This document shows positions 1-64,000 of a stretch of 64,000 nt of DNA, piece by piece (position 1 is the stretch's first letter; each line of letters begins with the position of its first letter). The notes under the pieces were generated by a model, which was not told the origin of the DNA, made no database searches, and saw only the letters and a program-made list of their open reading frames with translations. The position numbers and the translations under genes were made by a program. This DNA is from Ignavibacteriales bacterium (GTDB taxonomy: Bacteria; Bacteroidota; Ignavibacteria; UBA10030): contig JAPLFQ010000033.1 in assembly GCA_026390595.1 (NCBI GenBank), positions 26,574 through 90,573 on the forward strand, written 5' to 3'.

Positions 1-1473
1 AACAAGGATGGTCAACTGATCCTTTCGCGCAAGCGGGCAGACTTCATGCGCGTATGGGAGCGTGTCGTGAAATCGTTCGACACCGGAGAGGTGCTCAGAG
101 GACGATGCATGCGCCGAACGAAGGGGGGCATCGTGGTCGATCTCCTCGGGATTGACGCATTCCTGCCAGGTTCACAGATCGATGTACGCCCCGTGAGGGA
201 TTTCGATGCTTTTATCGGTAAGGAAATGGACTTCCGTGTTGTGAAAGTCAATCATCCTTCCGAAAACGTCGTCGTGAGCCATAAGGTCCTCGTTGAAGAG
301 GAACTCGCAGGTCAGCGCAAAACGATCCTGGAGAGTCTCGAGAAGGGACAGATTTTGGAAGGTCACGCCAAGGCCATTACCGACTTCGGAGTGTTTGTTG
401 ACCTGGGCGGTGTGGATGGACTCGTGCATATCACGGATCTCTCCTGGGGCCGCATCAGTCATCCCTCAGAGGTCGTGAAGCTGGACCAGACTGTCAACGT
501 GGTGGTGCTCGACTTCGACCAGGAAAAGAAGAGAATTTCCCTTGGCATGAAGCAGCTGATGCCGCATCCGTGGGAAAATATTGAACTGAAATATCCGGTC
601 GGAACGAAAGTCGCGGGAAAAGTCGTGTCGTTGACAGACTACGGAGCGTTCGTCGAGATCGAAAAAGGAATCGAAGGGCTTATTCACATTTCGGAAATGA
701 GCTGGACGCAGCATATCAAGCACCCGTCGCAAGTGGTTTCGATGGGGCAGATTGTCAATGCGGTCATTCTGTCGCTCGATAAGGACGGCAAGAAGATCTC
801 CCTGGGTATGAAGCAGCTTGAGCCGGATCCATGGCTGACGCTTCTTCAGAAGTACCCTGTTGCCTCGAAGCACACGGGCGTCGTTCGCAATCTCACCAAT
901 TTCGGTGTCTTCGTTGAACTGGAAGAGGGAGTCGATGGCTTGGTGCACATATCCGATCTGTCCTGGACTAAGAAGATCCGGCATCCGGGCGAAGTCGTGA
1001 AAAAAGGTGACAAGATCGATGTCGTCATTCTGGGGATTGATGTCGACCAACGCAGGATTTCTCTTGGCCACAAGCAGATTGCGGACAATCCTTGGGAAAC
1101 ATTTGAGACGACGTATAGGGTCGGAACGCCGGTCGAAGGAAAAGTCGTTCGAATCATCGAGAAGGGAGTTATTGTTGAGCTCCCGCTTGGTGTGGACGGT
1201 TTTGTTCCTCTTTCGCAGTTGTCTCAGACACCTGTAAAGAATATCACCGAATCATTCCATGTTGATAATACGCTTCCGTTGCAGGTTATCGAGTTCGACA
1301 AGGACAACAAGAAGATCGTCCTGTCGGTCATTGAATTCCTGCGAGGGAAAGAGCAGGCGATTGTGGATGATTATGTCTCCGCTCACAAACTGTCGCCGAT
1401 GACTCTGAAGGATATGATGACCTCTTCAGGGCTGACGGCTGAACACGGCGTGAACGAATCATCAAACGTGTAA
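1..1473 (+). CDS. rpsA: 30S ribosomal protein S1, 5'-truncated by the window edge. Repeated S1 domains are visible.
   Basis: Translation shows tandem S1-domain repeats (GxV.G.V..I..fGaFV.L..g.eGL.HiSE..W). The ORF runs to the window start with no in-window start codon for the full protein. Confidence 0.85.
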
Positions 1474-1494
1474 TATCGATCAGATACCATGAAA

Positions 1495-1528
1495 AGAGTT
1501 GCCCGCTATTGTCGGGCAACTCTTTTTC
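1495..1528 (+). terminator. Rho-independent terminator after rpsA
   Basis: Perfect hairpin AGAGTTGCCCG-ctattgt-CGGGCAACTCT followed by TTTTT, 20 nt after the rpsA stop. Confidence 0.6.
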
Positions 1529-1534
1529 ATATCT

Positions 1535-2890
1535 ATGAGAAAAGTCGCTGTCCATACTCTCGGTTGCAAGCTGAATTTCGCCGAATCGTCGACCATTGCC
1601 CGGCAATTTCGGAGCCATGGCTACGAAGTGGTGGCTATTGATGAGCCCGCTGATGTATGCGTGATCAATACTTGCAGTGTGACCGAAAGGGCCGACCGTG
1701 AATGCAGGCAGGTCGTTCGGCGTGCCCTGAGGCATTCACCGAACGCGTACGTGATCGTTGCCGGCTGTTACGCCCAGCTGCGCCCGGAGCAGCTCGCCGC
1801 AATTCCAGGCGTTGACCTGGTTTTGGGAACATCGGAGAAGTTTGAGATATTTCGCTACAGCAAGGATTTCATCAAGTCCGAATGCTCTCGGACGTTCGTG
1901 GCACCTGTCAAGAACGCAGATACCTTCCTGGAAGCCTCTTCAGTTGGGTCAAATGACCGCACGAGGGCATTCCTGAAGATTCAGGATGGTTGTGACTACT
2001 CGTGTGCTTTCTGCACAATCCCTCTAGCTAGGGGAGCAAGCAGAAGCACTCCAATCCCCGCCATTCTGTCTCAGGCGAAAAGCGTTGTAGCTGAGGGGTA
2101 TCAGGAAGTGGTCCTGACTGGCGTCAACGTCGGCGATTACGGGACGAAGATCGGAACGAGCTTGGCCGAATTGTTGGGTCAGTTGGCCCTGATCGATGGG
2201 CTTTCGAGAATACGTATCAGCTCCGTGGAGCCAAATCTACTTACTGATGATTTGATTTCGCTGTGGGCTGCTAACCCAAAGATCTGCAATCACTTCCACA
2301 TTCCGCTTCAAGGCGGCAATGATGATATCTTAAGGGGGATGAGAAGGCGCTACTTGACTGATCTCTACAGAAGCAGAGTTGAGAGAATCCAATCGTTGAT
2401 CCCTGAAGCAGGAATCGGTGCAGACGTAATCGCAGGATTTCCTGGTGAGACTGATGAGATTTTTGAGCAAACCTATAAGTTCCTGGTTGAGTTGCCGATT
2501 TCATATCTGCACGTTTTCACGTATTCTGAGCGTCCCAATACTGCCGCATTGACGCTCCCAAGTCGAATTGAGCCAAGAGTTCGCTTTCAGCGGAGTGAAA
2601 TGCTTCGGAATCTGAGCCTGAAGAAACGCCAGGCTTTTCTGGGGGGGCTCACGGGCTCAACCAGGGATGTATTGTTTGAGGAAAAGCTGCCCTCTGGCGA
2701 ATGGACCGGCCTCACCGGAGAGTACGCTCGTGTGCGCGTGAAAACGGACGCGGATCTGTCGAATCAAATCAAACGAATTGAGATTACACACCCAGAGGGG
2801 GAGGATTGCATAGGAAAACTGGTTGATACCTCGTACGCCGCAGCCCAACCAAATCCTTCAACTTTTCCAGAGGTGTCACTATGCGCCTAA
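1535..2890 (+). CDS. mtaB: Radical-SAM tRNA methylthiotransferase of the MiaB/RimO family, MtaB-like
   Basis: N-terminus MRKVAVHTLGCKLNFAES (MTTase N-domain). Radical-SAM CxxxCxxC motif (CDYSCAFC). C-terminal TRAM-like region. The ATG at 1535 lies downstream of a TTG alt-start in the track that falls inside the terminator hairpin. Confidence 0.75.
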   Translation: MRKVAVHTLGCKLNFAESSTIARQFRSHGYEVVAIDEPADVCVINTCSVTERADRECRQVVRRALRHSPNAYVIVAGCYAQLRPEQLAAIPGVDLVLGTSEKFEIFRYSKDFIKSECSRTFVAPVKNADTFLEASSVGSNDRTRAFLKIQDGCDYSCAFCTIPLARGASRSTPIPAILSQAKSVVAEGYQEVVLTGVNVGDYGTKIGTSLAELLGQLALIDGLSRIRISSVEPNLLTDDLISLWAANPKICNHFHIPLQGGNDDILRGMRRRYLTDLYRSRVERIQSLIPEAGIGADVIAGFPGETDEIFEQTYKFLVELPISYLHVFTYSERPNTAALTLPSRIEPRVRFQRSEMLRNLSLKKRQAFLGGLTGSTRDVLFEEKLPSGEWTGLTGEYARVRVKTDADLSNQIKRIEITHPEGEDCIGKLVDTSYAAAQPNPSTFPEVSLCA

Positions 2891-3624
2891 ACCGTCTCTT
2901 CGCTAGCCTCGTCATCTTCTTGGTTTCAAGCCTATCGTTTGCACAACCCTCCCTTAGGACAGCTATTCAGACCAGTACGCATGGTGAGCTGCCGGTATCT
3001 GGTGTTTATTCCCTTGTTGAAACCCAAGTTAGGACAGAGAAGAAATCGGTTTTACTCGCGATTGGTTATTCGTTGCTCTTACCGGGCTTAGGTGACCTTT
3101 ATGCAGATAATTTCCGAAGGGGGCTTTACTACTTTGGGGCTGATGCTGCTCTCTGGATGACGTATGGCGGATTTCGAACTTACGGATCGTGGTTGAAACA
3201 AGATGCCCTGACTTTGGCATCCCAGCGTTCCGGGGCGAATTTCGATGGAAAGGGAGATCAATTCGCCGTCGACGTTGGAAATTTTGACAATGTTGATGAC
3301 TACAACGAGGCCAAGCTGCGGAACAGGCAATTCGATCTCATATATGACCCAAATTCCAACTTTGCCTGGCAATGGTCTTCGGCTGATGAGAGACTGAACT
3401 ATAGGCACTTGCGCATACGCGGGGACGCAGTCATTCGTAACTCACAATTTGTTGTCGGAGCCCTGGTCATCAATCGTATCATAGCGGCGATTTCTGCAGC
3501 CCAATCAACGGCGGCGTATAATCGGAGTCTTCAGGCGACCAGCACTTGGCGACTGAAGGCAGATGTCAAAGGCGGGGTGCTCACAACACAAACTTTCGAG
3601 CTAACACTGACTAGAGAGTTCTGA
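2881..3624 (+). CDS. Hypothetical secreted protein (247 aa, N-terminal signal peptide)
   Basis: Signal peptide MRLNRLFASLVIFLVSSLSFAQ. Contains PGLGDLY, a motif seen in small Bacteroidota membrane/secreted proteins. Overlaps the mtaB stop by 10 nt. No recognisable enzymatic motif. Confidence 0.5.
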   Translation: MRLNRLFASLVIFLVSSLSFAQPSLRTAIQTSTHGELPVSGVYSLVETQVRTEKKSVLLAIGYSLLLPGLGDLYADNFRRGLYYFGADAALWMTYGGFRTYGSWLKQDALTLASQRSGANFDGKGDQFAVDVGNFDNVDDYNEAKLRNRQFDLIYDPNSNFAWQWSSADERLNYRHLRIRGDAVIRNSQFVVGALVINRIIAAISAAQSTAAYNRSLQATSTWRLKADVKGGVLTTQTFELTLTREF

Positions 3625-3682
3625 TCTCTCGTCAGTCGTTAGCCGAATCCCGCCACCAAAGCGGGATTTTGCTTTTGGTGCC

Positions 3683-4414
3683 ATGGAAACCTTCAAGTTG
3701 TGCATCGAGTACGATGGTACGAATTATGTAGGCTGGCAGATTCAGTCGAACGGGACTTCTGTGCAATCAGTCCTGGAGGGAGCCCTCCAGCAGATTCTGC
3801 AACTCCCGATCTCGACTGTCGCTGCCGGCAGGACGGACGCAGGAGTGCATGCCCGGGGGCAGGTGGTTTCATTCAAGTGCGAGAAGCAGATAGAGCCGGA
3901 AATGCTCACAAAATCGCTCAATGGCGTGCTGCCGAACGACATAGTGGCTTTGACTTGTGAAAGGGCTTCCGAAGACTTCCACGCGCGCCACAGTGCCCGT
4001 TCACGAATGTACCGGTACTACTTATCATGTCTGCCAACCTCCATTCAGCGAAATTTCAGCTGGTATGTCGGCGGGTACAAGCTTGACAGGAAGCTCTTGA
4101 ATGACTGCGCGGAGATCGTCCTGGGTGAGCATGATTTTACCTCGTTCTGCAAGACGGTGTCGACGGCCGATCATTTTCTGTGTACCGTTCATCAATCGAG
4201 CTGGAGCGAAACCAGATCGAATCTGGTCTATGAGATCCGGGCTAACCGCTTTCTTCATGGCATGGTAAGGACTATTGTTGGAACTATGGTTGAGGTAGCG
4301 CGAGGCCACAGAGAGTTCAATTCCTTCCGCGAAATTCTCGCCTCGAAGGACCGGGCAAACGCGGGAATGGCGGCACCGGCAAAGGGTCTTTTTCTTGAAG
4401 AAATTACTTATTAG
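3683..4414 (+). CDS. truA: tRNA pseudouridine(38-40) synthase TruA
   Basis: IEYDGTNYVGWQIQ ... AGRTDAGVHARGQVVSF (catalytic Asp motif) typical of TruA. Confidence 0.9.
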   Translation: METFKLCIEYDGTNYVGWQIQSNGTSVQSVLEGALQQILQLPISTVAAGRTDAGVHARGQVVSFKCEKQIEPEMLTKSLNGVLPNDIVALTCERASEDFHARHSARSRMYRYYLSCLPTSIQRNFSWYVGGYKLDRKLLNDCAEIVLGEHDFTSFCKTVSTADHFLCTVHQSSWSETRSNLVYEIRANRFLHGMVRTIVGTMVEVARGHREFNSFREILASKDRANAGMAAPAKGLFLEEITY

Positions 4415-4572
4415 TCATCAGTTGCCAAAGGACAGGATTGAAAACGTGAAGAAGATGATCGCGCAAATTGGGGACTTTAGGCCGACGGAGGCGCAGCTCT
4501 TCACGCAGCGTTACCAGGTCATGAAGAGGAAGCTGTAATAGACATCCACGAGCATATTTCCGACGCGAAGAA

Positions 4573-5583
4573 ATGATCAGGGAAGCAATTCAGAAGCTTG
4601 CTCTCAAAGAAGATCTCTCTCGCCAGGAAGCATTCGAGACCATGAACGAAATCATGTCAGGGAATGCCTCTGAAGCCCAGATTGCGTCCTTCCTGATGGG
4701 TCTTCGGCTAAAAGGAGAGACAATTCCTGAAATTGCCGGATGCGCCCAGGCGATGCGTGCGAGGGCGATTCCGATCAGGAGCAAGCATCCGAATCTCATC
4801 GATACATGTGGGACCGGAGGCGACAGCTCCGGCACCTTCAACATTTCCACGTGTGCAGCAATCATCGCGAGCGCCGCGGGTGCGGTTGTGGCAAAACATG
4901 GAAACCGAGCCGTTTCGAGCCGGTCCGGAAGTGCAGATGTGCTGCGGGCCTTGGGGATCAATCTGGAAATTTCACACGAAAGAGTTGCCTCAATCCTCGA
5001 CGAAATCAGGATAACGTTTCTCTTTGCTCCCCAGCTCCACGGCGCGATGAAGTTTGCAGCCCCTGTTCGCAGGGATATGGGAATAAGGACGGTTTTCAAC
5101 ATCCTTGGACCACTGACCAACCCGGCCGGTGCCCGAAGGCAGCTGATCGGAGTCTTCAATTCAACGTTGACTGAGGTGCTCGCTGGAGTCCTCAATGAAC
5201 TGGGGTCGGAGTATGCTCTTGTCGTACACGGACAAGGGGGGCTTGACGAACTCTCGAACCTTGGCTGGACGAAAGTCAGTCAATTAAGGAACGGAGAAGT
5301 CTCAACGTACGAGGTCAGAGCGGATTCGTTTGGTTTCCAGTTGTCGAATGCGGAAGAACTTCAGGGGGGTGACCCCGAACAGAACGCCCAGATGATCACA
5401 CAGATCCTGAAAGGGGTGAAAGGCGGGGCGGCGGACGTTTCCGTGCTCAATGCCGGGGCAGCCCTCATGGTTGCTGGAATCGCCGGGGATTTGAAGCAGG
5501 GGATTGAACAAGCGAGGGATGCGATCTCGAGCGGCGCTGCTGTGAAGAAACTGAATCACTGGAAAGAAGCATCTCATAGTTGA
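4573..5583 (+). CDS. trpD: Anthranilate phosphoribosyltransferase
   Basis: GTGGDSSGTFNISTCAAIIASAAGAVVAKHGNRAVSSRSGSADVLRALG signature of TrpD. Confidence 0.9.
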   Translation: MIREAIQKLALKEDLSRQEAFETMNEIMSGNASEAQIASFLMGLRLKGETIPEIAGCAQAMRARAIPIRSKHPNLIDTCGTGGDSSGTFNISTCAAIIASAAGAVVAKHGNRAVSSRSGSADVLRALGINLEISHERVASILDEIRITFLFAPQLHGAMKFAAPVRRDMGIRTVFNILGPLTNPAGARRQLIGVFNSTLTEVLAGVLNELGSEYALVVHGQGGLDELSNLGWTKVSQLRNGEVSTYEVRADSFGFQLSNAEELQGGDPEQNAQMITQILKGVKGGAADVSVLNAGAALMVAGIAGDLKQGIEQARDAISSGAAVKKLNHWKEASHS

Positions 5584-5590
5584 GCATGGT

Positions 5591-6439
5591 ATGAACTCAA
5601 GCAGAAACATACTGAAAGATCTCCTGGTCCGTTGGGGCCTTCTCAAGACGAAGCTCTCCGAGGAAGATTTCAAGCAGGTCCTCGAGGCGAGTACGATCAG
5701 CGGAGCGATCGACAAGGCCGAGCACGAACTTATCAAGAGCATTCTCGAGTTCACTGATACGACCGTCAAAGAGATCATGGTGCCCCGGCCTGATATCGTT
5801 GCCCTTGATATCTCGATGCCCCGCGAGGTGCTCGTCAGAAAGGTCATTGATGAGGGATACTCACGTCTTCCCGTGTACCGGGATAACATCGACCACATCA
5901 TTGGAATAATCTACAGCAAAGACCTCCTCAGTTTGCTGGAACACCGAGATCTCATCCTCTTGCAGGATATTATACGGCCCGTGTTCTTCGTCCCCGAGTC
6001 GAAGAAGATCAGCCAGTTGTTGCGTGAATTCCAGCAGCGGAAGGCTCACCTCGCAATTGTGACAGACGAGAATGGCGGGACGGAAGGCCTCGTCACCATG
6101 GAAGATATTGTGGAGGAGATCGTAGGAGAAATACACGACGAGTACGACGAAGTCGGAAAGGTAACGGAGCCGGCGAAGGATGGTTCGGTCATCGTGGACG
6201 CACGCCTGAGCGTAAGCGACATCAACAGGCAATTCGCTTTTGAGCTTCCGGAGTCTCCTGAATACGAGACCCTGGCGGGACTGATCCAGAAAGTACTTGG
6301 ACGGCTCCCTGAAATGGGGGAGAGCACCACCATCAAGGATCTACATTTCACGATTCTTTCGAAAACTGCCCGGCGTATCAGGCAGGTGCGGATCGAGCGT
6401 TTGACGAGTGGTTCCTCATCCGGGGTGCCGAAGGCGTGA
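5591..6439 (+). CDS. CBS-pair + CorC/HlyC transporter-associated domain protein (soluble CorC-like)
   Basis: Two CBS motifs followed by a CorC_HlyC C-terminal domain. No DUF21 membrane segment. Sits between trpD and trpC and overlaps the trpC start by 4 nt. Confidence 0.8.
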   Translation: MNSSRNILKDLLVRWGLLKTKLSEEDFKQVLEASTISGAIDKAEHELIKSILEFTDTTVKEIMVPRPDIVALDISMPREVLVRKVIDEGYSRLPVYRDNIDHIIGIIYSKDLLSLLEHRDLILLQDIIRPVFFVPESKKISQLLREFQQRKAHLAIVTDENGGTEGLVTMEDIVEEIVGEIHDEYDEVGKVTEPAKDGSVIVDARLSVSDINRQFAFELPESPEYETLAGLIQKVLGRLPEMGESTTIKDLHFTILSKTARRIRQVRIERLTSGSSSGVPKA

Positions 6440-7212
6440 CCATCCTCGAGACGATTCTTGAAGAGAAGCGAAAGGAAGTCTCCGAATCGGAAAGGGGGAT
6501 TGACCGCGCGAGGATAGCCGCAATGGCTCGCGAATCCGAACGCCCAAGACAATTCAAGAAATCGTTGCAGCAAGTTCCTTTTGCCCTGATCGCTGAGATA
6601 AAAAAGGCTTCCCCGTCAAAAGGAACACTGCTCGAAGATTTCGACCATCGGATATTGGCAACCGAGTTTCAGTCGGGAGGTGCTGCTGCTCTCTCAGTTC
6701 TCACGGACGAGAAGTATTTTCAAGGTCATCCGTCGTACATCGCTGATGTGAAGAAAGTTGTCCAGATCCCCGTCCTCCGGAAAGATTTCATCGTGGACGA
6801 GTATCAGGTTTTTGAATCAAGGGCCATCGGGGCCGATGCAATCCTGCTTATTGTCAGGGCGCTTCCATACGCAACCCTGCGGGCGCTGTATGAACTGGCG
6901 ATGTCGCTGGATATGGATGTGCTGATGGAAACGCACACGGAGGAGGACATCGAGACCGCCAACTCCATCGGTGCGGAGATAATCGGGATCAACAATCGTG
7001 ATCTCGGATCCTTCGAGGTGAACATTTCCACATCCCTCGCTTTGTATCATCACGTCCACAGCAAGGCGATCGCCGTGAGTGAAAGCGGAATCTCCTCGCG
7101 TGCAGATATTCAGGCGCTGGAAGCGGCCGGGTTTCGGGCTGCGTTGGTTGGAGAGGGGATCGTGACGCGACCTGATCGTGTGGCTGCTGTTCAGCAACTC
7201 CTGATGAGGTGA
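6436..7212 (+). CDS. trpC: Indole-3-glycerol phosphate synthase
   Basis: TrpC-like sequence throughout (ILEEKRKEV ... IAEIKKASPSKG ... GINNRDL). GTG start overlapping the upstream stop. Confidence 0.9.
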   Translation: MTILETILEEKRKEVSESERGIDRARIAAMARESERPRQFKKSLQQVPFALIAEIKKASPSKGTLLEDFDHRILATEFQSGGAAALSVLTDEKYFQGHPSYIADVKKVVQIPVLRKDFIVDEYQVFESRAIGADAILLIVRALPYATLRALYELAMSLDMDVLMETHTEEDIETANSIGAEIIGINNRDLGSFEVNISTSLALYHHVHSKAIAVSESGISSRADIQALEAAGFRAALVGEGIVTRPDRVAAVQQLLMR

Positions 7213-7213
7213 A

Positions 7214-7864
7214 ATGCAGCAGGACCTATTTGTCAAGATCTGCGGTATCACGAATGGCGAAGACGCGCACCATGCAGTGCGATGCGGTGCAGACGCGCTC
7301 GGTTTTGTCTTCTTCGAGGAAAGCCCGCGTTTCATCTCGCACCGACGCGCGGCCGCGATCGTCCATAGTGTACCCGATCACATTTCGAAGATCGGGGTGT
7401 TCGTCAACGCGGATCTCGGATTCGTTCGCGAGATTGTCAAGCGCGTGAACCTAAGCGCGGTGCAACTGCTCGGCAATGAAGGCCCGGACGACCTTGTGAA
7501 TTTCGAGACCAGCGTCATCAAAGTATTTCGCGTGAAACCCGACTTCGATGTTGAAGTCATGAAGAACTATATCATTGACGCCTTCCTGCTTGATGCGCAT
7601 ACGGAAGGAATGCTCGGCGGAACGGGGAAAACGTTCGATTGGAATATTGCCGTGAAGGCGAAGGAGTATGGACGCGTTATTCTTTCGGGTGGTCTGACAC
7701 CTGACAACGTGGAAGACGCAGTGCGGTTTGTCCGCCCTTACGGGGTGGATGTGAGCAGTGGCGTGGAAGCACAGCCCGGGAAGAAAGACCCGGAGAGGAT
7801 TCGGGATTTCATTATGCGCGCCAAGAGTATCCCAGTATCGTATCGCGATGATGAACAACTCTAA
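7214..7864 (+). CDS. trpF: Phosphoribosylanthranilate isomerase
   Basis: [12 protein letters not shown]...[18 protein letters not shown] typical PRAI N-terminus. Confidence 0.85.
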
Positions 7865-9062
7865 ACAGTATATCGGTTCGGTGCCGGATCAGCAGGGGCA
7901 TTTCGGAATGTATGGTGGCCGGTACATACCGGAGACATTGATCCCCGCAGCGGAAGAACTCACCCGGAAGTATCTTGAGCTCAGGGGCGATCCTGCGTTT
8001 CAGGAAGAGGTGGAGTACTATCTGAAGTACTTTGTCGGAAGACCAACGCCCCTCATGTTCGCAGAGCGTCTCACGGATTTGTGCGGTGGACCAAAGATCT
8101 ATTTGAAACGCGAAGACCTTTGCCACACCGGGGCCCACAAGATCAACAACACGGTGGGTCAGATCCTGATCGCGAAGCGCATCGGGAAAAAACGGGTCAT
8201 CGCGGAAACCGGAGCTGGGCAGCATGGCGTCGCCGTCGCCACTGTCTGCGCGAGATTCGGACTTGAGTGTGTTGTCTATATGGGTGAAGAAGATGTCGGG
8301 CGTCAATCACCGAACGTAGCGAGAATGAAACTGCTCGGTGCAGAGGTGCGTACAGTCACGAGCGGAAGCCGGACGTTAAAGGACGCGACGAGTGAAGCAA
8401 TCCGGGATTGGGTGACAAATGTCGAGACTACTTTCTATATCATTGGGTCCGTTGTCGGCATGCATCCATACCCGATGATGGTGCGCGATTTCCAAAGCGT
8501 CATAGGAAAGGAAACCCGGGAACAAATACTCGCTGCGGAAGGCCGGCTGCCATCCTCAATTGTGGCATGCGTGGGCGGCGGCAGCAACGCGCTGGGGATA
8601 TTTTATCCCTTCCTCGACGAAGCAGACAAGGTGCGGATGATCGGTGTTGAAGCGGCCGGACTTGGTCTGCAGAGCGGTCAGCATGCGGCGCCGCTGTCTG
8701 CAGGATCTCCTGGCGTGCTCCACGGAGCGATGCAATATTTGCTTCAGGATGATCAGGGACAGGTGAAGATTGCCCATTCCATTTCCGCAGGGCTGGACTA
8801 TCCCGGAGTCGGACCTGAGCACTCGTATTTGAAGGATCTCGGATTGGTGCAGTATGAGTCGGCGACAGATGACGAGGCTCTGGAGGGTTTCAAAGTGCTC
8901 TCCAGAAGTGAAGGCATCCTTCCGGCCCTGGAGTCAGCGCACGCAATCGCCTACGTTCTGAAGACGGCCCCGAAGGGGTCAATGAATGATATTGTTGTGG
9001 TCAACTTGTCGGGCAGAGGGGATAAGGACCTCGCGACGGTCATGAAGGCGTTCGGTCTGTAG
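7848..9062 (+). CDS. trpB: Tryptophan synthase beta chain
   Basis: [14 protein letters not shown] and HTGAHKINN motifs (PLP lysine). The start was trimmed to MMNNSK, ignoring an ORF-track N-extension that overlaps trpF. Confidence 0.9.
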
Positions 9063-10215
9063 CATCTGCTTCGTCAACCACTTCCTCAAAAATCCTGAGT
9101 ACTTCCCGCGCTTTGTCAGCTGCATTGAATTGTCCAGCGCGCCGCAAGCCGGCTGTGATCAGCTTCGTTCTTAGCACGGTGTCCGTCAGTAACCTCCCAA
9201 GTTCTGACGCGATCTGGTCGATATTGTAGGGGTCAACAAGAACCCCGGCATCTCCGACAGCTTCAGGCAACGACGAAGCGTGAGAAGACAGAATAGGCGT
9301 GCCGCACGCCATTGCTTCAATGGGCGGAGCTCCGAATCCCTCGTAGACCGAGAGGTACGCGAAAACCGACGCAAGGCTGTACAATGCCGGGAGTACGCCT
9401 TGATCCACATAGCCAATCCGTCGTATCCGGTCCGGCATCTTGAGAGAGTCAATCTGGCTGATGAGATCGTCTGCGAACCAGCCAGGAGCGCCGGCCAGGA
9501 CGAGCGCATACTCGTCACGTAATTCCTGCGGAAGTCTGGCATACGCCAGTGCGAGTCGGGCCACGTTCTTGCGTGGTTCGAGAGTGCCCACGTAGAGGAT
9601 GAACTTTTCCGGCAGATCAAGTTTCGCCCGAAGGCTTTGCAGCATCCGGGCATCAATAATCCTATGAAAATGCTCGCCAACGGGGAGATGCACCACCTTG
9701 ATGAGATCTGCCTCGATCTTGTAGAACCGTCTGATATCCTGCTTTGTCGCTTCGGAATCAGCAAGAATCCGGTCAGCCACGCGCACTGCGTTGCTCACAA
9801 AGATCCGCTGCCAAAGTCTCATCTTGAGGGTGAATGTCTCGGGGTGGACGAAGCTGACGAGATCATGGAGAGTCACTACGAACTTCGTACGTGACTTCGC
9901 GTATGAGTGTCCCCGTGCCCGATGAAGAACCGGCAATACGTATGCGGGGGAGAAGTAGATATCGACCCGATTCCTGGCAAGGAATCGGGGGAGAACGAGG
10001 TTCTCCCAGAAGCGGTTGGGTCCGATCCCAGCATAACGATTGACAATGACTTTCTTGAGATTTGGACCGGTCAACAACGGATCATCTTCAAGCAGGAAGA
10101 CAGTGTATGTGTTCCGGGAGTCTATCTGCAGGAGCGACCGGACGAGCCGCTCTGCGTAGACACCTACACCTGTCCGGTTTCGGACAATCGTTCGACCATC
10201 GATGGCAATATGCAT
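9040..10215 (-). CDS. Glycosyltransferase family 1 (GT4-like)
   Basis: C-terminal GT1 signature [20 protein letters not shown]. Convergent with trpB, overlapping it by 23 nt. Confidence 0.8.
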
Positions 10216-10229
10216 AGGGTGTGTGCCCT

Positions 10230-11699
10230 TCAGAACTTGCTCTGCGATCTCAGCGAGAGGAAAAGGGTCTTGAGGTCACTGATAGTCACCGCACGAAACA
10301 GGAGCAACGCGAAGGAGTACGTCACAACGCTTGCCCCGAGCAACACCAGGACGTGAAGATTTGGCTTGATGATGAGAAGCGGAAGCACGAAGCTGGACGC
10401 AGCAAGGATTCGGAGAATTGTGGAAAGCGGCAAACGGGAAACGATCTTCTTCCGCATCTTCACAACAAGGAAGCCGAATCCGATGAGAGCCGTCAGCACC
10501 GTGTTGATGGAAGCGCCGACCTGTCCGTACATCGGGATCACAACAAGATTCGCGATGATATTGAACAAAGCGCTGAGGATAGTCACTTTGAGAACGAACG
10601 TCTGCTCATCGATCGCACCAAGTGTATTGCTGTAGAAGTTTGTCAGGAAGACCACGGGAAGAAACCACACGAGGATTGAAAGGCATTCGGCTGTTGCTGC
10701 AAATTCAGGTGCAAACAAAAAACGGACTATCTCACGGGAAAGCAGCGTTGTGATGATGGCGATCGGCAGTGCGATGAGCAGAAGTTGGACGATACTGCGC
10801 TGCACAACAGATTCAACCTCGCCAGGTCGATCCCTGTAGTTTTGGCTCGCGAACGGGAACACCGCACCGGTTATGGCCAACCCGAACATGGTCAAAGGGA
10901 AAATCAGATTGTAGGCAGCACGGTACACGCCGGCAGCTTCATCACCGATGAATTTAGAGAGAAGAACTGTATCGAAGTTGAAGTATATGGCGGAAAATAT
11001 TGTCGCGAGGGCGAACGGCAGTCCACCCCGGAGCATGGAGATCATATGGGCAAAATCGCCGACCATAATCGGGCGTGTGAACCGGCGTCGGACGAGGACG
11101 TGCGTTAGAGATACGAACACGATATTGACGAGGGTCAACACCGCCAGCAGAGTGAGAAGGCCGTTGTCCGTCGAAATGGAAACGACAATGACGACAAATT
11201 CCGCAACGCGGGCCAGGGATAATAACCCTGTTTCGTACCCAACCCTGTTGATGGCCCGGAAGAACGACGCGAAGGTTGTCCAGTACGTTCGAAGAAGTGT
11301 AATCAGGCCGGCGAGGACAACCATGAAGAAGCGTTCGGAACCGAAGGTATCGAGCAGCCCTGTCGTGAGAGACATTACCAGGCAGACGAGGAACGTTAGC
11401 AACCCTTTCCATGAAAGGACTGCGCCAAGTTGTTTCGGAATGTCCGCCTCCGTGAGACGCGGGATTTCTCGCATGAGGTAGGTATCCATTCCAAGGTCGC
11501 ACAACGGTATGAACAACGCCGTGAGCGCGAACGCATAGTTGTAGACTCCGAAGAGCTGCGTCCCGAGGTACTTTGCGAGAAGGATAAAGGAAATGAAGGC
11601 GAGGGATTTCGTAAAGACATGGAAGCCGAAAAGAAGAACGGAGTTTCTCAGGACCGAAGCGCTCTCAAATCTCGATGGTTCTGCCGGGGATGAGACCAT
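10230..11699 (-). CDS. Polysaccharide biosynthesis protein / Wzx-type flippase (MOP superfamily)
   Basis: About 12 predicted TM helices across 489 aa. Resembles O-antigen/EPS flippases. Lies between two GT1 genes. Confidence 0.7.
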   Translation of the reverse strand: MVSSPAEPSRFESASVLRNSVLLFGFHVFTKSLAFISFILLAKYLGTQLFGVYNYAFALTALFIPLCDLGMDTYLMREIPRLTEADIPKQLGAVLSWKGLLTFLVCLVMSLTTGLLDTFGSERFFMVVLAGLITLLRTYWTTFASFFRAINRVGYETGLLSLARVAEFVVIVVSISTDNGLLTLLAVLTLVNIVFVSLTHVLVRRRFTRPIMVGDFAHMISMLRGGLPFALATIFSAIYFNFDTVLLSKFIGDEAAGVYRAAYNLIFPLTMFGLAITGAVFPFASQNYRDRPGEVESVVQRSIVQLLLIALPIAIITTLLSREIVRFLFAPEFAATAECLSILVWFLPVVFLTNFYSNTLGAIDEQTFVLKVTILSALFNIIANLVVIPMYGQVGASINTVLTALIGFGFLVVKMRKKIVSRLPLSTILRILAASSFVLPLLIIKPNLHVLVLLGASVVTYSFALLLFRAVTISDLKTLFLSLRSQSKF

Positions 11700-11878
11700 G
11701 AAGAGAGGGTGATCTTTCGAATTCGTACTTATTGGGGAATAATGAGTCCACCGCGTGATATGACCTGCTGAAATTAGCTAAATCCGCATGCTTTAGCAAG
11801 GACCTCGCTTGAGTTTCGAGGATCGTGTGGTTATATTCATCAAGAGCACCAAGCACACCTCTCACACCCGCCAGGAAT

Positions 11879-12997
11879 ATGGCCAATATTACCATCGATG
11901 CACGCAAATACTTCGATTTTGGCATAGGAAGCTATATCCAGAACTTAGCGTCAGCCCTGTCGGGCATGCGCACGAAGCACGCCTTCACGTTGCTCGCTTC
12001 CGCCTTGGACATTGGTAGAATCGAGGCGCCCGATGGATGGAGAAAAGAACAAACGGACTTCGGGAAATACTCGATTGGTGAGATCGCTCTTCTTGGGAGA
12101 AAAGCCCTTGCCTCAGACACTGAGCTGTTTCACGAACCTCACTTCACCTTACCGTCAGGGTTGAAAGGGAGATCGGTTGTTACTATTCACGATCTCATCC
12201 ATCTGAAGATGCCGCAGTATTTTTCCGCCGTTCAGCGAGGCTATGCCGCGATGATGATTGGATATGCGGTACGAAACGCCGGCGCTATCATCGTCGACTC
12301 GCAAAAAACCAAAGACGATATTCTCGGAGCATTTCGCATCAGCGAAGATTCTGTGGAGGTAGTGTACCTTGGAGTTCATGCAGCCTTCCGGCAGCTGGAA
12401 GACAGGAGTACCGTTGAACGATTCCGAGTGACCCATGGTGTGCACAAGCCCTTTGTGCTCTTCGTCGGGAACGTGAAACCTCACAAAAACATCCCTGCAC
12501 TTCTCAGCGCATTTGCTCAGGTTCAGGCAAAAGTTCGAGACATTGATCTTGTCTTTGTAGGTGGTTCATTCCTCGCAGACGCGAAGCTGGTAGAGCAGGC
12601 GCGGGCGCTTGGGATCATCGGGGCGATTCATGATCTCAATCGAATCTCCGAGTCCGAGTTGGTTGCTGCGTACAATGCAGCTGAACTCGTAGTTCTGCCA
12701 TCGTTCTATGAGGGATTCGGCTTCCCTCCGCTCGAATCGATGGCTTGTGGTACTCCGGTGGTGGTTTCCACGGGGGGATCATTGCCTGAAGTCGTGGGGG
12801 AAGCCGCAACGATCATCGATCCATCGAGGCCGGAAGAGCTTGCTGAGGCAATACGGAGAACGCTTGAAGATTCCCAAAAACGGACTGTGTTGATCGAGAA
12901 GGGGAAGAAGCGTGCCGCAGGCTTCACATGGCAGAAGACGGGGGAAAAGACCTTGGCTATCTACGAAAAAGTGCTCGATCGATGCCGGCGCAACTAA
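11879..12997 (+). CDS. Glycosyltransferase family 1
   Basis: EGFGFPPLESMACGTPVVVS motif. ATG at 11879 with an AGGA ribosome-binding site upstream. The track ORF starts at an upstream GTG. Confidence 0.8.
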   Translation: MANITIDARKYFDFGIGSYIQNLASALSGMRTKHAFTLLASALDIGRIEAPDGWRKEQTDFGKYSIGEIALLGRKALASDTELFHEPHFTLPSGLKGRSVVTIHDLIHLKMPQYFSAVQRGYAAMMIGYAVRNAGAIIVDSQKTKDDILGAFRISEDSVEVVYLGVHAAFRQLEDRSTVERFRVTHGVHKPFVLFVGNVKPHKNIPALLSAFAQVQAKVRDIDLVFVGGSFLADAKLVEQARALGIIGAIHDLNRISESELVAAYNAAELVVLPSFYEGFGFPPLESMACGTPVVVSTGGSLPEVVGEAATIIDPSRPEELAEAIRRTLEDSQKRTVLIEKGKKRAAGFTWQKTGEKTLAIYEKVLDRCRRN

Positions 12998-13596
12998 ACA
13001 ATATAGGAATTTTCGGCGGTTCGTTTGATCCTCCGCACCTCGGGCACCTGGTCATTGCCGAGTTCGCCCGTAGGGCGCTGAAGCTCGATGTCGTCTTCCT
13101 TGTGCCGGCATATCAGCCTCCCCACAAGACAGGTAAACATACTTCGACAGCGCAGGATCGACTGGCCATGACAAAGTTGTCTGTGCGTGGCAACCCGCAT
13201 CTGCGCGTGTCGGATATCGAGATCCGAAGGAAAGGAATCTCGTACACGGTGGACACCGTGAGGGCTTTCCAGAAGAAATTCCCGTCGTCATCACTGTTCC
13301 TCATCATCGGGAGTGACAGTCTTGAGCAGTTTAATTCATGGAAGGATCCGGACGCAATCCTTGCCTTGGCAAGCCTGGCTGTCTATCGCAGGCCGGGGTG
13401 GAGAACTGCGAAATCGAAAGAAGGACGGGTCACCTTGCGTGAGATCAAGGGACCGAGGATGAAGCTTGCTTCATCCGAAATCAGGAAGCGTTTGCATGAC
13501 GGCAAAGCGATCGATGAGATGGTCAGAGAAAACGTTTTCGCATATATCATGCGCAATCGGCTGTATGAACGTGTGACGGAAAAGAGAGAACCATGA
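12982..13596 (+). CDS. nadD: Nicotinate-nucleotide adenylyltransferase
   Basis: IGIFGGSFDPPHLGHL (HxGH nucleotidyltransferase motif). Overlaps the GT stop by 16 nt. Confidence 0.85.
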   Translation: MPAQLNNIGIFGGSFDPPHLGHLVIAEFARRALKLDVVFLVPAYQPPHKTGKHTSTAQDRLAMTKLSVRGNPHLRVSDIEIRRKGISYTVDTVRAFQKKFPSSSLFLIIGSDSLEQFNSWKDPDAILALASLAVYRRPGWRTAKSKEGRVTLREIKGPRMKLASSEIRKRLHDGKAIDEMVRENVFAYIMRNRLYERVTEKREP

Positions 13597-15809
13597 AATC
13601 GACAGTGTCTCCGAATGACGTAGCCAAAATCATCAATACTGATCATCATGATCCGTTTGAGGTTCTGGGAGCTCACCTTCTTGAAGTGAAAGGAAAGAAG
13701 GGGGTCGCGATCAGGGCGTTTCTTCCCGATACGCAGAAGGCAGAAGTCGTCGAGCTCAGCGATGGAGTGGAGTCGGCTGTTCTGCCGATGAATCAGGTTG
13801 GAGACGGAGGATTTTTCGAGGTCTTCATCCCTGGGCGGATGGAAGTGTTCCCGTACAAGCTTCGGAGGCATTCGACCGGCGGCGGGCAAGCCACGTTTTA
13901 CGATTCCTACTCATTTCTTCCGACGCTCACCGAATTCGACTTGTACTTGTTCAATGCCGGAGATCATCATCGGATCTATGAAAAGCTCGGCGCGCATTAC
14001 GCAGAAGTACATGGGGTCGGGGGGATTCAGTTCGCAGTCTGGGCTCCTGGCGCAAGAAGCGTGAGCGTCATTGGGAGTTTCAATGAATGGGATCGCCGCA
14101 AGCATGCGATGAGAGTGCTGGGAACGTCCGGAGTCTGGGAGATCTTCATTCCAGGGCTCCCCGACGGAGAACTGTACAAATACCAGATCAAAACGCAGAC
14201 CGGCGCCGTGATTGACAAGACCGACCCATACGGTTTTGAGATGGAACTGCGCCCAAGGACCGCCTCCCGTGTCAACTTGCTGAAGGGTTTTGAATGGCAC
14301 GATGAACCATGGTTGAAGAACCGATCCATGGCGAGTCCCTTCGCCAGTCCGCTCTCGATCTACGAAGTGCAACTTGCGTCATGGGCTCGTGTGCCGGAAG
14401 AGGATGGACGCTGGTTGACATATCGTGAACTTGCCCATCGGTTAGTAGACTACGTGAAAGAACGGGGGTTCACGCACATTGAACTTATGCCCGTGATGGA
14501 GTATCCGTTCGATGGCTCGTGGGGATATCAGGTTACAGGATACTTCGCGCCCACCAGCAGATTCGGCAAGCCGCAGGATTTCATGTACTTTGTGGATTAC
14601 TGTCATGAACATGGAATCGGTGTACTGCTCGACTGGGTGCCTGCGCATTTCCCGAAAGACCCCCACGCTCTTGGCTTCTTCGACGGTTCGCATCTCTATG
14701 AGCACGCAGACCCGCGCAAAGGAGAACATCAGGATTGGGGAACGTTCATCTTCAACTATGGACGGCACGAGGTGCGCAACTTTCTCATCAGCAATGCGCT
14801 GTATTGGCTCGACAGGTTCCACATTGACGGGCTGCGAATCGACGCGGTTGCCTCGATGCTCTACCTCGACTATTCCAGACGGCAGGGTGAATGGATCCCT
14901 AACCAGTATGGAGGGAGGGAAAATATCGATGCAATCCAGTTCCTCAAACAACTGAACGGCATCGTGCATCATTACTATCCCGGCACCCTGATGATCGCAG
15001 AGGAGTCAACGGCATGGCCCGGTGTCACGAACAGTCTGGAACATGGCGGCCTGGGATTCGACTTGAAATGGAACATGGGGTGGATGCACGACATGCTGGA
15101 GTATTTTTCACTGGATCCGATTCACCGTGCCTATCACCATCGCAATTTGACATTCGCATTGCTCTACGCGTTCAGTGAGCGGTTCTTGCTTCCTTTGTCG
15201 CACGACGAAGTTGTCCATGGCAAGAGAGCTCTTCTCGACAAGATGCCGGGAGATCTCTGGCAAAAGTTCGCAAACCTGCGCTCATTGTTTGGCTTGATGT
15301 TCGCCTTCCCGGGCAAAAAGCTGCTCTTCATGGGGGGGGAAATCGGGCAGTGGGTTGAGTGGAATCATGATGCGTCCCTTGACTGGCATTTGCTTTCGTA
15401 TGATGCTCACCATGGCGTTCAGAAGCTCATCGACAGCCTGCATGCTCTTTACAAGAGCGAACCAGCTCTGTACGAGGTTGATTTCGAGTACCGGGGTTTT
15501 GAATGGATCGATTTTCAGGACAGTGCGAGCAGCGTGATTGCGTTTGAACGAAAATCGCTCGATTCCCGCCAACGTGTGGTCGTGGTCTGTAATTTCACGC
15601 CTGTTCCGAGATACGGCTATCGTGTCGGCGTTTCAGAGCGGGGCACATACGAGGAACTGCTGAATACTGACTCAGTGTACTTCGGGGGAAGCAATCTGGG
15701 CAACAGCGGCCAGCTTGTAACGGAGGATATTCCTTTCCACCATCATCCGGTCTCGGTCACGCTCACACTTCCTCCGTTGAGCGTCTTGTACCTGAAGCAG
15801 AAAAAGTAG
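13593..15809 (+). CDS. glgB: 1,4-alpha-glucan branching enzyme (GH13)
   Basis: 738-aa GlgB-like sequence with N-terminal CBM48-like region and GH13 catalytic motifs (DGLRIDAV, EWNHDAS). ATGA overlap with the nadD stop. Confidence 0.9.
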   Translation: MKSTVSPNDVAKIINTDHHDPFEVLGAHLLEVKGKKGVAIRAFLPDTQKAEVVELSDGVESAVLPMNQVGDGGFFEVFIPGRMEVFPYKLRRHSTGGGQATFYDSYSFLPTLTEFDLYLFNAGDHHRIYEKLGAHYAEVHGVGGIQFAVWAPGARSVSVIGSFNEWDRRKHAMRVLGTSGVWEIFIPGLPDGELYKYQIKTQTGAVIDKTDPYGFEMELRPRTASRVNLLKGFEWHDEPWLKNRSMASPFASPLSIYEVQLASWARVPEEDGRWLTYRELAHRLVDYVKERGFTHIELMPVMEYPFDGSWGYQVTGYFAPTSRFGKPQDFMYFVDYCHEHGIGVLLDWVPAHFPKDPHALGFFDGSHLYEHADPRKGEHQDWGTFIFNYGRHEVRNFLISNALYWLDRFHIDGLRIDAVASMLYLDYSRRQGEWIPNQYGGRENIDAIQFLKQLNGIVHHYYPGTLMIAEESTAWPGVTNSLEHGGLGFDLKWNMGWMHDMLEYFSLDPIHRAYHHRNLTFALLYAFSERFLLPLSHDEVVHGKRALLDKMPGDLWQKFANLRSLFGLMFAFPGKKLLFMGGEIGQWVEWNHDASLDWHLLSYDAHHGVQKLIDSLHALYKSEPALYEVDFEYRGFEWIDFQDSASSVIAFERKSLDSRQRVVVVCNFTPVPRYGYRVGVSERGTYEELLNTDSVYFGGSNLGNSGQLVTEDIPFHHHPVSVTLTLPPLSVLYLKQKK

Positions 15810-15999
15810 AGTTCTCTCAGCGGTACTTTCGCGTGACCGGCAGAGCAGTCCGCACCTTGTGGTCCGCACAGCTACTCATCGACACGGTCCGGCTGGTCAC
15901 GATCGGCTTGATCCTCGCGGAAGACGCCGTTACCCTGATCACAATACCAGCAGCATGAGACTGAAATCCCTGCAACTACTTCAACGGAAGGAATGAACA

Positions 16000-18486
16000 A
16001 TGAAGAAGACTCTTTTCATTGTGCTGTCAGTATTTTTTATCAGCGGGTGTGCGATGTTCAAATCGTCATCCGAAGGATCTCCAGCGAAGCCGGATTCGGC
16101 GTCGCAGAAGCCCCCCGTGCCGCCGGCGGGAATGAAACCGTATGCGCAGGTCATCACCAAGGAAGCCAAATCCGACACGGGGCTCTTTATTGTTCATCGG
16201 ATCAAAGAGAAGTTCTTCTTCGAGATTCCCAAGAAAGAGGTCAAAAAGGACTTCCTGCTTGTGTCCACGCAGGCAAAGACGCAAACCGGAATGGGATACG
16301 GGGGAGATGCGATCAATGAACAGGTGGTTCGGTGGGAACGTGTAGGAGACCGCATGCTGTTACGGAGCAGAATATTCGCTTCCGTCGCGGCAGACACGCT
16401 TCCGGTGGCTGCGAGCGTGAAAAAGGCAACGCTGCCGCCTATCATCATGGCGTTCGATATTCAAGCAGTCAACAAGGATAGTTCAAATGTCGTGATCGAT
16501 GTGACCGACCTCTTCACAACAGATGTCGCCGAGATGGGTATGAACCGGTTCCAGCGAGAGCAGTTGCGCGTTCGCCGGCTCGATTCAAAGCGTTCATACA
16601 TCGAATACAGCCGCGCGTTCCCGGATAACATCGAGACGGAAGCAACGGTCACGTTCGATGCCGCTCAGGTCCCGATGGATGCGTCGCTTGCATCCCTGAC
16701 CATCACCATGCACCATTCAATGGTTCGGTTACCGGAAAAACCTATGATGCCGCGGTTGTCTGATTCACGGGTTGGATTCTTCGGCGTGGCTCTGTATGAC
16801 TACGGATATGATTCACAACGTGCCGAACAGCGCCGGTATATCGCGCGGTGGCGGCTGGAACCAAAAGATCCCGGAGCGCTTGCCCGCGGCGAGCTCTCTG
16901 AGCCGGTGAAGCCGATTACGTTTTTCATAGACCGCGGCACGCCGGACAAATGGAAACCCTGGCTGAAGAAGGGTGTGGAAGACTGGCAGGGGGCATTTGA
17001 GAAAGCCGGATTCAAAAACGCTATCATTGCGAAGTACGCACCAAGCGAAAAGGAAGACCCGAATTGGAGCGGTGAGGATGCCCGATACTCGACGATTCGC
17101 TGGCTCCCATCCGAGATCGAGAACGCCTATGGCCCGCACGTCAGTGACCCGCGCACCGGCGAGATCCTCGATGCTGATATCGGTTTCTTCCATAATGTGA
17201 TGAATCTCGCGCGCGATTGGTATTTCGTTCAGGTTGGCAATCTCGATCCCTCAGCGAAAACGCTTCCGTTGCCGGACAGCCTGATGGGCGAGCTTCTTCG
17301 TTACATCGCGGCGCACGAAGTCGGACATTCCCTCGGCTTTCCCCATAACTGGAAGGCGACCTCGCAGTACCCGGTCGACAGCCTGCGAAGCGCTTCCTTC
17401 ACGGCGAGATACGGCAATGAGGCTTCTATCATGGACTACGGGCGCTTCAACTACGTCGCCCAGCCTGGTGACAATGCGCGCCTGATTCCGATGATCGGGC
17501 CGTATGACAAGTTTGCAGTTGAATGGGGTTACAAGCCGATCCCCGGCGCAAAGACCCCCGATGAGGAAAAAGTTGAGCTCAACAAGATCGCTTCGAGGCA
17601 GGAAAAAGAACCGTATCTGCGGTTTGGGGTTTCAGATGCCAGCGACCCGACGGTTCAGACGGAGGACATGGGTGCAGACCCGGTGGCAGCGACGAAGTAT
17701 GGCCTGAAGAATATCAACGCCATTGCTGACATGCTGATCAGCGCGACAACAAAAGACGGAGAAGACTACAGCACGCTGAAGGAGGTCTATGGACAACTCC
17801 TCGCACAGCGCAGCAGGGAATTTGGTCATGTCGCGAACTATGTCGGTGGTATTGTTCGAACCGAGAAAGTAGCTGGACAGACAGGCGTCATCCATGTCCC
17901 TATTGCCCGCGAGAAACAGAAGGAGTGTATGGACTTTCTTCAGAAAGAGGCATTCCGCACCCCAACTGAACTGCTGCGGCCGAGCATCCTGGCTCTGATT
18001 GAGCCATCAGGAGCCGTCGACCGGGTTCTGGCAGGCCAGCGTCAACTCGTCAACATTCTTCTGAATAACGATCGGATGTCGCGATTGATCAATTCGGCTG
18101 CTCTTGCAAAAAAGGGGGACAATCCCTACAAGTTGAGCGAAATGCTCGAGGATCTCCGGACAGGTATTTGGAGTGAATTGAAATCGGCCATGGTGAAGAC
18201 CGACGTCTATCGTAGGAACCTTCAACGCACCTACATCGATGCGATGGGGGCAAAGCTTAATCCGCCGCCGGTGATAATGCCTGTTGGATTGCCGGCAGGA
18301 TTCTCGCCCGCTCCTCCCGCCTCAGTACCGGGCGAGGCGCGTGCGCTGATTCGGACGGAGCTACTCGATCTCGATGCAACCATTGCTGCCTCAATGGCAA
18401 AAGCGGGAGACCGGGAAACGAAAGCTCATCTGAAGGACAGCAGGGATCAGATAGCCAAAATCCTGTATCCTGACAAGTCGAAATAA
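16000..18486 (+). CDS. Zinc-dependent metalloprotease lipoprotein (HExxH), Bacteroidota DUF-type
   Basis: Lipoprotein signal MKKTLFIVLSVFFISGC. HEVGHSLGFPHNW zincin motif. About 830 aa, typical of the widespread uncharacterised 'zinc-dependent metalloprotease' family. Confidence 0.75.
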   Translation: MKKTLFIVLSVFFISGCAMFKSSSEGSPAKPDSASQKPPVPPAGMKPYAQVITKEAKSDTGLFIVHRIKEKFFFEIPKKEVKKDFLLVSTQAKTQTGMGYGGDAINEQVVRWERVGDRMLLRSRIFASVAADTLPVAASVKKATLPPIIMAFDIQAVNKDSSNVVIDVTDLFTTDVAEMGMNRFQREQLRVRRLDSKRSYIEYSRAFPDNIETEATVTFDAAQVPMDASLASLTITMHHSMVRLPEKPMMPRLSDSRVGFFGVALYDYGYDSQRAEQRRYIARWRLEPKDPGALARGELSEPVKPITFFIDRGTPDKWKPWLKKGVEDWQGAFEKAGFKNAIIAKYAPSEKEDPNWSGEDARYSTIRWLPSEIENAYGPHVSDPRTGEILDADIGFFHNVMNLARDWYFVQVGNLDPSAKTLPLPDSLMGELLRYIAAHEVGHSLGFPHNWKATSQYPVDSLRSASFTARYGNEASIMDYGRFNYVAQPGDNARLIPMIGPYDKFAVEWGYKPIPGAKTPDEEKVELNKIASRQEKEPYLRFGVSDASDPTVQTEDMGADPVAATKYGLKNINAIADMLISATTKDGEDYSTLKEVYGQLLAQRSREFGHVANYVGGIVRTEKVAGQTGVIHVPIAREKQKECMDFLQKEAFRTPTELLRPSILALIEPSGAVDRVLAGQRQLVNILLNNDRMSRLINSAALAKKGDNPYKLSEMLEDLRTGIWSELKSAMVKTDVYRRNLQRTYIDAMGAKLNPPPVIMPVGLPAGFSPAPPASVPGEARALIRTELLDLDATIAASMAKAGDRETKAHLKDSRDQIAKILYPDKSK

Positions 18487-18505
18487 GGCAGTTCTATCAA
18501 ACTCA

Positions 18506-18540
18506 AAAAGCCCGGGGGGTTGATCCCGCCGGGCTTTTTT
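18506..18540. terminator. Bidirectional rho-independent terminator between convergent genes
   Basis: AAAAAGCCCGGGGGG-ttgat-CCCGCCGGGCTTTTTT. The GC-rich hairpin is flanked by an A-tract and a T-tract. Confidence 0.65.
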
Positions 18541-18560
18541 GTGTCCACGATGGAATGATC

Positions 18561-21500
18561 TTACGTGTTCACGACAACGTCTTTGCGCACGTAAGACCCC
18601 GCTGATTGGTCCCCCTCAAATGGGACGGCGAGAATGAGATGGTCTCCGTCATGCGCGAGCACCCGCGCGCCTTCGACGCTTCGGGCAGTACGAGATCGAT
18701 CAAGGACCTCGATGATCGAATCTTCGCCGGGCTTGCCTTCAAGAGTCAGAACGTATGACTTGTTGCGCCAGGATTCATTCACAACTCGAACCCCTTTCGA
18801 CTTTTGTCCGTGCTGGAAATGCGGAACTGCCGGGATGAGAGCCAGGCCCTGCTTGTGCTCAACTCGAACAACTGTTTTCCTGCCGAGCTGGAGTTGCACG
18901 GTGGGTAATGCGCGGTAGTCGTCAACCAGGACCGCGAAATTGTGCATGGTCGAGCCAATCGTGAAACGCTCGATAAATGTGCCGAGTGAGAAGAACGGGC
19001 GGAAGGAGAGTGAGTAGTTTGCAGAGGGTCTGGACTTGTTTGAATAACGTCGGAGAGAAATAACGAAGACGGTTTCTTTCTCCTTGCGGTAGAGATCCAA
19101 GTCCATTCGGTGATCGCCGAGTCGGATGTTCTTTACGCTCGCTTCTCTCCAATCCGGTGGAAAATAGGGGCTCATGTGCACAGTCTTGTGGATGACATCC
19201 GTCTCCAGTCCGAGCAACCCCTCTATCAGCGGTTGAATGACCATCGATTGTGACCATGCCTGGTGAGGGCAAACTCCCACTGGTCGAAATACCTCTCCGT
19301 GAAGGACCTCCTCCATGTTGCCGGCACTGAACTGATCGTACAGCAGCGCATTGCTCAGGAGATGCATATAGCCCTGCAGAGGTCGCAGATTGGTGAATTC
19401 CGCGAGAGAGGTCCAGCCGGTGAACAGCGGCCAGATACTTCCGTAGTGATACCCCGTGGGATTGAAGAACCGGTTGTCTTTGCCAACGATTCGTACGCCC
19501 CAATCCGAGGAAAAGTTGTCACCCGAGTATTCAGCCAGACTGTGTTGCGCTTTGTCGTGTTCCGTGCACTTGAAGTACATCCCGACGGATGGAAGGACGG
19601 TTTTCTCTTCAACAAAACTTCCGTCCCGGCACTTGGAGAAGTTGTAGAAGCCTGTGCGCGGATTCCAGAACTCCCTTTTCAACACGGTGCGCACCAGCTC
19701 AGCCTTCTCGTTCCACTTTCGTCCGAGTCGTCGTTCGGAAAGAAGCTCGGCCATGAAGGAGCTCTGCAAGAGCGCTTCTGCCCAGCAGGCATTCAGGTAG
19801 TGCTCCGCATGAGATGGGAAGAGCTGTCCCCCTTCAACCCAGCCATGTCCAACATTCGCATTCTCAATCAGATGGTCGTTGTCGGTGTCAGTTGAATAGC
19901 AATATTCTATCGCCTTGATTAACCTCGAGAACTCACTGGCTGCAAATTCGCGATCGCCCGTAGCCCTCACATACCGGCCCATCAGAACGAGATAGAGCGG
20001 AGTCGAATCAGCTGCGTCGTAGTGAGCGTATCCGCTTGTCGTCAATTCATGGAGCACTTTGCCGTCAATATCCTGATAATTGCCAAGGAATTCGAGAACA
20101 TCACGGACTATTTCATGTTCACCGCAGGCCAATGCCGCAAGGCCTGTCCAAACGCTGTCCCGGCCGAAGTACCAGGCGTACCCTGGCCTGCCGCTGATGG
20201 TATGACCTCCATTCCATCCCTCACTGCTCAGTCCATAGCCGGCGACAAAGGATCGTCCCAGCAAAGGTGCCTCGACTACGAACTTGTCCAAACCGGCGAT
20301 TGCCCACCGGTAGGCGTTGTTGACTTGTTCGGAGGGAGTTGCGAATCGAACGGAAGACCTTAGGACGGATCGTAATCGTGAGCGCTGTCTCCCCAGCGAT
20401 GGACCTGGTCGCTGGACGACTGATCGGTACGACTGAATTGACTCCTGCATGCTTTGCCCGGAACCCGCGAAAGCGATCGTGCACTGCCTGGCTCCAGAAT
20501 TGAGCGATACGCGGAATCCTAATGCCACGGCGGAGCTTTCAGTCGGGAGCCCTTTGAGTCGATCGCCTTCCAGGACTATCTCCGAGTATTGGCCAATCAA
20601 ATGGTCCGTTGGCTTTCGTGATGAACCCAGGATTGAGGATGATTGGCCGGAGGCATCCGTGATGATCCCCGCATGAATTGCTTCATCCCAAGCGAAACGA
20701 CGAGACCCGATCGCCCGATCACTCAACGGCCACATAGTCCTTAGATCTATGCGGGCAGACAGAACAATCTGCACTGTCTTTCTGGACCTGACACTGTAGT
20801 GAATCGCTCCACACGGTTTTAAGAGATCAGCGAAAAGAGTTTCTTCGATTGTTGCATCATTCAAGTTGTATCTGCGGGTGAGCGATTCAGGGCATATCGT
20901 CACGACGGGGGAGAGCTCGTGGCTCCATTGTGGGAGGGCTTTGCCGACTCGAAACTGAATCTTGAGATTGTCCAGTATTCGAACCGGGTGACACCAGATT
21001 TCGGAAATGCCGCCGCGTTCTCCACCCATGATCAGGACCCGCCTGCCACTGAGATCGAAAAACTGTTCAGTCAGATCCGGCGCCGCAAAATCCCTATGGA
21101 TAACAAGTTCGTCCGATCTTGTCGGGAGCTTGTGCGAGGTCACCGAGAGCGGTTTGCTCCGGTGGCTGAACTCGGCAACGGTCGGAAGGGAAAAGTCCCA
21201 GTAGATGCGCTCATTCACCTTTTCTGACTTCCGCGCGGTTGGGGTTGACAGATAGGAGAAGCAATTCGAGGCGAAATGTTCCAGTTGTCTTCTGAACCGC
21301 TGTTCCGAGTCCGAAAAATAGAAGTGCGACCCGATGGACACGATCCGGCCTGCATCCAGGCTGTGCTCGATGACGTTCCGGCGCTGCTCATCGAGCTTGA
21401 TGTACAATTTTTCGACTGCGACAACTCTGCCCGCAGCAGGGAGCTGATCTTCATAGTACGCAGCAGTATAGCGTCGTCCGATGTCCGGAGCCGATGTGAA

Positions 21501-21938
21501 GGTTCCCCCGGAAAAGCCTTTGAATATCGGATGTTGACCGAAAGCTCCGAAACCGCGGGTATCCGGATGTCCTTCGGCCCACGACTTTTCTTCCCACAGG
21601 CCGGAGACACAGATGTTCGGCCTGATTGATTCGAGGCCAAGATCCACAACGTATTGTGCAGAGGCCAGGGAAAGGAGCAGTCCCCGTCCTTTCGAGAGAA
21701 ATGCCCGGATGGATCTGATCGTGCTGTCGTTTGTTGCAATCTCCGGCAGTTCAAGCGACTCGTCGAAGTGCCACCATGCAAGATCGAAGTTCAGGAGTGA
21801 GCGAGGATTCTTATCCAGGGCTGAGAAGAGAACTTTCTCTGCTCGAAATGTCTTGAGCCTCGACACGAATGACCAGGCGGAATGTTCCTCCTGGTTGAGT
21901 GTATGAGGGTCAACGATGAGAAACGCGATCTTCTTCAA
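18561..21938 (-). CDS. Large (1125 aa) cytoplasmic six-hairpin glycosidase-like protein (GDE_C / amylo-alpha-1,6-glucosidase-like core) with extra N- and C-terminal domains
   Basis: Central region carries motifs typical of (alpha/alpha)6 GDE_C/GH63-type enzymes (GRDSVWTGLA; GYHYGSIWPLFTGW). No signal peptide. The N-terminal ~300 aa (MKKIAFLIVD...) resembles a ThuA/GATase1-like fold. Family assignment is by motif only. Confidence 0.5.
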   Translation of the reverse strand: MKKIAFLIVDPHTLNQEEHSAWSFVSRLKTFRAEKVLFSALDKNPRSLLNFDLAWWHFDESLELPEIATNDSTIRSIRAFLSKGRGLLLSLASAQYVVDLGLESIRPNICVSGLWEEKSWAEGHPDTRGFGAFGQHPIFKGFSGGTFTSAPDIGRRYTAAYYEDQLPAAGRVVAVEKLYIKLDEQRRNVIEHSLDAGRIVSIGSHFYFSDSEQRFRRQLEHFASNCFSYLSTPTARKSEKVNERIYWDFSLPTVAEFSHRSKPLSVTSHKLPTRSDELVIHRDFAAPDLTEQFFDLSGRRVLIMGGERGGISEIWCHPVRILDNLKIQFRVGKALPQWSHELSPVVTICPESLTRRYNLNDATIEETLFADLLKPCGAIHYSVRSRKTVQIVLSARIDLRTMWPLSDRAIGSRRFAWDEAIHAGIITDASGQSSSILGSSRKPTDHLIGQYSEIVLEGDRLKGLPTESSAVALGFRVSLNSGARQCTIAFAGSGQSMQESIQSYRSVVQRPGPSLGRQRSRLRSVLRSSVRFATPSEQVNNAYRWAIAGLDKFVVEAPLLGRSFVAGYGLSSEGWNGGHTISGRPGYAWYFGRDSVWTGLAALACGEHEIVRDVLEFLGNYQDIDGKVLHELTTSGYAHYDAADSTPLYLVLMGRYVRATGDREFAASEFSRLIKAIEYCYSTDTDNDHLIENANVGHGWVEGGQLFPSHAEHYLNACWAEALLQSSFMAELLSERRLGRKWNEKAELVRTVLKREFWNPRTGFYNFSKCRDGSFVEEKTVLPSVGMYFKCTEHDKAQHSLAEYSGDNFSSDWGVRIVGKDNRFFNPTGYHYGSIWPLFTGWTSLAEFTNLRPLQGYMHLLSNALLYDQFSAGNMEEVLHGEVFRPVGVCPHQAWSQSMVIQPLIEGLLGLETDVIHKTVHMSPYFPPDWREASVKNIRLGDHRMDLDLYRKEKETVFVISLRRYSNKSRPSANYSLSFRPFFSLGTFIERFTIGSTMHNFAVLVDDYRALPTVQLQLGRKTVVRVEHKQGLALIPAVPHFQHGQKSKGVRVVNESWRNKSYVLTLEGKPGEDSIIEVLDRSRTARSVEGARVLAHDGDHLILAVPFEGDQSAGSYVRKDVVVNT

Positions 21939-24796
21939 TGCAATTCTACCTGCATCATGTAGTTTCGTTCGAACAGTTCATTCCAAACCCAGAGATCCGT
22001 CTGGGTCTGCACTCCGAAACGGAGACTGAGCCTCTTCCCCCTTGCCAACTGTAACCCGTATCGATCGTTTCTGGGGATTCTCAGGGTGAGACGATTACGG
22101 TAAATCGTGTTGCCGGATCGGTCGAGTTTGACCGAGACCACGCTGAGTCCCGTCGATCGCAGGATGTCCCGTCGATCTTTCGGGGTATTTACCCAGTCAG
22201 AACAATCGCGAAGATAGTAATCGGCCACCTTCGCAGAATCTCCGTTATTGAGCACGCGAATTTGGAAATTGTCAAAGCCGTGGAACCAACCATCGTTGTT
22301 GGCATCGATCTGAACGAGCAGGTTTGCCGGTTGTGCAGTGAGAGCAGAGAGATAGAGGGCGGAATCGGTCCAGGCGAGATAAAATTGGGCATCCATCAAG
22401 CTGGTATGAATCGCCCCGAAGGGACAAGACTCGAGCTCGGTCACACTCTTGATTCGCTGAATTGCGGGATTCATGGGGTAGAGGGGCTCAGGGTCAACTT
22501 TGTCAAGTATTCCGTCGCTATCCGTGTCCTTCTTTGTAAGGGAGGATGATCGCGAAGATCCCATCATCACTTCTTCAAGATCTGACAAACCATCATCATC
22601 GGAGTCGCTCGAAGCAGGGTCGCTCCCCAGACGTTTCTCGTCGAATGGGAGCGTCCGGTCGTCATCTGGCACCCCATCTCTGTCGGCATCAAGCGTTGCA
22701 TACAGCTTTCCAAATTTCAGAGTAAGCCAACAGGTCCTGTCTGCGTTTCTGATGATCTTTGCATTGAAATCGAAGTCTTCACCGAACCGTCCCGGCATTT
22801 TCCATGGCTGATCAGCGTGGTAGTACTCTGGAAACCCTGACATCTCCATCAGGGCGTCAATCTGATGGTGAAACTCATGCGTGATCAACCAGTCCTGACG
22901 GCTGAAGCGATCCTGGAACGGGTTGCTTGTATATCCGGCCGTCTTGCCATACTTCCATGGTGCCGGTACGCCGTACGTGCCGCCGCCGACAGCCTGCCTG
23001 ATTACAACGGTGTCCTTTCTTGTTGAATCGCGTAGTGCGCTTGCTCGACGAGATGGATAGTTGAACCAGGCATAGGGACAGACCAGTCCACAATAGTCGT
23101 CGGGGTTCTTTCCATAGAAGCGAGCCGCCTTCTCGAAGTCGTGCGTTACGCGCTCGTTTGGCGATAACCAATATGGATCAGTGTCTCCGACTTCGTGCAA
23201 CCACAAAGTGTCTTCAACGACGTACATGTCGAAATCCAGAACTACCTTACAGCCTGAGTTTCGAAAGTAGAACTCGCTGTTGAATGCGGTTGCCTGTCTG
23301 AGATACTCCATATCAGCAGAATCCAGAGTCCTTCCAGCGGGGACTCCGGGAAAGTGAATCTGAGGGTACTTATCCCTGTAGCTGATCGTGCGGTACACTA
23401 TACACATCACTGGCAGACGTGTCAGTGATGTCATTCTTGGATCGGCGGGGGGAGTTGAGAAGCGGAACTGCTTCGAAGAGGAATACTTCCCGGGTACTGT
23501 CTTCAGGGCAGGACCAAATCTGTAGCTGTACCGCGAAAGTGGACTGAGTTTGGACAGAGAAACAGATCGCTGATTGTGATCATTGACCGCAGCATCGGTG
23601 CGCCAAGATTCTCCATCTCGTGCCACGTCCAGCCAGGCGGGACCAGAGAGGTTTGTCGTCCATGAAATCTGACAACTTCCCAGATTCCTGTCGGTGATTG
23701 CCGATGGCTGTGCCGGAGGATCATCATTCAAAAAGACCAGTTTGTCGTAGTCAGCTACGACGAGGGTGTTCCTGCCGAAGACAGCAATACCGCGAGGGGC
23801 CTTGAATCCCCCGATGACCGCAGCATCAATAGTGTTTTCAAGATGCCCGCTTGAGTTGAACACGAAAATGACTCTCGCGCCCGGATCGGCCGCAAAGAGT
23901 TTTCCGGAGTGTGAGGCAAGTGAGGTTGGAGAAACGAGCCGCTCTGAGATGGAATCGACGAGTGCTCCGGATGAGTCTGAAACCAGTATCCGCCTGCCGA
24001 GTATGGCAAATGTCTTTCCGTCGAGTCCAATCTGCTTTGGCATCTCTGGAGGTGTCTTCATCGGCTCGGCTGACAGCAGTGAGCCTTCTGCATCGATCCG
24101 AAGCAATTGTTTCAACTCGGGGTGGTAGACTTCGAGAGTCGATCCACGCTCACGGACGTAGGCAAGATGTGCGAAGGAAACCTTATCACGTTTTCCCGGT
24201 ATTCGGACGATCGATGGCGGTCCGCTTGCGGAAACGCGAACTGATTTGAACTCAGACAATCCGTCGGAGGATTCAAGTCCTATGTACCCGGATACGAAAA
24301 CGAGATTGGTATCGACGCCGACGATTTCTCCGTCGATGAAAACCTTGTAACGGCTATGTACGGGGTCGACGTCGATTCGAAGAGTTGTCCAGTCGGATGG
24401 TATCTTCGGAGAGTCAAAAGTGCTGGTGGCTGTGAATTCCCCTGCAGCATTGAAGTACCCGGCAAGAAAACTCTTCTCGTCGAATCGAACCATGTGCGAA
24501 AGCGCTTTTGAGGACCGATCGTCAAGGCTGAAATAGAGACCAGCACGAATGCCCCTGAGGGTTGCTTCGATCGAGAATGGCTGGTCCGCAAACGCATAGA
24601 ACGAAGACGAAAGCAAATCGTCGTAATCCCTCGAATTGATCTGAAGACAATTCCCTTTGGTGTGCCAGTCACCTGTCGCAGCCTTCCATTGACGCCCGAG
24701 ATCAACGCGTTGGAAATCGTCCTGGAACCAGACCGTCTGCGCAGACAGAAGGGAACTGGAAAATGCCAGAAACAAGATTATGGCGATCTGTCTCAT
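21935..24796 (-). CDS. Secreted multidomain protein (~953 aa): LamG/DUF1080-like, NHL-like beta-propeller, FN3-like, HExxH region, thrombospondin type-3 Ca-binding repeats, CBM9/DOMON-like C-terminus
   Basis: Signal peptide MRQIAIILFLAFSSSLLSAQT (start taken at 24796, the track ORF extends to 24844). HEFHH motif. Three DxDxDGxxD repeats (DADRDGVPDDD, DSDDDGLSDLEE, DTDSDGILD). ATGA overlap with the downstream 1125-aa gene. Confidence 0.5.
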   Translation of the reverse strand: MRQIAIILFLAFSSSLLSAQTVWFQDDFQRVDLGRQWKAATGDWHTKGNCLQINSRDYDDLLSSSFYAFADQPFSIEATLRGIRAGLYFSLDDRSSKALSHMVRFDEKSFLAGYFNAAGEFTATSTFDSPKIPSDWTTLRIDVDPVHSRYKVFIDGEIVGVDTNLVFVSGYIGLESSDGLSEFKSVRVSASGPPSIVRIPGKRDKVSFAHLAYVRERGSTLEVYHPELKQLLRIDAEGSLLSAEPMKTPPEMPKQIGLDGKTFAILGRRILVSDSSGALVDSISERLVSPTSLASHSGKLFAADPGARVIFVFNSSGHLENTIDAAVIGGFKAPRGIAVFGRNTLVVADYDKLVFLNDDPPAQPSAITDRNLGSCQISWTTNLSGPAWLDVARDGESWRTDAAVNDHNQRSVSLSKLSPLSRYSYRFGPALKTVPGKYSSSKQFRFSTPPADPRMTSLTRLPVMCIVYRTISYRDKYPQIHFPGVPAGRTLDSADMEYLRQATAFNSEFYFRNSGCKVVLDFDMYVVEDTLWLHEVGDTDPYWLSPNERVTHDFEKAARFYGKNPDDYCGLVCPYAWFNYPSRRASALRDSTRKDTVVIRQAVGGGTYGVPAPWKYGKTAGYTSNPFQDRFSRQDWLITHEFHHQIDALMEMSGFPEYYHADQPWKMPGRFGEDFDFNAKIIRNADRTCWLTLKFGKLYATLDADRDGVPDDDRTLPFDEKRLGSDPASSDSDDDGLSDLEEVMMGSSRSSSLTKKDTDSDGILDKVDPEPLYPMNPAIQRIKSVTELESCPFGAIHTSLMDAQFYLAWTDSALYLSALTAQPANLLVQIDANNDGWFHGFDNFQIRVLNNGDSAKVADYYLRDCSDWVNTPKDRRDILRSTGLSVVSVKLDRSGNTIYRNRLTLRIPRNDRYGLQLARGKRLSLRFGVQTQTDLWVWNELFERNYMMQVELH

Positions 24797-24890
24797 TTGA
24801 TGTTTCTTTGCTGAGAGTTCGTCGTCAACACCCGGGATATGCATAACGTCTTGAGATCATCTGATTGGGTTCTGCAACAACTGCACAATC

Positions 24891-26207
24891 CTATCGAGGT
24901 CTGTTCTTCCTTTTCCAGAACAAGAAGACCGGAACACCCGCGGCGAGGAAAGCAAGACCTGCTAACGACTCTGCTGGCTTTTCGAAAAGTGTATAGATCA
25001 CAAAGAGTGTTGAAATCGTCACGAACAATATGGGCGTTAGTGGGTATCCAAGCGTCCTATACGGGCGCTCCGCCTGCGGTAGACGCCGTCGGAAAATAAA
25101 AATGCTGAATGCTGCGAGCGCAAAGAATATCCAATCTGTAAACACAACATAGGAAATCAGGCTTTCGAATGTTCCCCAAAACAGGATGAGCACGATCGCC
25201 CAGGCAGATTGAAGGGCAATGGCGAGCATCGGTGTCCGAAATCTTGGATGGACCTCGGCGACTTTCTTGAAGAAGAGGCCATCATTCGCCATCGCATAGT
25301 AGATCCGCGGAGCCGTCAGTGTGTAGATACCGGTTGTCCCGAATGTGGATATGAAGATCGTGATTGCAATCAGACTGCCCCCTACAGGTCCGAGAACAAG
25401 GCTGATGGCATCCGCTGCAACGCGAGGAGAAGCTGCCATCTGAGCTGGAGTCATGAGAAACATGTATGCAACATTCGTCGAGATATAGATGATCGTAACC
25501 GCGAGTGCCCCGATGATGAGCGAACGAGGGACACTCCTTTTTGGGTCTTTTGCTTCCGCTGCCGTGAAGGTCGCGTGCTGCCAGCCGCCAAAAGACCAGA
25601 GAACGCTCACGAAGGCGAGCGTCAGAGCGCTCGACAGACCGTTCGGAAGGTGTCCGAGCGGTATTGAGAAATCCGTGGTCGTGCTCGATCCCCAGCCAAT
25701 ACCAACTGCGATGAGAGCAACTATCCCAAGGATCTTCAGGACCGTAAACAAATCGGAGAAGATGCCTCCGGCTTTAACGCCCAGAATGTTTATGATGGTA
25801 ACCAGGATGATTCCCAGTATTCCCACCAGGGTTGTGTGCTCGCCGGCAAACGGCACGAAGAAGCCGAGGTAGGTGGAAAACGCCAGAGCCAAAGCAGCAA
25901 GTGCACCGGTGTTGACGACAAGGAAATATGCCCATCCGTACAGAAAACCGACCAGCCCCCCGTACGCTTTAGTAAGAAACACATACACACCGCCCGCCCG
26001 GGGCATCATGGCACCGAGTTCTGCATATGTCAGGGCACCGCACATGGTTGTGAGACCGCCGAGAACCCAGATTCCGAGAATCCAGACAGGAGAGGGGAGC
26101 GCTTTTGCAATGAGTGCTGGTGTAAGGAATATTCCGGAACCGATGGATGACCCTATAGCGATCATGGTCATGTCAAAGAGGGAAAGCTCACGCCGGAGAT
26201 CTGCCAT
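24891..26207 (-). CDS. Amino acid permease (APC superfamily)
   Basis: 12-TM protein with the APC family N-terminal signature (FDMTMIAIGSSIGSGIFLTPA). Confidence 0.85.
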   Translation of the reverse strand: MADLRRELSLFDMTMIAIGSSIGSGIFLTPALIAKALPSPVWILGIWVLGGLTTMCGALTYAELGAMMPRAGGVYVFLTKAYGGLVGFLYGWAYFLVVNTGALAALALAFSTYLGFFVPFAGEHTTLVGILGIILVTIINILGVKAGGIFSDLFTVLKILGIVALIAVGIGWGSSTTTDFSIPLGHLPNGLSSALTLAFVSVLWSFGGWQHATFTAAEAKDPKRSVPRSLIIGALAVTIIYISTNVAYMFLMTPAQMAASPRVAADAISLVLGPVGGSLIAITIFISTFGTTGIYTLTAPRIYYAMANDGLFFKKVAEVHPRFRTPMLAIALQSAWAIVLILFWGTFESLISYVVFTDWIFFALAAFSIFIFRRRLPQAERPYRTLGYPLTPILFVTISTLFVIYTLFEKPAESLAGLAFLAAGVPVFLFWKRKNRPR

Positions 26208-26217
26208 AAGGGAAGTC

Positions 26218-26254
26218 GATTGTCGCTGGTGATATTATTGTTGGGGGATTGTCG
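26218..26254. repeat. Two copies of the GATTGTCG octamer in the 5' region of the APC permease gene
   Basis: GATTGTCG at 26218-26225 and 26247-26254. The same octamer occurs three times upstream of proS (38292-38327). Confidence 0.4.
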
Positions 26255-26258
26255 TGAA

Positions 26259-28511
26259 CTATATCTGTATTTGGATAGCCTTGCCAATGACACTTTCGGC
26301 ATGATGTTCGCCATCGAGCCAAACCGTGAATCGTGATCTCCGGACGTCCACCCGGAGATATCTGCCTCGCACCAGGACATTGTCAACAGTAACGGAGTCG
26401 AGGTTGAATGGGAATGGATCGATGAGAACAGAAAACTCTTCCGGTCGTATTCCACACACATACTTCAGGATGAGGTCGTTTACCCAGGAATGCTGGTAGT
26501 CATCAATGCCGCGGTAGATACTGGGCGTTCCTGATTCGGGATTGTAGTGCTCGAAGCAGTTCGGGCGCCGGGGATCTCCGTCGAAGAACATCAATCTAAC
26601 GTACTTCGTCATGAACTCAGCCGCCTTCTTGCGCAGTCCTTTGTCTGAGAATGCGATCGCCGCGGCGGCGAGGACTTCTGCTATGTGGCTGTTCGTCATC
26701 GGCCAGACCCGCCCGTTCCACGGACAGTTCATGCGCTTGCCTTTCCAGGTGGGAGAGGCTGAAAAGAACTCATCATCCGCACTGGAGGAGGGAACGGGGT
26801 AGGGCGTCCAGAATTCTTTCTTGTTTAGAAGATGACGCTTGAGTCCGGGGAGATGACTCCTGTCTACGATGTCGGTGAAGTATGGATAGAAACACGTGGC
26901 GGCCTTTACCAGGGTCCGATTTCCAGAGGCAGGATCGACATCAAAAAACATCTCCTGCTCGGAGTCCCACATTCTCTCGAGTACAGCCGTCTTGATCTTC
27001 CCGGCTTCGATTCTCCATAGCTCGCTTTCGTCGGTTCTGCCAAGTGTCTCGGCAACGGCCGACAACGCCCGTTTGAGCTCGTACAGATAGACGGTAACAT
27101 CGACTCCCTTGAGTCTGAATGCTTCGCCCCAATGTTCCTCGTCGGCCCGTGGATTGACCGCCGTATACCTGTGCATGTATTCCTGGCCCGTCTCATAATG
27201 ATTCTCGATGTCGTACAGTCCGCTGATCTCTTCGTCGCGTTCTTTGTCGAAATAGCCGGCGTACTTCTTCAGCCCTTCGTACACCTGCCCCAGGTAATCC
27301 GCGGAAGGATGCATGGCGTGAAGCTGAAGCAAGGCATTTCCCCAGTTCGCGTGGTAGAACATTTCCTGCCGGTAGTGGTTCATATCGATGTAGCCACGGA
27401 ACCCGCCATCATCGCGTTGGTTGTCGATAAATGTCAGAAGGCTTCCGCGGGCGAGCTCAGGATCGTGCATCCAGCGGTTTTCCAGGATATGGCATTGAGC
27501 ACTGTACGAAATGGGAGCGCGAAAATAGCCGATCCCCTCACAGACAAAAGGACGTTTGTAGTTTCCATCATTGCCGTACTGGGTGTTAAGTTTGAGTCCG
27601 TACCATCGATACCAGTAGTAGCGAGTCAAGAACTCGTCCGAGGAATTAAAATGGGGGACAGAGGCGAAGTGATCGTTCCAGCTGATTCTGCTCAGTTCGG
27701 CCGGATTGTTCTGGCGGAGAGCCGCACGTACGTTGCCATAGGTCTCATCGGACGAGGGGGAAGCCGCGAAGGCTATTGGTATTTCAGCTTCCATTCCTGG
27801 TTTGAGCGTGATCTCTGTGTGAAGTCCTGCATAGATGAGCCCCTCCTGTTCCGATCCCGTAATCTCGCTGGTGTTCTGCAATCTCCCTTCGTGAAACGTC
27901 TCGAACCAGGGAGTCAGAGCCCAATGAGGCTGGACAGCAGTCCGCTCGCTGAGACTGACGGAATAGGATTGGTTCGATGCACGCATTGCAAGCGCGCAGG
28001 CAATTTCAACGTGCGGTGCCACCGAGGGACGTACGAATTTGGTGAACGCAATTCCGTCACGACCCCGCTCCACGTCGGTTATCCAAGCCGATGATTTGGA
28101 TGGGACGATTTCCTGAATGGTCCATGCCACGAGGTGAAGGCGGAGTGTATTGCGTGAGCGGTTTTTCAATGTGACGACACTGAGCGCTACATCGTTGGGA
28201 AGAAGGGATTTTGTTTCCAGCACCTGAACATGCCGCGCATCTCCTTTGAGCGTACAATCGTATTCCTGGGTCATGAAAGCCGGATTCCAGGTTCGTCTGC
28301 AAAATGTAAGTGGGGACTCCCGTCCCGCGTCATCGAGAATCGCCCAAGTGAACAGAGGTTTGATCTCATAGTTATAGTAGTGCGCTTCATCCCAGAATCC
28401 GGGGAAATCAAGAAAGAGAGGGAACGTGGGAGCCCATAGCAGGCGATTTCCGCCGCCGAGGTACCATTTGTCGTTTCGCTCAAGATAACGGAGCAGGTCG
28501 ATTTTCTTCAT
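26259..28511 (-). CDS. Six-hairpin (alpha/alpha)6 glycoside hydrolase/phosphorylase-like protein, 750 aa (GH63/GH37/GDE-like clan)
   Basis: N-terminal beta-sandwich plus C-terminal helical barrel. Motifs FYHANWGNALL and NCPWNGRVWP (NGxxWP type). No signal peptide. Family not resolvable by eye. Confidence 0.55.
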   Translation of the reverse strand: MKKIDLLRYLERNDKWYLGGGNRLLWAPTFPLFLDFPGFWDEAHYYNYEIKPLFTWAILDDAGRESPLTFCRRTWNPAFMTQEYDCTLKGDARHVQVLETKSLLPNDVALSVVTLKNRSRNTLRLHLVAWTIQEIVPSKSSAWITDVERGRDGIAFTKFVRPSVAPHVEIACALAMRASNQSYSVSLSERTAVQPHWALTPWFETFHEGRLQNTSEITGSEQEGLIYAGLHTEITLKPGMEAEIPIAFAASPSSDETYGNVRAALRQNNPAELSRISWNDHFASVPHFNSSDEFLTRYYWYRWYGLKLNTQYGNDGNYKRPFVCEGIGYFRAPISYSAQCHILENRWMHDPELARGSLLTFIDNQRDDGGFRGYIDMNHYRQEMFYHANWGNALLQLHAMHPSADYLGQVYEGLKKYAGYFDKERDEEISGLYDIENHYETGQEYMHRYTAVNPRADEEHWGEAFRLKGVDVTVYLYELKRALSAVAETLGRTDESELWRIEAGKIKTAVLERMWDSEQEMFFDVDPASGNRTLVKAATCFYPYFTDIVDRSHLPGLKRHLLNKKEFWTPYPVPSSSADDEFFSASPTWKGKRMNCPWNGRVWPMTNSHIAEVLAAAAIAFSDKGLRKKAAEFMTKYVRLMFFDGDPRRPNCFEHYNPESGTPSIYRGIDDYQHSWVNDLILKYVCGIRPEEFSVLIDPFPFNLDSVTVDNVLVRGRYLRVDVRRSRFTVWLDGEHHAESVIGKAIQIQI

Positions 28512-28542
28512 GTCATTGTTCCGTCCTTAGAAAAGGAAGACT

Positions 28543-29367
28543 TCATCCCTTCAAACCGGTCATGGTGATCCCTTTGACGAAGTACTTCTGTGCCGCAATG
28601 AACACCACAACGACGGGGAGCATAACAACTACGGCTGCGGCCATCTGATGTGGCCAGTCGGTTGTGTACAGGTTACTGAAATTAGCGATTCCGACTTCGA
28701 CGGTCCTCATGTCGGTCCGGTTCGTGACGATCAGCGGCCACAGAAAGTCTTTCCAGCTCCCCATGAAGGCGAAAATTGCAAGCGTCGCAAGAGCGGGCTT
28801 AGACAGAGGAAGGATCACCCGGAGGAAGATCGTGAGTTCCGAGGCGCCATCGACGCGCGCTGCATCTTCGATATCCCTTGGAATTGTCAGAAAGAACTGG
28901 CGCAGAAGAAATATCCCCCACACGCTTGAGACTGTGGGAGTGAACAGCGCCCAGTAGGTGTTCATCCAACCGAACGTGTTGATGAGGAGAAATGCCGGAA
29001 TGATTGTGACCATCGCCGGTATCATCATGGTGCTCAGGTAGAGGGCGAAGATTCTGTCTCGCCATCGGAAACGGAGCCGCGCAAAAGCGTATGCCGCCAT
29101 CGAGCAAAACGTGAGCTGCCCGATCACGGAAGCAGCAGCAACGATGAAAGAGTTCAGGAAGAATCGCCCGAACGGTTGGAGCGTCATTGCCTCTCCGTAA
29201 TTCGACCACTTCAACACGGAGGGGACAAACCGGGGCGGGAATTGATACACTTCCAATTCGCTCATGAGCGAAGTACTGAGCATCCACAGAAAAGGGAGGA
29301 GCATGGAGAGCGCGAGCAGAACCAGGCCGCCATAAATCAAAAGTCGGTTCAAACGCTTCATCGGCAC
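28543..29367 (-). CDS. Carbohydrate ABC transporter permease (MalG/UgpE-like)
   Basis: 6 TM helices and the EAA-like loop (IEDAARVDGASELTIFLRVILPLSKPAL). Confidence 0.85.
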   Translation of the reverse strand: MPMKRLNRLLIYGGLVLLALSMLLPFLWMLSTSLMSELEVYQFPPRFVPSVLKWSNYGEAMTLQPFGRFFLNSFIVAAASVIGQLTFCSMAAYAFARLRFRWRDRIFALYLSTMMIPAMVTIIPAFLLINTFGWMNTYWALFTPTVSSVWGIFLLRQFFLTIPRDIEDAARVDGASELTIFLRVILPLSKPALATLAIFAFMGSWKDFLWPLIVTNRTDMRTVEVGIANFSNLYTTDWPHQMAAAVVVMLPVVVVFIAAQKYFVKGITMTGLKG

Positions 29368-29377
29368 AGTAACCTGA

Positions 29378-30280
29378 CTATTTCACTGGATTGATTTGTT
29401 CCCACACGTGTGGATCTTCATGGCCCAAACGCCAAACGGAGATGCCTCTGAAATGGTATTTCTTCACCAGGGCGAGTTTGGCGGCCATCGACCGTGCGTC
29501 TTCCAGGTAAATGTATTCGTTGAGGAACTCATTCGGGTAGACCGCATACGATACCTTCTCGCGATCATCCCACTTCCACGTTGCATTGTTACGCTCAGCG
29601 AGTGCCATTGCTTCGGCATAGTCGAGGCTTTTTCCCCAGGCGTGGGCTGCATTGTTCTGATATTCGGGCTGCCAGACTCTGGAGTAGAAGGGGATTCCGA
29701 GAGAGATCTTCCCGGGCGGTACCCCTTTCATCACGAATTGAATGATTGCTTCCATCCATGGTACACCCGCCACCGGCCCCGGGGTCGTCCGATGCGTGTG
29801 CTGTTCATAGGTCATAAGCGAAATGAAGTCGCCAATCTCCGCCAGGGCCTTGTAGTCGAATACGCCTCGCCAGTACTCATAGATCCACTTGTGGAATTCA
29901 GTCGGACCGATGTCCTCAGATGACCTCGGAACGACGGCGACACTGATTGCGTAGCCGTTCGAGTGGAGGGCTGCTGCCGCCTGACGGTAGAAGTCTGTAA
30001 ACGCGTCCTTGTCCGAAATATGGATGTTCTCAAAATCGAACTGAAGGCCGTAGTATTTGTTCTCTCGGCATACGCGAACCATGTTGGAGACACCCCGAGC
30101 CCGGGCAGCGGAATCATGGAGAAGCGCATGAAACGAAGGCTGATCGAAGCCAGGGTTCACCACCAGGGGCATCACCTTGACATTGTTTTTTGAGGAGAGC
30201 TCGAGGATCCTCCGATCAACGGAGCCCCACATGTTTCCGTGCTCATCCAACACCGCAATGATACGACTCCTATATCGCAT
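29378..30280 (-). CDS. GH18-like glycosyl hydrolase family protein (YaaH/YdhD-type catalytic domain), cytoplasmic
   Basis: YGLQFDFENI (variant GH18 D-x-E catalytic motif) and ISLGIPFYSRVW (GH18 LGxPxYGR-like). No signal peptide. Confidence 0.45.
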   Translation of the reverse strand: MRYRSRIIAVLDEHGNMWGSVDRRILELSSKNNVKVMPLVVNPGFDQPSFHALLHDSAARARGVSNMVRVCRENKYYGLQFDFENIHISDKDAFTDFYRQAAAALHSNGYAISVAVVPRSSEDIGPTEFHKWIYEYWRGVFDYKALAEIGDFISLMTYEQHTHRTTPGPVAGVPWMEAIIQFVMKGVPPGKISLGIPFYSRVWQPEYQNNAAHAWGKSLDYAEAMALAERNNATWKWDDREKVSYAVYPNEFLNEYIYLEDARSMAAKLALVKKYHFRGISVWRLGHEDPHVWEQINPVK

Positions 30281-30309
30281 GACGGTTTCCTCCGGTTGTG
30301 CGGATCTTT

Positions 30310-31419
30310 TTAGTCGCCGAAGCAGATGCCGAGGTCTCTTGCTGTAAGCATCGTGTCGCAGTCAAGCGGGACTTTCTTCATGCGCCTCGTCGCCTGCTCG
30401 AGCGGAACATAGCGAACTGTCGGCGGATCGAGCGCAACCATGACCCCGGACCTTCCCTCCTCGAGAGCGCGCACGGCAGCAGCCCCAAATCTGAGCGAAA
30501 TAAGGCGGTCAAATGTAGTAGGGGACCCCCCTCGCAGGAGGTGTCCGAGCACCACGCACCGCGATTCGCGTCCCGTGAGTTCCTGAAGTTCAGCGGAAAC
30601 CCGCTCACCGGCTCCTCCAAGGCGTTCCGCCCGGCCAAGCTCTTTGGAAACAACTGAAACGGTTCCACCCTTTGGCTTTGCGCCCTCGGCAACAACAACA
30701 ATAGCGAAGTTGCGTCCGCGTGAATATCGGTCTTGAATCTTGTCAGCGACCTTCTTGAGGTCGTAAGGGATTTCCGGTATCAAGATTGCATCCGCAGTGC
30801 CCGAAACGCCGCTGTTCAGAGCGATCCATCCGGCGTAGCGTCCCATTACTTCGACAACCATGACTCGTTGATGTGCCTCAGCCGTCGAGTGCAGACGGTC
30901 AAGGCACATCGTTGCAAATCCAACTGCGGTGTCGAACCCGAATGTGATGACAGTCTTTTCGAGATCATTGTCGATTGTTTTCGGTACTCCGACAACTCGC
31001 AGCCCTTTCTGTGCGAGCGCGTTGGAAATCGTGAGAGATCCGTCTCCGCCGATAGAGATGAGGGCGTCAATTTTTTCTTTCTTGAATATTTTCACCAGCT
31101 CGCCCGTCCGATCTTTCTCATACATTTTCCCATCCCTGCCTTTGACGGGATACTTCATCGGATTTCCTTTGTTTGTCGTTCCAAGGATTGTGCCGCCAAG
31201 GTGCGTGATGCCCCGGACCCGGTCTCTTGTCAGTGGGATGAGCCCTCCATCGGGATATTGTTCAGGGAGTAGAAGTCCGTTGTAGCCGTCTCTGATGCCG
31301 ATGCATTCCCAGCCACGGTCGATAGCAGTGATCACCGCTGCACGAATGACTGCATTGAGCCCGGGAGCGTCTCCGCCTCCGGTATTGATTGCAATGCGTT
31401 TGATAGGCTTGAGTGCCAT
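30310..31419 (-). CDS. pfkA: 6-phosphofructokinase (ATP-type motif GGDGS)
   Basis: RIAINTGGGDAPGLNAVIRA ... ISIGGDGSL ... PKTIDNDL. PFK family signatures. Confidence 0.9.
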   Translation of the reverse strand: MALKPIKRIAINTGGGDAPGLNAVIRAAVITAIDRGWECIGIRDGYNGLLLPEQYPDGGLIPLTRDRVRGITHLGGTILGTTNKGNPMKYPVKGRDGKMYEKDRTGELVKIFKKEKIDALISIGGDGSLTISNALAQKGLRVVGVPKTIDNDLEKTVITFGFDTAVGFATMCLDRLHSTAEAHQRVMVVEVMGRYAGWIALNSGVSGTADAILIPEIPYDLKKVADKIQDRYSRGRNFAIVVVAEGAKPKGGTVSVVSKELGRAERLGGAGERVSAELQELTGRESRCVVLGHLLRGGSPTTFDRLISLRFGAAAVRALEEGRSGVMVALDPPTVRYVPLEQATRRMKKVPLDCDTMLTARDLGICFGD

Positions 31420-31440
31420 ACGTATCTCCTTTGAAAGTAA

Positions 31441-33837
31441 TCAACTGTATTCAGCTTCACGTCCCAAAATCTTGAATTGAATCCATGTCGCTATCATGAT
31501 GATGAGAAAGAGCACCCAGGACATTGCAGAGGCATAACCCATCCTCAGCTCTTCCCAAGCCGATTGATAGATGTGGTACACGATGACGTCTGTGCTTCCC
31601 ACCGGGCCGCCGCCAGTCATGACATAAATCGAAGTAAAGACCTGAAACGATGCGATGATTGAGGTGACAAGGATAAAGAACGTCGTGGGCTTGAGCAGTG
31701 GAAGCGTTATCCGCCAGAAACGCTGCCAGCTGTTTGCGCCGTCGATCCGGGCTGCGTCATGGAATTCTTCCGGTATGCCCTGAAGTCCGGCAAGGAAAAC
31801 GACCATCTGGTATCCAAGGCTGAGCCACACGGAAAATATGATCACCGAAACCATGGCCGTGCTGGACGAATTCAGCCACTGCACAGGACCGAGTCCCAAA
31901 AATCCGAGTACGAAGTTGGCCACGCCGAACGTGGGATGATAGATCCACATCCAGACGAGGGCAATTGCGACGAATGAAGTGACGCTTGGAAGGAAATAGA
32001 GCGCCCGGAGAAACGCGACTCCTTTGAGCCGCTTGTTCATCATCAGCGCCACGACGAGAGAAATGGCCATTGCGATGGGTACATTCAATGTATATAGTGC
32101 CGTGTTCTTCAGCGCATTCCAGAATGTCGTGTCCGACGCGAGTTCCCTGAAGTTCTCCAGGCCGACGAATGGTTTGTCCGGCACTACGACATCCCACCGG
32201 TGCAGGCTAAGGTATGCGGCAAATGCAATCGGCGTGAAGATAAAAACGGTCAGGTGGAGCAGGGAAGGGGCAAGGAAGCCAAGCGCTGTGCGTGTCGAGG
32301 CGCGCGTGTGACCGCGGGATTTCAGATACATCGCTCCGCATGCACTGAAAACTATGAATGTCACAACGATAAGGAACCGAAGTATGTCGGAGTGCTCTCG
32401 AATAGGCTTGAATTCAAACGCCTGGTGCTTTCGTATGTTCGCGAGTTGGGCATCGATTGTTGCTGCGTAGCGGGTCATTGTTTCATGAATCGGCTTGCCG
32501 TTCACCATAACTTCATCGACAGCATCCTGCAATGTCCATTCAACCTCGCTGAAGCGTTCGATAATAGAGCCCCACGGCTGACGGCACAATGGTATCTCGT
32601 TCGCAAAGGGGCGTTCGAGTCCAAGCAAGTCAGCCGCGACAACCTCCTCTGCCACATTGCGTACGGAAGGGATCTCAAGTTGTTTTGAGGCCCGAATGCG
32701 GTTTGCTTTCTCGCCGGCCATGAACGCTGCGAGAATAGCCGCTTCGCGGGGGTGTTTCGAACTGACAGGAACGCACCAGCCCGATTCGTACATGACGTTC
32801 ACTGAGTGTCCTCCGGGATAGTTCGGCATCGGAACCACTCCCACGCGGAGAGTCCCGTGCTCAATCTGCCGGAGTATCCGTGGCAGCCGCCAGTGTCCGT
32901 CAACCATCATTGCGATCTTCCCGTTCATGAAGAGCTGAACGTTCATTCCAGTTTTTTCTGATTGTATCCAGCTCCCGGTGTTCGGAGCTACCTTGTGAAC
33001 AGTACGCAGATCAATCAGATAGGAAAGGGCCGATTCGGTCGCAGGGGAGTTCAGATAGCCCGAGGCGGTCGTTCCAGACGGGTCGATGACGTCGCCCCCG
33101 GTCCTCCAAACCCACGGAATCCAGAAATAGAAATAGTTTGTGAAGGAAGTTCCATACTGATCTGGTGTCCCATCACCATCGAAATCAACGGTCGTCTTCC
33201 TGGCGAGGGCGAGATACTCATTCCACGTCCACGAACTCGCAGGATAGGGGAGATTGGCACCGTCAAAGATGTCTTTGTTGAAATAGACCATCAGTGGAGT
33301 GAAGCCCTTCGGAAATGCGAAGAGGGCTTCTCCTTTTCGCGCGATGGCGAGAACATTGGGATACCATCGGGCTGTGTCGATTCGAAGCTGTTGCACAAAC
33401 GGGTTCAGATCGAGAAGGATCTTTTTGTTCGTGAAGGTTGGAATAAGCTTGGAATCCAGCAGAAACACGTCAGAGGGATCATCTGCAGCGAGCGCAGTCA
33501 AAATCTTTTCTTCGTACTGTCGCCCCGGGTTGGGTTCGTAGAGAACGTCGATGGCGGGATAGAGCCGCTTGAATTCTGCGAGAGCCAGCTGATCAAGCGG
33601 AACCTCGTCCAGATCAGCCCAATCTGTGAGTCTCAGCGTAATCCGAGTCTGGGCATTGAGAGGGTGGAAGCACGCGACGGCGAGAATGAAGAAGCAGAAG
33701 AAGGTGAGTAATGTTTCAGCCAGTCGCTGTTTTGTCCCGCGGGAGAACACAGATATTTTCTTTGGCTGATGGTGAGTGTGAAGCAGACAATTGCTGTTAC
33801 AACGCAGTCCGCGACCCGGGCACTGCAGCCCGCGCAC
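31441..33837 (-). CDS. Fused ABC importer component: N-terminal extracytoplasmic sugar-binding protein (MalE/UgpB-like) joined to a C-terminal MalF/UgpA-like permease (798 aa)
   Basis: N-terminal ~450 aa is a family-1 SBP. A linking TM helix follows, then a 6-TM permease with the EAA loop (EFHDAARIDGANSWQRFWRITLPLLKPT). One continuous ORF. N-terminal signal-anchor. Start uncertain. Confidence 0.7.
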   Translation of the reverse strand: MRGLQCPGRGLRCNSNCLLHTHHQPKKISVFSRGTKQRLAETLLTFFCFFILAVACFHPLNAQTRITLRLTDWADLDEVPLDQLALAEFKRLYPAIDVLYEPNPGRQYEEKILTALAADDPSDVFLLDSKLIPTFTNKKILLDLNPFVQQLRIDTARWYPNVLAIARKGEALFAFPKGFTPLMVYFNKDIFDGANLPYPASSWTWNEYLALARKTTVDFDGDGTPDQYGTSFTNYFYFWIPWVWRTGGDVIDPSGTTASGYLNSPATESALSYLIDLRTVHKVAPNTGSWIQSEKTGMNVQLFMNGKIAMMVDGHWRLPRILRQIEHGTLRVGVVPMPNYPGGHSVNVMYESGWCVPVSSKHPREAAILAAFMAGEKANRIRASKQLEIPSVRNVAEEVVAADLLGLERPFANEIPLCRQPWGSIIERFSEVEWTLQDAVDEVMVNGKPIHETMTRYAATIDAQLANIRKHQAFEFKPIREHSDILRFLIVVTFIVFSACGAMYLKSRGHTRASTRTALGFLAPSLLHLTVFIFTPIAFAAYLSLHRWDVVVPDKPFVGLENFRELASDTTFWNALKNTALYTLNVPIAMAISLVVALMMNKRLKGVAFLRALYFLPSVTSFVAIALVWMWIYHPTFGVANFVLGFLGLGPVQWLNSSSTAMVSVIIFSVWLSLGYQMVVFLAGLQGIPEEFHDAARIDGANSWQRFWRITLPLLKPTTFFILVTSIIASFQVFTSIYVMTGGGPVGSTDVIVYHIYQSAWEELRMGYASAMSWVLFLIIMIATWIQFKILGREAEYS

Positions 33838-33879
33838 TAAGTCTTTCGCTCAAAAGATGACCGTGTTCCCTCAATCACC

Positions 33880-35073
33880 TCATCGGGCAGAGAGAGCCTT
33901 GAATACTTCCCTCGTCGCATCTGCCGCCGTACGGATTTCGTCCAGTGAATTATAGAAGTGGGGAGCGAATCGGAGCTTCCCTCCGCGCAGGGAAATGTAG
34001 ATTTTTCTTCGTGTCAGTTCTTCGAAGGCTGCGGTGGGGTCGACTCCCGACGGCGGCGCGATCGTCATGATGCCTGAACGCTCATGAAGCGCTACAGGGG
34101 AATAGAGAGACACTCCATCCATACGGTGGAATTCTTCGAGAAGAGCTCCGGTCAAAGCCAGCACATGGGACTCGATGACCTGAGGTCCGACTTCGAGAAG
34201 CGTGCTCAGAGCCGCGTGCATTCCCCACATGCCGGGGATGTTGACGGTGCCTCCCTCGTAGCGGTTCGCCGTCGGTGTGAGGGCCTGCTCGAAATTAAAA
34301 AAGTCCCATGGGTTTTCGACTGAAAGCCAACCAAGATATTTTTGGTGTATCCTTGCCTGGAGTTCTTCGGTGACATAGAGAAAGCCGATTCCCTGCGGTC
34401 CCATTTGCCACTTTGCGGCCCCGGCTGCCATACCGTCGATTTTCATCGCCTGGACATCCACGGTAACCCCTCCAACGGCCTGCATGGCATCTACGACGAG
34501 CAGAATACCCCGGGCATGGCACACCTCGCCGAGTACGGCCAGATCCGCACGGTATCCGGATAGAAATTGAACGGCGCTGATGGCCAAAATACGCGTGCGA
34601 GGTCGCAGTGCTGCGTACACCGCCTCCGGCCTGATGGTTCCGTCAGGGCAATGGATGATATCAATTTCGACTCCCTGGCTCTTCAGGTGATAGTACGGAT
34701 AGACATTGGACGGAAATTCGAGGTCATTGAGAAGGATCCGGTCTCCCGGTTTCCAATCGAGGCCCGACGCGATAACATTGAGCGCATCAGACGTGTTGCC
34801 GGCGAAGGCGATACGGTCGATCGATTCTGCGTTGATCATTCGTTGAACACACTTCTTCGTTTCCTCGATCTGCTTGACGTCCTCCCAGTAGGTCTCGATC
34901 TTGCCGGAAGAACGATCCTGCAAATGTCCAACTTGAGCACGCAATACCCGTGTCGAGAGCGGACTGACGGCAGCGTGATTCAGATAGATCACTCCCTGCT
35001 CAGTGTGCGGAAATAACTGTCGGAATTGCTGAAGCGGTTCGAATGGAATGAGACGAGCTTGGGGAGAAGTCAC
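33880..35073 (-). CDS. Class V aminotransferase-fold PLP-dependent enzyme (cysteine desulfurase / SufS-CsdA-like family)
   Basis: 397 aa. Typical fold-type I class V layout with a candidate PLP lysine (AAKWQMGPQG). First gene of the minus-strand carbohydrate operon. Confidence 0.75.
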   Translation of the reverse strand: MTSPQARLIPFEPLQQFRQLFPHTEQGVIYLNHAAVSPLSTRVLRAQVGHLQDRSSGKIETYWEDVKQIEETKKCVQRMINAESIDRIAFAGNTSDALNVIASGLDWKPGDRILLNDLEFPSNVYPYYHLKSQGVEIDIIHCPDGTIRPEAVYAALRPRTRILAISAVQFLSGYRADLAVLGEVCHARGILLVVDAMQAVGGVTVDVQAMKIDGMAAGAAKWQMGPQGIGFLYVTEELQARIHQKYLGWLSVENPWDFFNFEQALTPTANRYEGGTVNIPGMWGMHAALSTLLEVGPQVIESHVLALTGALLEEFHRMDGVSLYSPVALHERSGIMTIAPPSGVDPTAAFEELTRRKIYISLRGGKLRFAPHFYNSLDEIRTAADATREVFKALSAR

Positions 35074-35464
35074 GAGTGGCCGGTGATGTTAGGAGACGAT
35101 TCGTTCTGGGCAAGTGTACTCAAAGAGACACGGAAAATCAAGGATTTCGGGGTTAAATGCCGGGTTGTTTTTGGGAGTCAGGATGGCTACCATAGGTTCG
35201 ACGCGCTTTCCCTTCCGGCTGTTCACCCACCCGTGGGTGGTGGATAGAAAGATGGCGTCGTGCGAAAATTCACTACGTCAACAGACTGGTATTCGTCCAA
35301 TCTCAGGCCGGCAATCGATCCAATTTGCACGCTGCTGCAATGCAGTTGGATAGGCAACATCTTCACTCACTCCTGCGGGCAGGGAATAGGTGATTGCTTC
35401 GACTTGAATCTGGAGACAATTTGCATAGATTTGCTTTCTGTAACCCACCGTGGCCGTTGCCCAC

Positions 35465-36382
35465 ATGACTACAAAGGTCAAACGCATGAAAGTGAAACCA
35501 ATTCTGCTGCTCGTTGTTCTCCTGAGCTGCTATTGTTACTCTGCGACTGTTTCCATTTCCGATTCCTCCTCACCCGTTGTCTTGATTCGCTGTGACGATC
35601 TCGGCATGTGTCACACGGTCAATCTGGCAGCAAAGCAGGTGCTGGAGACCGGCATGCCAGTCTCCTTTTCAGTTATGTTCGCCTGTCCGTGGTATCAGGA
35701 GGCGATTGACTTGCTTAGACGGTATCCGCATGCATCTGTCGGCATTCACCTCACACTCAATGCGGAGTGGAAGAACTACCGTTGGGGACCTGTATCAGGG
35801 AAGAGCGCTGTACCAAGCCTTGTTGACAGCCTTGGTTTCTTTTTCCCCTCGCGTGCAGCATTTTTTGCTCACCATCCACAATTGGGGGAAATTGAAACCG
35901 AATTGAGGGCACAGATCGAACGTGCGATGCATTGCGGGATACAAATAGACTACGTCGACTACCACATGGGAACGGCGGTTGATCGACCCGAATTACGGGC
36001 CCTGGTGGAATCTCTCGCGAAGCACTACGGTCTTGGCGTTTCCAGGTACTTCGGTGAAACGGATGTAGACGGAGTGTACAGCGCTCCGATTGCGAGCAAG
36101 GTCGATACACTCCTTGCCCGGACACGTTCACTGCCTCACACATCCATCAATCTGATGGTTTTTCATATCGGTCTCCAGACCCCGGAGATGGATGCCCTCG
36201 AGGATTTGAATTCATTCGGGCTTCGGGAAATGAGCAAACATCGGGAGGCAGAACTCAAATCCGTAACCTCAGCATCGTTCCGACAATTGGTCGAGTCACA
36301 GCACGTTCAGCTGACAACCTACCGGGACGTCATCAAAGCAACAGGATTGACCGGTATGAAACGCCCGGTACAGAAGGACTGA
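35465..36382 (+). CDS. YdjC/ChbG-family carbohydrate deacetylase-like protein with N-terminal signal peptide
   Basis: VLIRCDDLGMCHTVN (YdjC-family DDxG metal-binding N-motif). Hydrophobic N-terminus MTTKVKRMKVKPILLLVVLLSCYCYSA. Start chosen among three in-frame candidates (35450 GTG, 35465, 35486). Confidence 0.5.
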   Translation: MTTKVKRMKVKPILLLVVLLSCYCYSATVSISDSSSPVVLIRCDDLGMCHTVNLAAKQVLETGMPVSFSVMFACPWYQEAIDLLRRYPHASVGIHLTLNAEWKNYRWGPVSGKSAVPSLVDSLGFFFPSRAAFFAHHPQLGEIETELRAQIERAMHCGIQIDYVDYHMGTAVDRPELRALVESLAKHYGLGVSRYFGETDVDGVYSAPIASKVDTLLARTRSLPHTSINLMVFHIGLQTPEMDALEDLNSFGLREMSKHREAELKSVTSASFRQLVESQHVQLTTYRDVIKATGLTGMKRPVQKD

Positions 36383-36387
36383 TCTCG

Positions 36388-37668
36388 TTGAAGACTTTCG
36401 CAGTCATCCTGGTCGCCCTTACGCTGAATTCCTGCGCGATCTCGCGCTACCTCGGCTATTTCGAGCTCGCTGAACGATTGTATGTGGCCGGTGATTACTC
36501 TCGCGCCATTGATATGTACATCGAGGCGATCAGGCAAAAGGACAAAAGGGCAGAATCCTTTTTCGGATTGGCGCTGTCATACTATCAACGAGGAGACCTC
36601 GAAGAGGCGATGCTAGCGTTCGAGAAAGTGATAGAACTTGAACCAAAACGCGAGAGCGCATATGAAAGGCTCGCAGCCGTTCATCTGGATCTGGGAAACC
36701 CTGACATCGCGATCGCGTTGTGTCGGAAGGCTATCGGAATGGATCCGGAATTCGTGGAGGCGTACAATACGCTTGCACATGGATTGTTCGAAACCGGAAG
36801 GACGGATAGCGCGGAGACCACATTCAAGTATTGTATCACACTTGCGTGGGGGATGTCAGCGCGCAACCGCGGGTCCGGGTATCGGACGCTGTATCTGGAT
36901 GAGCAAGCGGAATCCTATAACGGGCTCGGTGAGATTGAACTCGCCAGAGGACTCTATGTCCGGGCCTTGGAACAGTTTGGTTCAGCCATCAACCTCGTTT
37001 CCGATTGGGATACCCCATGGATCAACAAGGGGAGGACGTACGAAGCGATGGGGAACGCCGCTGCCGCACAGATATCCTATCTCCGCGCGATCGACTTGTC
37101 GGCGTCAAACGCAAGCACATACAAGCGGCTGGCCGAATTGTATCGGCGAATCGGTAAAGAGGCGGATGCGATCGACATCTACCGCTCGGCGCTTCGCGTT
37201 GATCGGACGGATACAGAATTGTACTACGCCCTGGCGGACATCTATGAGAAGCGTCACGACTATTCGCAAGCCACAGCTGCATTGGAGAACGTCGTACGGT
37301 ATGCTCCCGATGATCCTGCGGGGTATTTCCGCAGCGGACGCCTCTGCAACGCTCAATCCGAGTACGATCGGGCAATCGTCTACTTCAGGCAGGCACTTGA
37401 CCTCGATTCGCAGCATGCCGAGTCCTTGAACGGAATGGGTGAAGCCTATCAGGAAAAAGGTGAGGTCAGCGAAGCACAACGATTGTATGAAAGAGCAATT
37501 GCTTGTGATTCCTCGTTCACGCTTCCCTTGCGAAACCTTGGTTCGCTCTTCCTTTCTCTTGGGAAAGAGGCGGAAGGTATCCGATGCTACACACGCGCCT
37601 CAGCGTTGGGTGACATTGATGCAATGATGTTCCTCCGTGCCTGGGACAATGCCAGGAAGAAAGAGTGA
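36388..37668 (+). CDS. Tetratricopeptide-repeat lipoprotein
   Basis: Lipoprotein signal MKTFAVILVALTLNSC followed by multiple TPR units across 426 aa. Confidence 0.7.
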   Translation: MKTFAVILVALTLNSCAISRYLGYFELAERLYVAGDYSRAIDMYIEAIRQKDKRAESFFGLALSYYQRGDLEEAMLAFEKVIELEPKRESAYERLAAVHLDLGNPDIAIALCRKAIGMDPEFVEAYNTLAHGLFETGRTDSAETTFKYCITLAWGMSARNRGSGYRTLYLDEQAESYNGLGEIELARGLYVRALEQFGSAINLVSDWDTPWINKGRTYEAMGNAAAAQISYLRAIDLSASNASTYKRLAELYRRIGKEADAIDIYRSALRVDRTDTELYYALADIYEKRHDYSQATAALENVVRYAPDDPAGYFRSGRLCNAQSEYDRAIVYFRQALDLDSQHAESLNGMGEAYQEKGEVSEAQRLYERAIACDSSFTLPLRNLGSLFLSLGKEAEGIRCYTRASALGDIDAMMFLRAWDNARKKE

Positions 37669-37994
37669 AGTACGACCCTCTTCGAATCGTTCTCGTTGCA
37701 TTTCTTCCGCTTTTCATTCGGAGTGGTCTCTATTTCCTGGCCTGCAAGGTTCGTTCTATTCAGATATCGTTGATGAGTTGCATCGTGATTGCAGGTTCTG
37801 GTGTACTCCTCACCATCGTCCCTATCCCACTGCCATACGCGTTTTCGCGTCTGCTGGCGATTGGTCTGGCAATGTTTCTTATGACGCGATACACCGAAGC
37901 GGAACTTTTTCCAGACGTGGTGCTCATCCCGCTAGCCGTTGAGGTACTTTCGGGCGTACTCACGGAATTGTCGCTCTTGCCTTTCGCTTCCTAG
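37665..37994 (+). CDS. Small hypothetical membrane protein (109 aa)
   Basis: Three predicted TM helices. ATGA overlap with the TPR gene stop suggests translational coupling. Confidence 0.4.
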   Translation: MKYDPLRIVLVAFLPLFIRSGLYFLACKVRSIQISLMSCIVIAGSGVLLTIVPIPLPYAFSRLLAIGLAMFLMTRYTEAELFPDVVLIPLAVEVLSGVLTELSLLPFAS

Positions 37995-38170
37995 AACAAT
38001 CCGTTTGAGGGCGTGGGTTTCTTGCCTCGAATGAATGTCGATCCGAGCGCACAACGTCTCAGGCAACTTCTGCTTTTCAATCCGATGCAGAAATTGAAAG
38101 GCCGCCGGAAATCTCCTGGTCAGTGTTTCGCTGGCTGGCCAACTTGTTCCCGGTGGAATGCACAACAGTC

Positions 38171-38201
38171 TTGCACGCCCCCTGAAATTTCCGTAACTTT
38201 G
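38171..38201 (+). promoter_or_regulatory. Bacteroidota-type sigma-A promoter for tRNA-Arg (-33 TTG / -7 TAACTTTG)
   Basis: TTG at 38171-38173, 20-nt spacer, TAACTTTG at 38194-38201. The predicted TSS falls 6-8 nt later, just before the tRNA 5' end at 38213. Confidence 0.4.
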
Positions 38202-38212
38202 CCATTGAATAT

Positions 38213-38286
38213 GCCCCCGTAGCTCAGCTGGATAGAGCATCGGTTTCCTAAACCGGTTGTCGGACGTTCGAGTCGTCTCGGGGGCA
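38213..38286 (+). tRNA. tRNA-Arg (anticodon CCT)
   Basis: Folded by hand. Acceptor GCCCCCG/CGGGGGC, D-arm GCTC-AGCTGGATA-GAGC, anticodon arm TCGGT-TTCCTAA-ACCGG, T-arm GGACG-TTCGAGT-CGTCT, discriminator A. No encoded CCA. Confidence 0.85.
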
Positions 38287-38291
38287 CGAAA

Positions 38292-38327
38292 CATTGTCGA
38301 TTGTCGAATTTCGATTTCCGATTGTCG
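38292..38327. repeat. Three direct copies of (C/G)ATTGTCG within 36 bp, between tRNA-Arg and proS
   Basis: CATTGTCG (38292-38299), GATTGTCG (38299-38306) and GATTGTCG (38320-38327), in the sequence acATTGTCGATTGTCGaatttcgatttccGATTGTCGttt. Confidence 0.4.
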
Positions 38328-38404
38328 TTTGATCAGTCCGAAGTTTGCATCCCTGCTCATCGATCTTGAGCTAACCATTCACCAAATAACCACTTAGCTT
38401 TGCC

Positions 38405-40099
38405 ATGCGATTCTCCAAGGCCTTCATCCCCACTCAGAAGGAAACTCCTGCTGACGCGACCATTCCAAGTCACCAACTCATGCTCCGGGCGGGGCTCATG
38501 CGCCAGCTCACCGCAGGAATTTATTCATTTCTGCCGCTCGGGTACCGATCGATGCTCAAGGCGATGCAAATCGTACGCGAAGAAATGAATGCAATCGGGG
38601 GTCAGGAGTTCTATCTGCCTGCCCTTAATCCCGAATCGCTTTGGATTCAGACGGGTCGCCGGAACATTCCGAACTTCATTCTGAGCATCAAGGAGCGGGA
38701 TCTCGTTCTTGCCCCAACGCACGAAGAAGTTATTGCCTGGATCGCCTCCATGCACATCCAGTCATACAAGGACTTGCCACAGATATGGTACCAGATACAA
38801 ACGAAGTTCAGGAACGAACCGCGGCCGCGATCAGGAGTCTTGAGAGGCAGGCAGTTCATCATGAAGGATTCCTATACGCTTGACACGACCTGGGAGGGGC
38901 TCGACAAGGGATATGAGGCTCATGCACAGGCGTATCGAAGTATTTTTGCCCGCTGTGGATTGAAATTCTTCGTGGTCGGTGCCTCCAGCGGCGCGATGGG
39001 GGGGACGGGATCGCAAGAATTCATGGTCGAGTCTGATTCTGGTGAGGATACAGTTGTCCTTTGCGAGAAGTGCGGCTATGCCGCCAACCTGGAAGTTGCA
39101 GGCTCGAGAATCCCGGCAGCCGGACGAGACGGTGACAGCAAGCCGAGTGCAGACATTCATACGCCAAATGTCCATACCATTGATGAGCTGGCCGCATTCT
39201 TGAAGGTTGACAGAGCGCGACTCGCGAAATCCCTGGTCTATCGTCACAATGGAAATCCCCTCCTCATCCTCATGGTTGGTAATGACCAGCTGAACGAATC
39301 GAAACTCACCTCTGCGCTGGGAGGCGGCGAGTTCCGCGCAATGGAGGCAGAAGAGCTCAAGGCTCTCACAGGAGCAGACGCGGGTTCGATTGGCCCTATC
39401 GGTTTGAAAGGATTTCGCATCATTGCGGACAAGAGACTTGAGGGCGCCAACAACCTGATCAGTGGCGCGAACCGAAACGACTACCATTTAGGCAACATCG
39501 ACATCGCTCGTGATGTCGCAGTCGAGGGCTACTTCGATCTGAGAACTGTTGAACCAGGCGAAACGTGCTCGGCGTGCGGATCGCCGCTGAAAATCTCCAA
39601 CGCGATCGAGCTGGGACATATCTTCAAGCTAGGCACGAAGTACGCCGATGCGCTCAACGTCACGTTTCTGGACGAGGGGGGACAGGCCAAGCCTGTGATC
39701 ATGGGCAGCTATGGCATCGGAATCGAACGAATCATCGCGTGCGCCATCGAACAGAACCATGATGCCGACGGCATTATCTGGGATCCATCGCTTGCTCCGT
39801 ATCTGGTACACGTCATTGCCATCAACATGAATAACGAAGATGTCGTCCTGCATTCCAATCAGGCATACAAATCGTTGAATGAGGCGGGGCTTGACGCTCT
39901 CTTCGACGATCGTACGAACGTCTCGCCCGGATTCAAATTCAAGGACGCCGATCTGCTTGGCATGCCAATCCAGGTCATTGTCGGCGACAAAGGGCTCAAG
40001 AACGGTCAGTATGAAGTGAAGGTGCGCCGCACAAAAGAACGATCAATGGTTCCGATCGCCGACCTTATCCCGACTGTCAAAAAGTTGTTGTCCATGTAG
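38405..40099 (+). CDS. proS: Prolyl-tRNA synthetase (bacterial type)
   Basis: 564 aa. Class II aaRS motifs and an INS editing domain. The N-terminus (MRFSKAFIPTQKETPADATIPSHQLMLRAGLMRQ) matches ProRS. Confidence 0.9.
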   Translation: MRFSKAFIPTQKETPADATIPSHQLMLRAGLMRQLTAGIYSFLPLGYRSMLKAMQIVREEMNAIGGQEFYLPALNPESLWIQTGRRNIPNFILSIKERDLVLAPTHEEVIAWIASMHIQSYKDLPQIWYQIQTKFRNEPRPRSGVLRGRQFIMKDSYTLDTTWEGLDKGYEAHAQAYRSIFARCGLKFFVVGASSGAMGGTGSQEFMVESDSGEDTVVLCEKCGYAANLEVAGSRIPAAGRDGDSKPSADIHTPNVHTIDELAAFLKVDRARLAKSLVYRHNGNPLLILMVGNDQLNESKLTSALGGGEFRAMEAEELKALTGADAGSIGPIGLKGFRIIADKRLEGANNLISGANRNDYHLGNIDIARDVAVEGYFDLRTVEPGETCSACGSPLKISNAIELGHIFKLGTKYADALNVTFLDEGGQAKPVIMGSYGIGIERIIACAIEQNHDADGIIWDPSLAPYLVHVIAINMNNEDVVLHSNQAYKSLNEAGLDALFDDRTNVSPGFKFKDADLLGMPIQVIVGDKGLKNGQYEVKVRRTKERSMVPIADLIPTVKKLLSM

Positions 40100-40105
40100 A
40101 GTGCT

Positions 40106-41539
40106 ATGCCTACGCCAGCCTCACCGTGCTACATTGGAGGCGAGTGGAAGGGAACATCGACCGAAGACAGATTCGTCGAGATTCTCAATCCGTTCGACAA
40201 TTCTCTCGTGGGGAAGGTATCCCTCGCAAACGAGGTTGACATTGACACAGCGGTAGAGCGCGCACAGGAGGGGTTCGAAAAAACCAGGGTTCTCCACAGC
40301 CACGAGCGGTATGATATCCTGTCCGCGATTGCTGCAGGGATCAGGGAGCAGAAGGAAGAATTTGCACTCGGCCTCGTAGCAGAAGTTGGAAAGCCGATAT
40401 CAGCGGCCAGGGTCGAAATCGAAAGATCCATCACCACCTTTCAATATGCCGCGGAGGAGTCGAGAAGACTTGGCGGAGATGTGATTCCCCTCGATATTGC
40501 TTCGGCTGGGCAGGGCCGATTTGGCGTCATTCGGCGCTTTCCGCTTGGGGTTGTTCTTGGAATCTCGCCTTTCAATTTTCCCCTCAATCTCGTTGCACAT
40601 AAGGTCGCACCGGCTATTGCGAGCGGCAACGCGTTCCTGCTGAAACCGGCAACGCAGGCCTCCTTGACGAGTCTTCGCTTGGCAAAGATCATTGAATCTT
40701 CAGGGTATCCTCGCGAGGCATTCAGTGTCATCCCGTGCACCAATTCGCTCGCCGAGCGGCTCGTCCAGGATGAGCGAATCAAATTGTTCAGCTTCACAGG
40801 GAGCCCTGCGGTTGGATGGACCTTAAAGTCCAAAGCAGGGAAGAAGAAGGTTGTTCTGGAATTGGGAGGGAACGCCGGCGTTATCGTGGACCGCTCTGCG
40901 GACATTGAAGTGGCTGTGAAGAAAAACCTGCTCGGCTCTTTCATCTACTCGGGTCAAGTCTGTATCAAGGTTCAGCGAATCTATGTGCATCACGACATTT
41001 TCGATGAATACCTCAGACGTTTTCTCGATGCTGCACGACAACTCCGTGTCGGCAATCCGCTTGATCCGGAAACGGTCGCAGGTCCGGTCATCAACTCCGA
41101 GTCCGTCGACAGAATCATCTCCTGGGTCGAGGAAGCGAAAGAATTGGGCGCGAAGGTCCTCCTCGGCGGAGGACACGTGGGCAGGGTCATTGAACCGACG
41201 GTGCTCATAGATGTTTCGCCGGAAGCTAAAGTCTTCTGTACCGAGGTGTTTGGACCCGTGGTGACACTGCACAAATTCCATACAATCGAGCAAGCCGTTG
41301 CCGGGGTGAACGATTCGCGATATGGTCTGCAGGCAGGGTTGTTTTCAAACGACTATCGGAATATTCTCTATGCGTACAATCACCTCGACGTGGGAGCTGT
41401 CATCATCAACGAGAACCCGACATTCAGAGTTGACAACATGCCGTACGGAGGGGTCAAAGACTCTGGATTCGGGCGTGAGGGAGTTCGCTACGCCATTGAA
41501 GAGATGACAGAGCCCAAGATGCTCGCTCTTGGAGTCTGA
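40106..41539 (+). CDS. NAD(P)+-dependent aldehyde dehydrogenase family protein
   Basis: ELGGNAGVIV (catalytic Glu motif), IYSGQVCIKV (catalytic Cys region) and the C-terminal ENPTFRVDNMPYGGVKDSGFGREG motif. Confidence 0.85.
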   Translation: MPTPASPCYIGGEWKGTSTEDRFVEILNPFDNSLVGKVSLANEVDIDTAVERAQEGFEKTRVLHSHERYDILSAIAAGIREQKEEFALGLVAEVGKPISAARVEIERSITTFQYAAEESRRLGGDVIPLDIASAGQGRFGVIRRFPLGVVLGISPFNFPLNLVAHKVAPAIASGNAFLLKPATQASLTSLRLAKIIESSGYPREAFSVIPCTNSLAERLVQDERIKLFSFTGSPAVGWTLKSKAGKKKVVLELGGNAGVIVDRSADIEVAVKKNLLGSFIYSGQVCIKVQRIYVHHDIFDEYLRRFLDAARQLRVGNPLDPETVAGPVINSESVDRIISWVEEAKELGAKVLLGGGHVGRVIEPTVLIDVSPEAKVFCTEVFGPVVTLHKFHTIEQAVAGVNDSRYGLQAGLFSNDYRNILYAYNHLDVGAVIINENPTFRVDNMPYGGVKDSGFGREGVRYAIEEMTEPKMLALGV

Positions 41540-41627
41540 TCACAACCGCTGTTGACTCCCGGCTTAGTACTTCGTACTCTCTGCTTGGTCCACCAGCTTC
41601 CACTCATGTAGTATCATCCTGTTGAGT

Positions 41628-44600
41628 ATGCCTGAATTCGTTCACATTCACAATCATTCCCACTACAGCCTCCTGGACGGCGCATCAACCGTTGAGACTC
41701 TGATCGGAGCAGCTGTGCAGAACAAGATGTCTGCAGTTGCCTTGACGGATCATGGAGTCATGTTCGGGGCGTTGGAGTTTTACAAGAAGGCGAAAAAGGC
41801 AGGCATCAAGCCTATCGTTGGCTGCGAGGCGTACATCGTGACGCGTGGGAGCCGGTTTGACAAATCGCTTCAATCTGAGAAGTCAAGCCAGGGGCAGGGA
41901 CGCGGAATCTATCACCACATCCTCCTTCTCGCAAAAGACGAACGCGGGTACAGAAACCTCCTCAAGCTCGTGACCCTGGGTCATACGGAGGGATACTACT
42001 ACAAACCCAGGATCGATGTAGAACTCCTCAGTCAGTACAAGGAGGGGATCATCGCCACTTCCGCATGTCCGGGCGGTGTGGTTGGCTCGCAATTGGTAAA
42101 TGGGAATTATGACGAGGCAAGAACAGTCGCTGGTGTATACAAAGACATTTTTGGCGATGATTTCTATGTCGAAATCCAGAACCACGGGCTCGAGGTGGAA
42201 AAACCGATTCTGGAAAACGCGCCCCGCATAGCGCGGGAGCTGGGCCTCAAGCTTGTCGGGACAAATGACTGTCACTACATCCAGGCAGGGCACGCGATGG
42301 CGCACAACATCATGCTCTGCATACCGGATGCGACAAGCACATATTCCCCGGAATACAAGACACTGCGCTATGGTACTGATCAGCTCTACTTCAAGTCCAC
42401 GGCAGAGATGACCCGTGCATTCAAAGACTTTCCCCAGGCGATCACTTCGACACTCGAGATAGCAGAGAAATGCAATCTGACGCTCGATTTGAAGAAGAAC
42501 CACATGCCGCAGTTTCCCATTCCGAAAGAAGAAGGGATCACTTCTCTCGAGGATTATCTCGACAAGTTGTCACGGGAGGGGATATCCAGGCGCTACCCTA
42601 CCAGGACGCCCCAAATAGACTCCCGGCTGGAACACGAACTCGCTGTCATCAAGCGCATGGGATATGCCGGCTACTTCCTGATCGTGCAGGACTTCATCAA
42701 CGCGGCTCGCAGCATGGGAATTCGTGTCGGCCCGGGGCGAGGCAGCGCCGCTGGCAGCATTGTTTCCTATGCACTCGGAATCACAGACGTCGATCCGCTG
42801 CATTTTGACCTCCTCTTTGAGCGCTTCCTCAACCCCGATCGCGTGAGCATGCCTGACATCGATGTCGATTTTGCTGACGACAAGCGAGATCAGGTAATCA
42901 ACTACGTCAAAAATAAGTACGGGGAACATTCGGTCGCCCAGATTGTCACCTTTGGTACTCTCTCCACGCGTGCCGTCCTTAAAGATGTCGGCCGAGTACT
43001 GGGCGTCCCGCTCAGTACCATCGATCCGTTGACGAAACACATCCCGGTGGTCCTTGGAAAGGTGACGCCGCTCGCAGAAGCCCTCGAGTCCGTCCCCGAA
43101 CTCAAGACGATCAAGGAGACCGGGGACGACAAGATCCGTCTTATGATCGACGCAGGCCTCGTGCTTGAGGGCATGAACAGGAATGTCTCGACGCACGCCG
43201 CTGGTATAGTCATTGCGCCAGGAGATATCAGCGATTACGTTCCGATGTACAAGACGCCGCAAACTGACCTGATGACCCAGTACAACATGAAGGATCTGGA
43301 GGAGGCCGGCCTCCTTAAGATGGACTTCCTGGGTCTGCGGACGCTTACAGTGATCGACAATGCTCTTCGACTGATCAAAACAAACCACGGCGTCGACATC
43401 GACCTCGACCGTCTCCCGGTTGATGATCCGGCGACGCTTGCGTTGTTCTGTAACGGACAGACGGTTGCTGTTTTTCAGTTTGAAAGTTCCGGAATGACGG
43501 ACTACCTGCGCAAGCTCAAGCCCACATCGATTCATGATCTCGTGGCAATGAACGCGCTATATCGGCCGGGTCCGATGGAGAACATACCGGACTTCATCGA
43601 CCGCAAGCATGGCAGGAAGAAGATCGAGTACATCCATCCGAGTTTAGAGCCCATCCTGAAGGAAACGTACGGGATCATTGTCTATCAGGAGCAGGTCATC
43701 AAGATCGCGAGCGAGATAGGCGGACTGAGTCTTGCCCAGGCGGATTTGCTGCGCCGTGCCATGGGGAAGAAAGACAAAGAGCTCATGGCCAGGCAGAAAA
43801 AGGAGTTCGTTGAGGGGGCAGTGCTGAAGTCTATCGACCGGAGAACTGCCGGGGACATCTTCGATTTGATCGAGAAGTTCGCTTCGTACGGTTTCAACAA
43901 GTCGCATAGCGTCGCGTATTCAGTCCTTGCCTATCAGACTGCCTACCTGAAAGCGCATTATGCGCCTGAATACATGGCTGCGACGATGACAAGCGAAGTG
44001 TCGGACACGGACAAGATCGTTGTCCTGACTGACGATTGCAGGAAGCTTGGCATTCCCGTGCTGCCGCCCGACGTGAATGAAGGAGATGTTACGTTCGTTG
44101 TGAAGCAGCAGGCAATCAGGTTCGGCTTGAGTGCCATCAAGAATGTTGGAGTGAGTGCGGTGGAGGCGATTGTGCGAACCCGGACTGACAAAGGCCAGTT
44201 CGTGGATATTTTCGATTTCTGCGCAAGGGTCGATTTGCGTCTCGTGAACAAGAAGACGATGGAAAGCCTGATTCAGGCCGGTGCGTTTGATTCACTGCAC
44301 GTGAATCGTGCGCAGTTGTTTGAAAGTGTGGAGAAAGCAGTCGGGCACGGCCAGAACGCCCAGGAGCATTCAGGAAAGGGACAGTCGAACCTCTTCGAGA
44401 CGAGCATTGCGAAAGTCGATATGCGACCATCGCTGCCGAATACTGAGGCATGGAAGGAGCCTGAGATTCTTGCCCGCGAAAAGGCTGTTCTCGGGTTCTA
44501 TTTGTCCGGTCATCCGCTGGACAAGTATCGCGATGAGATTGAGGCCTTCGCGAATACCCGCCTGGGAAACAGTGCAGGTTTCAAACCGAATTCGACCGTA

Positions 44601-45092
44601 CGGGCGTGTGGAATTGTGGCTGGGGTGAAAAGAAAGATCGACAAGAAGGGGAACACGATGGCCTTCGTGACGCTCGAGGATTTTACCGGCAAGGCGGACT
44701 GCATTGTGTTCTCAGACCCATTTCAGAAGTACGCCAAAATCCTCAACCCGGATTCCATGGTCATGGTCATCGGGAAAGGAGAAACAACGGGGGATCTCCT
44801 GAAAATCCTCGTGAATGAGGTGATACCGATGGAAAACGTTCGTGACCGATTTACCAAGAGTATCGCACTCTCAGTGAACCTCGATGTCGTCAGCGAGCAA
44901 ATGGTTCTGGAACTCCGGACCATTATGGAACGCCATCGCGGTAAGTGCGCATGCTACGTTAGCGTGCTTGGTGGCGGTTTATCTAAGAATTCAGTATATT
45001 TATTGAAGAATTTGAGCGTTGAACCGAGCGCACAGTTCCTCCGCCTGGTAAAACAGCTGTTGGGCCCGGCGTCTGTTCGGTTGCAAGGTTGA
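41628..45092 (+). CDS. dnaE: DNA polymerase III alpha subunit
   Basis: PHP domain start [18 protein letters not shown]. Polymerase core motifs. 1154 aa. The ATG at 41628 was taken instead of the TTG at 41622. Confidence 0.9.
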
Positions 45093-45114
45093 ATCTCGAA
45101 AGGAAGGTCTATCG

Positions 45115-45438
45115 ATGAAGCCGATTGAAATAACAGATGCAAATTTCAAACAAGAGGTTCTGGATTCTCAGACCCCTGTCCTGGTTGATTTCTGGGCAGA
45201 GTGGTGCGGGCCTTGCAAGATGATTGCTCCTGTTGTAGAGCAGATTGCGAATGACTTTGCAGGAAAACTGAAGGTGGGGAAGGTCGATGTGGATTCGAAT
45301 CAGCAGACGTCGATGCAGTTTGGCATCCGCAGCATTCCCACGCTCCTTATCTTCAAAAACGGGAAGGTTGTGGAGCAGATAGTCGGCGCAGTTCCGAAAC
45401 AGGCACTTACTGACAAGGTGACGAAACACCTGAATTGA
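45115..45438 (+). CDS. trxA: Thioredoxin
   Basis: [13 protein letters not shown] active site. 107 aa. Confidence 0.9.
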
Positions 45439-45454
45439 CGACCATTCACTATAT

Positions 45455-45495
45455 GCGAGAGGTCTGCGGAGACGCGGCTTCTCGCATTTTTGTTT
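45455..45495 (+). terminator. Rho-independent terminator after trxA
   Basis: GCGAGAGG...CTTCTCGC hairpin followed by ATTTTTGTTT. Confidence 0.55.
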
Positions 45496-45527
45496 CTATT
45501 GCAAGAACAGGCTAAAGGGCTATCCCG

Positions 45528-47294
45528 GTGAGTACATACAAGAAACGGACCTTCACGTGCGGCGCGTTGAGAACATCTGACATTGGTACAACGGTCACGC
45601 TCAATGGATGGGTCGCTGTCCGGCGCGACCTCGGAGGCGTCATTTTTATCGACCTGCGCGATCGCTATGGAATTACACAGGTCGTGTTTGCACCACAGCA
45701 CAACAGCCAGGCGCATGAACTCGCACAAAGCCTGCGTTCGGAGTTTGTCATTTCTGTGACAGGCAAAGTCGAGCTGCGTCCCCAAGGGACAACAAATCCG
45801 GAAATCGCAACGGGCGAAATCGATGTCGCGGGCCTCGAACTGACAATCCTGAACAAGTCGGAAACTCCTCCTTTCCCGATTGAAAACGATCTCGAGGTGA
45901 ACGAAGACCTTCGCCTTCGATACAGGTACCTGGATCTGCGCCGGCCTTCCATGCAGCAGAATCTCATCACCCGCCATCGTGTCTACCAGGTCACCCGCTC
46001 GTACTATGATCGGAACGGATTCATCGAAATCGAAACTCCCATTCTCATGAAGAGCACTCCCGAAGGGGCCAGAGATTATCTCGTCCCCAGCCGGGTGCAC
46101 CGCGGTAAGTTCTATGCTCTGCCGCAATCACCGCAGACGTATAAACAGATCCTGATGGTCGCGGGGTTTGACCGGTATTTTCAGATTGTGAAATGCTTCC
46201 GCGACGAAGACCTTCGCGCTGATCGTCAGATGGAGTTCACTCAGATCGACGTCGAGATGTCGTTCGTCGACGAAGACGACGTGCTGACAATGACTGAAGG
46301 ACTCATCGTCGATATGTGGAAGGACCTTCAGGGTGTGGCCCTGCATGCCCCGTTCCGGCGACTGACGTACAAGGAGGCGATGGAGCGATATGGGAGCGAC
46401 AAGCCTGATACGCGGTTCGGACTCGAAATTGCGGACTGTTCAGGTGCCGTGGCCGAGAGCGGTTTCAGGGTCTTTAGTGATACGGTGAAAAAGGGGGGAG
46501 TCGTTGCCGGCTTCGCGATACAGGGACTCTCCGATTATACGCGCAATCAACTCGACGGCCTCACGGATCTGGCGAAGTCTCTCGGAGCCGGAGGACTCGT
46601 TTATGTGAAATGCCACGCAGAGAAGATAGAGTCGTCTGTGGACAAGTTCGTGAAGCCGGATGAAGTAAAGGCAATCGCCAATGCTGTTGGAGCGAAGACA
46701 GGAGATCTCATACTGCTGGTTTCCGGACCGTGGCAGAAGACACTTACCATTCTGGGATCCCTCCGGCTCGAGATGGCAAACCGGCTCAAGCTCGTTCCGC
46801 CAGACAAATGGGATTTCCTCTGGGTTACGGATTTCCCGTTGCTCGAATACAGCGAGGAAGAGAAACGCTTCGTGGCTGTCCACCATCCATTTACTTCACC
46901 AAAGCCGGAAGATGTTTCGCTGCTCGATACAGATCCTGGTAAGGCCCGCGCGCGCGCGTACGATCTGGTATTGAACGGAAACGAAATCGCCGGGGGCAGC
47001 ATCAGAATCGCGGACTCTGATTTGCAGAGCAAGATGTTTGCACTCTTGGGCATCAACGCCGAGGAGGCTCAATTGAGGTTTGGCTTCATGCTCGACGCCT
47101 TCAAATTCGGGGCCCCGCCGCATGGTGGAATAGCGTACGGGCTGGATCGCATCGTGATGTTGCTGACGGGTCAGAAATCGATTCGGGACGTCATCGCATT
47201 TCCCAAGACGGCGAGCGCTACTTCCCTCATGGATGATTGCCCCTCGACAGTCGACAAGAAGCAGCTCGATGAGTTGCACATACGAGTTGTCTAA
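45528..47294 (+). CDS. aspS: Aspartyl-tRNA synthetase
   Basis: 588 aa. N-terminal OB anticodon-binding region (RTFTCGALRTSDIGTTVTLNGWV). Class II motifs, FRDEDLRADRQ, GAPPHGGIAYGLDR. GTG start. Confidence 0.9.
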   Translation: MSTYKKRTFTCGALRTSDIGTTVTLNGWVAVRRDLGGVIFIDLRDRYGITQVVFAPQHNSQAHELAQSLRSEFVISVTGKVELRPQGTTNPEIATGEIDVAGLELTILNKSETPPFPIENDLEVNEDLRLRYRYLDLRRPSMQQNLITRHRVYQVTRSYYDRNGFIEIETPILMKSTPEGARDYLVPSRVHRGKFYALPQSPQTYKQILMVAGFDRYFQIVKCFRDEDLRADRQMEFTQIDVEMSFVDEDDVLTMTEGLIVDMWKDLQGVALHAPFRRLTYKEAMERYGSDKPDTRFGLEIADCSGAVAESGFRVFSDTVKKGGVVAGFAIQGLSDYTRNQLDGLTDLAKSLGAGGLVYVKCHAEKIESSVDKFVKPDEVKAIANAVGAKTGDLILLVSGPWQKTLTILGSLRLEMANRLKLVPPDKWDFLWVTDFPLLEYSEEEKRFVAVHHPFTSPKPEDVSLLDTDPGKARARAYDLVLNGNEIAGGSIRIADSDLQSKMFALLGINAEEAQLRFGFMLDAFKFGAPPHGGIAYGLDRIVMLLTGQKSIRDVIAFPKTASATSLMDDCPSTVDKKQLDELHIRVV

Positions 47295-47307
47295 TTGAAA
47301 TCTGATT

Positions 47308-48409
47308 ATGTTCGAAGATCTTAAAGACAAGTTGGCCGAGCAGCAGAAGCGACTCGCGTCGCTGAGGGGGTATCTTTGACCTCGACAGCAAGCTCGTCGA
47401 CATCGGGAAACTCCAGGCCAGAACGCACGAGCAGGATTTCTGGAATGATAACGTTTCCGCTCAAAAAATACTGCAAGAGATAAACTCGAAGAAGGAATGG
47501 GTGACCGGCTGGGAGAAGCTGAACGCACTTGCGCAGGATACGGGAACTCTCATCGAGCTCGCCGAGGAATCGAATGAGAAAGGGATGGGGGAAGAGATCA
47601 ATGCCGAACTCAAGAAGCTGGACACGGAAATTGAACGCCTCGAACTCAAGAACATGCTCGGTGGCGTCGACGATGCAAAAAACGCTATCCTTGTCATTCA
47701 CTCTGGAGCTGGCGGGACGGAATCTCAGGATTGGGCGGAAATGCTTCTGCGGATGTACACCCGATGGTGCGAACGAAGCGGATTCAAGGTAAGCCTCGCC
47801 GACATTCTTGAAGGAGAAGGTGCCGGGATCAAAAGCGCGACTGTGGAAGTCCTCGGCCAGTTCGCGTACGGATACCTCAAAGCGGAAAACGGAGTGCATC
47901 GGCTCGTGCGCATTTCTCCGTTCGACGCAAACGCGAGGAGACACACGTCATTTGCTTCGGTGTTTGTGTATCCCGAAATTGAGGACGACGTAGAAATTGA
48001 AATTAATGTCGTCGATCTTAGGATCGACACGTTTCGATCGGGTGGCAAAGGGGGACAGAACGTCAACAAAGTCGAGACTGCGGTTCGTATCACGCACCTT
48101 CCGTCGGGAATTGTCGTCGCGTGCCAGCAGGAACGGTCGCAGTTCCAGAACAAGGAACGCGCGATGAAAATGCTGAAGTCGAGGTTGTATCAGCTCAGGC
48201 GGGAAGAGGAGGAGGCGCGACTCAGCGCCATCGAAAGCACCAAGAAGAAGATAGAATGGGGAAGTCAGATCCGCTCGTATACGTTTCAACCTTATACGCT
48301 TGTGAAAGACCACAGGACCGGGGTTGAATCCAGCGATGTGCACGGAGTGATGGATGGGGAGATCGACGCATTCATTCGCAGCTATCTTCTCGAAGGGGCG
48401 AAAAAGTAG
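47308..48409 (+). CDS. prfB: Peptide chain release factor 2, expressed via programmed +1 ribosomal frameshift at CTT TGA C (47374-47380)
   Basis: Frame 0 reads [23 protein letters not shown], with an in-frame TGA at 47377. Shifting +1 after CTT gives [13 protein letters not shown]... and continues into the ORF ending at 48409 (SPF-type RF2 body, GGQ motif [25 protein letters not shown]). An SD-like AGGGGG lies 3 nt upstream of CTT. Confidence 0.85.
47365..47380 (+). other. RF2 autoregulatory recoding site: internal SD-like AGGGGG + slippery CUU + UGA C
   Basis: AGG GGG TAT CTT TGA C matches the canonical prfB frameshift cassette. Confidence 0.8.
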
Positions 48410-48445
48410 TCGTTCCTTCGGGAACCTGTTGAGAACTCACACACG

Positions 48446-49669
48446 ATGCCCATATCCATTTTCATAGCGCTCCGATATCTCAGATCCCGACGACACAGGG
48501 GTTTCATCTCGTTCATTACCGTTATCGCCGTGGTCGGCGTCACTCTCGGAGTGGCGGCTCTCATCATTACGCTCTCTGTGCTCGGAGGCTTCGAACGCAC
48601 GATCAAGGAAAATGTGATCAGTTTTACGGCCCATCTTCAGCTGATAAGCTTTCAGAACCAACTCCTCCCAAATCCCAACAAGACGACCGAAATCGTTCTT
48701 TCAGAGTATCCAGAAGTGAAAAACATCGCTCCATTCCTCTCCCGGGAGGGGATGATCCGTTCTGCAAACGGTACAGATGGGATACTCATCAAAGGTGTCG
48801 ACCCGAAGAACGACATTTCGGCGGCAAAAACAAGGATGGTTGACGGCTTCTACAACCTGGAACAGAAGGAAAGGGGTGTGGAGGGTATCATCCTCGGCCG
48901 TCGTTTGGCACAAAAACTCGAGGTCAAGGTCGGAGACAGGGTGCTGCTTATGTCGTTGGGGGGCTCGTCAGTCTCGCTATCCCAAACGAGGGTAATGCAG
49001 TTTGAAGTCCGCGGTTTGTACGAAACCGGAATGGCAGAGTACGATGAAACTTATACCTATGTCAACCTCAAGAACGCCCAACGCCTGTTTGCCGTGGGGC
49101 CGATGGTGTCAGGATTCGATATATTGGTCTACGATCTGGACAGTCTCCAGAATTTATCGCAGCGGGTCCCTGAGAGACTGGGATATCCCTACTATGCCCG
49201 GACGACATATGAAATGAACCGCAATCTGTTCACGTGGATCGAACTGCAGAAGAAGCCGATTCCCATTATCATTGGGCTGATAATCATCGTTGCCACTGTA
49301 AACATCATCGGGACACTCCTCATGATGGTCATGGAAAAAGGGAAGGAAATCGGGATCCTGCGGGCATTGGGGGCCAATAGAAGAAAACTCACCGGAATAT
49401 TTCTTGCTCAGGGGATGATTATCGCCGTTCTGGGTGTCGTCCTTGGAAACATCATCGCCTTTCTCGTTTGCTGGCTGGAGCTCCATTATCGAATCATCTC
49501 GCTCCCTTCCGGGATATATTTCATGACCCATGTTCCAATTGATCTAAACCCGCTTAACTTCCTTCTTGTCAGCGTCTTGGCTCTCCTTATGTGCTTTCTT
49601 TCATCAATTATTCCGTCGCGGATTGCAGCCCGCCGCGATCCGATACGAATGATCAAATTTGGTTCATGA
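48446..49669 (+). CDS. Lipoprotein-releasing system permease (LolC/LolE, FtsX-like)
   Basis: MacB/FtsX-type topology of 4 TM helices with a large periplasmic loop. N-terminus IALRYLRSRRHRGFISFITVIAVVGVTLGVAALII is typical of LolC/E. Confidence 0.8.
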   Translation: MPISIFIALRYLRSRRHRGFISFITVIAVVGVTLGVAALIITLSVLGGFERTIKENVISFTAHLQLISFQNQLLPNPNKTTEIVLSEYPEVKNIAPFLSREGMIRSANGTDGILIKGVDPKNDISAAKTRMVDGFYNLEQKERGVEGIILGRRLAQKLEVKVGDRVLLMSLGGSSVSLSQTRVMQFEVRGLYETGMAEYDETYTYVNLKNAQRLFAVGPMVSGFDILVYDLDSLQNLSQRVPERLGYPYYARTTYEMNRNLFTWIELQKKPIPIIIGLIIIVATVNIIGTLLMMVMEKGKEIGILRALGANRRKLTGIFLAQGMIIAVLGVVLGNIIAFLVCWLELHYRIISLPSGIYFMTHVPIDLNPLNFLLVSVLALLMCFLSSIIPSRIAARRDPIRMIKFGS

Positions 49670-50892
49670 GTATTGAACGATCCATAGCGCTCAGGTATCT
49701 GATGTCCAAGCGAAAGCTCGGACTCGTTACGCTTATCTCATTCATCTCCGTTGTTGGAGTGACTATTGGAGTGGCAGCGTTGGTCATCGTTCTTTCCGTG
49801 TTCAACGGATTCAGCGGATTAGTCACCTCAATCCTTGTCAACTTCGACCCGCACATACGCGTCGAATACCAGAAGCAGGTAGACGCGGCCGCCTACGAAC
49901 CAGTGGTTAAGTTCGCTCAGACGCAAGGTGAACTCCAAGGCATATCCAGCTTTGCCATTGGTAAAGCAGTCGTTGTGTCGAGGAACCTCAACAGAGTTAT
50001 CAACGTCAAAGGAATAGATGTAAGTACAATCGGAGGTGTGTCCGGCCTCAAGGACAAGCTCGTTCTTGGCTCTCTCGACCTTGCCGGCCCGCGCAGCAAC
50101 GGCATTGTGCTGGGGATGACGCTTGCCGACCGGCTGGGCTCAGTGATCGGCGATACGGTTTCCGTGGTCAGTCTCGCTGGTTCTGAGGTCGCTTTGCTTC
50201 AGTTGGGGCAGCCGCTGATCCGGCGGTTTCACGTTGTCGGTATTTACGAATCCAACAACAAGGACTATGATTCCTTCTACGCCTACGTGAGCCTCGGTGC
50301 GGCACAGTCGCTGTTCGGGATGTCCAACAAGGTCAGCGGCGTGGAACTGCGGCTGAAATCGATAGGGCAATCGGAGTCCTTCAAGCACCAGCTGACGGCC
50401 CGGTTTGGGGACCAGTTCCGAATTTTGACTTGGTATGATCTCCACCGGGATTTGTATTCTGTGATGAAGATTGAGAGATGGATGGCTTATATCATTCTCT
50501 GTCTTATCATTGGGGTCGCATCGTTCAACCTTCTCGGATCTCTTACAATGTCGGTTGTCGAGAAGACAAGGGATATCGGCATTCTCAAATCGATGGGGGC
50601 TACCAACAGGAGCATCGTGAAGATATTCATGTTCGAAGGCATCCTGGTCGGAGTGCTCGGGAGCATGTTGGGTCTCCTACTTGGACTATTGGTTGTCTGG
50701 CTCCAGGATCATTTCCATTTGTTTCCCCTCGATCCCACAGTCTACATTATCCCAGCTATCCCTGTTGAAGTTCACATTCTGGACCTGGTGATCGTAGCGG
50801 TGACCGCGCTCGCTCTGTGCTCCCTGGCAGCGCTTTATCCGGCCAGGCGAGCAGCAAGCTTTGTCCCAGTGGAGGCAATCAGATGGGAATAG
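49666..50892 (+). CDS. Second lipoprotein-releasing system permease (LolC/LolE paralogue)
   Basis: IALRYLMSKRKLGLVTLISFISVVGVTIGVAALV. Same architecture as the upstream gene. ATGA overlap with its stop. Confidence 0.8.
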   Translation: MSIERSIALRYLMSKRKLGLVTLISFISVVGVTIGVAALVIVLSVFNGFSGLVTSILVNFDPHIRVEYQKQVDAAAYEPVVKFAQTQGELQGISSFAIGKAVVVSRNLNRVINVKGIDVSTIGGVSGLKDKLVLGSLDLAGPRSNGIVLGMTLADRLGSVIGDTVSVVSLAGSEVALLQLGQPLIRRFHVVGIYESNNKDYDSFYAYVSLGAAQSLFGMSNKVSGVELRLKSIGQSESFKHQLTARFGDQFRILTWYDLHRDLYSVMKIERWMAYIILCLIIGVASFNLLGSLTMSVVEKTRDIGILKSMGATNRSIVKIFMFEGILVGVLGSMLGLLLGLLVVWLQDHFHLFPLDPTVYIIPAIPVEVHILDLVIVAVTALALCSLAALYPARRAASFVPVEAIRWE

Positions 50893-51593
50893 TCGAAAGA
50901 AAAGTCTTGCTGCGCGCCGAAGGGTTACATAAAGAATATCCCATGGGAAAGGATCAACGCCTCCACGTGATCAAGGGACTCGACATGGAAATTCGTGAAG
51001 GGGAGATGGCGGTTATTGTGGGTCCGTCAGGTTCCGGAAAGAGCACTTTGCTTCACTTGCTCGGTGGACTTGATCGTCCGTCTTCGGGAAAGGTTGTCGT
51101 GGAAAGCCTTGACCTCAGTGTACTTTCTGAGGAAGAACTGGCTGGATTCCGGAATCAGACACTCGGATTCATTTTCCAGTTTCACCATCTGTTACCGGAG
51201 TTTACGGCTCTCGAAAATGTTGCCATGCCTGCATTGATCAGAGGCGAGAAGATGGATGAGGCGCAAGGGAGAGCTGTCATGCTTCTCCAAGAAGTTGGAC
51301 TCGGAGAACGAGTGGAACACAAGCCAAGCGAGCTTTCGGGAGGGGAACAACAACGGGTGGCAGTTGCCAGAGCGCTGATGAATGATCCACGGCTCGTGCT
51401 CGCAGATGAGCCATCAGGAAACCTTGACGAAGAGAATAGTCAGAGGCTGCATCAATTGCTTGCGGATTTGGCCCAAAAAAGAGGGCTCACGTTTGTCATC
51501 GCAACGCACAATCTAGACTTGACGAAGCGGGCACACCGGGTGCTGCAACTGGTCGACGGCCGGCTGGTGACAGGGCTTCGTGCACACTCATAG
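50883..51593 (+). CDS. lolD: Lipoprotein-releasing ABC ATPase LolD
   Basis: Walker A GPSGSGKST, ABC signature LSGGEQQRVAVARAL, Walker B LVLADEPSGNLD. Overlaps the upstream permease gene by 10 nt. Confidence 0.85.
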   Translation: MGIVERKVLLRAEGLHKEYPMGKDQRLHVIKGLDMEIREGEMAVIVGPSGSGKSTLLHLLGGLDRPSSGKVVVESLDLSVLSEEELAGFRNQTLGFIFQFHHLLPEFTALENVAMPALIRGEKMDEAQGRAVMLLQEVGLGERVEHKPSELSGGEQQRVAVARALMNDPRLVLADEPSGNLDEENSQRLHQLLADLAQKRGLTFVIATHNLDLTKRAHRVLQLVDGRLVTGLRAHS

Positions 51594-51613
51594 CTGCAAA
51601 GAGGAGCAAGGTC

Positions 51614-51643
51614 TTGACATTCACAAGAAATGATGTAACTTTA
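51614..51643 (+). promoter_or_regulatory. Candidate Bacteroidota-type promoter (TTG ... TAACTTTA) downstream of lolD
   Basis: TTG 51614-51616, 19-nt spacer, TAACTTTA 51636-51643. Confidence 0.3.
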
Positions 51644-51694
51644 TTTTTGACCCAGGCGACGGTTACTCCCCTGACTGTCGTCACGAAACGGTCA

Positions 51695-51726
51695 AGCCCG
51701 GCGTACCCCCCACGCTGGGCTTTTTA
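51695..51726 (+). terminator. Intrinsic terminator-like hairpin within the leader of the downstream small gene
   Basis: AGCCCGGCG-tacccccca-CGCTGGGCT followed by TTTTTA. Located 27 nt upstream of the AAGGAG ribosome-binding site of the 51753 gene. Confidence 0.5.
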
Positions 51727-51752
51727 TTGCGTTTGAAGCAAAGGAGAAGGTT

Positions 51753-52040
51753 ATGGCAAGAACAGCCACGAAAGTTGCAGCAAAAAAGAAGGCGCCGGCC
51801 ATGGCGCTTCCGTTTTCAACAAGGAACTATCAAATTCTCGGTTTGGGATTGGTCGTTATCATCCTCGGCTACTTCGCGCTTAGCCAGCCTCCCTGGGATG
51901 GAACTATGCCGCTTGTGGTAGCTCCGATCCTCCTGGTTCTCGGCTACTGTGTCATTATCCCGTTCGGAATTCTCTACCGGGGAAAAGCGGAACAGCAGGC
52001 TGCACCGGGTGCTCAATCTGAACAAGCGCAGCCAGGTTGA
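51753..52040 (+). CDS. Small membrane protein (95 aa, two TM helices, Lys-rich N-terminus)
   Basis: Strong ribosome-binding site AAGGAG 8 nt upstream of the ATG. The hydrophobic pattern fits a 2-TM protein. Confidence 0.5.
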   Translation: MARTATKVAAKKKAPAMALPFSTRNYQILGLGLVVIILGYFALSQPPWDGTMPLVVAPILLVLGYCVIIPFGILYRGKAEQQAAPGAQSEQAQPG

Positions 52041-52197
52041 TCGCCGCTGCTCCGGCGAGCGGGATGGTGGCGAGCAAGAACATCCACGCGTCGATTTCGA
52101 AATACGGAGTCTTGTTTTTTTCACGGTTTTTTTCTAAATTGAATCGATAAGCAACCTGCAGCCATGGTATGTCACTATCTGGCTCTGGCGTTTTGTC

Positions 52198-52269
52198 GGG
52201 CGTGTAGCTCAGGGGTAGAGCATCTGCCTTTTAAGCAGAGGGTCGATGGTTCGAGACCATCCACGCTCA
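52198..52269 (+). tRNA. tRNA-Lys (anticodon TTT)
   Basis: Acceptor GGGCGTG/CACGCTC, D-arm GCTC-AGGGGTA-GAGC, anticodon arm TCTGC-CTTTTAA-GCAGA, T-arm GATGG-TTCGAGA-CCATC. Confidence 0.85.
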
Positions 52270-52356
52270 CACTGGCAGATCAGAGACCGGAGATTGGCGT
52301 GGCGTCAGCCGGGAGCAGCACGTGATGTGGAGAGGATAGATTTTGCATTTGCCATT

Positions 52357-52440
52357 GCCCGGATGGTGGAATTGGCAGACACACCGTCTTGAGGGGGCGG
52401 CGCTCGAAAGAGCATACGAGTTCAAGTCTCGTTCCGGGCA
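52357..52440 (+). tRNA. tRNA-Leu (anticodon GAG), class II with long variable arm
   Basis: Acceptor GCCCGGA/TCCGGGC, 3-bp D-stem, anticodon arm CCGTC-TTGAGGG-GGCGG, long variable arm, T-arm ACGAG-TTCAAGT-CTCGT. 84 nt. Confidence 0.85.
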
Positions 52441-52491
52441 CTCCAACGCGTGCAGCATGCTGATTTGCTGCAACACCCCATTGAATAACAA

Positions 52492-52523
52492 CGTTAAGGG
52501 ACGGAGAGCTACTTCGTCCCTTT
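52492..52523 (+). terminator. Rho-independent terminator after the tRNA-Lys/tRNA-Leu pair
   Basis: GGGACG-gagagctactt-CGTCCC followed by TTTTCTGTT. Confidence 0.6.
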
Positions 52524-52786
52524 TCTGTTCTCAGACTCATTAAGGGTTTGCCCTCGTTGTGGTGTCCTCTGTCTCATGGTGCATGATCTGCGAACTCCTC
52601 ATTCGTCCATCCCTTGTTACGCCGGGGCCCTCGGTCGTGCCCGATATGTTTGGCGCTTTCTGCATGGGAAGAATTGCACGAGAGTGTCTGCTTGAGTGGA
52701 ATGGTGCCGCTAGCCCTATGTTTAATCGTATTCAGCAGGGTTACTTTTGATTTTGAGGCTCAGAACAAGTACTTTTCACCAGAAGA

Positions 52787-53059
52787 ATGCAGACCGGTAT
52801 GCATATTGTCGTTCAAGGGGTTGTGCAGGGGGTTGGTTTCCGGTATTTCGTCCTCCTTCACGCAACCCGGCTGGGACTTAACGGTTGGGTTCGCAATCTC
52901 TACAGCAGCGAAGTCGAAATTGAGGTCGAAGGCGATCGATCGATGGTGGAGGAACTGATCAAAGAAATCAAGATTGGCCCTCGATCTGCTCACGTAAAGG
53001 ACCTGAACATTGAGTGGCAAGAATTCAAAAACCGATTCAAGGGTTTCGAGATCCGCTAA
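52787..53059 (+). CDS. acyP: Acylphosphatase
   Basis: VQGVVQGVGFRYF ... GWVRN ... VEIEVEG motif set. 90 aa. Confidence 0.85.
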   Translation: MQTGMHIVVQGVVQGVGFRYFVLLHATRLGLNGWVRNLYSSEVEIEVEGDRSMVEELIKEIKIGPRSAHVKDLNIEWQEFKNRFKGFEIR

Positions 53060-53081
53060 ACCATTGGAACTCGTCCCGCGG

Positions 53082-53555
53082 GTGGGCATCGGGTATGATG
53101 TTCACGTGTTCGCTCCGGGCAGGAAACTCATCCTCGGGGGAGTCCACATTCCCTACCGGCTCGGTCTGCTCGGTCACTCTGACGCTGACGTTTTGCTGCA
53201 CGCATTATGCGACGCTATTCTAGGTGCGGCGGCCCTCGGTGACATCGGAAATCACTTCCCCAATACGAACCCCAAGTACAAAAACATATCAAGCCTCTTG
53301 TTGTTACGCAGTGTAGGACGGATGATCGCGAATCATGGATTTCGCATCGTCCATCTTGATGCCACGATCATATTGCAGCAGCCAAAGGTTCTCCGGCATT
53401 CGGCGAAGATGATCAAGAACATCGCCGAAGCACTGACTGTCGAACCTGGGCGCGTTTCCATCAAGGCGACAACGAATGAAGGTCTCGGGTTTGTTGGCAG
53501 GGGAGAAGGGTGTGCCGCTCTTGCAACCGCAACTCTTGCCTCCTCCAGAACCTGA
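53082..53555 (+). CDS. ispF: 2-C-methyl-D-erythritol 2,4-cyclodiphosphate synthase
   Basis: GIGYDVHVF ... GHSDADVLLHALCDAILGAAALGDIG. A GTG start at 53082 gives a canonical ~158-aa IspF. The track ORF extends from 53010, overlapping acyP. Confidence 0.8.
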   Translation: MGIGYDVHVFAPGRKLILGGVHIPYRLGLLGHSDADVLLHALCDAILGAAALGDIGNHFPNTNPKYKNISSLLLLRSVGRMIANHGFRIVHLDATIILQQPKVLRHSAKMIKNIAEALTVEPGRVSIKATTNEGLGFVGRGEGCAALATATLASSRT

Positions 53556-53564
53556 AAGCACTCA

Positions 53565-54191
53565 GTGGAAGAACTCATTCGCCACCTCGCAGCCATCAAC
53601 CCCGTTTGGGTGTATCTATCCGTTTCGGGATTCGCCTTTCTCGAAAACATGTTTCCCCCGCTTCCAAGCGATGTGCTTATCCTCTTCGTCGGTTCGCTCG
53701 TCGGCGTCGGGTCCGTTGATTTCACCGTCGCCTTGATTGCCACAACCCTCGGCAGCACAGCCGGGTTTGTTGCTATGTACAAGCTAGGTGACTGGTTTGG
53801 ACTGAGAATCCTGGAGACCGGAAAGATTCCCTTTATTCCAGTTGAAAACGTTCATAAAGTTGAACGATGGTTCAGAAAGTACGGGTACTTTCTCATCGTA
53901 GTGAATCGGTTCCTGACCGGTACGCGTGCGGTGATATCGTTCTTCGCAGGCATGTCGGAACTTCCGCTTACGGCGACAGCCAGCCTGTCGTTCGTCAGCG
54001 CTCTTGTGTGGAATTTCCTTCTCCTGTTTGCCGGAAAAGAACTTGGTGAGAATTGGCCGCTGATCGGATCTTACCTGGCGGCGTACAGCAAGGTTCTTAC
54101 ATTCGTTCTCCTCCTGGTCGTATTCCTCCTCATTGTTTGGTTTTTGTACAAGAATATGAACCGGACGAATGGCGCAAAGAAGTCGACTTGA
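53565..54191 (+). CDS. DedA/SNARE-associated family membrane protein
   Basis: 208 aa with DedA-family re-entrant helix motifs (FLENMFPPLPSDVLILFVG ... FLTGTRAVISFFAGM). Confidence 0.8.
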   Translation: MEELIRHLAAINPVWVYLSVSGFAFLENMFPPLPSDVLILFVGSLVGVGSVDFTVALIATTLGSTAGFVAMYKLGDWFGLRILETGKIPFIPVENVHKVERWFRKYGYFLIVVNRFLTGTRAVISFFAGMSELPLTATASLSFVSALVWNFLLLFAGKELGENWPLIGSYLAAYSKVLTFVLLLVVFLLIVWFLYKNMNRTNGAKKST

Positions 54192-54208
54192 AGTGATGAC
54201 TGACGGAG

Positions 54209-54802
54209 TTGCACTTGGATGAATTTCTCCTGGAGTTGGACCGAAGCCTGTTCTATTTCTGCAACCAGAGCTTGTGTAACTGGCTCTTCGACACCATCCT
54301 TCCGTTTGTTACCGATCTGAACAAGAAGCCGGTCGCACTCGTCATCGTTGGAATCTTGTGGTTGCTTCTCTTGACGAAAGGGGGGCGCCACGGCCGCATC
54401 GCGGCTCTGCTCCTCATTCCAACCATTGCGATCAGCGATCAGTTCAGCAGCTCCGTGCTCAAGTATTTGATCGAACGGGTCCGTCCATGCAACGAACTTC
54501 CGGATGTCCGCCTGCTCGTCGGATGCGGAAGCGGCTATTCCTTCCCGTCATCGCATGCCGTCAATAACTTTGCGGCCGCGATCGTGCTGGCGTACTTCCT
54601 CCCACGATGGACGTGGGCATTCTTCTCGTTTGCCGGTGTGGTGGCCTTTTCCAGGGTATACGTCGGGGTTCACTACCCGTCCGATGTTATCGGCGGGGCT
54701 GTGATCGGCCTGTTTATCGGCGGCTGCATCATCGCCATGTACCGCGTGGCGGAGGAATGGTGGGTGCAACGATACAGCCGAATGTCAGAGGTCAGGAAAT
54801 GA
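54209..54802 (+). CDS. PAP2-family phosphatase (undecaprenyl-diphosphatase-like)
   Basis: PAP2 signature motifs KYLIERVRP, PSSHA and YVGVHYPSDVIGG. Confidence 0.8.
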   Translation: MHLDEFLLELDRSLFYFCNQSLCNWLFDTILPFVTDLNKKPVALVIVGILWLLLLTKGGRHGRIAALLLIPTIAISDQFSSSVLKYLIERVRPCNELPDVRLLVGCGSGYSFPSSHAVNNFAAAIVLAYFLPRWTWAFFSFAGVVAFSRVYVGVHYPSDVIGGAVIGLFIGGCIIAMYRVAEEWWVQRYSRMSEVRK

Positions 54803-56487
54803 CAACGCCATCATCCGATCAGCTTGCCATCCACAGTTCCTGGCACCGCTTAGCCCTTGCCGTCGCGTCAGGCGTGATGTTGGGCATATCCTTTCCGCCA
54901 TCGCCTGTTCATTCATTTGCGTATGTAGGTCTCATCCCTCTCTTGTTGCTCCTCGAAACGCTTGACACAACGTGGCACAAACTCAAATACTCCTACGTTG
55001 CGTTCTTCATTCTTCACGCGCTGACGTTGTATTGGATCGGCGGGTTCGTCGTGGGAAAAGATCCGTGGATGATGATTGCAGGGGGAGCGGTTCTTCTCAT
55101 CCATCCGCTCTTCTACGTGTTTGTGATCTATCTCTTTGTCCATGTCCGGAAGCGTCTCGGACTTATTGCAGCTCTCGTGTTTTTCCCCCTTGCGTGGATA
55201 GCGTACGAGTATTCTCATTCTCTCAGTGAAGTTTCCTTCCCATGGATTACTCTGGGCAACAGTCAGGCGTATGATCTCCGGAGGATCCAGATTGCGGAAT
55301 TTACTTCGACGTACGGAATTTCATATCTCGTCCTTTGCTTCAATGGGTTAGGATTTGTTCTCATCTCGAACCTCGCAACCGGCAGATGGGGCTTCCGTTC
55401 CAGACCTTCTGTGATCGCGCTCGGAGTGCTTCTCGCGATATACTTTCTGCCGTGGCTCTATGGCAGCATCGTGATGAAGACGTACGTCGCAGAAAGCGAA
55501 CCAGGCACACTCAGCGTCGGAATTGTTCAACCGAACATCGATCCATGGGAGAAATGGAGTTCGTCGGGAGCCAGCCCCTGGGCCTATTATGAGAGACAGC
55601 TCGAGAACTTCGTAGGCGAAACAAAGACGCTCGCGCGGAATCGGCTGGATCTCATCGTATGGCCTGAGACGGCGATACCATTTCGGATTCTCCTTCCGGG
55701 CAACCAGATGTACTTGCATTGGCTTCGGCAGAACCTGGACTCAACCGGCAGTGCTGTTCTGACGGGGCTGCCCTACACCGTCTTTTACGACAGCGCACAT
55801 GCTCCCGTGACTGCATCCCATGATCCGGTTCGCAAGAAGTATTTTGATGACTTCAACTCGACCGCTCTCTTTGTTCCGGGTCGCGAGGTTGTTCCCGTGT
55901 ACAAGAAGATAGTGCTGGTTCCATTCGCAGAGCGCATTCCGTATGCGGATGTGTTCAGATTTCTCATCGAGCCGTTAAAGTGGAATGTCGGTATCGGCAT
56001 GTGGGGAAAGGGTACCGACACGACGCTGTTCGGGTTGCCGACAGCGGGGAAATCGGAGACGAAGTTCGCCTCAATGATATGCTATGAGTCCGTATATCCG
56101 AATTTTGTTCGCACATTTGTTCAGCGGGGGGCTCAATTCCTCGTCATTGTCACCAATGACAGCTGGTGGGGTAACACGCCTGGCGCATATCAGCACGCAA
56201 GTCTTGCCTCGATACGTGCGATTGAAAACCGGAGGTGGATCGTGCGCGCAGCGAATGGCGGAATTTCAGGCTTCATCGATCCCGCTGGCGGATTTCACAA
56301 CGAGACGCGGCTCTATACGACCGCAGCGTTTCATGGAACCATTGAGCCGCGGGCGGAGTTGACTTTTTATGCCCGTCACGGGGACATTTTCGCGCAGGTA
56401 TGTGCTTTGTGTGCGGCGGTTATCTTAGTCCTGACATTTCTCCCACAACGAAAGCCGAAGAACAGCGATGAGCGCATCGATCATTGA
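54799..56487 (+). CDS. lnt: Apolipoprotein N-acyltransferase
   Basis: N-terminal polytopic membrane domain plus a C-terminal CN-hydrolase domain (catalytic Cys in ASMICYESVYP, LIVWPETA). ATGA overlap with the PAP2 stop. Confidence 0.8.
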   Translation: MTTPSSDQLAIHSSWHRLALAVASGVMLGISFPPSPVHSFAYVGLIPLLLLLETLDTTWHKLKYSYVAFFILHALTLYWIGGFVVGKDPWMMIAGGAVLLIHPLFYVFVIYLFVHVRKRLGLIAALVFFPLAWIAYEYSHSLSEVSFPWITLGNSQAYDLRRIQIAEFTSTYGISYLVLCFNGLGFVLISNLATGRWGFRSRPSVIALGVLLAIYFLPWLYGSIVMKTYVAESEPGTLSVGIVQPNIDPWEKWSSSGASPWAYYERQLENFVGETKTLARNRLDLIVWPETAIPFRILLPGNQMYLHWLRQNLDSTGSAVLTGLPYTVFYDSAHAPVTASHDPVRKKYFDDFNSTALFVPGREVVPVYKKIVLVPFAERIPYADVFRFLIEPLKWNVGIGMWGKGTDTTLFGLPTAGKSETKFASMICYESVYPNFVRTFVQRGAQFLVIVTNDSWWGNTPGAYQHASLASIRAIENRRWIVRAANGGISGFIDPAGGFHNETRLYTTAAFHGTIEPRAELTFYARHGDIFAQVCALCAAVILVLTFLPQRKPKNSDERIDH

Positions 56488-57508
56488 TCTACGGAGCGAC
56501 ACCATCACAAAACCGACAGAAGCGATGCGCCATGCGATGGCTCTTGCTCCTGTGGGTGACGACGTCTTTGCTGAGGATCCGACCGTCAATCTTTTGCAGC
56601 AAAAGGTGGCTGCGCTTCTCGGAAAGCCTGCCGCCTTGTACGTCCCCTCAGGCGTCATGTCGAATCAATTGGCGCTCAACGCGCACACGCAACCTGGCGA
56701 TGAGGTGATCGTCGAGAAGGAATCCCACATCTTCAACTACGAGACGGCTGCTCCATCGATTCTATCGAACGTTCAGCTCTATCTTATCACGGGCGAGCGT
56801 GGCATACTCAAGGTTGATCAATTGCCCCCGGCCGTGCGCTCCGACGCGTACTACATGCCCCGAACGAGACTTATCTGCCTGGAGAATACTCACAATCGCG
56901 CCGGAGGGACGATTTATCCCATCGAGGAGATCAGAAAGATCCGGGATTTCGCGAAATCCCGGGGTATTCGCATGCATCTCGACGGGGCAAGACTCTGGAA
57001 TGCTTCGATGGCAACCGGAATCTCTCCTCTGGAATACGCACAGTACTTTGACACGGTGTCAGTCTGTTTTTCAAAAGGCCTCGGGGCACCCGTCGGATCT
57101 GCGCTCGTCGGATCGGATGAGGTCATTCAGCGCGCCCGACGGTTTCGCAAGATACTCGGTGGCGGTATGCGACAAGCTGGTATCATTGCGGCGGGGGCAC
57201 TGTATGCGCTCGAGCATCACATCGATCGCCTGAAGGAAGATCACGAGAAGGCCCGGCTCTTCGCTGAACGCATCGCCGTGAACCCGTTACTGGGAATCGA
57301 CCTCAAGTACGTTCAAACAAACATTGTCGTCTTTGATGTTTCCGCGACTGGAAAGACAACAGGTGAGATCCTCGATGCGTTGAGGGCTAAGAATGTGCTT
57401 CTCACCGATGCGAACTACACGTCTCTTCGAGCCGTGACCCATCTCGATGTCACGGCTGATCAGGTTATGCATGCGGCCGATATCGTCGCTGGTATCGCGC
57501 GATCTTGA
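56468..57508 (+). CDS. ltaE: Low-specificity L-threonine aldolase
   Basis: IIDLRSDTITKPTEAMRHAM N-terminus. PLP Lys in FSKGLGAPVGSAL. 346 aa. Confidence 0.85.
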   Translation: MSASIIDLRSDTITKPTEAMRHAMALAPVGDDVFAEDPTVNLLQQKVAALLGKPAALYVPSGVMSNQLALNAHTQPGDEVIVEKESHIFNYETAAPSILSNVQLYLITGERGILKVDQLPPAVRSDAYYMPRTRLICLENTHNRAGGTIYPIEEIRKIRDFAKSRGIRMHLDGARLWNASMATGISPLEYAQYFDTVSVCFSKGLGAPVGSALVGSDEVIQRARRFRKILGGGMRQAGIIAAGALYALEHHIDRLKEDHEKARLFAERIAVNPLLGIDLKYVQTNIVVFDVSATGKTTGEILDALRAKNVLLTDANYTSLRAVTHLDVTADQVMHAADIVAGIARS

Positions 57509-57978
57509 GTCCGCTCATGGAGAAGGAACAATTTAAATATCGTTCACAGATCCAGGTCAGGAGTTATGAAGTGGACTGGCAGGGGATTGTCCACAATACA
57601 AACTATCTCCGGTTCTTTGAGGTCGGCCGTATAGAGGACCTGAAGCACATTGGCGCGACCGTCGATATGAAATCGATACAAGGCAACGGCAAGATCGTGC
57701 TTGTGCGAAATGAAATTGATTACCTCTCTCCGGCGTCTTTTGATGAATTGCTGAATGTGTCTACGCGTGTTTCCCTTGTGAAGAACACGAGTTTCATCAT
57801 GGAAGGCCTGATGGAACGAGCGCACGGGGGACAGGTGGTGTCCAGCAATGTCGCATTTCATGTATGGCTCGACCCGGACACTGACCGTCCGATAACCATC
57901 CCTGATGAATTTCGCAAACTCGTACAGAACTTCGAGGGAGAGCAGTGCCAGATCATCTGGCCATCGCTCGATGTGTAG
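57505..57978 (+). CDS. Acyl-CoA thioesterase, hot-dog fold (YbgC/4HBT-like)
   Basis: 157 aa. The QIQVRSYEVDWQGIVHNTNYLRFFEVGRIE pattern is typical of 4HBT thioesterases. Confidence 0.7.
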   Translation: MSPLMEKEQFKYRSQIQVRSYEVDWQGIVHNTNYLRFFEVGRIEDLKHIGATVDMKSIQGNGKIVLVRNEIDYLSPASFDELLNVSTRVSLVKNTSFIMEGLMERAHGGQVVSSNVAFHVWLDPDTDRPITIPDEFRKLVQNFEGEQCQIIWPSLDV

Positions 57979-57998
57979 TTGACCCGGTCACTATCTCA

Positions 57999-59513
57999 AT
58001 GACGACGTTCGAAGAATTCAAGCAGTTAAGCAGCGGGGGCAATGTCATCCCCGTCTACGAAACACTTCTTGCCGACACAGAGACGCCAGTCTCCGTCTAT
58101 CTCAAGATACAGCAGGAAAGTCCCTACTCGTTTCTTCTGGAAAGCGTGGAAGGCGGCGACCAGGTTGGACGCTACTCGTTCATCGGCTTCAATCCCTTCA
58201 TGAGATTCTCCATTCAGGGGAAGAAGTTCAGCCTGGATACGTTCCACGATGACGTGAAGGTCTTGCCGGGCCTCGTGTCGCAGGATGACCATCCCCTCGT
58301 CGCTCTCAAGAAAATCTTCTCACATATCAAAACTGTCCGAAGTCCCGGACTTCCGCGCCTTTCGGGCGGGGCGGTGGGGTATTTCGGGTATGAGAGCGTG
58401 CAGCTCGTTGAGGATGTTCCTGTCATCCATCAGGACGAATTTGCTCTGCCTGATGCATTACTCCTTTTCTACGATGTAGTGCTTGTCTTCGATAATTTGC
58501 AGCGTCGGATTTTCCTTGTGTCCAATGCCTACCTCCCGGCGGAAGGGCGATCGGAACAGGTGCTGTTCTCCGAATACCAAAAGGCAACATCGGAAATCGC
58601 TCTTTTGAAACAGCTCTTGCGCCGTCCCGCAGCACCTGAGATTGGCACGGCTGAACTTCATGGACAAATGAAACGGGTGACGGAGAAGGAGCACTATTGT
58701 GCCGCGGTCGAGCGTTCACGGGAGTATATTGTTGAAGGTGACATTTTTCAGGTCGTGCTTTCTCAGCGGCTCGAGCAGGATGCTACCGTCGCACCATTCG
58801 ATCTGTACCGGGCGCTGCGTATGATCAACCCGTCCCCGTACATGTATTATCTGCAGTGCAAGGACTTCAGTATCATTGGGGCCTCACCTGAAATGCTCGT
58901 CCGCGTCGAAGATGGAGATGTCGAGACAAGACCGATCGCCGGTACCCGACGAAGGGGGGTGACGCGCGAAGAGGATGACCGCCTTGAAAAGGAGCTGATC
59001 GACGACCCGAAGGAACGTGCCGAACACTTGATGCTGGTCGATCTCGGGCGCAATGACCTCGGGCGAATCTGTTTGTACGGAAGCGTGCGTGTCGAGCAGT
59101 ACATGTCGGTCGAAAAGTATTCGCATGTCATGCATCTTGTTACGAGTGTACACGGCACGCTCCGCCCTGACTTGACTCAGATCTACGCCCTCTTTTCGTG
59201 TTTCCCTGCCGGAACCCTTACTGGGGCTCCGAAAATCAGGGCAATGGAGATCATCGCTGAACTCGAGAAGCTTCACCGTGGAGTCTATGGCGGAGCTGTG
59301 GCATACATCGATTTCTCCGGCAATCTCGATTCCTGCATCGCCATACGAACAATGGTGATGAAAGGGAAGGTACTTCGCTTCCAGGCGGGAGCGGGCATCG
59401 TGTATGACTCGAAACCGGAACGCGAGTATGAGGAAACGATGGAAAAGCTCCGCGCCAACCTGAAATCACTCGAAATGTTGACCAGTTCCGAACATATGAA
59501 CCGGAAGCCTTGA
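57999..59513 (+). CDS. trpE: Anthranilate synthase component I
   Basis: Chorismate-binding motifs LVDLGRNDLGRIC, IAGTRRRG and GGAVAYIDFSGNLDSCIAIRT. The ATG at 57999 was taken (track ORF from 57945). Confidence 0.9.
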   Translation: MTTFEEFKQLSSGGNVIPVYETLLADTETPVSVYLKIQQESPYSFLLESVEGGDQVGRYSFIGFNPFMRFSIQGKKFSLDTFHDDVKVLPGLVSQDDHPLVALKKIFSHIKTVRSPGLPRLSGGAVGYFGYESVQLVEDVPVIHQDEFALPDALLLFYDVVLVFDNLQRRIFLVSNAYLPAEGRSEQVLFSEYQKATSEIALLKQLLRRPAAPEIGTAELHGQMKRVTEKEHYCAAVERSREYIVEGDIFQVVLSQRLEQDATVAPFDLYRALRMINPSPYMYYLQCKDFSIIGASPEMLVRVEDGDVETRPIAGTRRRGVTREEDDRLEKELIDDPKERAEHLMLVDLGRNDLGRICLYGSVRVEQYMSVEKYSHVMHLVTSVHGTLRPDLTQIYALFSCFPAGTLTGAPKIRAMEIIAELEKLHRGVYGGAVAYIDFSGNLDSCIAIRTMVMKGKVLRFQAGAGIVYDSKPEREYEETMEKLRANLKSLEMLTSSEHMNRKP

Positions 59514-60080
59514 ATGGTTCTTGTCATCGACAATTATGACTCGTTCACGTACAATCTCGTCCAATATGTGGGGGAGATGGGTGAAGCGCTGACCGTCGTC
59601 AGGAACGATCGGATAACAGTACCGGAAATCCGGAAACTGAACCCGCGAGCGATCATCCTTTCACCCGGACCTTGCAGGCCTTCCGACGCCGGCGCGACCG
59701 TAGAGGTTGTGCGCCAGCTTCACAAGGAATATCCAATTCTCGGAGTCTGTCTGGGACATCAGGCAATCGGTGAAGCGTTGGGGGGCAGGGTTGTCAAGGC
59801 AGAGCAAATCTTCCATGGAAAGACCTCGCTCGTCCATCACACGGGACATGAAATCTTTGCGGACATCCCATCTCCGTTTACCGCCGCACGTTATCACTCA
59901 CTGATCGTAGAGAAAGTCACTCTCCCCCTGTGCCTTGAAGTGACTGCCTGGACGCCTGAGGGAGTGATCATGGGACTCCGCCACAGAGAACATCCAACGT
60001 TCGGAGTTCAGTTTCACCCCGAGTCGATTGCGACCGAGCACGGCAAGCAGATCCTCAGGAATTTCCTCTCAACGAATTAG
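59514..60080 (+). CDS. trpG: Anthranilate synthase component II (glutamine amidotransferase)
   Basis: ILGVCLGHQAIG (catalytic Cys) and HPES region. 188 aa. Abuts the trpE stop. Confidence 0.85.
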   Translation: MVLVIDNYDSFTYNLVQYVGEMGEALTVVRNDRITVPEIRKLNPRAIILSPGPCRPSDAGATVEVVRQLHKEYPILGVCLGHQAIGEALGGRVVKAEQIFHGKTSLVHHTGHEIFADIPSPFTAARYHSLIVEKVTLPLCLEVTAWTPEGVIMGLRHREHPTFGVQFHPESIATEHGKQILRNFLSTN

Positions 60081-60112
60081 CTGTGCACATTGTATGCTCA
60101 GAAAGGTCAGTT

Positions 60113-60829
60113 ATGGATTCTTCCCACGGCGTATCTGATCATGACGCGAAGCAGGACATCCAGCTTCGATCTCTCATCAACGCGCAGGATGACGTTTGGC
60201 GGATATTTCGAGTGATGGCGGAATTCGTCGACGGCTTCACGCTCCTGTCGAAGCAAGATAATCTTGTTTCGATCTTCGGGTCTGCACGCACGAAGTCGGG
60301 TACCCCGTACTATGAGCTGGCTGAAAGCGTGTCGCGGGAGCTCGTGAAGAGGGGCTTCAACATTCTGACAGGAGGGGGGCCAGGAATCATGGAAGCGGGG
60401 AACAAGGGGGCACGGGATCAGGGGGGTGGATCGGTCGGGGCCAACATTGAGCTCCCGCATGAGCAAAGCTCCAATCCTTATATTGACAAAAACCGACTAG
60501 TAACGTTCCGGCACTTTTTTGTCCGAAAAGTGATGTTCGTGAAGTACGCTCACGGATTCATCGTGCTCCCCGGCGGGTTGGGTACACTCGATGAGTTCTT
60601 CGAGGCAGTCACACTTATTCAGACGAAGAAGACGCGCCCCTTCCCGGTGATTCTGATGGGGTCAGGCTATTGGAATGGGCTCATCGACTGGATTCGCAAC
60701 GTGGTTCTTCCCGCTGGAAACATCTCTCCTGATGACCTGTCCTTGTTTCGGATTGAGGACGACCCGGCAAAAGCAGCTGAAATTGTTGAGGTTTTTTACA
60801 GAGAGAACAAGATGATCACGAATTTCTAA
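60113..60829 (+). CDS. LOG-family protein (TIGR00730; cytokinin riboside 5'-monophosphate phosphoribohydrolase-like)
   Basis: GGGPGIMEA ... PGGLGTLDEF motifs. ATG at 60113 (track ORF from GTG 60083). Confidence 0.8.
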   Translation: MDSSHGVSDHDAKQDIQLRSLINAQDDVWRIFRVMAEFVDGFTLLSKQDNLVSIFGSARTKSGTPYYELAESVSRELVKRGFNILTGGGPGIMEAGNKGARDQGGGSVGANIELPHEQSSNPYIDKNRLVTFRHFFVRKVMFVKYAHGFIVLPGGLGTLDEFFEAVTLIQTKKTRPFPVILMGSGYWNGLIDWIRNVVLPAGNISPDDLSLFRIEDDPAKAAEIVEVFYRENKMITNF

Positions 60830-60891
60830 AGCGAAATCGCTTGCATATTACCGGGGGTTTGTCTATCTTAATATCACCTCGCAGTAGAAAT

Positions 60892-60918
60892 AGCCCGCCT
60901 CATCGGGCTATTTTTTTT
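60892..60918 (+). terminator. Rho-independent terminator upstream of rimP
   Basis: AGCCCG-cctcat-CGGGCT followed by TTTTTTTT. The T-tract runs into the rimP ribosome-binding site region. Confidence 0.65.
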
Positions 60919-60931
60919 GGAATCCGGAGAA

Positions 60932-61387
60932 ATGACTGAAATCCTAGAAAAAATGAGGGTCTTGCTTTCGCCCATCCTCGAAGAACACGAGGCTTTTCTG
61001 GCTGATCTGTTGATTCGGAGCGAGCGGGGAGGAAAGCTCATTCAGGTTTTCGTGGACACCGACAAGGGAATCACGATCGAGGAATGCGCATCGGTCAGCC
61101 GTCTGTTTGCCCACGAGCTTGATCGGAGCGATTTGATTCAGGGTCCGTACCGGCTTGAAGTTTCATCCCCCGGGATTGACAAACCGCTTCGGATGTTGAG
61201 GCAGTACAACAAGAATATTGGAAGGCGTTTCAAGGTTCTTTATCAATCAGTCGGATCGCCGGTGACAGTTGTTGGAACACTTCTCTCAGTGGGAGAAGGC
61301 GCACTGACGTTTGAGACCGAGGCAGGTTCGACGACGACGCTTGAATTCACCAAGATTATCGAATCCAAAGAAGAACTGCCCTGGTAG
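60932..61387 (+). CDS. rimP: Ribosome maturation factor RimP
   Basis: The 152-aa sequence matches RimP along its length, including the canonical RimP N-domain (LVDLLIRSERGGKLIQVFVDTDKGITIEECASVSR). Followed by nusA. ATG with a GGAG ribosome-binding site (track ORF starts at a TTG inside the terminator). Confidence 0.85.
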   Translation: MTEILEKMRVLLSPILEEHEAFLADLLIRSERGGKLIQVFVDTDKGITIEECASVSRLFAHELDRSDLIQGPYRLEVSSPGIDKPLRMLRQYNKNIGRRFKVLYQSVGSPVTVVGTLLSVGEGALTFETEAGSTTTLEFTKIIESKEELPW

Positions 61388-61422
61388 CAGTTCAGTAAAG
61401 AGTATATTGTCCGGAGGTTTTC

Positions 61423-62904
61423 ATGAATCACGAAATAGTCGAATCATTTGCCCAAATGGTTCGCGAAAAAGGCATCGATAAGGATATCCTCGTCGGCATT
61501 GTCGAAGATATCTTTGGGATGATGGTCCGCAAGAAATACGGCCCGACTGCCAAATTCGATGTCGTTGTGAATATGGACAAGGGGGATATCGAAATCTACC
61601 TTGAGCGGGAAGTCGTCGAAGAGGTCGTGGACCCGGTCATGCAGATCGATATGAAGGAAGCCCGGAAGAAATCGGGCGAAGATATGGATGTGGGGGAGGA
61701 GTTTGTTGAGATCATCCCGCTTGAGAGTTTTGGGCGAAGACTTGTCGTCAGTGCGAAGCAGAATCTCAACCAGCGCATCAAGGAGATTGAGCGCGAAGCG
61801 ATCTACAACGAATACTCGACTTCGCTTGGCGAAATCGTCGTTGGAGAAATCTATCAGATTCGCAAAGGAAAGGGTGAGATTCTTGTCATTCACAACAAGA
61901 ACGAGTTGATCATACCCCGGAGCGATCAGATTTACAAGGAACGCTACAAGAAGGGCGACACAATTCGCGCTGTGGTCAAAGAAGTGCGAAAGGGGGCTGG
62001 GAACCCGGTGGTGATCATCTCGCGCACCGATCCGCAGTTCCTGATGCGCCTCTTCGAGATCGAAATTCCTGAAATTTATGACGGCATTATCGAAATCAAG
62101 GCTATCGCACGTGAACCAGGCGATCGCGCAAAAGTCGCAGTGTTGTCGCATGATGACCGCGTCGATGCTGTCGGCGCCTGCGTCGGCATGAAGGGCGTGA
62201 GAATTCACGCAATCGTGCGGGAACTCAACAACGAGAACATCGATGTGATTAATTGGAGCGATGACGCGCTTGTGTTCATCACGCGTTCGCTGTCTCCTGC
62301 AAAGCTGAAAGAAATCCAGATCGACAAGGAGGCGAAGAAGGCAAACGTGACTGTGGCGGCCGATCAGGTTTCTCTGGCCATCGGTAAGAATGGTCAGAAC
62401 GTCCGCCTTGCTTCCAAGCTCACTGGTTATGACATCCAGCTGATCAAGGAAGGTGGAGAAGACGAAGAGTACGACATGGATCTTTCCGAATTCCGCGAGG
62501 AATTGGGTGATGTCATGTTCCACAAGTTCTTCGATGAAGGCTATGAATCAGTGCACGATGTCATCGACACGACAGTCGATGAGCTCGTAAACACTCTTGG
62601 GATCGAGAAGGAGAGAATCGAAGAAATCGTTGCCCTCCTGAAGAAAGGTCTCGAAGACGCAGAAATTGAGGACGCTGAGGAATCCGGCGAAGCCATCGCT
62701 CCTGCAGCGCAGCCTGAAGCTCCGAGTGCAGAACTTACATCGGAGACCACAGAGCCGGCAGCTGATACGGGCGCAGCGGAAACAACCGAGGCGGCGAACG
62801 ATGCGGATGCGTCGGAGAAAACGGAGTCAGCAAGCGATCCGGATGAATCGAAAAAGGCGGAAGCAACCGAGCCGCCTGAGAACGAAGAAAAGCAACCGCA
62901 GTAG
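61423..62904 (+). CDS. nusA: Transcription termination/antitermination factor NusA with acidic C-terminal tail
   Basis: N-terminal domain, S1, KH1 and KH2, then one HhH-like acidic-repeat region and ~85 aa of Glu/Ala/Thr-rich low-complexity tail. Confidence 0.9.
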   Translation: MNHEIVESFAQMVREKGIDKDILVGIVEDIFGMMVRKKYGPTAKFDVVVNMDKGDIEIYLEREVVEEVVDPVMQIDMKEARKKSGEDMDVGEEFVEIIPLESFGRRLVVSAKQNLNQRIKEIEREAIYNEYSTSLGEIVVGEIYQIRKGKGEILVIHNKNELIIPRSDQIYKERYKKGDTIRAVVKEVRKGAGNPVVIISRTDPQFLMRLFEIEIPEIYDGIIEIKAIAREPGDRAKVAVLSHDDRVDAVGACVGMKGVRIHAIVRELNNENIDVINWSDDALVFITRSLSPAKLKEIQIDKEAKKANVTVAADQVSLAIGKNGQNVRLASKLTGYDIQLIKEGGEDEEYDMDLSEFREELGDVMFHKFFDEGYESVHDVIDTTVDELVNTLGIEKERIEEIVALLKKGLEDAEIEDAEESGEAIAPAAQPEAPSAELTSETTEPAADTGAAETTEAANDADASEKTESASDPDESKKAEATEPPENEEKQPQ

Positions 62905-62948
62905 CAGCATCACGTGTACTTCAGTACTCAGAACGGACAAAAATCTGC

Positions 62949-64000
62949 ATGGCTGAAACTGCAGCTAAGAAAATCAAAATATACAAGCTCGCGACCGAGC
63001 TGAATCTTTCTAGCGAGACGTTGATTGAGTTCTTGCACAAGAAGGGTTTTGAGGTGAAGAGTCACATGTCCTCGGTGGACGACGATATGCTGTCCGCCGT
63101 GATGGGACATTTCAAGAAAGAAAAAGACGTCGCGGAACGGCATCAGCGCAAACTCCAGGAATTCCGGACGTCCCGCAAGAAGGAGCCGACCGAGAAGACT
63201 GAAAAGAAGCCCGCGGTCGAGGAAGTACATGCTCCTCCGGCTCCTGTCGAGGAAGTCCCGCTGGTTGAGCCGATGGAAGAAGTGCCGCCGAGCACCGAGG
63301 AAGCAGCGGTAGAAACCGTTGTGACGCCAGAGACTGCTGAGTCTGCGTCGCCCGTGGTTGCTGAAGATGTCCCGCTAGTCCCGGAAGGGACGGCCGCAAC
63401 CGAAACTGTTGAGACGCCCCCCGTGGCACCGCGCGTGAGGAAACCTCTGACGCCGCTCGAGCAGGCGATGGCCCGTCCTAGGATGGGTCTGACGATCAAG
63501 GGGAAAATGGAAATTGCCCGTCCGGCGCCAGTGACTGCCGCGGCGGAAGAGTCAGAGGAAGACAAGAAGAAGAAGAAAAAGAAGAAGAAGAAAGTTCGTG
63601 AGGAGGCAAAGAAGGTCCCCGGACGTGCGGCGCCGGCTGACGAAGAAGCCGAAGTGAAGGGGAAGAAGCGCAAGAAATCGCGGCATGCAGAAGTCGATGA
63701 GATGCAGGTGGAAAAGGCTATCCGTGAAACGCTGGCAGAAATGACAGACGATTCACTGGGTTCACGCGCCGCGATACGGAAGAAACGAAAGAAAGAGCGG
63801 GAGGAGGAAGAACAACGCCTCCTGGAAGAAAAAGAACGCGACAAGATGCACATTCGCGTTACCGAATTTGTTACGGTCGGAGAGTTGGCAGATTTGATGC
63901 GCGCATCCGTCGCAGAGGTTATTCAGAAATGTATGACCTTGGGCATCATGGTGTCGATTAACCAGAGACTGGAAAAGGACACGATTCAGCTCGTCGCCGA
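62949..64000 (+). CDS. infB: Translation initiation factor IF-2, N-terminal part (3'-truncated by the window edge)
   Basis: Open frame from the ATG at 62949 to the window end. Lys-rich linker (KKKKKKKKKK at ~63571-63600). IF2_N domain (IRVTEFVTVGELADLMRASVAEVIQKCMTLGIMVSINQRLEKDTIQLV). Not in the ORF track because no stop lies within the window. Confidence 0.85.
   Translation, partial: MAETAAKKIKIYKLATELNLSSETLIEFLHKKGFEVKSHMSSVDDDMLSAVMGHFKKEKDVAERHQRKLQEFRTSRKKEPTEKTEKKPAVEEVHAPPAPVEEVPLVEPMEEVPPSTEEAAVETVVTPETAESASPVVAEDVPLVPEGTAATETVETPPVAPRVRKPLTPLEQAMARPRMGLTIKGKMEIARPAPVTAAAEESEEDKKKKKKKKKKVREEAKKVPGRAAPADEEAEVKGKKRKKSRHAEVDEMQVEKAIRETLAEMTDDSLGSRAAIRKKRKKEREEEEQRLLEEKERDKMHIRVTEFVTVGELADLMRASVAEVIQKCMTLGIMVSINQRLEKDTIQLVA

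What the first reader, a model, noticed from the sequence alone, without database searches (positions are those of the whole stretch)
38292..38327. GATTGTCG octamer cluster shared by the proS upstream region and the APC amino-acid permease upstream region
Three direct copies of (C/G)ATTGTCG lie in the 118-bp spacer between tRNA-Arg and proS. Two further copies, 29 bp apart, lie at 26218-26254, immediately upstream of the APC permease start (26207, minus strand). I did not see this octamer in other intergenic regions that I checked (the gaps at 11700-11875, 15810-16000, 18487-18560, 33838-33880, 35074-35450, 45439-45527 and 52040-52197). Chance expectation for any given 8-mer in 64 kb is about 2 in total. 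Both downstream genes concern amino-acid supply (Pro-tRNA charging; amino-acid uptake). The repeats could be operator sites for a shared amino-acid-responsive regulator.
Basis: seen in the sequence. Interest (0 to 1): 0.5.

Follow-up and report, generated by a model that had tools for sequence, protein, structure and literature searches.

The report
Heptad repeat array after tRNA-Arg
The "octamers" before proS are part of a five-unit, 7-base repeat array that sits right after a tRNA-Arg gene and is kept in related Ignavibacteria. It belongs to a widespread class of intergenic heptamer repeats, and it is not evidence for a shared amino-acid regulator.

Summary
All four exact GATTGTCG copies in the window lie in two intergenic gaps. 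The total count equals chance (4 vs 4.15), but the placement is non-random (8 of 1000 shuffles).

The proS-side copies are three of five units of a heptad array, (ATTK-N3)5, at 38293-38327. It starts 5 nt after tRNA-Arg(CCT). Six related Ignavibacteriales species have ATT(G/T) cores at 7-nt steps at nearly the same offset after this tRNA; three of them also have five units. The last three unit positions vary freely, so the exact octamer is not conserved. The distance to proS varies (about 40-250 nt), so the array is anchored to the tRNA end, not to proS.

Perfect (ATTGTCG)3 arrays occur in more than 120 metagenome stretches (GC 33-72%). They share a conserved GATTG core with two variable bases, differ in copy number between strains, and pair as convergent arrays whose variable bases are not complementary.

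The permease-side copies are unphased and absent from all five distinct orthologous spacers examined (six loci).

Verdict: a new member of the known intergenic heptamer-repeat class. It is probably a phased array of recognition sites for an unknown binding protein. The shared amino-acid regulon is not supported.

The parts
38293..38327 (+). Left arm: a heptad array of five units with an ATT(G/T) core. The units are ATTGTCG, ATTGTCG(A), ATTTCG, ATTTCCG and ATTGTCG.
   Evidence: TRF finds period 7, 5.6 copies, at 38293-38331. The register is shown. Period-7 autocorrelation is 0.57-0.60 against about 0.2 for other periods. Orthologous arrays occur at the same offset in L212, L210, L001, L002, L003 and L006.
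38213..38287 (+). tRNA-Arg (anticodon CCT). The array starts 5 nt after its 3' end.
   Evidence: ARAGORN and Rfam tRNA at 61.9 bits. The tRNA-Arg(CCT)-proS adjacency is kept in relatives.
38171..38201 (+). Putative Bacteroidota-type promoter of tRNA-Arg: TTG, 20 nt, TAACTTTG, then 11 nt to the tRNA. It would drive transcription into the array.
   Evidence: Read from the sequence. The same TTGC(A/G)C ... TA(A/C)CTTTG arrangement is seen in L210 and L212, and a weaker match in L001. Calling it a promoter is inference from the published Bacteroidetes -33/-7 consensus (own knowledge).
38375..38398 (+). Decayed right arm: C/A-rich 8-nt units CCATTCAC CAAATAAC CACTTAGC just before the proS start. 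It corresponds to the CAAT-core 7/8-nt arrays of relatives.
   Evidence: Compared with L001 (CAACTAAC CACTTAAC), L212, L210, L003 and L002, which have CAATCAC/CAATTAAC arrays abutting the proS ATG. The homology was judged by eye and is moderately secure.
38405..40099 (+). proS (prolyl-tRNA synthetase, 564 aa).
   Evidence: Pfam tRNA-synt_2b, tRNA_edit and HGTP_anticodon. Homologues are named proline--tRNA ligase.
26218..26225 (-). Permease-side copy 1. It reads CGACAATC in the sense of the permease and ends 10 nt before the start codon.
   Evidence: Not conserved in L083-L086, L207, L208 or L209.
26247..26254 (-). Permease-side copy 2. It reads CGACAATC in the sense of the permease and lies 4 nt after the stop codon of the upstream glycoside hydrolase.
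   Evidence: It is 29 bp from copy 1 and not in 7-nt phase.
24891..26207 (-). APC-family amino-acid permease (438 aa). It is the third gene of a co-directional string: ABC permease, glycoside hydrolase, permease.
   Evidence: Pfam AA_permease_2. Synteny is shown.

Best explanation
**What it is.** The proS-side octamers are three of the five units of a heptad array, (ATT[G/T]-N3)5. The array begins 5 nt after tRNA-Arg(CCT). It is the left arm of a repeat element that fills the tRNA-Arg-proS spacer in a clade of Ignavibacteriales. The right arm is a set of CAAT-core 7/8-nt repeats in the opposite orientation, abutting the proS start. In this genome the right arm has decayed.

**Which family.** The element belongs to a GATTG-NN family of intergenic heptamer repeats that is widespread in uncultured bacteria.

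**How it most likely works (inferred).** Each heptad offers one short core (ATTG on one strand, CAAT on the other) in a strict 7-bp register. The array would then be a docking platform for an oligomerising, core-specific nucleic-acid-binding protein acting at the tRNA-Arg/proS junction. Double-stranded DNA recognition is favoured, because both arms carry the same core in convergent orientation. Arrays gain, lose and homogenise units by replication slippage.

**The permease copies.** They are specific to this lineage, unphased and not conserved. They are not evidence for an amino-acid regulon.

**Shown versus inferred.** Shown: the array anatomy, its conservation pattern, the family distribution and the absence of conservation at the permease. 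Inferred: that a protein binds, which molecule it binds, and what effect that has on tRNA-Arg or proS expression.
For: **Array anatomy.** TRF finds period 7 with 5.6 copies.

**Conserved phase and offset.** ATTK cores fall at these offsets after the tRNA:
- window: 5, 12, 20, 26, 33
- L212: 5, 12, 19, 26, 33
- L210: 6, 13, 20, 27, 34
- L001: 4, 11, 18, 25, 32
- L002: 13, 20, 27 (then an assembly gap)
- L003: 6, 13, 20
- L006: 5, 12, 19

Information content is 2.0 bits at unit positions 1-3, 1.1 at position 4 and only 0.3-0.7 at positions 5-7. ProS identity to the window is 74-89% in these species. At a similar divergence the permease spacer keeps only about 53% identity. In this GC-rich clade, triple-phased ATTK arrays occur almost only in this spacer.

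**Family.**
The 80 loci retrieved have GC 0.33-0.72.
- In 159 imperfect in-phase units, mismatches pile up at positions 5 and 6 (105 and 72) against positions 1-3 (12, 19, 25); chi-square p = 7e-28.
- 24 of 80 loci have a CAATC array downstream, against 1 of 80 upstream.
- In 15 convergent pairs, the core is 92-100% identical between arms. The two variable positions match only 26% and 41%, no better than non-corresponding units. So base pairing between arms is not what is kept.

**Slippage.** L098 and L152 are the same locus (about 98% identical flanks) with 8 versus 3 perfect units, an exact 35-bp difference. In the window, 3 of 5 units are identical.

**Precedent.** The ribbon-helix-helix protein omega (ParB of pSM19035) binds contiguous 7-bp heptads, in direct or inverted orientation. 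It needs four or more contiguous units for full activity (PMC9499535).

**No RNA family or structure.** Rfam gives nothing but the tRNA. The window spacer folds no better than shuffles (z = -0.16 and -0.21).
Against: - No candidate binding protein was identified, and nothing was tested experimentally.
- Heptamer repeats are generally over-represented in bacteria. This has been attributed to polymerase slippage without any function (Mrazek 2007, as summarised in PMC4679880 and PMC4692102).
- Some relatives' spacers do fold significantly: L212 z = -3.1, L002 z = -3.35, and the local L006 hairpin with a U-run z = -2.4. An RNA or terminator role is therefore not excluded.
- Conservation of the ATT core was measured on units that I anchored on ATT, so part of the 2.0 bits is by construction. 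The periodic recurrence itself is not.
- More distant relatives that keep the same tRNA-proS adjacency (L010, L013, L014, L018) lack the left arm.
- The significant sharing of the exact 8-mer with the permease gap remains unexplained.
- The metagenome arrays come from unidentified organisms.
Confidence: 0.5

Rival explanations
1. It is a neutral simple-sequence repeat. The array is a heptanucleotide microsatellite made and kept by replication slippage in a weakly constrained spacer, with no sequence-specific function. The permease copies are chance or stray seeds of a slippage-prone word.
For: - It is a period-7 tandem array.
- Period 7 dominates arrays of four or more copies in 1.35 Mb of Ignavibacteria loci (24 of 45) and in the metagenome loci (182 period-7 arrays).
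- Copy number differs between near-identical loci, 8 versus 3 units.
- The unit sequence differs between species at the same locus.
- The literature reports heptamer over-representation attributed to slippage. It also reports Xanthomonas repeats found between the same genes with length and sequence variation (PMC4692102; PMC4679880).
Against: - Neutral decay should hit all seven unit positions equally. Instead the ATT(G) core is invariant and positions 5-7 are nearly free, both in the seven-species arrays and in unrelated metagenome arrays (p = 7e-28).
- Unit number (5) and offset from the tRNA are the same in four species with 85-89% ProS identity.
- The 24:1 orientation bias of paired arrays is not expected from slippage.
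Confidence: 0.25
2. It is an RNA-level element. The array is transcribed as the tRNA-Arg 3' trailer and proS 5' leader. It would act as RNA in one of three ways. The G/U-rich left arm could pair with the C/A-rich right arm to occlude or expose the proS initiation region. It could form a processing or terminator hairpin. Or it could bind a single-strand RNA-binding protein such as a cold-shock protein or S1, one per heptamer, as proposed for TAACTGA repeats.
For: - A conserved promoter points into the array, and no terminator lies between the tRNA and proS in the window.
- The arms pair in predicted folds of L212 (z = -3.1), L002 (z = -3.35) and L003 (z = -1.85).
- In L006 the array is part of a hairpin followed by a U-run (z = -2.4).
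- Right arms and the permease copies read C/A-rich in the sense strand directly before start codons. The permease leader is unstructured (MFE -0.7 kcal/mol).
- Many Ignavibacteria heptamer arrays lie less than 20 nt before a start codon, as do the TAACTGA repeats (PMC4679880).
Against: - The window spacer itself has no significant structure (z = -0.16 and -0.21). The same holds for L001 (z = -0.04) and L210 (z = -1.3).
- In 15 metagenomic convergent pairs the variable positions of the two arms are not complementary (26% and 41% match). Pairing is therefore not the conserved feature.
- As RNA, the two arms would present different sequences (AUUG versus CAAU). As double-stranded DNA they present the same core.
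- The left arm is 74 nt from the proS start in the window and about 250 nt in L001.
Confidence: 0.15
3. One reading: GATTGTCG is the operator of one amino-acid-responsive transcription factor that co-regulates proS and the APC permease.
For: - All four exact copies are intergenic and lie in just these two gaps (about 8 of 1000 by shuffling).
- Tandem short-repeat operators exist for amino-acid regulators. MetJ metboxes are one example (own knowledge).
Against: - Both permease copies are absent in the orthologous 51-bp spacers of L083-L086 (CGGAACCA and TGATTATC in their place). They are also absent in L207, L208 and L209.
- The exact octamer is not kept upstream of proS orthologues. Only a 3-4 nt core is.
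- The array is anchored to the tRNA end, not to proS.
- The orientation relative to the downstream gene is opposite at the two sites. Spacings are 7, 21 and 29 bp, with no common phase.
- There are no further sites in 64 kb.
- The same array occurs in very diverse organisms.
Confidence: 0.05
4. It is the remnant of a small non-autonomous mobile element (MITE-like). Its terminal inverted repeats are made of heptamer arrays, and it inserted next to tRNA-Arg in the ancestor of the clade.
For: - The architecture is left arm, variable centre, inverted right arm in L001, L002, L210 and L212.
- The strict polarity of paired arrays (24:1) is what terminal inverted repeats would give.
- tRNA 3' flanks are common insertion sites (own knowledge).
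Against: - No target-site duplications were seen flanking 15 paired arrays.
- The arms are not complementary at variable positions and often differ in unit number, for example 4 versus 8.
- No transposase is associated.
- A dead element would decay uniformly rather than keep a periodic core.
Confidence: 0.05

Closest known systems
Long simple sequence repeats with heptanucleotide units in prokaryotes (Mrazek et al. 2007, as summarised in PMC4679880 and PMC4692102), and cyanobacterial STRR heptamers
   Same: Both are head-to-tail 7-nt units in intergenic DNA. Seven is the most abundant unit length. Distribution among phyla is sporadic, copy number changes by slippage, and function is unknown.
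   Different: The unit here is ATTGTCG (family GATTG-NN) and the host is Ignavibacteriales. The array is short (5 units), with the same unit number and offset in four species. It has a conserved core and free variable positions, which I did not find reported for those repeats.
Xanthomonas GGGAATC and Nostoc GGGGA(T/C)T heptamer repeats (Rehm et al. 2015, PMC4692102)
   Same: [quoted passage not shown] Some occur as inverted array pairs. The reverse complement of GGGAATC is GATTCCC, so it also begins with GATT.
   Different: Those units are G-rich and were studied as G-quadruplex formers. ATTGTCG cannot form a G-quadruplex. The lineage is also different.
TAACTGA direct repeats of marine Beggiatoaceae, Cyanobacteria and some Bacteroidetes (MacGregor 2015, PMC4679880)
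   Same: They are short sets (2-6 copies) of an intergenic heptamer, mostly forward-oriented just upstream of start codons. They are proposed binding sites for a nucleic-acid-binding protein (S1, cold-shock protein or CsrA). Other heptamer repeats are noted in Bacteroidetes spacers.
   Different: The unit differs. The window's main array follows a tRNA, lies 74 nt from the start codon and is G/T-rich in the sense strand. Only the right arm and the permease copies resemble the position just before a start codon.
Heptad operators and centromere of the ribbon-helix-helix protein omega (ParB of plasmid pSM19035) (PMC9499535)
   Same: Both have contiguous 7-bp units, arrays of about 4-10 units in direct and inverted orientations, and a short conserved core per unit. 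In the omega system four or more contiguous units are needed.
   Different: The omega heptad consensus (WATCACW, from my own knowledge) differs from ATTGTCG. That system is plasmid-borne and sits next to its own par and copy-control genes. No ribbon-helix-helix gene was sought or found here. The resemblance is in mechanism, not membership.
7-bp repeat phase-variation loci of Haemophilus influenzae hmw1A/hmw2A (PMC8262952, PMC12721329)
   Same: [quoted passage not shown]
   Different: Those are long, highly polymorphic arrays in front of adhesin genes of a host-adapted pathogen. Here the array is short, with a stable unit number across species, and precedes a housekeeping gene.
SARP-family heptameric direct-repeat operators (PMC5930380) and MetJ metbox arrays (own knowledge)
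   Same: Both are short direct repeats that serve as transcription-factor sites. MetJ binds 2-5 contiguous 8-bp boxes upstream of amino-acid genes.
   Different: SARP heptamers are spaced at about 11 bp, on one face of the helix (own knowledge). MetJ boxes are conserved in sequence across species and regulon members. Here only a 3-4 nt core is kept and no regulon is seen.

Membership tests
Intergenic heptanucleotide simple-sequence repeats (LSSR / STRR-like) | Head-to-tail copies of a 7-nt unit, longer than chance | tested here: met
   TRF finds period 7, 5.6 copies, score 43. Period-7 autocorrelation is 0.57-0.60 against a median of 0.26 for tRNA trailers.
Intergenic heptanucleotide simple-sequence repeats (LSSR / STRR-like) | Located in non-coding DNA | tested here: met
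   It lies in the 117-bp spacer between tRNA-Arg and proS. The only ORF across it (37932..38378, minus strand) overlaps the tRNA and is spurious.
Intergenic heptanucleotide simple-sequence repeats (LSSR / STRR-like) | Copy number changes between close relatives (slippage) | tested here: inconclusive
   Met for the family: L098 versus L152 has 8 versus 3 units. At this locus, four species all have five units, and no strain variants of the window were found.
   Permease: both copies are absent in L083-L086, L207, L208 and L209. proS: the exact octamer is absent in all relatives but L212, which has one copy. Only the ATTK core is kept.
   The offset from the tRNA end is constant (4-6 nt in six of seven species). 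The distance to the proS ATG ranges from about 40 to 250 nt.
   Copies with one mismatch or fewer in other gaps: 3, against about 4 expected.
   This needs DAP-seq, ChIP or EMSA.
Ribbon-helix-helix heptad operator (omega / ParB of pSM19035 type) | Four or more contiguous 7-bp units | tested here: met
   There are five contiguous units. One 8-nt and one 6-nt unit keep the overall phase. The requirement is taken from PMC9499535.
Ribbon-helix-helix heptad operator (omega / ParB of pSM19035 type) | Unit matches the omega heptad consensus | tested here: not met
   The units are ATTGTCG / ATTKNNN. The omega consensus WATCACW is from my own knowledge.
Ribbon-helix-helix heptad operator (omega / ParB of pSM19035 type) | Cognate ribbon-helix-helix protein encoded with or near the array | not tested
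   No search for ribbon-helix-helix genes was made. The flanking genes are a TPR protein, a 109-aa ORF, proS and an aldehyde dehydrogenase.
TAACTGA-type leader repeats | Unit is TAACTGA | tested here: not met
   The unit is ATTGTCG.
TAACTGA-type leader repeats | Forward-oriented repeats within a few nt upstream of a start codon | tested here: inconclusive
   The left arm ends 77 nt before the proS ATG. The decayed right arm ends 6 nt before it. Permease copy 1 ends 10 nt before its ATG.
Known aminoacyl-tRNA-synthetase leader RNAs (T-box and others in Rfam) | Match to a curated covariance model | tested here: not met
   Only the tRNA is found, at gathering threshold and at E <= 1.
Phase-variation contingency locus (Haemophilus hmw type) | Highly polymorphic repeat number in front of a surface or virulence gene | tested here: not met
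   The downstream gene is proS, and unit number is stable at five in four species.

The most novel reading that the evidence does not exclude
GATTG-NN heptad arrays, usually in convergent pairs, could be the cis sites of a previously unrecognised and widespread protein-nucleic-acid system in uncultured bacteria. A core-specific oligomerising binder (ribbon-helix-helix-like on DNA, or a cold-shock/S1-like protein on RNA) would coat arrays of about five heptads. In this Ignavibacteriales clade it would control the tRNA-Arg(CCT)/proS junction. The two extra GATTGTCG copies before the permease would then be newly evolved sites of the same factor in this lineage.
Probability: 0.2. Interest if true: 0.65.

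Novelty: new member of a known kind. Interest (0 to 1): 0.4.

Why it matters
Why heptamer repeats are over-represented in bacterial intergenic DNA has been an open question since 2007. The papers I could read propose slippage, G-quadruplexes or an unknown binding protein.

This case adds three concrete observations:
- A short array is kept at the same offset in seven species, and with the same unit number (five) in four of them.
- A 4-5 nt core is conserved while the other positions vary freely.
- Paired arrays show a strong convergent polarity without complementarity at the variable positions.

Together these point away from pure slippage or hairpin models and toward oriented, core-specific recognition. 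That can be tested directly with a 35-bp probe.

For annotation, the practical lesson is that clusters of a short word next to tRNA genes in these genomes are repeat arrays. They are not evidence of a shared regulon.

Tried and rejected
- **Known RNA families.** The Rfam gathering and E-value searches gave only the tRNA.
- **Promoter and terminator scans.** Sigma-70 and intrinsic-terminator scans of the proS spacer found nothing. A sigma-70-like hit at 26287-26258 before the permease is not conserved in relatives.
- **RNA structure of the window spacer and array.** No better than shuffles.
- **Pro-codon-rich leader peptide across the right arm.** An open frame with several CCA codons exists in L003, but the same frame has a stop in L212 (read). 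Rejected.
- **Strain variants of the window locus, to see copy-number change.** Only identical Logan contigs from one sample were found.
- **Taxonomy of the metagenome arrays from cluster names.** All six flanking proteins were in the collection, but none carried an organism name. Only the GC range can be stated.
- **General intergenic enrichment of GATTG/CAATC in the window.** Weak (12 against 6.9 expected, p = 0.05) and driven mostly by the arrays themselves.
- **CAAT enrichment upstream of start codons in the clade.** 38 sense against 16 antisense, but much of it comes from the proS arrays.
- **Gene context of the metagenome arrays from my crude ORF calls.** Unreliable, because the arrays are open in all frames and GC-rich DNA gives long spurious ORFs. 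Only a depletion in divergent gaps (1 of 25 classifiable) is suggestive.
- **Target-site duplications around paired arrays.** None seen.
- **Empirical null from other Ignavibacteria loci.** Shared duplicated 8-mers occur in 33 of 92 loci. Most of these are A/T-only words in AT-rich loci; several of the rest look like true repeat families. None occurs in the GC-rich clade.
- **Literature search for the exact repeat.** Only unrelated primer sequences.
Full report
**Observation**

The coordinates are right.
- CATTGTCG lies at 38292. GATTGTCG lies at 38299 and 38320, in the 117-bp spacer between tRNA-Arg(CCT) (38213-38287) and proS (38405-40099).
- GATTGTCG also lies at 26218 and 26247. That is the 51-bp gap between a 750-aa MGH1-like glycoside hydrolase (26259-28511, minus strand) and the APC permease (24891-26207, minus strand).
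- There are no other exact copies. The total of 4 equals the shuffle expectation of 4.15 +/- 2.2, so the word itself is not over-represented.
- What is unusual is the placement. All four copies are in the roughly 4.7% of the window that is intergenic. GATTGTCG is the only 8-mer that occurs at least twice in each of two or more gaps. Only 8 of 1000 dinucleotide-preserving shuffles of the gaps produce any such 8-mer.
- Copies with one mismatch in other gaps are at chance level.

**What the proS-side cluster is**

It is a tandem array with a 7-base period. TRF reports 38293-38331, period 7, 5.6 copies. The units are ATTGTCG, ATTGTCG(A), ATTTCG, ATTTCCG and ATTGTCG. The array starts 5 nt after the tRNA. 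Period-7 autocorrelation of the tRNA trailer is 0.57-0.60, against about 0.2 for neighbouring periods and a median of 0.26 for 31 other tRNA trailers.

**Organism and relatives**

ProS and the permease are named as proteins of an Ignavibacteriales MAG. The best genome hits are Ignavibacteria/Bacteroidota MAGs. The tRNA-Arg(CCT)-proS adjacency is kept in many relatives.

In the six other species with 74-89% ProS identity (seven with the window), ATT(G/T) cores recur at 7-nt steps starting 4-13 nt after the tRNA (4-6 nt in all but L002):

| Species | Core offsets after tRNA-Arg |
|---|---|
| window | 5, 12, 20, 26, 33 |
| L212 | 5, 12, 19, 26, 33 |
| L210 | 6, 13, 20, 27, 34 |
| L001 | 4, 11, 18, 25, 32 |
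| L002 | 13, 20, 27 (then an assembly gap) |
| L003 | 6, 13, 20 |
| L006 | 5, 12, 19 |

Over the 29 units, positions 1-3 are invariant and position 4 is G or T. Positions 5-7 carry only 0.3-0.7 bits. L212, for example, reads ATTGCCG ATTGGCG ATTGTCG ATTGACT ATTGAAG.

A five-unit array with a periodic core is, and it keeps a fixed offset from the tRNA. Its distance to the proS start varies from about 40 to 250 nt. More distant relatives with the same gene adjacency (L010, L013, L014, L018) lack it. In this GC-rich clade, triple-phased ATTK arrays are found almost only in this spacer.

**The rest of the spacer**

Relatives carry a second set of repeats directly before the proS ATG. These have CAAT cores at alternating 7- and 8-nt steps (CAATCAC CAATTCAC, or CAATTAAC). 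That is the same core in the opposite orientation. The window has a decayed version at 38375-38398 (CCATTCAC CAAATAAC CACTTAGC), which resembles L001's CAACTAAC CACTTAAC.

A Bacteroidota-type promoter lies before the tRNA and is shared with L210 and L212 (a weaker match in L001). It reads TTG at 38171, then 20 nt, then TAACTTTG at 38194-38201. No terminator-like site lies between the tRNA and proS. The array is therefore probably transcribed, but this is inference.

**The wider family**

By my estimate, fewer than one would be expected by chance for a 21-mer. The 80 loci retrieved range in GC from 0.33 to 0.72.
- Period 7 dominates the tandem repeats in those loci (182 arrays). Other units include GATTGAC, GATTGAT, GATTGTT and GATTGCG.
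- In 159 imperfect in-phase units, mismatches concentrate at positions 5 and 6 (105 and 72) against positions 1-3 (12, 19, 25), p = 7e-28. This is the same core-plus-variable pattern as in the Ignavibacteria arrays.
- Two near-identical loci, L098 and L152, differ by exactly five units. This shows slippage.
- Arrays are often paired. 24 of 80 have a CAATC array within 220 nt downstream, and 1 of 80 has one upstream.
- In 15 such pairs the GATTG core is 92-100% identical between arms. The two variable bases match only 26% and 41%, no better than non-corresponding units. Unit numbers can differ between arms. So base pairing between arms is not what is maintained.
- No target-site duplications were seen.

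**The permease side**

The glycoside hydrolase-permease spacer has the same length (51 nt) in L083-L086, whose permeases are 88% identical. There the two octamer positions read CGGAACCA and TGATTATC, and overall spacer identity is about 53%. L207 (83%), L208 (79%) and L209 (77%) also lack them.

The two copies are 29 bp apart and not in heptad phase. In the sense of the permease they read CGACAATC, in an unstructured C/A-rich leader (MFE -0.7 kcal/mol). They therefore look like a recent gain in this lineage.

It remains unexplained why they match the very unit to which three of the five trailer heptads are homogenised in this genome. The coincidence is unlikely: about 1e-3 by my own rough calculation, or 8 in 1000 from the shuffle test. 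A shared binding factor, ectopic conversion or seeding of a favoured heptamer are all possible.

**Mechanism**

- *Shown:* the array anatomy, the conservation of phase, unit number and core, the family distribution, slippage in the family, and the lack of conservation at the permease.
- *Inferred:* each heptad offers one ATTG/CAAT core to an oligomerising, core-specific binder. Double-stranded DNA recognition is favoured, because the two arms present the same core only as duplex DNA and pairing is not conserved.
- *Closest working analogy:* the ribbon-helix-helix protein omega of pSM19035. It binds contiguous 7-bp heptads in mixed orientations and needs four or more contiguous units (PMC9499535).
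In favour of the RNA reading, some relatives' spacers fold significantly (L212 z = -3.1, L002 z = -3.35; L006 has a terminator-like hairpin). The window's spacer does not.

**Comparison with what is known**

Heptanucleotide repeats are the most abundant long simple-sequence repeats in many prokaryotes, and their function is unknown (Mrazek 2007, as summarised in PMC4679880 and PMC4692102). Described families include cyanobacterial STRR, Xanthomonas GGGAATC and Nostoc GGGGAYT (PMC4692102), and TAACTGA in Beggiatoaceae, Cyanobacteria and some Bacteroidetes (PMC4679880). I found no paper containing the ATTGTCG repeat.

The element fits this class as a new member. It is not a member of the omega, MetJ, SARP, T-box or Haemophilus phase-variation systems; see the membership table.

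**Verdict**

A shared amino-acid regulon is not supported. Interest is moderate. The local finding is an ordinary-looking repeat. However, its conservation pattern and the properties of the wider family give a testable handle on what heptamer repeats do.

Noticed in passing
window 47308-48409 (+), frameshift site 47365-47380: This is prfB (release factor 2) with the classical programmed +1 frameshift site AGGGGG TAT CTT TGA C. Joining frame 0 (ATG at 47308) to the +1 frame gives a full RF2 with SPF and GGQ motifs. It explains the apparent 206-bp gap at 47295-47500.
   Followed up: yes
window 38171-38201 (+): A Bacteroidota-type promoter precedes tRNA-Arg: TTG, 20 nt, TAACTTTG, then 11 nt to the tRNA. 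The same arrangement is seen in L210 and L212, and a weaker match in L001.
   Followed up: partly
window 38395-38407 (+): TAGCTTTGCC directly abuts the proS ATG and closely resembles the tRNA -7 box TAACTTTGCC. As a promoter it would start transcription at or inside the ATG, giving a leaderless mRNA. L210 has TCAGTTTTGCC at the same place; other relatives do not.
   Followed up: no
window 52271-52320 and 52340-52360 (+): The tRNA-Lys 3' trailer has a period-7 autocorrelation of 0.48, against a median of 0.26. Three phased ATTK units (ATTTTGC ATTTGCC ATTGCCC) run into the 5' end of tRNA-Leu.
   Followed up: no
L001 13400-13425: In the relative L001, short CAAT-type heptamers (CGCAATT CGAAAAT CACA) lie directly before the dnaE start codon. 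The window has nothing similar before its dnaE (41540-41621).
   Followed up: partly
L006 2671-2735: In L006 the post-tRNA heptads form the stem of a hairpin followed by UUUUU (z = -2.4). In that species the array region looks like the tRNA-Arg terminator.
   Followed up: partly
L208 2440-2500: In a relative whose permease is 79% identical, GACAATC GGCAATT followed by TGAATTT TGATTTG lies about 25-50 nt before the permease start. A 61-aa ORF is inserted between the hydrolase and the permease. It is another GACAATC-type word near this gene, but at a non-orthologous position.
   Followed up: no
L013 9934-9996; L023 7024-7160; L031 13203-13379; L019 4065-4121: Other Ignavibacteria carry long heptamer arrays with unrelated units. 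L013 has (AAAAATC)9 directly before proS. L023 has (TACGTTA)7 followed by the inverted (AACGTAA)7 just after proS. L031 has (AAAACGT)10.7. L019 has (ATTCGTA)8.
   Followed up: partly
window 26258-26287 (-): A sigma-70-like TTGGCA, 18 nt, TATAGT overlaps the stop codon of the glycoside hydrolase. It would start transcription at the first CGACAATC copy. It is not conserved in L083-L086.
   Followed up: partly
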